Shown: positions 1-64,000 of the stretch, piece after piece
Layout: each line of letters opens with the position of its first letter
Position numbering within the stretch: position 1 is the stretch's first letter
Source of the DNA: Octopus sinensis
Lineage: Eukaryota
Length of the DNA stretch: 64,000 bases
Assembly (NCBI RefSeq): GCF_006345805.1
Contig: NC_043014.1
Span: 23,436,001-23,500,000, forward strand
Reading direction: 5' to 3'
The notes under the pieces: model-generated
The model's database searches: none
Seen by the model: the letters and a program-made list of their open reading frames with translations, nothing else
What the model was told of the DNA's origin: nothing
Program-made: the position numbers and the translations under genes

Positions 1-249
1 CATAATAATAAATATTCCATTGGTGACTATATTGAGAGACAGCATGATGGAAATAAACAAAAGTGGCTTTACAATATACTCTCTGTCATCATTTGTTGAG
101 GTTGTTATCAGTTTTTTGGGGTTTTTTTATTGGTGAATGCGAGTCAAGCTGTATTTATTTCAAGACCCTGTCTTTAATGACATGAGTAAATACATATAAT
201 TGAGTCAAGTACATCAACATCAAAATAAAAATCAAATGGAAATTGTAGT

Positions 250-620
250 GATACACGTGCCAGTGGTACATAAAAAGCACCATCCGAACGTGGCCAATGC
301 CAGTGCCGCCTTGACTGGCTTCCATGTCAGTGGCATGTAAAAAGCACCATCTGAACATGGCCGATGCCAGCGCCACCTTGACTGGCTTCCTTGCCAGTGG
401 CACGTAAAAAGCACCAACCAGTCGTGGCTGCTGGCACGTAAAAAGCACCAACCAGTCGTGGCTGCTGGCACGTAAAAAGCACCCACTACACTCACGGAGT
501 GGTTGGCGTTAGGAAGGGCATCCAGCTGTAGAAACACTGCCAGATCAGACTGAAGCCTGGTGCAGCCTCCTGACTTTCCAGGCCCCGGGCAAATGGACAT
601 TAAATGATGATGATGCTGAT
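250..620 (+). mobile_element. RTE 3'-tail / SINE-like repeat
   Basis: Internal repeats of GGCACGTAAAAAGCACC, conserved GGTTGGCGTTAGGAAGGGCATCCAGCTGTAGAAA and a (GAT)n tail. Matches the 3' end of the RTE at 4845-7700. Other copies at ~2200-2360(-), 4025-4230(-), 8600-8800(+), 28965-29205(+), 40270-40450(-). Confidence 0.8.
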
Positions 621-1109
621 GATATAAACATTTGTTTTGAAGATGCTGAACACACATTTGTGTGTGTGTTACATATGTATGTGATGTAAGCATGTACGTA
701 TGTATTGTAGGTGCACCCATGTTGTCTATTTTTGTACTAACTATCCCACAGTCGTATCATGCCATGTTATTTTATAATCATTTTTCTAGAATGAGAAGTA
801 TTTTGATGATATATTTTCAGTCAATATTTTTAACTTTCTTTTTGTTTTTTCTAAGATAAAAAGAAAAAACAAACACCAAATGTAAATAAACCAAAATCAC
901 ACAGGAAAAATAAGAATGGAAGATGGAAAGGCAGGCCCAAAACAAACAAAAGAAAAAACAGAAACCGAAAGAAAAATTCTAGAGGCAAATCTAAAAACAG
1001 TAAGACATTTCTTCTAAATTACTAACCATTAATTTGGAAAATCTAACGTTCTTGGTACAAATCCAGTCCAGAAATAAGCTGATCAATGATCAAACTGATC
1101 TAAATGTAT

Positions 1110-1972
1110 TGTGTTGAGTCAAAAGTTTTGCAATATTTTGGCAATTTATTTACTTTATTCATCAAGTTAAACAAAAGCAACCTAGAATTCAAAGTAGAGG
1201 TCATCAAATTGCACAGTCTGAATCCACCTTTCTGCCAGTTCTTTGATTCCACACTGACACCAGTTCTTGATCTTTGAGGCAGAGAATTCCTTCATTGAAG
1301 TTTCCGCCTCTTCTTGGTTGATGAAGCATTGTGAGCACAGGAAGTGAACCATGGAATGGAACAAATAATAATTCAAGGGAACTAGGTCCCGTCTATATGC
1401 TGGGTGTGGCATCAGTTTGATTCCCTCAAGTTCCTGAAGTTTATTCCACATCATTTGAGTGGTGTGAGGTCCTATGTTGTCTTGCTGGAGAAAAGCTCAT
1501 TTTCTGTTGGTACTTTTGCCACACAATGTCATACATCTGCTCCAGCAGTTTGGACTACAGGTTGGTATCAATGATTCAAGTCCAGAATGAGCTCTTAGTG
1601 AATTATCACCAGAAGCAGTGCATCACCCTGTGTTCAAAATCCTGTTGCGTAGTGACACATTCTGGAAGCTGACTTTGCTTGACCACTGCATATGCATGTT
1701 AGGATTGCAGAAAAATATCTCCCTCCGATTATTACTTGTTCCAATCCATGGCTCATTTCCTGCACTAGTGACATTTCATCAATCAAGAAGTGGAAGCTTC
1801 AGTGAAGGAGTTCTTAGCTGTGAAAGAAAAGAAATGTTATCAGCGTAGGATCAAAAATGTGGCTTCAAACAGTGCAACATGAAGCTACTTTGAATGTCAA
1901 GCTGCTTTTGTTGTAACTTTATGAATAAAACAAACAAGTTACCAAAATACTGCAAAATTTTTAACTCAAAAC
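1110..1972. mobile_element. Mariner-derived foldback element (two transposase 3' ends in inverted orientation)
   Basis: Minus ORF 1182-1454 is a mariner C-terminus (HPAYRRDLVPLNYYLF ~ HPPYSPDLAPSDYHLF ... LAERW). The same segment recurs on + at ~1715-1960 and the outer ends are reverse complements. Confidence 0.75.
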
Positions 1973-2809
1973 AATATTAATTTCTCACATAAGCACAAGG
2001 CCTGGAATTTGGTGGTGGGGCAGTCATTTATATGAACTGCAATATATGACCCACTAAGGATGGCAGGCAAATTTGACTTTGGCTAGATTTGAAATCACAT
2101 CTTTATGTAACTAAGTACCGTAAGGTAGTCTGACAATCTACAGTAGTGCTTCCCGACTTTTACTTTTCCAAGGGCCCTTTTCATCATCGTCATCCTTATC
2201 CTATAACATCCATTTTCCATGCTGGCATGGGATGGCTGATCTGACCAGAGGTGGCAAGCAAACAATCCAGTCTGATTTGGCATGGTTTCTACGGCTAGAT
2301 ACCCTTCCTAACATCAACCACTTTATAGTGTGTGCTGGGTGTTTTTAATGTGGCTCCTTGTCTTCAAATAAATTTGAAATTCTCGAAGCTTATTTTTATC
2401 AGGTATATGTTATACACTACAGCCTTTTAAAATTTAGAATGCAGCTGATTAACCTCCTGTACAACCCTTGTTGAACCCAAATAGGGAACTGCTGATAAAA
2501 GAAAGGATAAAGATAATAGTTGGAAAAATTATTCATATTTATTTGTTGTTTTTGCTAGGTTTCTTCACCTTTTGGTATAATATTCTATGTGGTGTTGTAT
2601 AGCCCTAGATCAACTTTGAAACAGCAGACATATGGCCAGCTACTTATTGAGGTATGACCAACAGATCCATTTCTGTCTCTGTTACACTCAGGCTATATTG
2701 TGCACTCTGCATAGTTAAGAAGTCTATGGGATGCAGTGTTATAGCCGAAGCACACTGCACTCTCTCCCCTTTCCAGTCTATTTCAGTAAACCTGTCGTTG
2801 TTATTGTTG

Positions 2810-2990
2810 TTTAGCCCCAGGTCAGCCCTGCTCAAGCAGACTCATAATGAAAAGTATTCCAAGCACAGCTATGTTGTCTTTTCCCTGTGAGCTAGTTCAC
2901 ATTAGCCAATGTATCATATAAATGTGATTTGAGAGAGATTTTGCTGCTGTTTCAGGCAAGTCAAATGAATACTTAAAGCACCCTTGTTGG
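2810..2990 (+). repeat. Unclassified short interspersed repeat
   Basis: TTAGCCCCAGGTCAGCCCTG...TTAGCTGCTATTTCT family; related degenerate copies at ~3675-3910, 4395-4480, 12062-12270. Confidence 0.5.
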
Positions 2991-4721
2991 CTTATGTCTC
3001 TTAATTGTAATGTAATTATGGTGGTGCTAGTGATGATGATGATGATTATTCTTATTTAATTTTCACTGCTGCTACTAGATTTCTGCTTTGAAATATTTTG
3101 AGTTGGTTTCTAAATTAAATCTTAGTGGAAGTGGGTAGCAGCAGTAAAGCAGTGAGAATGATGAGGGAGGGAAGATATACATACACACACACACACATAC
3201 GCATGCGCGCACACACAAACACACACACACACACTGACACACACACACACACTGCATGAGAGAGAGAGAGAGAGAGGTCTGAGGTTAGTTGCTGATAACC
3301 TATGTTTCTGACACAGTTCATCTGTTGCAGTTATTTACAAAATTCTCATCATCATCCCCACCTCATAAATATAGAGCTAAGTATAAGCAGGTGGGACTAC
3401 TTGAACTGCCATGAAAACATCGTGTTTGAGGAAAGAAATTCCAAATATCAAGGCTACTACTATTCAAGTTTTTTTTCTTTTTTGTTACTTTTTTTTTCAC
3501 ATAAGAGGCAAAGGAATAAATTCTTTGGAGACTATTAATAAGTCCCAACCAAACATTCTCAACAGCTTCAAAGTATTTGGAGGTCTTTATCTTTAATTTA
3601 ATTTTTTTATTCATTTATTTGTCTCTTTTTCTGATAATCAGATTATTTACTCCTGATTAAATATGTTGTTGTTGTTTAGTCTCTGAGTGACTCTCATTAA
3701 GCAAACCTTTTGAAAGGTGTTCCGTTTTGTATCATATTCTAGCCATAATGGCTAAGACATATGAGTGAATTAAAGCAAGAACACATTGTGGCCTACATTG
3801 TCCTGTATATTTTTATTTTTGAGTAATGAAAGGATATGAATTGGAGGAAATTTAGCTGCTATTTCTGCCTGGTTGTTTGACTACATGAAGATTTACTTAG
3901 CAGCTTAGACCTAATATGTTGTGATTATGGTAGATTAACTCTGATTGAGTAAACAAATTTTCAAAGATGCTCCAAATGTGACCAGCTCATCATTTATTCA
4001 AATATCATGTATCTAGAACTAGATCATCATCATTGTTTAACGTGCGTTTTCCATGCCGGCATGGGGTGGACAGTTTGACAAAAGCTGGCCAGCCGGAGAG
4101 CTGTCCCTGCTCCATTTCTGTTTTGGTATGGTTTCTATGGCTGGATGCCCTTCCTAACACCAACCACTTCACAGAGCATGCTGGGTGCTTTTCATGTGTT
4201 CCCAGCATGGGTGTATTTATATGTTACTGGCATGAGTGTGTTTTACATATAGTGTATATAAGACTAAAGATATGTTATTAATGAAATAAAGATACAAAAT
4301 ACAAAAGTGAAATGTGTATGAGTAGAATGGGTTGTAACACTTGGTTGATGAGAGATTTTTCTTCTGAATATTTCTCTTGCTGTCTGGTTGATGTTGTTGC
4401 TTAGCTCCTGGTCAGCCCCAACAGAGGAGACTTATGATCATAAAAGTTCCAGTCGTGACCATCACATCATTGTTTTGTTTTTCTTTTCCAGACATAGTGT
4501 AAAACCAACAAAAAAGTCATCCATAGAATGTGATTCAAAGGAAATTTTGGTGTTACTTATAGTATGTTGAGCATCCACGTACAGAGTCAATTTCATTTGG
4601 TCATTGGCTTGTGAGGTTGTAGTTGTTGCGATTAGTTCTATAGAATATGGAAATATGAATTTTGGAATATATGTATATATTGCACATACACAACCAAACA
4701 TCTATCTATCTGCCTGTCTAA

Positions 4722-4755
<34 letters not shown>

Positions 4756-4844
4756 TCTTGATATATATACATGTTCTTGACACCCAGACAGAAGATAAAC
4801 TGTTTTTACTTTAAATTTTTATAAATTTTTACTGATATTTCATA

Positions 4845-7700
4845 AGATGAGATGGAGTTCTGTGATGCGAATAACCTTTTGATCTGCAACACCAACTTCA
4901 GGAAGCCAACCAGCCACCTGATAACCTATCAATTAGGTGACTGCTAGCCAAATAGATTTCATTCTCACCAGACAGTGGGATGCATGGTTGCTCTTAAATT
5001 CAAAGACTCTCTCTGGTGAAGAATGTACACCCCCCCCCTCCACCCCCGCGCTCTCAGCATAGACTAGTCATTAGTGACTTTAGACACCAGGCCAGAACAA
5101 TGCCAAGAAGCAGACTAATCTGGAAAAGAAGGACCTGAAAGTTTAAGGACCCTTCGTATTGTCAGAGGTTTAGGGACATCCTAATTGAGAAGTTTGATGA
5201 CAGGGAGAACCAGCTACAAACTTGTGACATAGAGAGCAACTGGGAAATCTGTGGCTGGTGTAAAGTCCCTTTCAGACCTATGGCTACATGATGGTGGAAC
5301 AATACCATAGACAGGGCCATTAGAGCAAACAGGCCTGAGAGAAGCAGAAAAGAAGAAGTTTGCCTGTGTTCAGCTCCATGAAAACCAACAAACTGAAGTA
5401 TTTCGGATTGCAAGACAATATGTGAAAGAAAATCATGATGTCATAAGAGGGAAATGTGTCCACATGGATGATGGTACACTTGCTTTTAATGATTATGCAA
5501 AAGAAGAAGATTGGAGATGCCATTACGAATGTGGAGAATGAATGGTAGGAGGAGAGTCTGCCAAATGATGACTCAACTGAGGGACCAAATTGACAGTACC
5601 CTGGTAGATAAAGCAATTAAGGATATGAAGACAGGGAAAGCCCCTGGCCCATCAGGAATCACCACTGAGATGCTTAAAATATCTGGCAGTGTGGGTTATG
5701 GTCTAGTCACCTGTATTGTAAATCAGGTGGTTTATGAAGGAGTCATACCCACTAACTGGTGTAATAGCACCATAGTCAACTGCTACAAAGGTAAAGGTTA
5801 AGGTTAGGGTTAGATAGAAATAATTACAGACGTATCAAATTGTTGAATCAGGTAATGAAAGTTGCAGTGATAGTTGTAGTCAAACTAATCAGGGAGAGAG
5901 TTAGTCTATGTAGGAGAGAAATGTGCGGTTTGGCTTTATGCCAGGGAGAAGCACCACTGATGCTATATTTCTTGGAAGGCAACTTCAGGAGAAATACCTA
6001 GCTAAAGATAAACCTCTGTACTTGGATTTTGTTGACTTGGAGAAAGCTTTTGACAGGGTCCCCCCAATCCATTATCTGGTGGTCAATGCCGAAACTAAGG
6101 AAAGATGAGTGGTTAGTCAGAGCTGTACAAGCCTTGTACAGGGATGCTACCAGTAAGGTGAGGGTGTGCAACAAGTACAGCAAAGAATTCAGGGTACAAG
6201 TAGGGGTTCACCAAGGATCGGTACTCAGCCGCCTCTTGTTCACCATAATCCTCCAGGTAATAATGGAGGAATTCAAGATAGGCTGCACTTTGGAGCTCCT
6301 CGATGCTGATGACCTTGCTCTTATAGCTGAATCGCTACCTGAGCTAGAGAAGTTCCAGGTATGGAAACACGGTCTAGAATCAAAGGGCCTTAGAGTTAAC
6401 CTAGCATAAACCAAAGTCCTAGTAAGTAGGTAGATGGACAAATCACAAATCACCTCTCAGGTAGATGGCCCTGCTCAATCTGTAGAAAAGGTGTAGGTAG
6501 AAACTCCATAAAATGCACCCAGTGTAAGCTTTAGACACACAAAAGATGCAGCAACATCAAAGGAAGTTTAACAGAGAAACTAACTTTTGTACGTGGAAGG
6601 TGCACAGGTATAATAAATGCTGAACATGTGAGGAAATTAGATGCCATTAACTGCCAGTGGGGCAAGCTAGAGGTAGTAGATAGCTTCCAGTATCTAGGCG
6701 ACCAGGTTAGTAGTGGAGGTGGTTGTTCTGAGAGTGTAGCTGTGAGAATAAGATTAGGTTGGGAAAAGTTCAGAGAGCTCCTACCTCTGCTCAGAATGAA
6801 AGGCAGATTGTTTGATGCCTGTGCGTGAACAGCTATGCTGCATGGTAGTGAAACATGGGCTATGACAGCCAAGGACATGCGTATGTTTGATAGAAATGAA
6901 GCCAGTATACTTCGCTGGATGTGCAATGTCAGTGTGCATGTTCAACAGAGTGTAAGCATCTTGAGAGAAAAGTTACACATCAGAGGCATCAGATGTGGTG
7001 TGCAAGAGAGACAATTGTGCTGGTATAGTCATGTGATGCATATGGATAGGGACAGTTGTGTAAAGAAGTGCCAATCTCTAACTTTGGAGGTGACCTGTGG
7101 TAGAGGTAGATCAGGAAGACATGGGACAAGACAATAAAGCATAACCTTTGAACTTTGAAATCTCTCAGAGGCAGTGACTAGTGGCCAAGACCTTTGGCGA
7201 TGTGCTCTGCTTTAGGGGATCTGTCAAGCTAAGTGCACACCCATGCTGGTGGTACATAAAAAAAAATCAACCTTGAATGTCAGGCCTTGCAATGGCAAAG
7301 TGGCTGAGTACCTTTCAAGCGTTGGACTGTCAGAGACAAAGTGACTGAGTTCCTTTCGAGGACTGGGCTTCATGGAGGTAAAGTGACTGAGTGTTGGGCC
7401 TCACAGAGGTGAGGTGGCTGAGTTCTTTTCAAGCATTAGGCCTCTTGCTTGAGAAGACCCATCAAGCCAAGCAAAATCACAGTCATGCAGATACCGGTGT
7501 CATGCAAATGGCAGCTATGCCGGTGACATCTAAAAGCACCCATTACACTCTCAGAGTGGTTGGCATCAGGAAGGGCATCCAGCCGTAGAAAACCATGCCA
7601 AATCAGACTGGATCCTGGCACAGCCTTCCAGTGTGCTATCCCAGTCAAACTGTCCAACCCATGCCAGCATGGACAACGGACACTAAATAATCATGATGTA
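4845..7700 (+). mobile_element. RTE-clade non-LTR retrotransposon, 5'-truncated and decayed
   Basis: End of APE domain (NLLICNTNFRKP..HLITY, QIDFIL); RT motifs MKTGKAPGPSGI, FGFMPGRSTTDAIF, DLEKAFDRVP, GVHQGSVLS, LL.ADDL, FQYLGD; many stops and frameshifts; 3' UTR and tail to ~7700. Confidence 0.92.
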
Positions 7701-7914
7701 TGTACATTTATATATATAATTTTATAGATCCAAGAGAGGTAGAACCAAGTACTTCATCCAGTAAGAGATAAATAAAAATTTAGTACACAACCAACAGAGC
7801 TACTAACAGTTTCATGCTTTTATGACACTTGAATAGATATATTTATAAAACACACCATGTATCTCTAATTAATCTTTCAGGCTTTGCTTATGTATGATAT
7901 ATGTTTTAAAAAAC

Positions 7915-8150
7915 AAGCTTAGGCTGTTGCACTCGTGATTGCTAGATCATGGATTTGATCCCTAGACTGAGTGGTGCATTGTGTTCTTGAATGAAACACT
8001 TTATTTCACGTTGCTCCAGTCCCCCATTCGATCAAAGGATGGATGCTCACCTAGCCAGCAGAGTGACATCATTCAAAGGCTAAAACAATGCAAAGCACAT
8101 TGGGACCAGCGATGTGTAACAACATCTGATAGTCTGGTTGGTCACATAAT
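7915..8150 (+). mobile_element. Degenerate tRNA-derived SINE
   Basis: tRNA-like head remnant (GGATTTGATCCC B-box) followed by a TTGTGTTCTTGAATGAAACACTTTATTTCAC core-like segment. Confidence 0.5.
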
Positions 8151-8920
8151 TGTGTGTGTATGTGTATTTGCGTGTAGTTTTGTGTAGAGCTGTTTAATAC
8201 AGAATTGCCGTGAAGTAATGCTACAACTGCTATACATGTACAGACACATTGTAGACCACATCCATAAAAGATGTATTCACCAACATTTTACTATTATTAA
8301 TTCTGTTTCCACCTACCCCTTCTTCCACTACTACTATAAAAGATTTTTCTCTTGAACTAACACACTGAATTCCAACTGCACCTGAACCCACCCTGCTTAA
8401 TCTGCATTATCTCCTTACACCTACACCTCAAAGTCTCATCAAAACACTTTGCTTGCCCTGCAATACTGAAGAACTCCTTTCTTACCTATATTACTATGTT
8501 GATATCAATTTGTAGAAACCAGTCAGATTGATCTTAGCAGCCTTGCTGTGCTGCAAATGTTTGGTCACTGCACTTGTGCTAACACTGAACTTTAAACAAA
8601 AGTATTCATACCGGTGCCATGTAAGGGTGCTCACACCAGTGTCACATTGAAAGCACCCAGTACACTGTAAAGTGAGTGGTGTTAGGAAGGACATCCAGTT
8701 GTAGAAACCATGCCAAATCAAACTGGAACCTGGTGCAGCTCTCCTGCTTGCCAACTCTGGTCAAGCCATCCAACCCATGCATCAAAAATAGACATTAAAG
8801 GAGGAGATGGATGAGAATATATTTGAACTGTTGTAACCATAACAGGTTGCAGTAACTGTGTTTAACATCTGGCTTGTTGTGGCTGCAACACACATATAGG
8901 TTCATTATAAATGGCATTTA

Positions 8921-9316
8921 GAGTGGCTGTGTGGTAAGTAGCTTGCTAACCAACCACATGGTTCCGGGTTCAGTCCCACTGCGTGGCATCTTGGGCAAGT
9001 GTCTTCTGCTATAGCCCCGGGCCGACCAATGCCTTGTGAGTGGATTTGGTAGACGGAAACTGAAAGAAGCCTGTCGTATATATGTGTATATATATATATG
9101 TGTGTGTTTGTGTGTCTGTATTTGTCCCCCTAGCATCGCTTGACAACCGATGCTTGTGTGTTTACATCCCCGTCACTTAGCGGTTCGGCAAAAAAGAGAC
9201 CGATAGAATAAGTACTGGGCTTACAAAGAATAAGTCCCGGGGTCGAGTTGCTCGATTAAAGGCGGTGCTCCAGCATGGCCGCAGTCAAATGACTGAAAAC
9301 AAGTAAAAGAGTAAAA
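8921..9316 (+). mobile_element. tRNA-derived SINE, near full length (family A)
   Basis: A-box TGGCTGTGTGGT, B-box GGTTCAGTCCC, body CTTGGGCAAGTGTCTTCT...GACGGAAACTGAAAGAAGCC, AAAGAGT-like tail. Other copies: ~17570-17695(+), 31672-31920(-), 35748-36075(-), 38722-39030(-), 39531-39670(+). Confidence 0.85.
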
Positions 9317-9401
9317 GTAAAGAGAGTGCTGAATTGATCAAGAAGTGTTTATGAATTTGTTTTGCAAGATTCCTGATGTGGAATCATGTGTTGAAACAGA
9401 T

Positions 9402-9718
9402 ATTGTTATATTTCAGGATGCTTTCCTTTTCTTTTTTTTTTTCTTGCCAAATAAACATACGCACTATATCTTCATTCTTCACTCATTTATTATTATTCTT
9501 ATTTTACCTTATGTTCATTTGTCTGGAAATCTTTCATCAAAATAGGAGGACACACATGGGATGGAAGAGTTGCTGAAGAAGTCACAGGTGTGTGACGAAA
9601 GATTTCCAGACAATGGACATAAGATAAAATATGAACAATGATAAATGAGTGAAGAACGAATATATAGTGCATGTGTTTATTTGGCAGGAAAAAAATGACC
9701 ATCCTGAAATATAACAAT
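9402..9718. repeat. Inverted repeat (arms 9402-9535 and 9597-9718), probable Penelope pseudo-LTR remnant
   Basis: Arms are reverse complements (roughly 80-85% by eye) with a 61-nt spacer containing most of a hammerhead motif. Confidence 0.85.
9569..9611 (+). ncRNA. Minimal hammerhead ribozyme motif (Penelope type)
   Basis: GTTG CTGAAGA A GTCAC aggtgt GTGAC GAAA GATTT C CAGAC: intact core, perfect 5-bp helix II, self-complementary helix III, UUC cleavage triplet. Confidence 0.7.
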
Positions 9719-10000
9719 GACCAAAAAAGATTTGCAGAGAATTTGTTAAAGCAGGCTTAAAAATGCTTGACCCAAAAATTTAGGGAACACAGTACCATAA
9801 TGTGTGAAACCCATAGCAACAGAAGTTTGGGCAATGACATTTGTTATTGTCATTGTTATATAAACCCAAATCAGCTCTAATGAAGCAAATCAATGAACAG
9901 AGACATTCTACCCATGACCATACTTTTTTTTTTTTTTTACTATATATAAGCAACAAAATGGCAGTATCATTAGAGTTTGGATAGAATGTCTCATGGTATT

Positions 10001-10940
10001 TACGAGAGAAAGTAAAAAATTATCCACACTTTCTCCATAACATCTCTTTATTATTGTCACACTGGCTTTTGCACGTGCATGCTTATAGTTGGTACTATTG
10101 TAGTCATGTGATTGAAGCTTGAGCTTGATTTCGCCAATTTTCTTTCTGGCTTTCTGGCCGCTCCACTACCAATGTGCCCCAAAGAAAAATAAAAAGCAGT
10201 GATCAGATTTCTTTGGTTGGAAGGTATGTTAGGTGCTGAAATTCATTGGAGGCTTTTAGCACTACTGCATAGAAGTGTGTATGAATGGATCAAGAAGTTT
10301 AAAAGTGACCAGACAAACATGGCACATGAAGAGGGAGCAGGACACCCATCAACCTCCACCACTGACAAGAAGATTCAGCAAGTTTGAGAGGTAGTAATGG
10401 TGAATCAGCAAGTTATCATTGATGAGGTAGCTCATTCTCTGCATATTAGTCATAGTTCTGTTTATCAAATCATCCACGACAAGCTCAGCTTCCATAAAGT
10501 CTGTGCAAGATGGGTGCCAAGAGAGCTTACTGCAGAGAAGAAGTGCAAACATCTTGAGGTCTGCCAACGTTTATTCGATTGCTACAACAACAAAGGCAAA
10601 AGATTTTTGAGCAGAATAGTCAAGGAGATGAAACATGGGTCTATCATTATGAGACAGAATCCAAAAGACAGAGTATGGAGTGGAAACATCCTGGCTCGCG
10701 AGCAACAAAGAAATTCAAAACTCTGTCTTCCACAGGAAAGGTGATACTAACCCATTTTTGGGACTCAAAAAGGCCTATACTGGAAGACTACCTGGAAAAA
10801 GGGTGTACAATCAACAGTGCAAAATAGAGTGCTTTGCTGACCAACAAACTGAAACCAGTAATTCACACCAAATGCCGAAGTCTATTGTCAAAGAAAGTTT
10901 TGTTGTTGCATGACGATGCACACCCACACAATGCCAACCA
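10001..10940 (+). mobile_element. Mariner transposon remnant, 3'-truncated
   Basis: TA+CGAG TIR-like start; HTH region, KVCARWVPREL, GDETWVYHYE, LHDDAHPH (~HDNARPH); frameshifted. Confidence 0.88.
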
Positions 10941-11312
10941 TATATTAACTCTGCAATCTGAATTAAAATACCATCAAGTTAGCCTTTCATCATTTTGAAT
11001 TGACAGAGCTGTTGGAGCATTGGGCAAAATGTGTTGTGATATTTGACAACACCCGCAACAACACTGATGTGAAGTTGATCATAGTGAGGACGTTTGATGA
11101 TTGGAATTAGATGATAGTGGTGTTTGTGTTAGTGGAAAATGTTAGATGATAATGAGGATGACTAGAAGTTGATCATCATCATTATCACCACTGTATTTAT
11201 ATTAAAAGTAGAGTTCTTTTTATTCAGATAATCATTTTGAAGGCAACAATAGTCATAATCAAAATTTAGACTCAAAAATATATAATTAATTAACATCTAC
11301 CTAATCCTGTTA

Positions 11313-11525
11313 TATTGGTTTCAAATTTTGGCACAAGGCCAGAAATTTCAGGGAGGGGTTAAGTCGATTACATTTAACCCAGTGTTCAACTGGTACTTAT
11401 TTTATAGACCCTGAATGGATGAAAGGCAAAGTTGACCTTGGTGGCATTTGAATTCAGAATGTAAAGAACGACAAAATGCCACTAAGCATTTTGCCCCACA
11501 CAGTAACAATTCTGCAAGCTTACCT
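11313..11525 (-). mobile_element. tRNA-derived SINE (family B)
   Basis: Reverse complement of the CTGGCAGAATCGTTAGC...GAGTTCAAATT...CTTTGCCTTTCATCC...TAAGTACCAG family; further minus copies at ~1990-2100 and 41022-41215. Confidence 0.75.
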
Positions 11526-11812
11526 CCTTATCCTAATCCTGTTGTATTAATCTATCTGAGATCACCTTTGTTTCTCTGGAACGAAACTACCTGCTTTAAA
11601 GTGTACATACCTAAATTAAAAACATTCAATCCTTCCAATTTCTTGATCATTTTCAAAATTAATAAAAAATATGTACAGACAAATTATTTCATTAGAAATA
11701 TACTCACGCATCAGCTTGAGTATATTATGTAATCTTATTTTTTTTAAATTAAAAAGCATGTAGATTCATATTTTATGTAAATTCTTCTTACCTTTGGTTT
11801 AATCCATTTCAG

Positions 11813-30616
<18,804 letters not shown>

Positions 30617-31092
30617 GGGTTAATCAACTTTATAGTTCTTACCAAGAATTTATTATCCTAACCCGAAGAATGTTCAGCAATGTACATGTGTGTGTTGCAT
30701 GACTTGTAATGTAACATAACCTACACAGCTTGTTCAGAATTTGAAAGCAAAACATACAGGTTACACCTTGTAACAGTTTTAAATACATCATCATCATCAT
30801 CATTCTCATATCATCCCCATCATCTTCATCATAATCATCATTGTCATCTTTTATAAATATCATATCACTGAAGTAAAAAAAATGTTTTGAGGAGTAAAAT
30901 TAAATCTACAAAATAATAAGAGAAAAGACAAGAAGTTTCCAGAAAGATTTTATTTTTTCCCATCTCCTGCATTTTGACTTCCAAACAGGATTATCAAAAC
31001 TTCTGAAATACTAATACTACTAATGATAATATCAAAAAAGAAAAAGAAATACAAAAAGAAAAGACAGTAAGTAAATAGAAAGGATTGGGCAA

Positions 31093-31110
31093 AATAAATA
31101 ACTCAATAAA
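31093..31110 (+). promoter_or_regulatory. Candidate polyadenylation signals of ihog
   Basis: Two AATAAA (31093-31098, 31105-31110) about 480 nt after the stop; AT-rich context makes chance occurrence likely. Confidence 0.3.
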
Positions 31111-31992
31111 AAAATTATATAAAAAAGGCAAAACTAAAAAAAAAGAAAAAAAGAAACGAGAAATTTGTGATTCTTTCCTCATACAGAGAAATATATAATT
31201 TGATAGCATTTTGTTAATTTATGTACACAATTCAAAAATTGTCTTCAGAAGCTGAATCTTTGAGTAATAGAATGGAATGAAAAGAGTAATTGCATATGCC
31301 CTTGAGGATATATATATATATATTAACATCACCATTGTTGTCATTGTTTTAATGTCCACTTTTCCATGCTCAAGTGGATCAGACAGAATTTATTGTGTCA
31401 GATTTTCCATTCGCCTCTTCTGTCACCAAACTGCACCTGTTTCCAAGCAAGGTAAAATTCCCCCATGACATTCATGGAAGATTGGAAATGGAAAACACTT
31501 CTTGCATGATAGTGACACGTTTTTACAACTATCATGCAAAGTCAAAGCAAAAAGACAGTAACAAACACATGCATGCATATGTACATGCATATATATATAA
31601 TGTGTGTGTGTGTGTATGTGTGTATATCTTTTATCTTTTACTTGTTTCAGTCATTAGATTGTGGTCATTCTGAAGTACCAGCTTGAAGTTGTTCATTTAG
31701 TTAAATGAATCAACTTAAATAATTATCTTTATAGCCTTATTCTCACTTATGGGTACATAAACAAACCAACACCAGTTGTCAAGTGGTGGTGAGGTACAAA
31801 AACACACAGACACATGCATATTTATATATAATGGGTTTCTTTCAGTTTCTGTCTACCAAATCCACTCACAAAGCTTTGGTCAGCCTAAGGCTATAGTAGA
31901 AGATACTTGCCAAAGATATCATATACACATAGATACACATGCATATGTATACATACATTCATACATATATATATGTGTGTGTGTGTGTGTGT

Positions 31993-32620
31993 ATAGCTAA
32001 AGGAGAACGACCTCCACATAAACCAAAAAAAAGGTATAAGGACTTGCTGAAGGCTTCCTTAAGAGATGCTTGCATCTCTCCTGACACATGGGAGGGCATA
32101 GCTATTGATTGTAGCAGGTGGAGAAGGATTGTGCACGAGGGGACAACTACTTTTGAGAAATCTCGAGTTGCACATGAGAAAGTAAGGAGGAATATCAGGA
32201 AGGGAATCGCTGTTACACTTCCAGAAGGGAAGGGTCTTCCTTTTGATTCTGACATGCAATATCTGTGCAAGACCCTGCCATGGTAAAGCTGGACTCATGA
32301 GTCATCTTCGTAGTCATAAAACAAGACAGATGAGTGACAACCTGGCCACTGGTGGTGGTGTAACACACCATACTAATCATATCTGTTGGGCATGTGGAAG
32401 AGAGTGTAATTCGGCAGGAGGACTTAAACGACATACAAAGGTACATAAAGCCCAGTTACAACTACAGCCGGCTATTGCCGGTAAAGGTTTTAGCTGCCAA
32501 TTCTGTACAAGACATTGTAGTTCTTTAGCTGGGCTAAAAAGTCACATTCGATCACAGCACCAATAACAGTTGAGCTTCGTGCAATGGCTATACTCAATAA
32601 CGAGGGGTCAGCCATCATCA
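31993..32620 (+). mobile_element. RTE (BovB-like) retrotransposon 3' end with three C2H2-type fingers
   Basis: GERPPHKPKKRYKDLLKASL...WEGIAIDCSRWRRIVHEGTTTFE; after one frameshift CNIC..SHLRSH, CWAC..RHTKVH, CQFC..SHIRSQH; short (CAT)n tail. Confidence 0.8.
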
Positions 32621-32631
32621 TATATATATAT

Positions 32632-33415
32632 CATATATGGGTACAGAATATTGCTAATGATGCAAATAACATGAAATACATAAACAAACGAAGGAAAAGT
32701 GAGTGAAATACATAAACAATGAGAAAAAAATGGAGAACAGGACAAGTAAACACATAGAAAGAACGCTTCATCAGTTGTTGGCTGTCTATCTACTCCTCAT
32801 TTCGAGCATTCAACGACAATATGAGTCTTCAAAGACAGTTGTTCGCACATATTCTAAAATAAAATTTAGGATTTAAGGAGGGTCAAAGTTGGGAACAAAA
32901 AAATAACAGTGGAGACATACAAGGAAACCAAATGAAAGCAAACATGGCGGGTTGTTGGACCAGAACGAGAGAAAAATAGTGAACACTGGGAGAAACATTT
33001 TTTTTTTGAAAAGAGAAAAAGACACATCAACTCAGACGTTTAAAAGAGTGGATGTGTTTTTCTCTCTCTCTTTTCAAAACAAATGTTTCCCCCAGTGTTC
33101 ACTATTTTCCCTTCATTCTGGTCTAACAACCCTCCATGTTTGTTTTCATTTGGTTTCTTTGTATGTCTCCACTGTCAATTTTTTGTTCCCAACTTTGACC
33201 CTCCATAAATCCCAAATTTTATTTTAGAATATGTGGGAGCAACTGTCTTTGAAGACTCATTGTCGTTGAATGCTCAGAATGAGGAGTAGATAGACAGCCA
33301 ACAACTGATGAAGGGTCCTTTCTATGTGTTTACTTGTCCTGTTCTCCAATTCTTTCTCAATGTTTATGCATTTCATGCTGTTTTCACTGTTGGTGACGTC
33401 CTGTACCCATATATG
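32632..33415. repeat. Long foldback (about 390-bp arms, ~22-nt spacer)
   Basis: 32632-33028 is the reverse complement of 33051-33415, e.g. CTTCATCAGTTGTTGGCTGTCTATCTACTCCTCATT vs AATGAGGAGTAGATAGACAGCCAACAACTGATGAAG. Confidence 0.92.
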
Positions 33416-33540
33416 CTTGTATATATATTATTTAATTGAACAAAACGCATCCATTTCCAACTAAATACACACACACACACACATATATAATGAGTGTGTG
33501 TGTGTGTATATATATGTATGGATGTGTATGTATATATTTT

Positions 33541-33571
<31 letters not shown>

Positions 33572-34271
33572 GGGTCTTTGAAATATTTGAAAACGGGTCC
33601 AATGAACATATTCTATATTTTATGAAGGGCAATTTTTCTTTATAATGAGTTATTGAAACTTGGTTTAAATGTCTGCATCTGCATTCCATTAGAAAATTGA
33701 GCACACACATACACACACACATTCATTATAATTTGTAAACATCTAATTATTACAGTGGGAAAATTATCAGAAAAGCCATTCTTATTCATTTCAATGGATG
33801 GAGAGGCAGATTTGACTACTGTAGTTGTTCATTGCTGCAATTCAACTAATCTATGAATACTCTGTTTAAACACCACTTATATAACACCAAATCATGAATT
33901 GAAGCAGCTTTTATATGGCCACTTGGCTTGCTTGATAAAAACAGCAAAGCCAAATCTTCTTCAAATCATATTCAGCCTGTCCTAGGAATGGGCAAGGAGA
34001 AATACATTAGAATGAATAGGCCTAACTATACAAGAAAAGAGATGATTGTCATGGTTGGAGATATCTTTGATCAGAGCTGATAAGTTGTTGAAATACTAAT
34101 AATGAAACGTTATACTTGATTTAAGATAGATGAATTATGTATAAATTGTGATATAAGTGGGCTGTGAGAGGAGATTACATTATAAGATTAATAAATTCAA
34201 GTTGGTGCTTCTTGCTATGTGAAGATAAAAACTTATATATGTGTATGCATATATATGCGTGTGTGTGTGTG

Positions 34272-35641
34272 TATTGGGTCATACCATAAATAATGCAATT
34301 TTTTCAATTACATGAACTAAAAATTAGAGAGGGACAAGATGAACTACCTGCATCAACTTGCTATAAAAGCAGGTAGTAATTTTGCCTTGTCCATATTCTT
34401 AGTGCGAGTTTTGAAGAGTTCAGTTCAATTTTAACAGTTATTTTTTTCATTTATGAATTCAATAAAGATAATGCAATGGAAAACGTGAGGAATATTAATG
34501 CAGTATATGGGGATCAGACAATAAGCGTAAGTGTCAATGGTGTTTCCAGAAATTCTGAGCCAGAAACTACAGCCTAAAAGATTAGCCTTGTCCTGAAAGA
34601 ACTGTAGAGCTTGATGAGGACATGCTGCAAACCCTGGTGGAACAAAATCCCATCGTAACTGTTGAGGAACTAGCAGATAAGCTTGGATTTGGTTATTCAA
34701 CCATTCATCAACATTTGTGTCATTGGAAAAGTCAGAAAATTGGGTCAATGGGTTCCTCACAAAGTTTCCAAGTCTGATCATGTGCAGAGAGTGAACGTGT
34801 GCCCTTCCTTGCTACTATGTCTCATGAATGAACCTTTTTTTGGACTAAATAGTGAATGGTGACGAGAAATGGGTTCTCTATAAAAATGTCAAGCGCCAAA
34901 GACAGTGAGTAGGGAATGGAGAAACACCAGCACCCCAGGCTAAAGAAGGTCTTCATCCATGTAAGGTGTTGTTATCTGTTTGGTAGGATATGAAAGGTTT
35001 AGACCACTTTGAACTTTTAAACCCAAACCAAATGATAACAAAGGATATCTGTTGCGAGCAGCTTGAGTGGCTTAAGTCAATGCTAGAAGAAAAACAACTG
35101 TCTTTGGTTTCGAGACAAAAGGTGTTATTCCATCAGGATAATGCTCGGCCACATACAGTGCCGATAACATTCCAAAGGCTGGAGCAATTTGAATGGGAAA
35201 TGATGCCCCACCCACCATATTCCCTGGACATTGCCCCGTCTGATTATCATTTATTCCGCAGTCAAAAATCATTTGGTCAGAAAAAATATGAATTTTGTAG
35301 ATGAGGTCAGAACAGTACTGAGGAGTATTTTTTCTCACAGACAAGTGACTTTTGGAAGAGAGACCTTGCAAGTCTACCAGAAAGATGGAAGAGTATTGAA
35401 CTAAATGAAGGAGAGTATATTTTAGAGAGAGACCTTGCAAGTCTACCAGAAAGATGGAAGAGTATTGAACTAAATGAAGGAGAGTATATTTTAGAGAGAG
35501 ACCTTGCAAGTCTACCAGAAAGATGGAAGAGTATTGAACTAAATGAAGGAGAGTATATTTTAGATTAAAAAAGAATTTGTTTATCTTAATTTTGAAAAAT
35601 AAAAGTATTAAAAAATGCATTATTTATGGAACGTCCCAATA
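34272..35641 (+). mobile_element. Mariner transposon, full length, decayed, with internal 69-bp triplication
   Basis: TA-flanked TIRs TTGGGTCATACCATAAATAATGC / GCATTATTTATGGAACGTCCCAA; GQWVPHK, GDEKWV, HQDNARPH, HPPYSLDIAPSDYHLF motifs. Confidence 0.92.
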
Positions 35642-36139
35642 TATATATATATATATATACACACACCCACATACACATAAGTGTATGTGTAAATATATAT
35701 GTTTGTACATATGTATCTTTTATCTTTTTATTTTGAATTGGGCTGCGGGCATGCCGGAGCACCACCACTTTCAAGAGTTTAGTCGAACAAATCAACACCA
35801 GTACTTATATTTCCTTCTAAATTTGATATTGTCCTGGCAGTCTGTTTTGCCAAATGCTAAGTTAGCGGAATGAAAACAAACCAGCATCAATTATCAATTG
35901 GTGCTGGCGGACAAACACAAAGACACATACACACACACACTCACACTGAGCTTCTTTCAGTTTCCCACTACCGAATCCACACAAGGTTTTGATCCCAGTA
36001 CTATAGCAGAAGATATCCGCCTAAAGTGCAACCTGGAACTGTGGTTGTGAAGCAAATTCATATCACACAGCCATGTGTATGTATGTATTCAATGTGTGTG
36101 TATATACACATGTGTATTTGTGTATGTACATGTGTGTGT

Positions 36140-36147
36140 GTGTATGT

Positions 36148-36183
<36 letters not shown>

Positions 36184-36184
36184 G

Positions 36185-36269
<85 letters not shown>

Positions 36270-36301
36270 TGTAATATATATAATATATGTATATATATAT
36301 G

Positions 36302-36353
<52 letters not shown>

Positions 36354-36357
36354 TATG

Positions 36358-36412
<55 letters not shown>

Positions 36413-36511
36413 TTATATATATATATATATGTATATCTATATATATGTATATATTATGTATATATATATTATATATGTATATATGTATATATCTATATAT
36501 GTATATATATA

Positions 36512-36553
<42 letters not shown>

Positions 36554-36642
36554 TATATATATATATATCTATATGTATATATATATATATATGTATATAT
36601 AATATATGTGTATATATATATATATATGAGTATATATATATG

Positions 36643-36675
<33 letters not shown>

Positions 36676-36716
36676 GTGTATATATATATATATATGTGTA
36701 TATATATATATATGTG

Positions 36717-36755
<39 letters not shown>

Positions 36756-36946
36756 GTATATATATAATATATATGTATATATAGATATATATATGTATAT
36801 ATTATATATATATGTATATATATATATGTATATATTATATATATATATATTATTATATATATATGTATAGATATATATATATACATGTATATATTATATA
36901 TATATATGTATATATATGTATATATATATATATGTATATATATATG

Positions 36947-37001
<55 letters not shown>

Positions 37002-37131
37002 AATATATATATATATATGTATATATGTATATATATATATGTATATAATATATATGTAATATTATATATATATTATAATATATATATATGTATGTATATA
37101 TATATATGTAATATTATATATATATATATTG

Positions 37132-37166
<35 letters not shown>

Positions 37167-37341
37167 GGATATATATATATATATGTTATATATATGTATA
37201 TATAGATATATGTATATATATATTATATATATGTATATGTATATATATATATTGTATATATATATATATATGTATATATATGTATATATATGTATATATA
37301 TGTATATATATATATATATATGTATAATATGTATATATATG

Positions 37342-37374
<33 letters not shown>

Positions 37375-37614
37375 GTATATATATGTATATATATATATGT
37401 ATATATATGTATTATATATGTATATATATATATGTATATATATGTATATATATATATGTATATATATGTATATATATATATATATATAATATTATATATA
37501 TATATATGTATATATATGTATATTATATATGTATATATATGTATATATGTATTATATATATATATGTATATATATGTATATATGTATATATATATATGTA
37601 TATATATATATAGG

Positions 37615-37647
<33 letters not shown>

Positions 37648-37822
37648 GTATATATATGTATATATGTATATATATATGTATATATATATATATGTATATA
37701 TATGTATATATATATATGTATATATATATATATGTATATATGTATATGTATATATATATATATGTTATATATGTATATATATATATATTGTATATATATG
37801 TATATTATATATATGTATATAT

Positions 37823-37856
<34 letters not shown>

Positions 37857-38025
37857 GATATATGTATATATATATATATTATTATATATATATGTATATA
37901 TATATCTGTATATATATATATCTATGTATATATATATATATGTATATATTGTATATATATATATATATGTAATATATATATGTATATATATTATATATGT
38001 ATATATATATATATGTATATATATG

Positions 38026-38056
<31 letters not shown>

Positions 38057-38072
38057 GTATATATAATATATA

Positions 38073-38115
<43 letters not shown>

Positions 38116-38340
38116 GTATATATATGTTATATATGTATATATATATATGTTATATATATGTATATGTATATATATGTATATATATATATGTAATATATAT
38201 ATGTATATATATATATATTATATATATAATATGTATATTATATATATGTATATATATATGTATATATATATGTATATATATATATTATGTATATATATAT
38301 GTATGTATATATATATATGTATATATATATATATAAATAT
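36140..38340. repeat. ~2.2-kb interrupted (TA)n microsatellite
   Basis: Seen directly; all Y/I/M/C-rich ORFs in the track here are artefacts. Confidence 0.98.
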
Positions 38341-40499
38341 CAGATAAAAGGGAATTTATAAGTCCGAGGTGTATCCTCAGTCAATCCTTCAGCTTACAGA
38401 GTATATAGAAGTGGACGGTTTTTCTGAAAGGAAAGCATTCACACAACCTGAATTCCAAGATTAATTAAATACTTGCAGAATATAATAGAGTAAGTCCAAG
38501 AATGGTATTATATTTATTTTCTTACAGTGTTTTCAACAATATATGGTTCACATACATCATTAATGTAAATATGAATGATTGAATAATATTACAACTTAGT
38601 GTAAGTGATCCATTTCATCTCATCAGACAAAGGTCAAAAACACGTAATTTACCCTTGGAAAATTGATATACATTGTTGTTTGTTAAGATCACAGAATTTA
38701 TTTTTTGCTTGTTTCAGTCATTAGACACCGCTTTGAAGAATTTTTTTTTTTAATGAATCAACCCCAGAACTTTATTTTTTTCGTTTAGGCCTGGTACTTA
38801 TTCTATCAATCTTTTACCAAACTGCTCAGTTATGGGGACATAATCACATCAACAGCAGTGGTAGGGGAAAGACACAAACACACACACAATACAAGAGGCT
38901 TCTTTCAGTTTCTGTCTATTAAATCCACTTGGAAGGCTTTGATCAGCCCAAGGGTACAATAGAAGATGCCATGTAGTAGGACTGAAACTAGAACCATATT
39001 ACTGGGAAGCACGCTTCTTACCACACAGCCACACCTACAACTGTGTATATATCTAAAAAACTAAAGGAGTAATTACTTTTCAAAATAACATGTTTCTATT
39101 GGATGCAAATGACTGATCAATAATATGGAAAGAATATGTAAACATTTATGTGAGTCAAATGAAATTAACTGACAGTATAAATAGTCTATACTTGCAAAAA
39201 CACACATATAAGTATTATTACAAGATATGTAGTATAAGAAGGTCTTTATCAGAAATAAGATGTTGTAAATGATCAAAATATAAATTTAAATGGAAATAAT
39301 AATTAAAACTTAAAATCAAAATAAGAGCAAATGAGTGTGATGAAAAAATAAATAAATGAAAGAATGAATAACTTTAAAATAAACTTGCTATAAGAGTGTG
39401 GAGGAATTTTGCAACTATTGACAATAATATAAGAGAAAGAAAAGAGATATATGTAGACGATAAGAATAAAGGGAAGAATGAAAAAAAATTGTAGTGTGGT
39501 AAAGCATCTGAAATGAGGAGATACACATAACCGTCACTTAGCGGTTCGGCAAAAGAGACCGATAGAATAAGTACTGGGCTTACAAAGAATAAGTCCCGGG
39601 GTCGATTTGCTCAACTAAAGGCGGTGCTCCAGCATGGTCGCAGTCAAATGACAGAAACAAGTAAAAGAGTATATATGTGGAAAATATGTAACATCATAAG
39701 AGAGAGGTGATTGCAACTAGAAAGGAATAATAGTACAGGAAATTAGACAGCCAGCAGTCACAGGCATAATTTATATAATAATTATCATCATTGAGTTTCA
39801 TGCTTGCATGAGTCAGATAGAATTTTGTTGGGGTAAATTTTCTATGGCCAGATGCTCTCCTTGTTGCCAACCTTCCTCTGCAATATTTCCCCATGACCAG
39901 ACATGGAAGATTGGAAGGAAAGTACATTGCTTGCATGGCAGTGATACTTGTTTATGATGTGATGTCAATGCAAGGACACAGTAACCCACACACACACACA
40001 CGTGTGTGTGTGTGTGTGATAATCTGTATAAGTATGGGTTTATAAAATGTGCATGATGAGATATCCTTAAAATAAAAATTAATAAAAGCTGGTTTATATT
40101 GAAAAAAATGTATATATCTATGAGTGTATACAGAGTGTGCATGCATATATATGTTAAACACACAGGCAGTAAAAAGGAGATCATAACAAGATGAGGTAGT
40201 TTGAATTTTAAACTATACTTAGGTATAGCTAAAAAATATTTATGTGCATGAATGTTTACATACAAGCAAACATTGTATGCGTGTGTATCATCCAACATGC
40301 CTTTTTCCATGCTGACATGGGTCGGACAGTTTGATACGATCCCCTGAGCTCCAGGGCCAGATCAATTTCCAGTGTCAGCTTAGACATAGTTTCTGTTGCT
40401 GGATGCCCTTCCTAACACCAACCACTTTACAGGGTGTACCGGGTGCTCTTTTTCTAGCCACCCTCACTAGTGAGATTGCCAAGTAACTTCTCAGATGAG

Positions 40500-41000
40500 A
40501 AAAGAATGGGAAAAAGAAAAGAAACCCTCTTGACTAATTGGGTAAGGAAGAATTTAAAAGAGGCCAGTGGTTTTATGCTAGGTTTTGAAATGCTAAAGTA
40601 TGATAGAGGGACAAGTACAGGTGTCTTGCAATACAAGAGATACATGGCTGCACTACATTACATAAGACGGGGAGAGGGTATAGTTTCATAACAGTGTGAG
40701 GGGAGAGTAATAGATGGATAGAGGTGGGGCTAGTGGTCAATGTAGTGAGGGATAAGCAAGGGTCGAGATGCATTTGTTAGGAAATTCCAATGTGAAGATG
40801 AAGTTGAAAGAAATATGTGGCTCAGGAATCAAGGTAGATCAGAAGGGAGAGCAATGAGATGCAAAGTATTGGAACTGTGGAGAGGGAGATGTAGAGGCTA
40901 TTATAGATGGTGTTGTGATGGCAGATATGAGAGGTGTTTTGATAGTGAATAGCAGAGGAGAGTGCTTCACTGAAAATAGTCTTGAAAGGGATAATGATCC
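40500..41000 (-). mobile_element. Possible highly degraded CR1/Jockey-group LINE 3' fragment
   Basis: Only a weak resemblance of minus translations to CR1-type C-termini; no intact motif. Confidence 0.25.
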
Positions 41001-41399
41001 TTTCTACTGAAGGCACAAGGCCTGAAATTTGTGAGGCAGGGACTAGTCAATTACATCAATTCCAGTCATTCACAGGTACTTAATTTATCAACCCCGAAGG
41101 ATGAAAGGCAAAGTCAGCCACAGCAGAATTTGAACTCAGAATGTGAAGACAGACAAAAAATGCTGCTAAGCATTTTGCCTGGCAAACTAATGATTCTGCA
41201 AGCTCGTTGCCTTCTAGGAAGGGATAATAATGCAAATGAGAAGTAGAAGTTCCAGGATTTGGGAATGTAACTGGAAGTGCAAGCCAAGTAGTGCCAAAGT
41301 TAGAGGAGTGATGGGTGTTAGGGGATGAAAGTAGGAAATACAAGCATAACCAGGGTGGTTTTAAGACATCATTTTTGGTGGGAATGTATGGGTCTTGTG

Positions 41400-44100
41400 C
41401 ACAGTGAATTGCCAATCTACTCTGTTCTTTGTAATCTTCCCATAAGGCTCTGCTCTTGAGATCAGCTTTCACTACTTCATCCCATGTCTTCCTAGGTCTC
41501 CTCTCTTCCACAAGTTCTATCCACTTTATGTGTGACACTTATTTACACAACTGTCTTCATCCATACACATCACATGACCAAACCACTGCAATATTCCCTC
41601 TTGCACACTACATCTGATTCTTCTTATGACCACTTTTTCTCTCAATACATTTGCACTTTGTTGCATAGGCACGCTCATATTGAACATCCAACAAAGCATA
41701 CTAGTTTCATTTCTCTCTAGTCTTCCCATATCCTCTGCATTCAGGACTCATATCTTACTACTCAGTAGTGCTGCTGTTCATACACAAGCATCAAACAATC
41801 TGCCTTTAACTCTGAGAGAGAGACCTCTTGTTGCCAACAGAGGTAATAGCTCTCTGAACTATTCTTATTCTAGTAACTATACTTTCAGAATATCCTCCTC
41901 CACTGTTAATTATGTTACCTAGGTAATAGAAACTATTCACTACCTCTAGGGGGCCTGCAGGGCATTTGAAAAAAATTTGTTTCTCTATTATCTTTCATGT
42001 TTATGGCTTCCATGTATCTTCTGCATACAAACACTACTTTCTCTATTAACCTTCCTATTATTCCACTACACTTTTTATGTGTCCATAGCTTGCACTGGGC
42101 ATACCATTTGAAATTTCTTCCTACACCTTTACCACATAGCAAGCTGAACCATTTACTTGAAGGGAGTGATGTCCTCTTCATTTTTCTGCTTACTAGAACT
42201 TCAGATTTGCTAAGTTAATTTTAAGGCACTTTGATTCCACACCTGGAATTTCTTTTTTAATCCTGTTTCTAATACTGCTTTGAAAAGGAAATCATCAGCA
42301 TATAGTTATTTTCAAAAGCAGCTGTACTTCAAATTCCTCTGTAGTAGCCCCTCCTGAGAATTAGGTACTGGTGAACTCCAACCTCTATTCTAAATCCTTT
42401 GATTTTACTCATGGCTAATTCTCATCTTACTGATAGCACCTCTGTATATTACTTGTATAGCTTTCACAAGCCATTTGTCTATCCCTTGCTTCCTCAGAGA
42501 CTGCCATATTACAGAGTGAGGAACTCTGTTGAAGGTTATCTCCAGGTCAACAAATGCCAAGTGCAATGGTTTATTTTTAGCTAAATACTTCTGCTTTTGT
42601 CATACTAAGATGGCATCAGTAATACTTCTCAACAGAAAACCAAACTGCATCTTATCTAGTCTAATTCTGTTCCTAATTCTCATCTGGTCTAATTCTATTT
42701 CTAATTAATTGGGTTATAACTCTCTCCATAGCTTTCATGACCTACTCCAGCAATTTGTAACCTCTTGCTCACAGCATCTTGATTTTTCTCTGGTACACTG
42801 CCTTACAATCCAGAATACTTCATGCCACTAAGCCTCATGCTGCAGAACATTACCATATCTCCTTTCTGCAATGTAAACTTGTCATCTAGCTGTTTTTTCT
42901 AGCTACCTGGTATATTTCTCTGCTACCCCCATTCTTTCAATCCTGTCTCTGCATTTAGTTCTGTCTATCTTGCAGTTCTGCTACCATGTCACCCTTCGTC
43001 TGACCAGGACTTTGCACCAGCTACTAGGTTTATAGCTCTCAGTAGGTTGTCTCATAGGAACTTCCATTTGTTCTCTATGCTATACATCTCTAGTTCTTCC
43101 TTTTCATCAAAAGCTTCCTCTGGGACAGGTATCACCAAACTATGGCCCACAAGGTCAGTTCATCCAGCTCTCTGTACCTTTTGTGTAAGTACTTGCAATG
43201 AGAGTTCATTTGCTTCTAGTATGGCATCAGCATTTGGAACAACTGATGTCTGTGAGCAAACATTTTCAATAATGAAGTATGTGAAGTCAGCACATCGAAC
43301 AAGGTTGGCTGATGAACATTTGAAAGCAATTCTCTTGGTTGGATGCAGCAATTCCAAAGCAAATATTGATGATATCTTCAAAGCTAAACACCAGTTTCAC
43401 AAATCTCACTAACCTTTTTTGCTGCTTAGTTTGTGAGATTCAGATAATGTTGGTTATCTTTATTCTTTGTGTATTCATTGTATTGTATTGAACTAAAAGG
43501 TTATGCAGTCTGCACTCATTCTCTCAATTATCTGACCCACCATATAAAAAGTTTGGTGTCACCCCTGCTCTAGGATATCTCTAAATTTCTGGCTGTTTGA
43601 AGGGTCTTTGAGTTTCCATATCTTTCTTTTCCAGACTGGTTTATTTTACTGAATCCTTCTAGTCTTATGTCACTCACTTATATTGTTGTACATTCCTTGC
43701 TTGGGAGAGACTTTGCATTTACAAGCATCTGTCTGTCCCATATTCAGAGGAGTCAATCTGGTTTGTGTGCCCACCAGATCAGGTGGTTGGCAGGTTTCCT
43801 GAAGTTAGCCTTGCTCCCTCTTCATTTCTAAAACCAAAACTGTAACCCTCATGCATACCATGAAATCCATTTGTGGTGTCTGTGTGTTTTCTAATGTATT
43901 TAACAAGGTGTGTGTTGTTGGTGTCAATGGCTGTGAGGTGTGTGTTTTGCATAGCCCAACATGTCCATTGAAGTCACCAGCCATAAACAAATTTCTGTCA
44001 TTTGTCATTGAGGCAGTCTTCAAAAGGACTAAAAATGGCTCTTCTGTTCATCTGCCAACCCATATTATGGAGCATATATAGAGATAAATGTAACTTCTGA
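41400..44100 (-). mobile_element. Fragmented RTE retrotransposon interrupted by other insertions
   Basis: Minus translations: APE LFMAGDFNGHVG and GFHGMHEGYSFGFRNEEGARL (43800-44020); RT C-terminal LERNETSMLCWM...LQWFGHVM (41526-41729) and RPRKTWDEVVKADL. Confidence 0.8.
43175..43570 (+). mobile_element. hAT (SPIN/Charlie-like) transposon 3' fragment
   Basis: AFGTTDVCEQTFSIMKYVKSAHRTRLADEHLKAIL (hAT dimerisation domain) followed by terminal AAAAAGTTTGGTGTCACCCCTG and target-like CTCTAG. Confidence 0.8.
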
Positions 44101-46264
44101 TTTATTTAAGACTAGCTTCATCTTACCTTATCCTACCACTCATTCTTACTCCCTCAGTTACTTTATCTACTCATTTTTCTGACAAAAATATACCTACACC
44201 ATCCACCCTGTTGCTACTACACAATCAAAAGAATTTGAACCTCTGTTCTTGCTCATGTAGCTGAAGCTCCCCTCCATCTTACCTCTTGCACACAGCACAT
44301 GCCTGCTTCAGCATTTCAGTTCTCTCTCTCTGTCCTTTCTTTCATTGTACCAGCATTGATGGTACTGGTCCTAAATTTTTGTCTTGGAAGGAAGACTTGG
44401 AAAATAGTTCTTGGACAGTTATCAGCACCAGAAAACAGATTTGTGTGAACCTTTGGCAGAGGACTTTAGTACAGGGCTAAATTACTAAATGAATTACGAT
44501 TTTCTCAATCCCACAAACCATCTAAGACAAGCACCAGCAAGGAGTGAAGGAGGGGGCTAGATTTCAGGTTTGCCAGAAGAGAGGAGACAGTACATAGCAA
44601 GGACTAATATCTACATTTGTTACCACACACACACACATCCTGCATACATAAATACGTGTACACATACATGTATACAACTCACATAGCCATGCATGCATGT
44701 AAGCTTGTGGTAGCAAAAGGGAGTACACCAAAATATCATATACATACGTAAAGAAGAAAGAGTGCATAATGAGTTGTCTGTGAACTCAGTTCATGTACAT
44801 TTCAATCAAATGTTATGGGGTGGGGCAGAGAATGGGGAAAGTGGGGACAGAAAGTTCCAGGCTGCTGTTAACTCTATGAGACCCTATTGAAATTATAGTT
44901 CATCTTTAGCGATGTTTTTGTAATGTATGTGTGCATAATGCAATTAAATCAACTTGTTTTCAAATATTACCTACCTTATTTTTCACATGTGTGTCAGAAG
45001 ATTTACTCTCTTTCTCTTTATGTGTATAAGTCTATTCCTTCTGTGATCTTAACAAACAACAGTATATAGCATAATTTTCCAAGTGTAAATTATATTACAT
45101 TTTTGACCTTTGTCTAATAAGATGAAATGGATCACATGTACTCCATTGTAATTTACCTGGTAATGGATCACATGTACTCCATTGTAATTTACCCAGTAAT
45201 TCATATTTACATTAATGATGTATCTGAAACAATGTATTGTTGAAACAGCCATAATGAAGGAATAAATGTAATACCATAACTACCATCCTTGGACTGAGCA
45301 TGAGTGCTCAATACTGCATTGGTGGATAATGATTCTTGTTTATTTGTCTCCATCCAAGATGGAGACAAACACCAATATTCCTTGTGGCAGGCCTGATAAT
45401 TGTTATGGGATTTCTCTCTTAACATGAAACCAATGGTAGCTTTAATCCTTTAGTATTTAAACCAACCGTATCCATCTCAAATATTCTACTTGTTTTATGT
45501 TCAAATGGGCCAGATTTAGCCTCTCACTCTACAATGTTATTCTAAAAATAAACAAACCCATCATCATAATCTTGAAGCCACAAGATAATGCATTATTAAT
45601 TCAAAACAATGTGAATAAATAAGTCTTACATTTGACAGAGTAATCTGAATGCTAAAGGGTTAACTCAGAAATAAAGTATTTTGATTAATTGACTCTACAA
45701 TGATTTAGCACAACTGACAAGATGATGAATGTACAACTGGAAATTTTACATCTTTCTCTAATGTGTTTTGTATTGTTCTTGTTGTTTTCAAAACTGTACA
45801 GATTTCATGGGAAATAACTTCATAAACAATTGATTTGTCAAATTCGTTGTCTTAACAAAACACTTCCTGACTGTTTATTGTAAATCAGACTAAAATACAC
45901 CACCTGGTCTTCATTCATGTATGTATGTATGTACGTACTTAAAAAAAAAAAACATGAAAAAGCTAGGTATGTTATTCTGGAATATTTTTATTGTCTTAGT
46001 GTACATTTCACAGACCTCAACTTTTTATATATGCTATCAATTGACAGTTATAAATAAAGTTTTATTGATATTATTATTATTGTTGTTGTTGTTGATATTA
46101 ATATTGCATTTCATCCTTCCAGAGGTTGATAAAGTACCAGTTAAGTACTAGAGTTGATCTAATCAACTTATTCCTCAAATATTCATTCTTTCACCAATGT
46201 GTTCTCTTGTACATATATGAGTAACTATTATTATTATTATTGTTGTCAGCAAAGTAAGACATGT

Positions 46265-48150
46265 TTTGAGTGCTCCGTAAGTTGGGATTTTGTTGTGACT
46301 TTTTGAAGACTTTTGACTGTTTTGTTTGTCTTTTTGTTTTCTGAACCCCTTTTGGTGTGCAGAAGGGGTTCTTTTGTTGAAAGTTCACCTCAAGATCAAC
46401 TACCCCAAATATAAAGAGATGCGAAGAAAGCTGCAAGCGACTGCAGAAGCAGGGCACCTCCAGCACAGCAGCAGCAGAAACCAACCCCATTACCAACAGC
46501 AGCTGCAACACCACCTCCAGGGCACCAACAACAACAGAGGGAGTACCACCATCAGCCAGAGTAACACCACCAGCTGGTGTACCACAACCACTAGCCAGAG
46601 TACCTCCACCAACACCAGTCAGAGTACCACTACCACCAGTTGGAGTACCACCACTACCACCAGTTGGAGTACCACCACTACCACCAGTAGCAGTACTGTA
46701 TCAGTAGCAGCAGCCAGAAATTAACCCCAGCAAAATGAAGAGCCAGAGAATATCCTTCCCGACCAAAACAACTCGAACTGTTCAAGTACTGCGGTCGAGA
46801 AGGGGGAGTGGCAAACAGTTCCCCCTAAAAAAGAAAAAGAAAGACAAGAGAAGAAAAGAGGGGGCAGTGCAAACAGGAGGAAATTCCCAACGGCAGCAAC
46901 ATGCACGTACAGCAACCAACAACAACAACACAGTACAGAGCACAAACAGACTATGTGAAGCACACACTTCACAGCCATCGACACTGACAACACACACTTT
47001 GTTAAATACATCAGAGAACACAACACCGCACATAAAGATTTTAAAACTAAAGCATGACACCTACAACACATTAAAAATTAACTTTCCAAATGTTGTCGGG
47101 TCATTTCAAAACACATTTTCTAAAAGACCATCTAAAAACCTCATGGAAACGCCCACAACAAAGACGACAGTGTCACCCCTGCCAGATAACAATGGTAAGA
47201 AGAGCTCTTCTCCATTACAATCAGAATAGGTTATATAAATGTCAGGGGCTTTGGCTTGCCCCGGAAACAAGGTCACCTTCTAAATGCTGCTGTCCCTTAG
47301 TGTAGATGTTGCAGCCATTAGTGAATCTAGACTATCCGACCCATAGGACCTCATCACCTTTTCCGGTGGCAATGAGATTTTTCTATCTCTGAGTTGGCCA
47401 GGAAGGCAGTCTTCCTGGATCCAGAAGGCAAGTTGGTGGTCTTAGATGTGAACAGCAGTGATGGCAGTGCTTTCAGACTGGAGGCCGCCTATGCTCCAAC
47501 AGGGGCAGGGCGATCTGATTACTTCAAGCCTCTGGAGGTTTTCCTGGGAACGTCTCGGACTTTAGTATTAGTAGGGGATTGGAACGCTCTCTTAGATGGA
47601 CGTTTCAATTGCGTGGGAGTATCTGATAGGAGAGGAGGGTGCAAAAGCCTCAAAAACCTGCTCACATGTTTTCAGTCGTCCAACAGGTACCAACTAGTTT
47701 ACACAAATGTGGATTTGGACAAACTGCATCAGGTCACCTAGATCGTATCTAGATAGGGTATTCTGTAGGCCAGCAGACAAGGATAGCATAGGTTATCCAC
47801 AATTTCACATGGTTGGCTACACAGACCACAAATTTGTGATCTGCACAGTCAACTTAGATAGGCTTCATTGATAGGGTCCCGGCTACTGGAAGCTGAACAC
47901 ATTGTTAACAGCAAGGCAAGCTTACAGAGACCAGATTAGCAAATTAGTTAAGCAGATGATGACGGGGGCAATTGTCAACAACAACTGGTGGTTTGCTCTT
48001 AAAAGGGCAATTAGAGTAGAATCAATTAGGTTTAGCAAGGCATTAGCAGTAGAGAGAAATAGAATAGAGGGAGATTTCCTTAGAACTTTTTGATGAGGCA
48101 CTTAGGACAGGCATCACAACTGACATGTTGGCAGCGAGAGTGGCTCTCGA
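46265..48150 (+). mobile_element. L1/Tx1-clade non-LTR retrotransposon 5' part (ORF1 remnant and APE endonuclease)
   Basis: Pro/Thr-rich ORF1 remnant with 21-bp repeats; APE motifs IGYINVRG, AAISESRL, AYAPTG, LVGDWNA, YLDRV, TDHK, GYWKLNTLL. Confidence 0.85.
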
Positions 48151-48830
48151 CCAAACATTTCTTTATGCAATTATCTTCATCTATATGCATCACATAACCA
48201 CAGTCTTCTCTCTTGCACACTACATTTCATGCCTCTTACACCCAATTTTTCTCTCAACACATTTTCACTCTGTCATACATTCTGACATTGCACATCCATC
48301 AGTTTCAGTCATTGCTAAATTAATTCAAAAGCTCTTTAATTCCAGGCCTTGCTCCCATACCTGAAATTTCTTCTCTAATTTTACTATAGATCCATCTGTA
48401 AGAAACAGGTCTTAGTATAGAGAAGCTCTTATAGGCAATCCATTTTAAGTAATTCTGTTATGGGCTATGATAAACAAGAAGGGGGCTAAGAACCACACCT
48501 CAGTGAACTCCTACTTGCACACTAAATTCATTGCTATTCTCGGTGCTGACTTTTACCTTACTGAGAGCATCCTTGTACATGGCTTGGGTAACTCTCTCCT
48601 GCCACTTATTTATCCCTAGCTTCCACAGTGACCATCAGATGAAGGAGTGAGGGACCCTGTCAAAGACTTTATCCATATCAATGAATAGAGGTTTATTTTT
48701 GATTAAATGCTTCTTCTGCAGTTGTCTAATTAAGAAGATAGCATCAGAAGTGCTTCTCTCTGGCACAAAACCAAACTGCATCTCATCTATGCTAATTCTC
48801 TTCATAATTAATTGAGCCATAACCCTTTCC
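48150..48830 (-). mobile_element. RTE fragments
   Basis: MQFGFVPERSTSDAIFLIRQLQKKHL...DMDKVFDRVP and downstream RT segments on minus. Confidence 0.8.
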
Positions 48831-48859
48831 CTTACTTACATTAGGCCAATGACTGACAA

Positions 48860-50457
48860 GTATATGTGTAAGTATATGTGTCTGTCAGTATATATACAAA
48901 AATTTTTGGAAATTTTTGTCAGAATCATAATCTCCGTATTTTTCCGCATATTTTGAAAAAAAAAATTCTGAAAAAGTTTTAAAAATGAAGGAAATGGGAG
49001 AGGGAATGGTAATTTAAAAATGCTGATTTTTGCCAATTTTTTTGCAGATTCGTATCCTCCGTAGCCGGTAAGCTTATCGATAAGGACAAACATTTTTAAC
49101 TTACCAGTAACAATTTTTACCCAATTTTTTAACCAAACAAAAACTTCGATTCAATACATACAGGAAATAATAAACTAGTTCAGGGGAGACAATTCCCATA
49201 AAACAGTTCAAGGGAAAAAACTGTGTTTATATTTTTTTTATTTGACAATGAAAGTTATTTTATTAGAGTCGTTACATATTCAACAGACTCACGATCAAAG
49301 GGTTTACACTCCTAACGATTTCGTCGTTTCTAAGAAGGGAAAATTTGAGGGAAAATTCGCGGTTAATACAAAGATCTTCACCCGTTAACAACAAAAAAAA
49401 AAAACAGCCTGTTGGGTGTTAACAACTGTGTAGAAAACGAATATGACAAAATAAAAAATGTGTGCAAACGAACCTGGTAGGGTGGGGAGAGGAGTTTCAA
49501 AAAATTCACTTTATAATCATAATATATGCCGTTTGAAAGATATTTCTATAAAATTTCATTGAAAAGTTATGAGGGAAAAACTCGGATTTTGTGAATTTTT
49601 CGAAGTCCTCTCCCCACCATCCCGTTGCTTTACGCGCATATTTTTTTTTCACATTCGTTTCCTACACATTGTTTTACACCCATTCCAATATTTGGGGGGT
49701 GATTTTTATTGGATCTTTTCGGTTTGAACGGCAGTTTGTAACATAATTTCTAGGTAACTAAAACATTTTAAACTTCGTATACTGGTAGAATGTGTTTATA
49801 AAACATCTTTTTCTCTTGGCTTTATTGAGAAAATTCTATAGTTTGTAAGATATTTGTTGTTTTTCTTCAATTTCTGCAATTTCAACCAATCAATGACGTC
49901 TATTGAGGTGAAAACATTCTGTGCCGTATGAATATGTCCCTCGTTTAAGAAACAGATTGGGTTTATTTACATTTGTGAAGAAAAAAAGATACCCTTCCCC
50001 CACCCTTAACCCTAACCCTAAATCTAAAATAGATTGAAATGCTAGGGCCATAATTATGGGTGACAATTTCGTACGACACCGCTAGAAATAAATCCCATTT
50101 TCCGTAGCGGTGTCGTATGAAATTGTCACCCATAATTATAACCCTAGTATCGAGGGGTGGGGGGGGGGAAGAGTATCTTTTTTTCTTCAGAAATGTAAAT
50201 AAACTCAATCTGTTTCTTAAATGAGGGACATATTCATACAGCACAGTATGTTTTCACCTCAATAGACGTCATTGATTGGTTGAAATTGCAGAAATTGAAG
50301 AAAAAACAACAAATATCATACAAACTATAGAATTTTCTCAATAAAGCCAAGAGAAAATTATGTTTTATAAACACATTCTACCAGTATACGAAGTTTAAAA
50401 GTGTTTAGTTACGTGGAAATTATTTTAAAAAACTGCTGTTCAAACCAAAAAGATCCA
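48860..50457. mobile_element. Unclassified non-autonomous foldback element with nested inverted repeats
   Basis: IR 49709-50076 / ~50098-50457 (about 370-bp arms); second, more diverged IR ~49405-49510 / 49590-49690; CCCTAACCCTAA inside one arm. Confidence 0.75.
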
Positions 50458-52310
50458 TATACTTTTATATACATATATATATAAGTTCTTTATTCTCTTG
50501 GCAAGATACCTATTCTTAACCTTCACGATGAATGCAACTTCTCTTGTATTCATAGGACTAAATTTGTATTCTCAAAATACCGATATAATATAATTTAAAA
50601 ATCAACATAATTTTAACCCCAGCTTTATGTATGGATATATATTTGCCCTTACATTAATATTCATATATATCTTATCCCTGCATTAATATTCATCTATATC
50701 TTATATATTAACTTATTTATCCCTATTAAATTTAATCTAAATTCTATGGTCAACCCAATTTATCTAACTTTTACCAGGTGTGTGTGTGTAAGTTATATGG
50801 ATTTATGGTCTCCATTCTCTAATTCTTTTCAATATTAACTAACATAATTATTTACCTTTAATAAGTTCTCAATTCAGGATATAATATTAATTTATCAGAT
50901 ATATGTTCTGATTTCCACATACATTATGTAAAATACTCTTTGGTTTTAACCTGGGTTAATTCCTTATTTTTTATCTTTTATCCTAATCTGTATTGATAAT
51001 AACATTTTATTCCACAAAATTTCTTATTTTCCTACGTTATATTTATTATACCTTGCATTTATCACTGTCATGTATTGTTAGTACATCCTTTAAATAGCAT
51101 AATAATTCTTTGTTAGGTTTAAAATTAACTATTATTTTATTATTTTATTGCATTTATTGTATTTTGTCTTATTTGATTTAATTTACTTTTCTTATTCCTT
51201 CACCTTTATATAATTACATTTTGCATGTAAGTTAATCTACCTAGTTGAATGTATGTTATGTCTTGTAATATACTCTGATTAGTTTATTTGATTTAATTTA
51301 CTTAACTTCTTTCATATTCTTTCTTTGTATAAAATTACATTTTGCATGTAATGTTGATCTACCAAATTAAATAAATGCTGTGTAATATAACATCAATAAT
51401 ATTAATATGCCAATTTGTTTTTTGTATGTACCTGACATGTTTGTCATGCTTAAGAAAAAGAAATTGAACTAAAATTGATCCCTGGTTATTAAAGGCCCAA
51501 CCATGCGCACACACACAAACACACACGCATGCACACATTTGTTTTAGGTCTTCTACCCTTGTGAATTTGACCATACACCAGATAACTTGTTAAGGCTTAT
51601 GTTCCAAAATTTAAATTTTGAATTTGTTTTAATTATAACATTACACCTCAGCTAAAAAGCATCTTTTGGCTTCTGAATACAACCTTTTCTTTCTCTTTCT
51701 ATATTTTTCGTTAAGTTAAAATTTCTCTATTTTGGTCAAGATTTTTCCAATTTCTCTTTTCTTGTATCAAGTAATGGACAAAAGCATTTAAAAGAAAAAT
51801 TAAATTCACAGGGCCAAACAAAATCAAATATATTGATTCTATTTTTTTCCTTTTTCATAATACAAGGGATTAGTATGAGAGAGATTTAGCTGTTATTTCT
51901 AGAAAATTGAACAACCACACAGAGTTGTTCAATTGGCTCATTTGTTGATGTGTACAAGTAAGCAAAAGTTAAAACACACACACACACTCATATATATATA
52001 TATATAATAAAGGGTTAATTGCAATAAGTTGCTCAAAACCACATACCGAAAATATTAGAAATGGCAGCCAAATAGGTCACCATTTCTCCTACTAGTAAAA
52101 AAGTCTCCACAAACAACCAGAATTTGCAACCCGTATATGGTAAAGAGAAAGAAAATAACGAAATCACAGCCTATTTGGATTAATTATAGACGAAATTTGT
52201 TTCTTTATTATAATTAATATAATCCTTACCAAATATGGTCTTTTCCATACCAATAAAACTACTAGGTGAAATTTATTAATTTTATTAAATTAATTATATT
52301 TCACCCTTTT

Positions 52311-52354
<44 letters not shown>

Positions 52355-53008
52355 AATGTATGTGTGTGTGTATGCAATAAGTATCGCATGGTGGAAATAA
52401 TTGCAACTTTCTAATTTGCTAAGTTAGAATTTCTCTGTTTTGCACAGGATTTTTCCAATTTCTTTTTCCTTGTATCAAGCGATTGATGAAAGCATTTAAA
52501 AAAATCAAATCCATAGAGCCAAGCAAAATCAAAAATATTAATTGTATTTTTTCCCTTTACTTTTTACTTTCCTACAATATAATCAATTACCATATCCTAT
52601 ATACAATGTCCTTGCATATTAGGTGAGTATTTCAGAAAAGTTTTCACCTTTTAATCAAAAACTGTCTAATACATTTGTATATGTTTTTCAGTTGAAACAC
52701 TCTGAATCATTTTGGAGATTTGTTGATTAATAACAAGTATTAAAATATGGATAATCGCATGAGGGATGCAGCATATCCTACAGCATAGGAGGGAAAGAAA
52801 TCAGCACAAGATAGAATAAATGAGCCAGAACCAAAGAGAAGTGTATTTTCAAAATAAGATAGAGATCAACAGAATCGAGAACATGAATCAAGAGCAACAG
52901 TAGCTGTACTTAGAAAATATGAGAAACAGAAGTGGATCTCTCTCAGCATACCAGCAAAACATAAAATCGCACCAGCTAGCATCACCACCACCTCCAAGCC
53001 CATCATAT

Positions 53009-53054
<46 letters not shown>

Positions 53055-53057
<3 letters not shown>

Positions 53058-54578
53058 CACAACATCCTCAATACGCTGCACCCATCTATCAATTTCACAA
53101 TAGATACCAGCCACAACGAACTTCCCTTCCTAGACATCAACATCAAAATACACAACTCCATCGTCACAACAGACATCCACTACAAAAAAACTGACACACA
53201 TCAATACTTAAATTTCCACTCCTGCCACCCATCCCACACAAAAAGAAACATCCCATATAGTATGGCACGACGAATATGTAGCATAGTAACTGATTCACAA
53301 ATACGATTAATAAGACTAGATGAACTCAAAAGCTTCCTCCTAGAGCAAAAATACCCCCTTAAACTAATAGAAAATGGAATCACAAGAGCATTAAAACTAG
53401 ACATCACACAACTCAGGACACCCAAAACAAAAAACAAAGAAAACACTATCCCTTTTATAAACACACACAACCCTGGAGTTACCAACATCTTCCAAACCAT
53501 ACATTCAAACCTACCAATAGCCTTACAGAGCCCCAAAATGAAAAACATATTAAACAAATATAGCATAAAAAACAGTAGACGACAGGACAAAAACCTAAAA
53601 AAACACCTAACAAGAGCGAAATTCTCTTCAGAAACTAAAACGGAATTCTTTGCAAAAGAGTGCGGAGATGGTAGATGTGGGACCTGCAGCAACCCCACCT
53701 ACAAATACATAGAGAGCAACAGAGAGATAAGATTTAAAAATGGTGTCATATTCAAAGTAAATGCAGATATGAACTGCAAGACGCAGAACGTCATATACTG
53801 CATAACCTGCCCCACATGCAAGGAGAATTACGTAGGAGAAACTGGTAATTCTTTGTGCCAGCGAGCCAGGATCCACCGACAACATATTCGGCAGGAAGAA
53901 CTACGCAAAATACCACTAAGCACACACCTAGCTACATGTGGAGAAGGAAAATTTAAGATATTTCCCTTCTACAAGTGTCCGAAGAATGACACCCCCTTCA
54001 GGAGGAATATGGAAAAACATTTCATAGCTAAGTTCTCCCCCAAATAAATGGCTGAAACTTTACTCAACATACATTGAAGGAAAAATCTGTGTGTGTGTAG
54101 ATGTGTGTATTGCCTGTTATATACATCATATTATATTATTATCTTTATAATTCACTTCCATCTTTACCCTTTAATTGTCACTTTAGTTTTAACTTTCCTA
54201 TGACATACAACTTTCAAGATGGTATAATTTGGTTGTTCATTTTGAACCGATAAAAAGGTTTTTTCAAATATTTTATGTATAAGTCTGTGTGTGTGTATAT
54301 ATATGTGTTGGTATAAATATCAACACACAAAAATATTTTTTCTTCTCCACTTCCTCCCTTATTTTTATTTTATTTTATTTTTTATTTTTTTATTTTTTAT
54401 TCTTTATATTTTTATTTATTCTTTATATTTTTTTATTTTATTTTTTATTTTTTGTTTTTATTTTATTTTATTTTATTTTTTTATTTTTTTAATTTTTTAT
54501 TTTTATTATTATTATTTTTATTTTCCCTTTTCTCTTTTTGTCTCTCTCCCCTTCTCCAAACACACAGACACACACACA

Positions 54579-54612
<34 letters not shown>

Positions 54613-54838
54613 AACACACACAGACACACAGAGACACACACACACACACACACCTCCACAGAATGATCATAGAAAGTGTGACCCCAAATGACATTTGCCA
54701 GGCCAACCTATGCACAACACACACTCAGTGACATTGAAATGGACAGCCAAAGTTCTTATAAAACCACAGGGGGTCCAGCAGACCAACGGAAATAACACTT
54801 CTTCACTCTCAGATATAAATGCGCACACACACACACAC

Positions 54839-54876
<38 letters not shown>

Positions 54877-55070
54877 ACATATTTTCTCTCTGCCTCACTT
54901 CCTCCTCAACCACTACTACGAAACTATAAAAAGGTTCAAACTACCCACAACTGATTTGATTTGAAAACCCACTAGAATGGGAGCAAGCGCTAATCCGAAT
55001 GATATGATATATATGTAAAAAATGTAATATATAAATAAATATCTACAAATATGAACCATCTGATCTGATT
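53055..55070 (+). mobile_element. Penelope-like element, 5'-truncated: RT C-terminus + GIY-YIG endonuclease + 3' UTR
   Basis: Uninterrupted frame 53055-54047: FHNILNTLHPSINFT...LPFLD...YKKTDTHQYL...CHP, then NVIYCITCPTCKENYVGETG..R..H...E (GIY-YIG); starts inside (TA)n; 3' end approximate. Confidence 0.92.
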
Positions 55071-55078
55071 ACCTCAAT

Positions 55079-55111
<33 letters not shown>

Positions 55112-55276
55112 CTACATCTATCACTAGATATCTATATATAAATATATCTATACTTATAAATTTGACAGGGGTGATTCTTTCTTTTCTTGGAATTCATGGT
55201 CAAACAGCTGGGTGGAATTGCATGAAAAATTACACAAATGTGTAGAATGATCCAGTGGTGATGCTGGGCTTTGCAT

Positions 55277-55557
55277 TTTTTTCATAGCTCCCATGGTTAC
55301 CGAGATAATCTACTATAATATACTCTCGTGTTTATGAATGAGAAAGGAAGGTGTGATGTCATATTTCTTTAATAGCTCCTATGGCTACCGAGATATTCTA
55401 CTATAATAATACTCGTCTTTATGAATGAGAAAGGAAGAAGTGATAGATGAATAAGGAAGGAAGGGGTGATGTCATATTTTTTCATAGCTTCCATGGTTAC
55501 CGAGATAATCTACTATAATAATACTCTTGTGTTTATGAATGAGAAAGGAAGGGGTGA
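55277..55557. repeat. Degenerate ~90-bp tandem repeat x3
   Basis: TTCATAGCTCCCATGGTTACCGAGATAATCTACTATAATA...TTTATGAATGAGAAAGGAAG occurs three times. Confidence 0.85.
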
Positions 55558-55724
55558 GCGTTTCAACTCTGAATATATGCATGTGTATGTAAAAGGGGGA
55601 GGGGTATGTGAATGTGTGTGTGTTTGTGTGCGCGCTCAATGGAAATGAGATGGGTCGTCTTTCTTTGCTTAGCATTTAGGTTTACTTTTTCATTTGGTTG
55701 AAACTTTTCCAGGTGTCCCCGTTA

Positions 55725-57570
55725 TCTGAACATCTCCCCAGCTGAACTCTCAGTCCTTCGATGTCACTGATGCCGCACTGACATCATCATAAAACCGGCT
55801 GACAAGGGTGGAGCTGTGGTGATGTGGCGCACAGACCTCTACAAGGCCGAAGCCCTCTGCCCTCTAACCCCACGACCAGCTACCAACAGACTGTGTCCTC
55901 CACTATCCATGACCTTATCTTTTCTTCTTGCCTCCCCCACCACCTCAACCTCATTGTCCACACCCCTTGCACCCCCACTGTTTACTTCCTCCCAAAAATC
56001 CACAAACCTAACAACTCTGGCCACCCCATCGTCTCCGCCTGCAACTGCCCCAACAAACTCATCCCCAGATATCTTGACCATGTCCTTGCCCCCCTAGTGG
56101 CTTCCCTCCCCTCTCACATCCATGATACCAACCACGTGCTTCGTTTGTTCAACTCTTTCTCCTTCCCTCCTGGCCCCTCTAAACTTCTCTTCACTCTCGA
56201 CATCCAGAGCCTTTACATGGTGATCCCTCACGAGGGGCTGCGTGCACTCCAACATTTCCTTGACCTTCGACCCAACCCCCAACCCGACACATCCACACTC
56301 ATTTGTCTGGCTGAACTTGTCCTCTCACTCAACTGCTTCTCATTCACTGGTGATTTCTACCAGCAGTCTTAGGGGTCGCCATGGGAACAAGAATGGGCCC
56401 CAACTATGCAAACCTGTTCGTTGGCTACGCTGAGGCCCAAATATTCTCAATTTCCCTGGTCACACTCCCGAACTATATGGCCATTACATTGACGACTGTA
56501 TCAGTGCGACCTCACTCTCTTGCAAACATCTGGACTCCTCCTCTTTTGTCAAATCTTTCCATCCTGCCCTCCACTTCTCCTGTACAATCACATCACCAAC
56601 TCCTTCACCTGCACTTCTACCAATGTCATCTATTGCATCACCTGCTCTCTCTGCCCTTCTCTGACCAGTTCGCAGAACACCTCCGAGACATCTGACTCAG
56701 CAATGATACCCCGGATGGCACCATTTCCACTCTACCGGTCACTCTTTGCAACATCTGTCTGTGTTCGGATTGTCCTTGTACAGGGGCCATCCGGACTCCA
56801 GTTTGCACCATGAACAGGGATTAATCTTCTTTCTTCACTCCTTTGCACCAAATAGGCTCAACTCTCCTCCCATCTTCATCTAACCTCCTCGCCTTGCCTC
56901 TCTCCCCCTCATACCTACTTTTTTCCACCCACCTCTCCTCTCTTGCTCCGATTCCTACTTCTCTTCACTCCTACCCACCTTTTCCTTCCCCCTTCTTTCG
57001 TAACCCCACCTCACCCCTATGCATTCCAACCCCACTTTCCCTATCCCTCCCATCCACCCCACCCTTACACCCACTCCCACATACCCCACCTCTACCCCCA
57101 CCTTCAGTCTAACCCACGCCCCACCCTTGCTTTCCACTCTTGCCTCCCTCACCTCCCAACACCATCACACTACTACACCATACCACATTTCACATCACAG
57201 CACCATGCACAGACCACTTCCCAGCCCCACACCTTAAAACCTACACATATAAACATCAAGGTCACCAGCCCTCTTCCAAACACACATACTCTCTTATACA
57301 CACACATACGCACCTTCGTTTTGGGATCACTACTACTTTATTATCTCCCTTTCTTCCAAGCTCTCCTGTGTGACCCTTCTGTCCGGCATTCGCCATAATA
57401 GATCACTAGCCACTACATATTCTTTATTTTCTCTCTTTGTTTCTTTCTGTGTTCCTTACTGTGGAAGAGCATAGGCTCGAAACGTTAAAGACTTTTTCAC
57501 TTCTCAAGCATCAAACTAATACATCTGTTTGTTGTCTACACCACCTGTCTACGTCTTTTGTTTTTTTGTG
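55725..57570 (+). mobile_element. Penelope-like element, decayed and internally deleted
   Basis: IIIKPADKGGAVVMW, YFLPKIHK, HPIVS, LFTLDIQSLY, GVAMGTRMGPNYANLF, YIDD; jumps at ~56582 to the GIY-YIG start (TCTSTNVIYCITC); 3' terminal repeat with hammerhead-like motif. Confidence 0.9.
57455..57490 (+). ncRNA. Degenerate Penelope-type hammerhead ribozyme motif
   Basis: CTTA CTGTGGA A GAGC atag GCTC GAAA CGT T AAAG: 4-bp helix II, palindromic ACGT helix III; core A6 is T and the first helix I pair is mismatched. Confidence 0.5.
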
Positions 57571-58349
57571 AATTCTCCCTATCTATATATATAAATGTAT
57601 ATACATATATATATGTATATATATAAATATATATCTATATATATATATATCTATAATATATATAAAATTGAGTTTGTGTGTGTGTAGACATGTTTTTTAT
57701 AGAAATCCACATTCAATGTCTAATTGACCTCAAATTTTATACATAAAGTCCATAAGGTCAGAGCTAGGTCATAGCAAAGAAATTACCCCAGTGATCTGCA
57801 CGCATGATAGGGGGCATAGACATAAAGTTACGTTATGCGCACGTTGCTGAACTTTTGTTCATGCCTTAATTGCTCCGTTTTACACGTTAATGTGTTATTT
57901 TGGCGGGAGAGAGCAAAATGGCTCATGCACCAACACGTTTTGCACCTCTAGCTACCCTTTTGACACATTTTGTGGCCCAGTAAATGAAGCACTTACCCTT
58001 TCTTTGCCAGGCTTCAATGTAATGCTACCTTAAAAAAACCCAGTTGCCAAACGTTTAGTCATTACATTGTTACACTTTTTACTTTGAATAAAGACAGCAA
58101 AAGAACCCATGTTCCTTACTTTTTGCAAGTTCCAATGCGTAACATTGAGCAATAGGCTTTCTTAGTCAAGGGCCCAAGTGGTGGTTCATTGTAAAAAATC
58201 ATGTCAAAGCTTTTGAAGTCCTGTTACTGCTTGCAATAGCTTGCCCATTAATCATACCCACGCCTTAGTTGAGAGACAACAAGGCACACATCATCACCCT
58301 ATTGACACTCACCTTATTGACACTCTTTTGGCTGTTATGAAATTATAAA

Positions 58350-58381
58350 TGGTGGAGATTCCGGGTATCGAACTCAGGTCC
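58350..58381 (-). other. tRNA-Ala-like 3' fragment (T-arm + acceptor 3' strand + CCA)
   Basis: Minus strand GGACCTGAGTTCGATACCCGGAATCTCCACCA; no 5' half upstream. Confidence 0.55.
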
Positions 58382-59449
58382 TATAATGATGTTTGACAAT
58401 AAAGTAAACAGGAAAAACTGTTTTCATGCTGCACTGTAAGGGTGAAGTCCATTGTTGAATGGGGGACGCTATAATTATTAGCCCCAGAAACTATGACGAA
58501 TTAGCTACACCTAGGTAAAACTTTATAAATAGACATAATTTTACCCCCTCCCCCATCCCCCGTAGAAGAGTTTTGTTCTATTGGATTCTGGTAGCAGTAA
58601 TTGCCTGTTTTAGTTTATGCACTTTGTAATTTGTGTTAGGCATTTGTGGAAATATTTTATGCTCAGGGATTTGCCAGAACTTTTTGCCTGTCAGTTTTAA
58701 AATAATTTGTCATATCTGGGTGAGGACAAAAATCTTTTAAGCTATGTTATATTTATGTGAACTTTGAACCCTGCATTGTGGCGAGGTGTGTGAGATAATT
58801 GTACACCTAGTTTTGGTAACAGTTTTGCTGTGAGACAAGATTCAATTGGATTCTGGAAGCTGTGATTGCCTATTTAGTTTCTGTATTTTGTGCTTTGTGT
58901 TAGGCATTTGAGAAATTATTTTATGCTCCAGGAATTCGCCAGAACTTTTTGCTCGTCAATTAAAAAATTTCTGTCATATCAAAATCCAACATTCTACATT
59001 CCAAGGTTGAACAACGAATTAAAAGACAAATTTTATGACATTCCAAGGCTGAAAACTCAAGGTTGAACACTGAATTGATAGACAGATTTTATGTCAAAAT
59101 CCACTGTCAAAATCCGACATTTGAAAACCAAATGTTTACAAAACTGGAAATCTGAATTTTATGAAACCCAAAATTTTTGGAAAGCTACTTTTGAAAAACC
59201 AAGATATGGATTCCGAACTTCTGAACTATATATATATGCTACCCTTGTAACTTTTGACTGCACGTTTGGTGTAGCCTTGGCTGTTTGTTTGTATATATAT
59301 TTGTGATAAGCTGTTTTTATGTTGACAATTAATAATAATTTTACAAAAAATTCATGGTGTGGTGTTGTTTTAAATTCACCCTATCCACGTTGATTCTGTG
59401 AATTCGTGTTGGCCACCAGGTTGTAACATGGCGCACTTAATTAAGCAAA

Positions 59450-60545
59450 AGTCATCCTTTGCCAGGGCTCAGTGCACTACTATGTTACAAACTTCCTTTG
59501 CCAAACTTTTATTCAGACATACTAATGCTAAACTACGCCATTTGGAGCAGTAACTTTTTAGTTCTTGCCAAGTCCAATGTTTAAAATTGTGCACCCAAAT
59601 CCATTCTTAGACACTGTTCATTCCTAGACGTGGATCACTGCATTTCCACATTGAAAAACACTTCAAGGTTTTGAAACCCACTGACTGACTGCAGTACCGT
59701 AAATCCCTTGAAACTTCAACAACGAAAATACTGCATTTTTGCTTACTGCATTCAAAGTGGACCAAAGTCAGGCGATATTTGAACTCAGTTAATGCAGTCC
59801 ACCCATGTACCGATTTACATTGCACTTAACTCGATACACTGTGTATGGAATCAGCAAAACATTGCAGTATTTATATGTTGATGTTTCATGGGATTTCCGG
59901 TAGCTTCTCCCAATAATCAATTTTAAGTTAGACTCGGTGGTAAGACTGCTACTAAAACATTACTACTATGGCGCCCATGTGACATTCAAACGTCCTATAG
60001 CAGAGACAGGCCACTTTCCAGCTTCCGATGGATGTCTTACCTTTCATTGCTATCTTTTCCTTGAGGAGACCCTGGGCTACATTATACTACAGAATTACGC
60101 ATTTCATACAGTGGGAAAAGGCGGACCGGCATTAGTGGGTTACTGTTGACAGGTCAGCCCCTTATTGCAGTTCAACCGTGATACGATCTCCATTGTATAA
60201 CTCCCCCCCTTCTCATGACCTCAGGCAATTAGCCATCCCTTATGTACGTGTTCATGTGTCCCTCCAGATTATTTGACTTATGGGATCGATTTCCCTTTTG
60301 CAACAGCCTGTCCATTCGTTTCTTGAAACTTTCTTAGAAGTCCTCCTGATTAGGACAGTGCTGTGAATCCCACATTTCAGAAAAAAATCCAACCATTCGA
60401 TTACTCTGCCTTCCACCTACTTCCCTCATGGTAAGTTGGTCATAGCCACTATTTGGCTTTCACTTACTTTTCTTTTGCAAAGATATACCCTTTACAGTTT
60501 AAACGGTTGCTACCCATTGTGCACAATAACTCATTAACTCCGCTT
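59450..60545 (-). pseudogene. Decayed FLYWCH zinc finger + MULE-like transposase remnant within the Helitron 5' region
   Basis: Minus: MGSNRLNCKGYIFAKEK*VKAK*WL*PTYHEGSRWKAE...then (frameshift) HCP; further EIDPISQII, LVHFE, DLGAQF and SLAL across frames. Confidence 0.45.
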
Positions 60546-63500
60546 TAATAAGACTTTCTGTTATTTCTGCCCTTCTTACACTCTCTTTCTAGATAAATGC
60601 CACCAAAGGAAAGACCTTTCATTGGACGCAGAACACAGGAAGCGGTTCGACAAGCAAGAAGGAGGTCAAGGAGTCAGCCCAACGGAACAACTAACCATCC
60701 ATTACCGGTGTCACTTGTGTCCCCATTCAACTACTGGCATACCATTCGTCAGCTATGCAAAACAGCTTCACAAGCTGCTGCTCGAGCATCTGAGAGTGAA
60801 GACCAGCGCACTGACCACAGATCTTGAAATGCTGCTGAAACGGACGAACAGCATAGCCTGCGCCTGCTTCGAAACACCAAAGCGACTGCTGCTGCATGGG
60901 CTGATGCAACAGAAGGTCAACGAGCACTATGCTGGTCCCATGATGCGGCATCAAGGGCTTCCACATGAGCTGCCGAACCTGAACCAGCGACGTTCTCAAT
61001 GACAGTCCAGCAATGCAGCCTCAACAGCATCAACCCGAGCTGCTGAAACACCAGAACAGCATTCATGACAGCGGTCACGTAATGCTGCTTTAACTGCATC
61101 TGCGCGAGCTAACAAATCTGAACAGCAACGTACTTAACAACAGTCCAGCAACACAGCCTCTGCAGCTGCTGTTCACAATGCTGAAGCCAATGAAGAAAGA
61201 CAAAGTCGCTTTGCAGCTTCTTCCGCCTGATGAACCCTCCAGCAGGGTCTATCTGTTCCGTGCAGTACACGATGGTTAAGGGAAGCATTTGATTATAATC
61301 ATGATTGTGATTACGCCCAACACCCCAACTTGATGATTTCCTCTATGCAAAAAGTTTGCCCATTCTGCAATGCAAGGAAATAGCCTGGAGAACCATCTGG
61401 TATGTACTGTTCAAATGCAAAGGTTCTCCTTTCCATTTTGGACAACCCACCTGAGCCATTGTGATATCTTTTAACAGGTGCAGACGACGAATGCCGGCAC
61501 TTCCAGAGCAACATGAAAAAGTATAACTGCGCCTTTCAGATGACATCATTTGGTGCGAATATTGTTAGGGAAGGCAGCTTCATGCCTACATTTAAAATTC
61601 AGGGGCAGATTTACCAGATTTCTGGGGCAGAATTGGACCCCTTCAACCTGCTGCCAACGAAACACCGTAGTTTCTCCAGGTGTACTTTGTCGGTGACTAC
61701 AAAACATAAGCAGCACGCCAAAGAACTATCTCCCCCAGCACAAATTTGGAAGTGATTCTTCAACTCCAAGAAATGTTGCACATGCATAACTCCTACGTAA
61801 AGAGCTTTAAGTATGCTTTGGAATTTCCATCAGTGCCGGACTTCACAGTGGTTATTGACGCTGACAAACGGCTGGCAAATAACCATTCTGTAAAGTGCAT
61901 CAATGAGACACACAGAGCATATGACGTGCTCCAATATCCACTTCATTTTGTGCGCGGAGAAGATGGCTACCACCTGGGTCTTCAGCAGCGGGTGCTGCGC
62001 AGACAAAACGAAACGAGTACCAAACAAGTTTTGTGCAAGCAGTTCTACTCATACTCTGCCACAACTGCACTAACCACCTCCAGCGATTGTGCGACCTGTT
62101 CCACCAATTTGCCGTGGATGTTTATGCAAAAATGGAATCTGAGAGGTTATCCTATATCAGGTCTAACCAGCAGAAACTTCGATCAGACAGCTACATCCAT
62201 CTTAGGGATAGTCTCAGTAATGACGTATCACCTGGAGGGTTGGGTCAGGTGTGCATCTTGCTGTCATCTTTCACCAGCGGCCCACGTTACATGCACGAAA
62301 GAACTCAAGACGCAATGATATCCATCCGCTACTACGGGTGTCCTGACTTATTTATCACCTTCACCTGTAATCTTAGGTGTGGAGAGATTGGATTAGAACT
62401 TTTTCAGGGTCAGCAGGCCAATGAGAGACATGATCTCATTGTGTGGGTCTTGCATTTGAAGTTACACAAACTCATCAACCTCATCACCAAAGGCTAAATA
62501 TTTGGCCCCATGCGATGTGACATGTATACCGTCGAATGGCAGAAAAGGGGTCTTCCTCATGCTCATATCCTAATTTGGTTGTCCACACGGATTGCATCCA
62601 ATGCAATTGACAATTTGATCTCAGCCGAGTTCCCTGACCCTGCTATCAACAGGACTCTCTTTGAGATAGTGAAGGATTACATGATCCATGGCCCCTGTGG
62701 ACAAGGATTCAACCTTCGATCAGTTTGCAGCGAGAAATACCCAAAACAATTCCTCCAGGAAACACAATCTGGGCACGATGGGTACCCTCTGTACAGACGA
62801 AGGAAACCAGAGGATGGTGGATTCACAGCGCATATTGATCCGTATGAAATAGGCAACAGATGGATAGTGCCTTACTGCCCAATCCTGTTGAAGGTATTCA
62901 ATGCTCACATAAATGTCGAGCTCTGCAATTCTGTAAAGTCCATCAAGTATGTGTGCAAGTACATCAACAAAGACTGATGCTGCTGTGTTTGGCCAGCAAC
63001 CAGATGGAGTCTTGAGATGGAATAACACAATACCATGTAGGCAGGTACATAAGTAGTAACGAAGCCTTCTGGTGAATTTTCAGGTTTCCACTGCATCAAA
63101 GGCATCCACCAATCCAGCAGCTTGCAGTGCACCTTGAAAACGGCCAGCGTGTGTACTTCACCGCTTCCACTGCAGCCTGACTGATTGAGCAACCAAAAGA
63201 TACAACACTCACGGCTTTCTTCAAACACTGCCATGTAGACCTGTTTGCAAAAGATCTGTTTTATCCTCAAGTCCCATCATACTACACATGCAATAAGTGT
63301 AAGTGGCAGCGAAGAAAGTCAGGCCAAACCGCTGATGGTCACCCTCAGATCAAATTTGATAATTGCCTCGGCATACTGTACACGGTTCACTCGAGCCAAC
63401 ATGCGTCTACCTCCAATTGCTGTTTCACTAGGTAAGGAGTCCAAAGCCCTTTGACCAATTAAAGACCATGAATGGGCATACATGTGCTACGTTCAGGGAG

Positions 63501-63614
63501 GCCTGCTTACTATGTGAGCTACTAGAAGACGGTGCGCAGTGGGATGCTACGCTTGCGGAGGCTACTGTTTCACAGTCACTGAAAAGTCTCAGAGCTCTGT
63601 TTCCTGTCTCCAGC

Positions 63615-63791
63615 ATATAAATAATAATAACATATAAATATATATATATATATAATATAATATATATAAATATATATATATATAAATATATATATAAATA
63701 TATATATATATAAATATATATATAAATATATATATATAAATATATATATATATACATATATATATACATATATATATATATATATTATATA

Positions 63792-63856
<65 letters not shown>

Positions 63857-63886
63857 TATATATATATAATATATATAATAAATATA

Positions 63887-63948
<62 letters not shown>
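63615..63948. repeat. (TA)n microsatellite
   Basis: Seen directly. Confidence 0.97.
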
Positions 63949-63950
<2 letters not shown>

Positions 63951-64000
63951 TTCAGCAAAATTTAGATTAAGCTGAATTTGGTACTGAAGTTAAAGGCACC

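What the first reader, a model, noticed from the sequence alone, without database searches (positions are those of the whole stretch)
9569..9611. Intact-core hammerhead ribozyme on the sense strand of a probable ihog intron
Seen: CTGAAGA-A-GTCAC(aggtgt)GTGAC-GAAA-GATTT-C, with a short helix I (GTTG pairing CA[G]AC). All core nucleotides are present, helix II is a perfect 5 bp, and helix III (AGAUUU) is self-complementary with G-U pairs. Established: Penelope-like elements carry minimal type-I hammerheads with palindromic helix III that cleave as dimers. Inference: predicted cleavage after C9606 could cut the ihog pre-mRNA, and the motif marks a Penelope family with no ORF left here.
Basis: partly seen in the sequence, partly recalled or inferred. 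Interest (0 to 1): 0.7.

Follow-up and report, generated by a model that had tools for sequence, protein, structure and literature searches.

The report
Relic retroelement hammerhead in an intron
The hammerhead-ribozyme letters are really there, but they belong to an old, decaying copy of a Penelope-type mobile element inserted as a head-to-head pair in an intron of an ihog-like gene, and at this site the ribozyme is very unlikely to cut anything, so the finding is real but ordinary.

Summary
The motif at 9569-9611 (+) is exactly as described and has a complete hammerhead core. It also has three traits published for Penelope-like-element (PLE) minimal hammerheads: an extra base between A9 and G10.1, a G10.1-C11.1 pair, and a long helix II (6 bp, not 5). 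Chance gives about 0.005 loose hits per shuffled window and 0 of 2600 as good as this one. No Rfam hammerhead model matches.

I found the same roughly 175-nt unit at four loci in a related species. There it occurs as single copies, a head-to-tail tandem and head-to-head pairs, so the inverted repeat is two copies and not a MITE. The family consensus keeps an intact minimal hammerhead. Every other copy carries a core mutation, and there is no covariation beyond shuffles.

Verdict: this is a neutral relic of a PLE/retrozyme-like non-autonomous element, a new member of a known kind. Cleavage of the ihog-like pre-mRNA is unlikely for three reasons:
- There is no dimer partner.
- The helix I and GAAA side of the motif is locked in a -27 kcal/mol stem.
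- Published monomers of this type are inactive.

No link to a PLE ORF was shown.

The parts
9569..9611 (+). Minimal type-I hammerhead motif. Helix I 3' strand GUUG (9569-9572); C3-A9 CUGAAGA (9573-9579); extra A (9580); helix II GUCACA-GGUG-UGUGAC (9581-9596; G10.1 = 9581, C11.1 = 9596); G12 A13 A14 A15.1 (9597-9600); GAUUU (9601-9605; U16.1 = 9605); C17 (9606; predicted scissile bond 9606/9607); helix I 5' strand CAGAC (9607-9611).
   Evidence: Sequence read; helix II fold; only descriptor hit in the window; scores 80.4 bits against the family covariance model R1 (it is one of the sequences R1 was built from); no Rfam hammerhead hit.
9540..9718 (+). Right copy: about one unit (179 nt) of the repeat family, carrying the hammerhead. 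It is 5'-truncated relative to the longer copies L041 and L042 and ends ...CATCCTGAAATATAACAAT.
   Evidence: 77-79% identity over 149-184 nt to L041 145-321, L046 647-815 and L042 315-456; nhmmer E=2e-47.
9402..9539 (-). Left copy of the same unit in the opposite orientation. It is 5'-truncated inside the helix II 3' strand (the minus strand reads TGATGAAAGATTTCCAGAC...), so it lacks the CUGAAGA half of the ribozyme.
   Evidence: Alignments A1 and A3; nhmmer E=3e-26 on the minus strand; 14 mismatches and 2 gaps against the right copy.
9345..9401 (-). 3' extension of about 55 nt ('tail'-like) attached to the left copy only. It is homologous to the extensions in L042 and L044 and is absent after the right copy, L041 and L046_A.
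   Evidence: BLAST of window 9347-9539 to L042 259-432 and of 9356-9490 to L044 707-829; shared pseudo-ORF FMNL.C..PDV..C; alignment A3.
9402..9718 (.). Inverted repeat formed by the two copies: arms 9402-9539 and 9593-9718, apical loop 9540-9592. As RNA it is a roughly 135-bp hairpin that buries the GAAA box, helix III and the 5' strand of helix I.
   Evidence: the repeat finder I1-I3; MFE -152.3 kcal/mol, z = -17; inner stem -27.4 kcal/mol, helix I pairing probability 0.00.
11812..12030 (+). Context: internal exon of the Ihog/Boc/Cdon-like gene (start of Fn1), preceded by the acceptor ...ccatttcag. Further exons lie at 16401-16594, about 18006-18210 and about 18560-18800.
   Evidence: Pfam fn3; PDB 2ibg/2ibb Ihog Fn1-Fn2 E=1.4e-21; acceptor site and the 16.4-kb exon; orthologous contig L001 at 86-88% identity.

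Best explanation
The motif is the hammerhead of one copy of a short (about 175-nt unit), ORF-less retroelement family of the Penelope-like-element / non-LTR-retrozyme kind.

Shown:
- The element sits on the sense strand about 2.2 kb upstream of an internal exon of an ihog-like gene (its intronic position is inferred from that exon).
- It is a head-to-head pair: a left copy on the minus strand, truncated inside helix II and carrying a 3' extension, and a right copy on the plus strand that is about one full unit.
- The family consensus is an intact minimal type-I hammerhead.

Inferred:
- In master elements the ribozyme worked as a dimer formed between adjacent units of tandem or pseudo-LTR transcripts, cutting after C17 to process the retroelement RNA.
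- The copies are now decaying neutrally, and the window copy has kept all core bases by luck.
- At this locus the ribozyme is effectively idle. There is no second sense copy to build helix III. Helix I is only 3-4 bp. The left arm is transcribed first and pairs with the 3' half of the motif as soon as that half emerges, giving a long intronic hairpin instead of a hammerhead.
For: Motif anatomy. The core is complete, with an extra A between A9 and G10.1, a G10.1-C11.1 pair, a 6-bp helix II and a short helix I. These are traits that Cervera & de la Pena report as emerging in PLE minimal hammerheads beyond their descriptor (PMC4209133). A hit this good did not arise in 2600 shuffled windows.

Family. 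Pseudo-ORF searches found four independent loci in Logan assemblies of a species that is 86-88% identical at orthologous DNA. The unit aligns at 77-79% identity. The consensus reads GTCG CTGAAGA G GTCACA GGTG TGTGAC GAAA GATTTC CAGAC. The core boxes are the best-conserved columns, at 79% pairwise identity against 60-66% in the flanks.

Architecture. L041 and L042 are single-orientation copies, so the palindrome is not intrinsic to the element. L046 has an inverted copy plus two head-to-tail units about 162 nt apart. L044 is another head-to-head pair. The 3' extension is present at one end only. L041 and L042 abut CA-rich microsatellite sequence. Craig et al. describe 5'-truncation, partial tandems, an adjacent inverted 5'-truncated copy, a tail at one end and a microsatellite bias as PLE hallmarks (PMC8557442). 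PLE ORF remnants occur elsewhere in the window.

Inactivity here. Helix I has probability 0.00 in the hairpin context. Single minimal hammerheads show no detectable cleavage in vitro.
Against: - No RT/GIY-YIG ORF is linked to the unit in the window or in the 1.1-1.7-kb contigs. The PLE remnants at 53-57 kb share no sequence with it.
- No Rfam hammerhead model matches.
- There is no covariation beyond shuffles in six copies. The single double change (C-G to U-A in helix I) is two CpG transitions.
- The helix III palindrome (AGAUUU, with two G-U pairs) holds in the window copy but not in L042 or L046_C (AGACUU).
- Only seven or eight copies were seen, all apparently dead.
- No cleavage data exist.
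- The 55-nt extension is longer than the published 30-40-bp PLE tail.
Confidence: 0.72

Rival explanations
1. The repeat family is real but is not Penelope-related and never encoded a ribozyme. On this view it is a SINE-like or other non-autonomous element whose master sequence happens to contain hammerhead-like boxes.
For: No ORF linkage was found. There is no covariation and no Rfam hit. All copies descend from one master, so the family consensus counts as a single draw from chance. The helix III palindrome is not conserved across copies.
Against: The consensus has the full core plus the extra base, G10.1-C11.1 and a 6-bp helix II; 0 of 2600 shuffled 64-kb windows reach that. The core boxes are the most conserved columns. 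Three of five loci show inverted and/or tandem arrangements. This is a PLE hallmark; from general knowledge it is not typical of LINE-mobilised SINEs.
Confidence: 0.15
2. The hammerhead is active at this locus and cuts the ihog-like pre-mRNA after C9606. It would do so either in trans-dimer with other family transcripts or when the hairpin is opened, lowering or regulating ihog output.
For: The core is intact, on the sense strand and in an intronic position. It is the only copy of eight with no core mutation. From general knowledge, intronic hammerheads with proposed roles in mRNA biogenesis exist in amniotes.
Against: There is no cis partner for helix III. Helix III would be six A-U/G-U pairs. 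Helix I is 3-4 bp. The competing stem is -27.4 kcal/mol, against -6.2 kcal/mol for the hammerhead secondary structure. Published single minimal hammerheads are inactive and dimers are weak. Survival of 12 core bases at the observed divergence is unremarkable (about 0.3-0.5 by my own rough estimate). The two arms differ at 11% of aligned positions, as expected for neutral decay.
Confidence: 0.05
3. The structure is a MITE or foldback DNA transposon whose loop contains a chance hammerhead-like string.
For: There is a 317-bp near-palindrome with 88-100% complementary arm segments, and the hairpin is very stable. Sub-threshold Rfam matches to long plant miRNA hairpins reflect only that shape.
Against: Family members L041 and L042 are single-orientation copies without the partner arm. 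The 'loop' 9540-9592 is homologous to those copies and is therefore part of the right copy. No target-site duplication or terminal inverted repeat signature was found at 9402/9718. Tandem units exist in L046.
Confidence: 0.03

Closest known systems
Minimal type-I hammerheads of metazoan Penelope-like elements (Cervera & de la Pena 2014, PMC4209133)
   Same: CUGANGA...GAAA core; an unpaired base between A9 and G10.1; G10.1-C11.1; a long helix II (6 bp, as in D. virilis); a short helix I; almost no helix III, with a self-complementary 15.1-16.1 stretch that implies dimeric action. Found mostly as dispersed, variable, ORF-less copies.
   Different: The palindrome needs two G-U pairs and is not kept in all family copies. 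No pseudo-LTR flanking an RT-EN ORF was seen. No activity data exist.
Metazoan non-LTR retrozymes (Cervera & de la Pena 2020, PMC7229834; Li et al. 2026 preprint, 10.64898/2026.07.22.740005)
   Same: A small AT-rich unit (about 162-179 nt) with a type-I hammerhead that can occur head-to-tail (L046 B-C). The preprint argues that such elements are non-autonomous PLE derivatives.
   Different: Retrozymes are defined by tandem arrays carrying canonical hammerheads, and their circRNAs are predicted to fold stably. Here only one two-unit tandem was seen, the hammerhead is the minimal kind, the unit alone is not notably structured (z = -1.5), and the window locus is an inverted pair, not a tandem.
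PLE insertion architecture (Craig et al. 2021, PMC8557442)
   Same: 5'-truncation, an adjacent inverted 5'-truncated copy forming an inverted repeat, partial tandems, an extension at one end only, and proximity to microsatellites.
   Different: The extension here is about 55 nt, against 30-40 bp in the paper. The autonomous partner is unidentified.
Conserved intronic hammerheads of amniotes (Rfam HH9/HH10)
   Same: A sense-strand hammerhead inside an intron of a protein-coding gene.
   Different: Those are canonical, monomer-active, single-copy and conserved across species. This one is a repeat-derived minimal motif with no Rfam match.

Membership tests
Hammerhead ribozyme, minimal type-I (PLE variant) | Conserved core C3 U4 G5 A6 N7 G8 A9 / G12 A13 A14 / A15.1-U16.1 / H17 | tested here: met
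   All positions are present at 9573-9579, 9597-9600 and 9605-9606. The family consensus is also intact.
Hammerhead ribozyme, minimal type-I (PLE variant) | Helix II closed by G10.1-C11.1, with one unpaired base between A9 and G10.1 | tested here: met
   A9580 is unpaired; G9581-C9596 starts a 6-bp helix. Feature list taken from PMC4209133.
Hammerhead ribozyme, minimal type-I (PLE variant) | Helix I of about 4-5 bp flanking the core (2 bp in D. virilis) | tested here: inconclusive
   There are 3 contiguous pairs plus 1 across a bulge. Helix I cells are paired in 67% of family copies.
Hammerhead ribozyme, minimal type-I (PLE variant) | Palindromic 15.2-16.2 / loop 3, allowing a dimeric helix III | tested here: inconclusive
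   AGAUUU is self-complementary only with two G-U pairs. The GAAAGAUUUC self-duplex is -5.6 kcal/mol. L042 and L046_C have the non-palindromic AGACUU.
Hammerhead ribozyme, minimal type-I (PLE variant) | Compensatory variation in the helices among family copies | tested here: not met
   The covariation score is 0.180 against a shuffled mean of 0.182. The one double change is explained by CpG decay. Only six decayed copies were available.
Hammerhead ribozyme (Rfam hammerhead families) | Match to a curated covariance model | tested here: not met
   No hammerhead hit at gathering thresholds, at E<=10 over the window or at E<=10 locally. From my own knowledge, Rfam models the canonical forms, so a miss on the minimal PLE form is expected.
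Hammerhead ribozyme | Site-specific self-cleavage giving 5'-OH and 2',3'-cyclic phosphate ends | not testable with these tools
   Needs transcription and cleavage assays or end-specific RNA sequencing.
Penelope-like element | RT plus GIY-YIG ORF belonging to the same element | tested here: inconclusive
   No ORF was found in L041 or L042 or next to the window copy. The window's PLE ORF remnants at 53-57 kb share no sequence with the unit. The contigs are only 1.1-1.7 kb long.
Penelope-like element | Complex insertions: 5'-truncation, partial tandems (pseudo-LTR), an adjacent inverted 5'-truncated copy | tested here: met
   Window inverted pair; L046 inverted copy plus tandem; L044 inverted pair; longer copies L041 and L042. 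Criterion from PMC8557442.
Penelope-like element | Hammerhead located in the terminal repeat | tested here: inconclusive
   The predicted cleavage site lies 112 nt from the unit's 3' end. However, no terminal repeat (pseudo-LTR) flanking an RT-EN ORF was seen in the window or in the contigs.
Non-LTR retrozyme | Tandem array of units, each with a complete type-I hammerhead (at least two consecutive) | tested here: not met
   The window has no tandem. The L046 B-C tandem has a deletion in B and U4C in C.
MITE / foldback transposon | Terminal inverted repeats intrinsic to every copy, flanked by a target-site duplication | tested here: not met
   L041 and L042 are one-armed copies. No target-site duplication at 9401/9719.

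The most novel reading that the evidence does not exclude
The head-to-head insertion has created a hairpin-gated ribozyme in the ihog-like pre-mRNA. While the 135-bp stem is closed the hammerhead is off. When the stem is opened or destabilised (by helicases or A-to-I editing of the dsRNA), or when abundant family transcripts supply a helix III partner in trans, the intron is cut after C9606 and transcript output falls. Separately, the family could be an undescribed retrozyme-like circRNA producer in this lineage.
Probability: 0.03. Interest if true: 0.7.

Novelty: new member of a known kind. Interest (0 to 1): 0.3.

Why it matters
Minimal hammerheads of Penelope-like elements are already known to occur by the thousands in animal genomes, so one more relic copy changes little. 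There are three useful points. First, a hand-spotted hammerhead can be separated from chance by finding its repeat family: here the consensus is an intact ribozyme, while the individual copies decay neutrally. Second, the local context (an inverted partner copy) can silence an otherwise intact core, which should temper predictions that intronic transposon-borne ribozymes cut host transcripts. Third, the family gives a concrete roughly 175-nt query for cataloguing PLE/retrozyme-type elements in this invertebrate lineage.

Tried and rejected
- Rfam at gathering and at E<=10, over the whole window and locally: no hammerhead hit. The only local hits are sub-threshold plant miRNA-hairpin models, caused by the long inverted repeat.
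- Other copies in the window: BLAST, nhmmer with the family profile, and a family covariance model with filters off found only the two arms. The 10.8-bit hit at 19299-19374 lies in the 3' end of a mariner-like ORF and is chance.
- Exact k-mer scans of metagenome contigs (19-mer) and viral contigs (17-mer): 38 loci, all k-mer coincidences, with no extended homology.
- A word-indexed protein search with the 72-aa pseudo-ORF found nothing. The profile version returned only three proteins already known. The exhaustive HMMER search is what found the family.
- MITE hypothesis: rejected (one-armed copies; the loop is homologous to the family).
- Target-site duplication search at 9401/9719 and at the tail end 9345: nothing convincing. 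The 17-nt direct repeat 9330-9346 / 10282-10298 is not a simple target-site duplication, because the sequences further out on either side are unrelated.
- Linking the unit to a PLE ORF: no ORFs in L041 or L042. Block X, shared by L041 and L042, is absent from the window.
- Rod-like fold of the unit, as in retrozyme circRNAs: not supported (z = -1.5).
- Organism identification: the run accessions appear in no held paper. The upstream SINE looks octopus-like from memory only.
- Supplementary hammerhead alignments of PMC4209133 are not held, so no direct sequence comparison with published PLE hammerheads was possible.

Full report
**Observation**

| Element | Sequence | Coordinates |
|---|---|---|
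| Helix I, 3' strand | GTTG | 9569-9572 |
| C3-A9 | CTGAAGA | 9573-9579 |
| Extra base | A | 9580 |
| Helix II with loop | GTCACA-GGTG-TGTGAC | 9581-9596 |
| G12-A15.1 | GAAA | 9597-9600 |
| Helix III region | GATTT | 9601-9605 |
| H17 | C | 9606 |
| Helix I, 5' strand | CAGAC | 9607-9611 |

- Helix I has three contiguous pairs and a fourth across a bulge.
- A monomeric helix III cannot form. AGAUUU is self-complementary only with two G-U pairs.
- No Rfam hammerhead model matches: not at gathering thresholds, not at E<=10 over the window, and not at E<=10 in a 271-nt local scan.

**Chance**

- I wrote a descriptor loose enough to admit this candidate: CUGANGA, 0-1 inserted base, helix II of at least 4 bp, GAAA, hairpin or palindromic helix III, UH, and helix I of at least 3 bp.
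- It finds only this site in the window on either strand.
- It hits 14 of 3000 dinucleotide-preserving shuffles of the window.
- None of the 2600 shuffles gave a hit with the extra base, G10.1-C11.1 and a helix II of at least 6 bp.
- The descriptor is post hoc. Across a genome of tens of thousands of such windows, on the order of 100 loose chance hits are expected, so this statistic alone cannot decide the matter.

- The 3' half of the motif (TGACGAAAGATTTCCAGACAA, 9593-9613) is the inner end of the right arm of a large inverted repeat. The arms are 9402-9539 and 9593-9718, and the loop is 9540-9592.
- As RNA the 331-nt region folds into one hairpin of -152 kcal/mol, z = -17.

**Published features of PLE hammerheads**

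- Cervera & de la Pena (PMC4209133) describe minimal hammerheads in Penelope-like elements (PLEs) with a long helix II (6-8 bp) and a short helix I (4-5 bp, or 2 bp in D. virilis).
- They also report a conserved unpaired base between positions 9 and 10.1, a conserved G10.1-C11.1 pair, and palindromic 15.2-16.2.
- Single motifs gave no detectable cleavage, and dimers gave low activity.
- The candidate shows the extra base, G10.1-C11.1 and the helix proportions.
- Craig et al. (PMC8557442) describe PLE insertions as highly 5'-truncated and often partially tandem. Often an inverted 5'-truncated copy lies immediately adjacent, forming inverted repeats. A 30-40-bp tail occurs at one end, and there is a bias toward microsatellites.

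**Finding the family**

- The window holds no further copy.
- Exact k-mer scans of metagenome and viral collections gave only coincidences.
- Gene callers run on raw assemblies call spurious ORFs, so I searched with the 72-aa pseudo-ORF that runs antisense through the right arm. The word-indexed search found nothing.
- The exhaustive HMMER search found four pseudo-ORFs (P0002, P0004, P0005 and P0006). A fifth hit, P0003, is a repetitive 673-aa protein that I judged unrelated from its sequence.
- Their contigs (L040-L047) represent four loci, each seen in two sequencing runs. They come from a species whose orthologous ihog-region contig L001 is 86-88% identical to the window.
- The unit aligns to window 9538/9544-9718 at 77-79% identity. 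The 'loop' of the inverted repeat is therefore simply the 5' part of the right copy.

**Architecture of the family**

- L041 and L042 are single-orientation copies. They continue upstream through CA-rich microsatellite-like sequence into a shared block. The palindrome is therefore not intrinsic to the element, and the window's right copy is 5'-truncated relative to them.
- L046 carries one copy on the minus strand abutting two plus-strand units in head-to-tail tandem, with about 162 nt between equivalent positions.
- L044 is another head-to-head pair.
- The window's left copy, L042 and L044 carry a homologous extension of about 55 nt after ...AACAAT. The window's right copy, L041 and L046_A lack it.
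- These are the PLE hallmarks listed above, and they exclude a MITE or foldback origin.

**The hammerhead across the family**

- The consensus of six copies is GTCG CTGAAGA G GTCACA GGTG TGTGAC GAAA GATTTC CAGAC, an intact minimal hammerhead.
- Every non-window copy has at least one inactivating core change:

| Copy | Core change |
|---|---|
| L041 | G12A |
| L046_A | G12A plus others |
| L046_C | U4C |
| L042 | G5A |
| L044 | A9G |
| L046_B | 10-11-nt deletion covering helix II's 5' strand and part of the CUGAAGA box |

- Counting pairs on the alignment gives 75% paired cells, against about 30-44% when the partners are slid. There is no covariation beyond shuffles (0.180 against 0.182) and only one double change.
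- That double change (C-G to U-A in the window's helix I) is TCG to TTG together with CGG to CAG, i.e. two CpG transitions, so it is not evidence of selection.
- Mean pairwise identity is 79% in the core boxes, 66% over the whole motif, 60-61% in two of the three remaining blocks of the unit (75% in 9651-9690), and 41% at the 5' edge. This is a weak hint that the core was constrained in master copies.
- The helix III palindrome is not kept in L042 or L046_C (AGACUU).

**Activity at this locus**

- The hammerhead secondary structure of the isolated 54-mer is -6.2 kcal/mol, against an MFE of -10.9 kcal/mol for an alternative fold.
- The GAAAGAUUUC self-duplex is -5.6 kcal/mol, and the competing pairing with the left arm is -27.4 kcal/mol.
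- In the 331-nt context helix I has pairing probability 0.00 and helix II 0.19.
- The left arm is transcribed first, so the hairpin also wins kinetically (inference).
- The only other copy nearby is antisense and lacks the CUGAAGA half, so no cis dimer is possible.
- Together with the published inactivity of single minimal hammerheads, cleavage of the host transcript is unlikely.

**Host gene**

- The plus-strand exons at 11812-12030, 16401-16594 and about 18006-18210 encode two FN3 domains.
- These match Drosophila Ihog (CG9211) Fn1-Fn2 over their whole length (PDB 2ibg/2ibb, E=1.4e-21), and match Cdon and Boc more weakly. The query's middle exon was taken from L001; the window's own exon is nearly identical.
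- The 11.8-kb exon has a splice acceptor and encodes an internal domain, and no upstream exon of the gene was recognised in 1-11.8 kb.
- The motif is therefore very probably in a long intron, on the sense strand. This is an inference; the upstream exon lies outside the window.

**Age**

- The two window copies differ at 14 of 126 aligned positions plus two gaps. This is similar to the orthologous divergence from the related species, consistent with one old insertion event decaying neutrally.
- If the animal is an octopus (my recollection of the adjacent SINE, unverified), this would fit the PLE expansion at Jukes-Cantor distance of about 0.2 reported for Octopus vulgaris (PMC13282606).

**Verdict**

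The motif does mark an ORF-less family with a PLE-type minimal hammerhead and PLE-type insertion architecture. Strict PLE membership (ORF linkage) is not shown, covariation is absent in the small sample, and the predicted cutting of the ihog pre-mRNA is improbable.
- This is a new member of a known kind, of modest interest.

Noticed in passing
window 53262-54047 (+) and 55824-56813 (+): Two Penelope-like-element ORF remnants in the same orientation. The first ends with a CxxC linker and a GIY-YIG domain (Pfam PF01541, E=7e-6). The second has RT-like sequence followed by a second 'NVIYCITC' GIY-YIG-like stretch. No hammerhead was found beside them, and they share no sequence with the 9.5-kb unit.
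   Followed up: partly
window 8900-9328 (+): A SINE-like repeat ending in a GTAAAA-type tail lies immediately left of the hairpin element. From memory it resembles the abundant octopus SINE, which would make the host a cephalopod. This is unverified.
   Followed up: no
window 9330-9346 and 10282-10298: A 17-nt direct repeat (16 of 17 identical) brackets the hairpin element plus 560 nt. The right copy lies inside a mariner-like HTH ORF, and the sequences further out are unrelated, so it is not a simple target-site duplication. Unexplained.
   Followed up: partly
window 9402-9718: The head-to-head pair would give a near-perfect dsRNA stem of about 135 bp in the pre-mRNA, a plausible substrate for A-to-I editing or small-RNA production, independent of the ribozyme question.
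   Followed up: no
window 12520-15957: A stretch of about 3.4 kb carrying integrase- and RT-like ORFs on the minus strand (12865-15000) is absent from the related-species contig L001. L001 781-948 matches the window on both sides of it (within 12128-12520 and at 15957-16123). This indicates a lineage-specific retroelement insertion with a flanking duplication in the next ihog intron.
   Followed up: partly
window 10193-11000 (+), 34990-35304 (+), 1182-1454 (-), 19150-19420 (-): Several mariner/Tc1-like transposase remnants. The one at 19.3 kb produced a chance 10.8-bit hit to the family hammerhead model.
   Followed up: partly
window 36000-38350: About 2.3 kb of TA/CA-type microsatellite. Together with shorter tracts elsewhere, it accounts for the many sub-threshold 'mir-297/mir-3149' Rfam matches, which are artefacts.
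   Followed up: no
window 61746-62977 (+); 5311-7137 (+): Helitron-like Rep/helicase N-terminal ORFs at 61.7-63.0 kb, and a reverse-transcriptase (PF00078) fragment at 5.3-7.1 kb. Together with the other repeats noted here, they show a very transposon-dense region.
   Followed up: no
L041 681-874 / L042 1175-1361, and the CA-rich tracts L041 330-680 / L042 480-1170: The two longer family copies share an upstream block of about 190 nt, separated from the hammerhead unit by CA-rich microsatellite-like sequence of different lengths. The full element may therefore be at least 0.7-1.2 kb with an internal microsatellite, or the copies may have inserted into microsatellites.
   Followed up: partly
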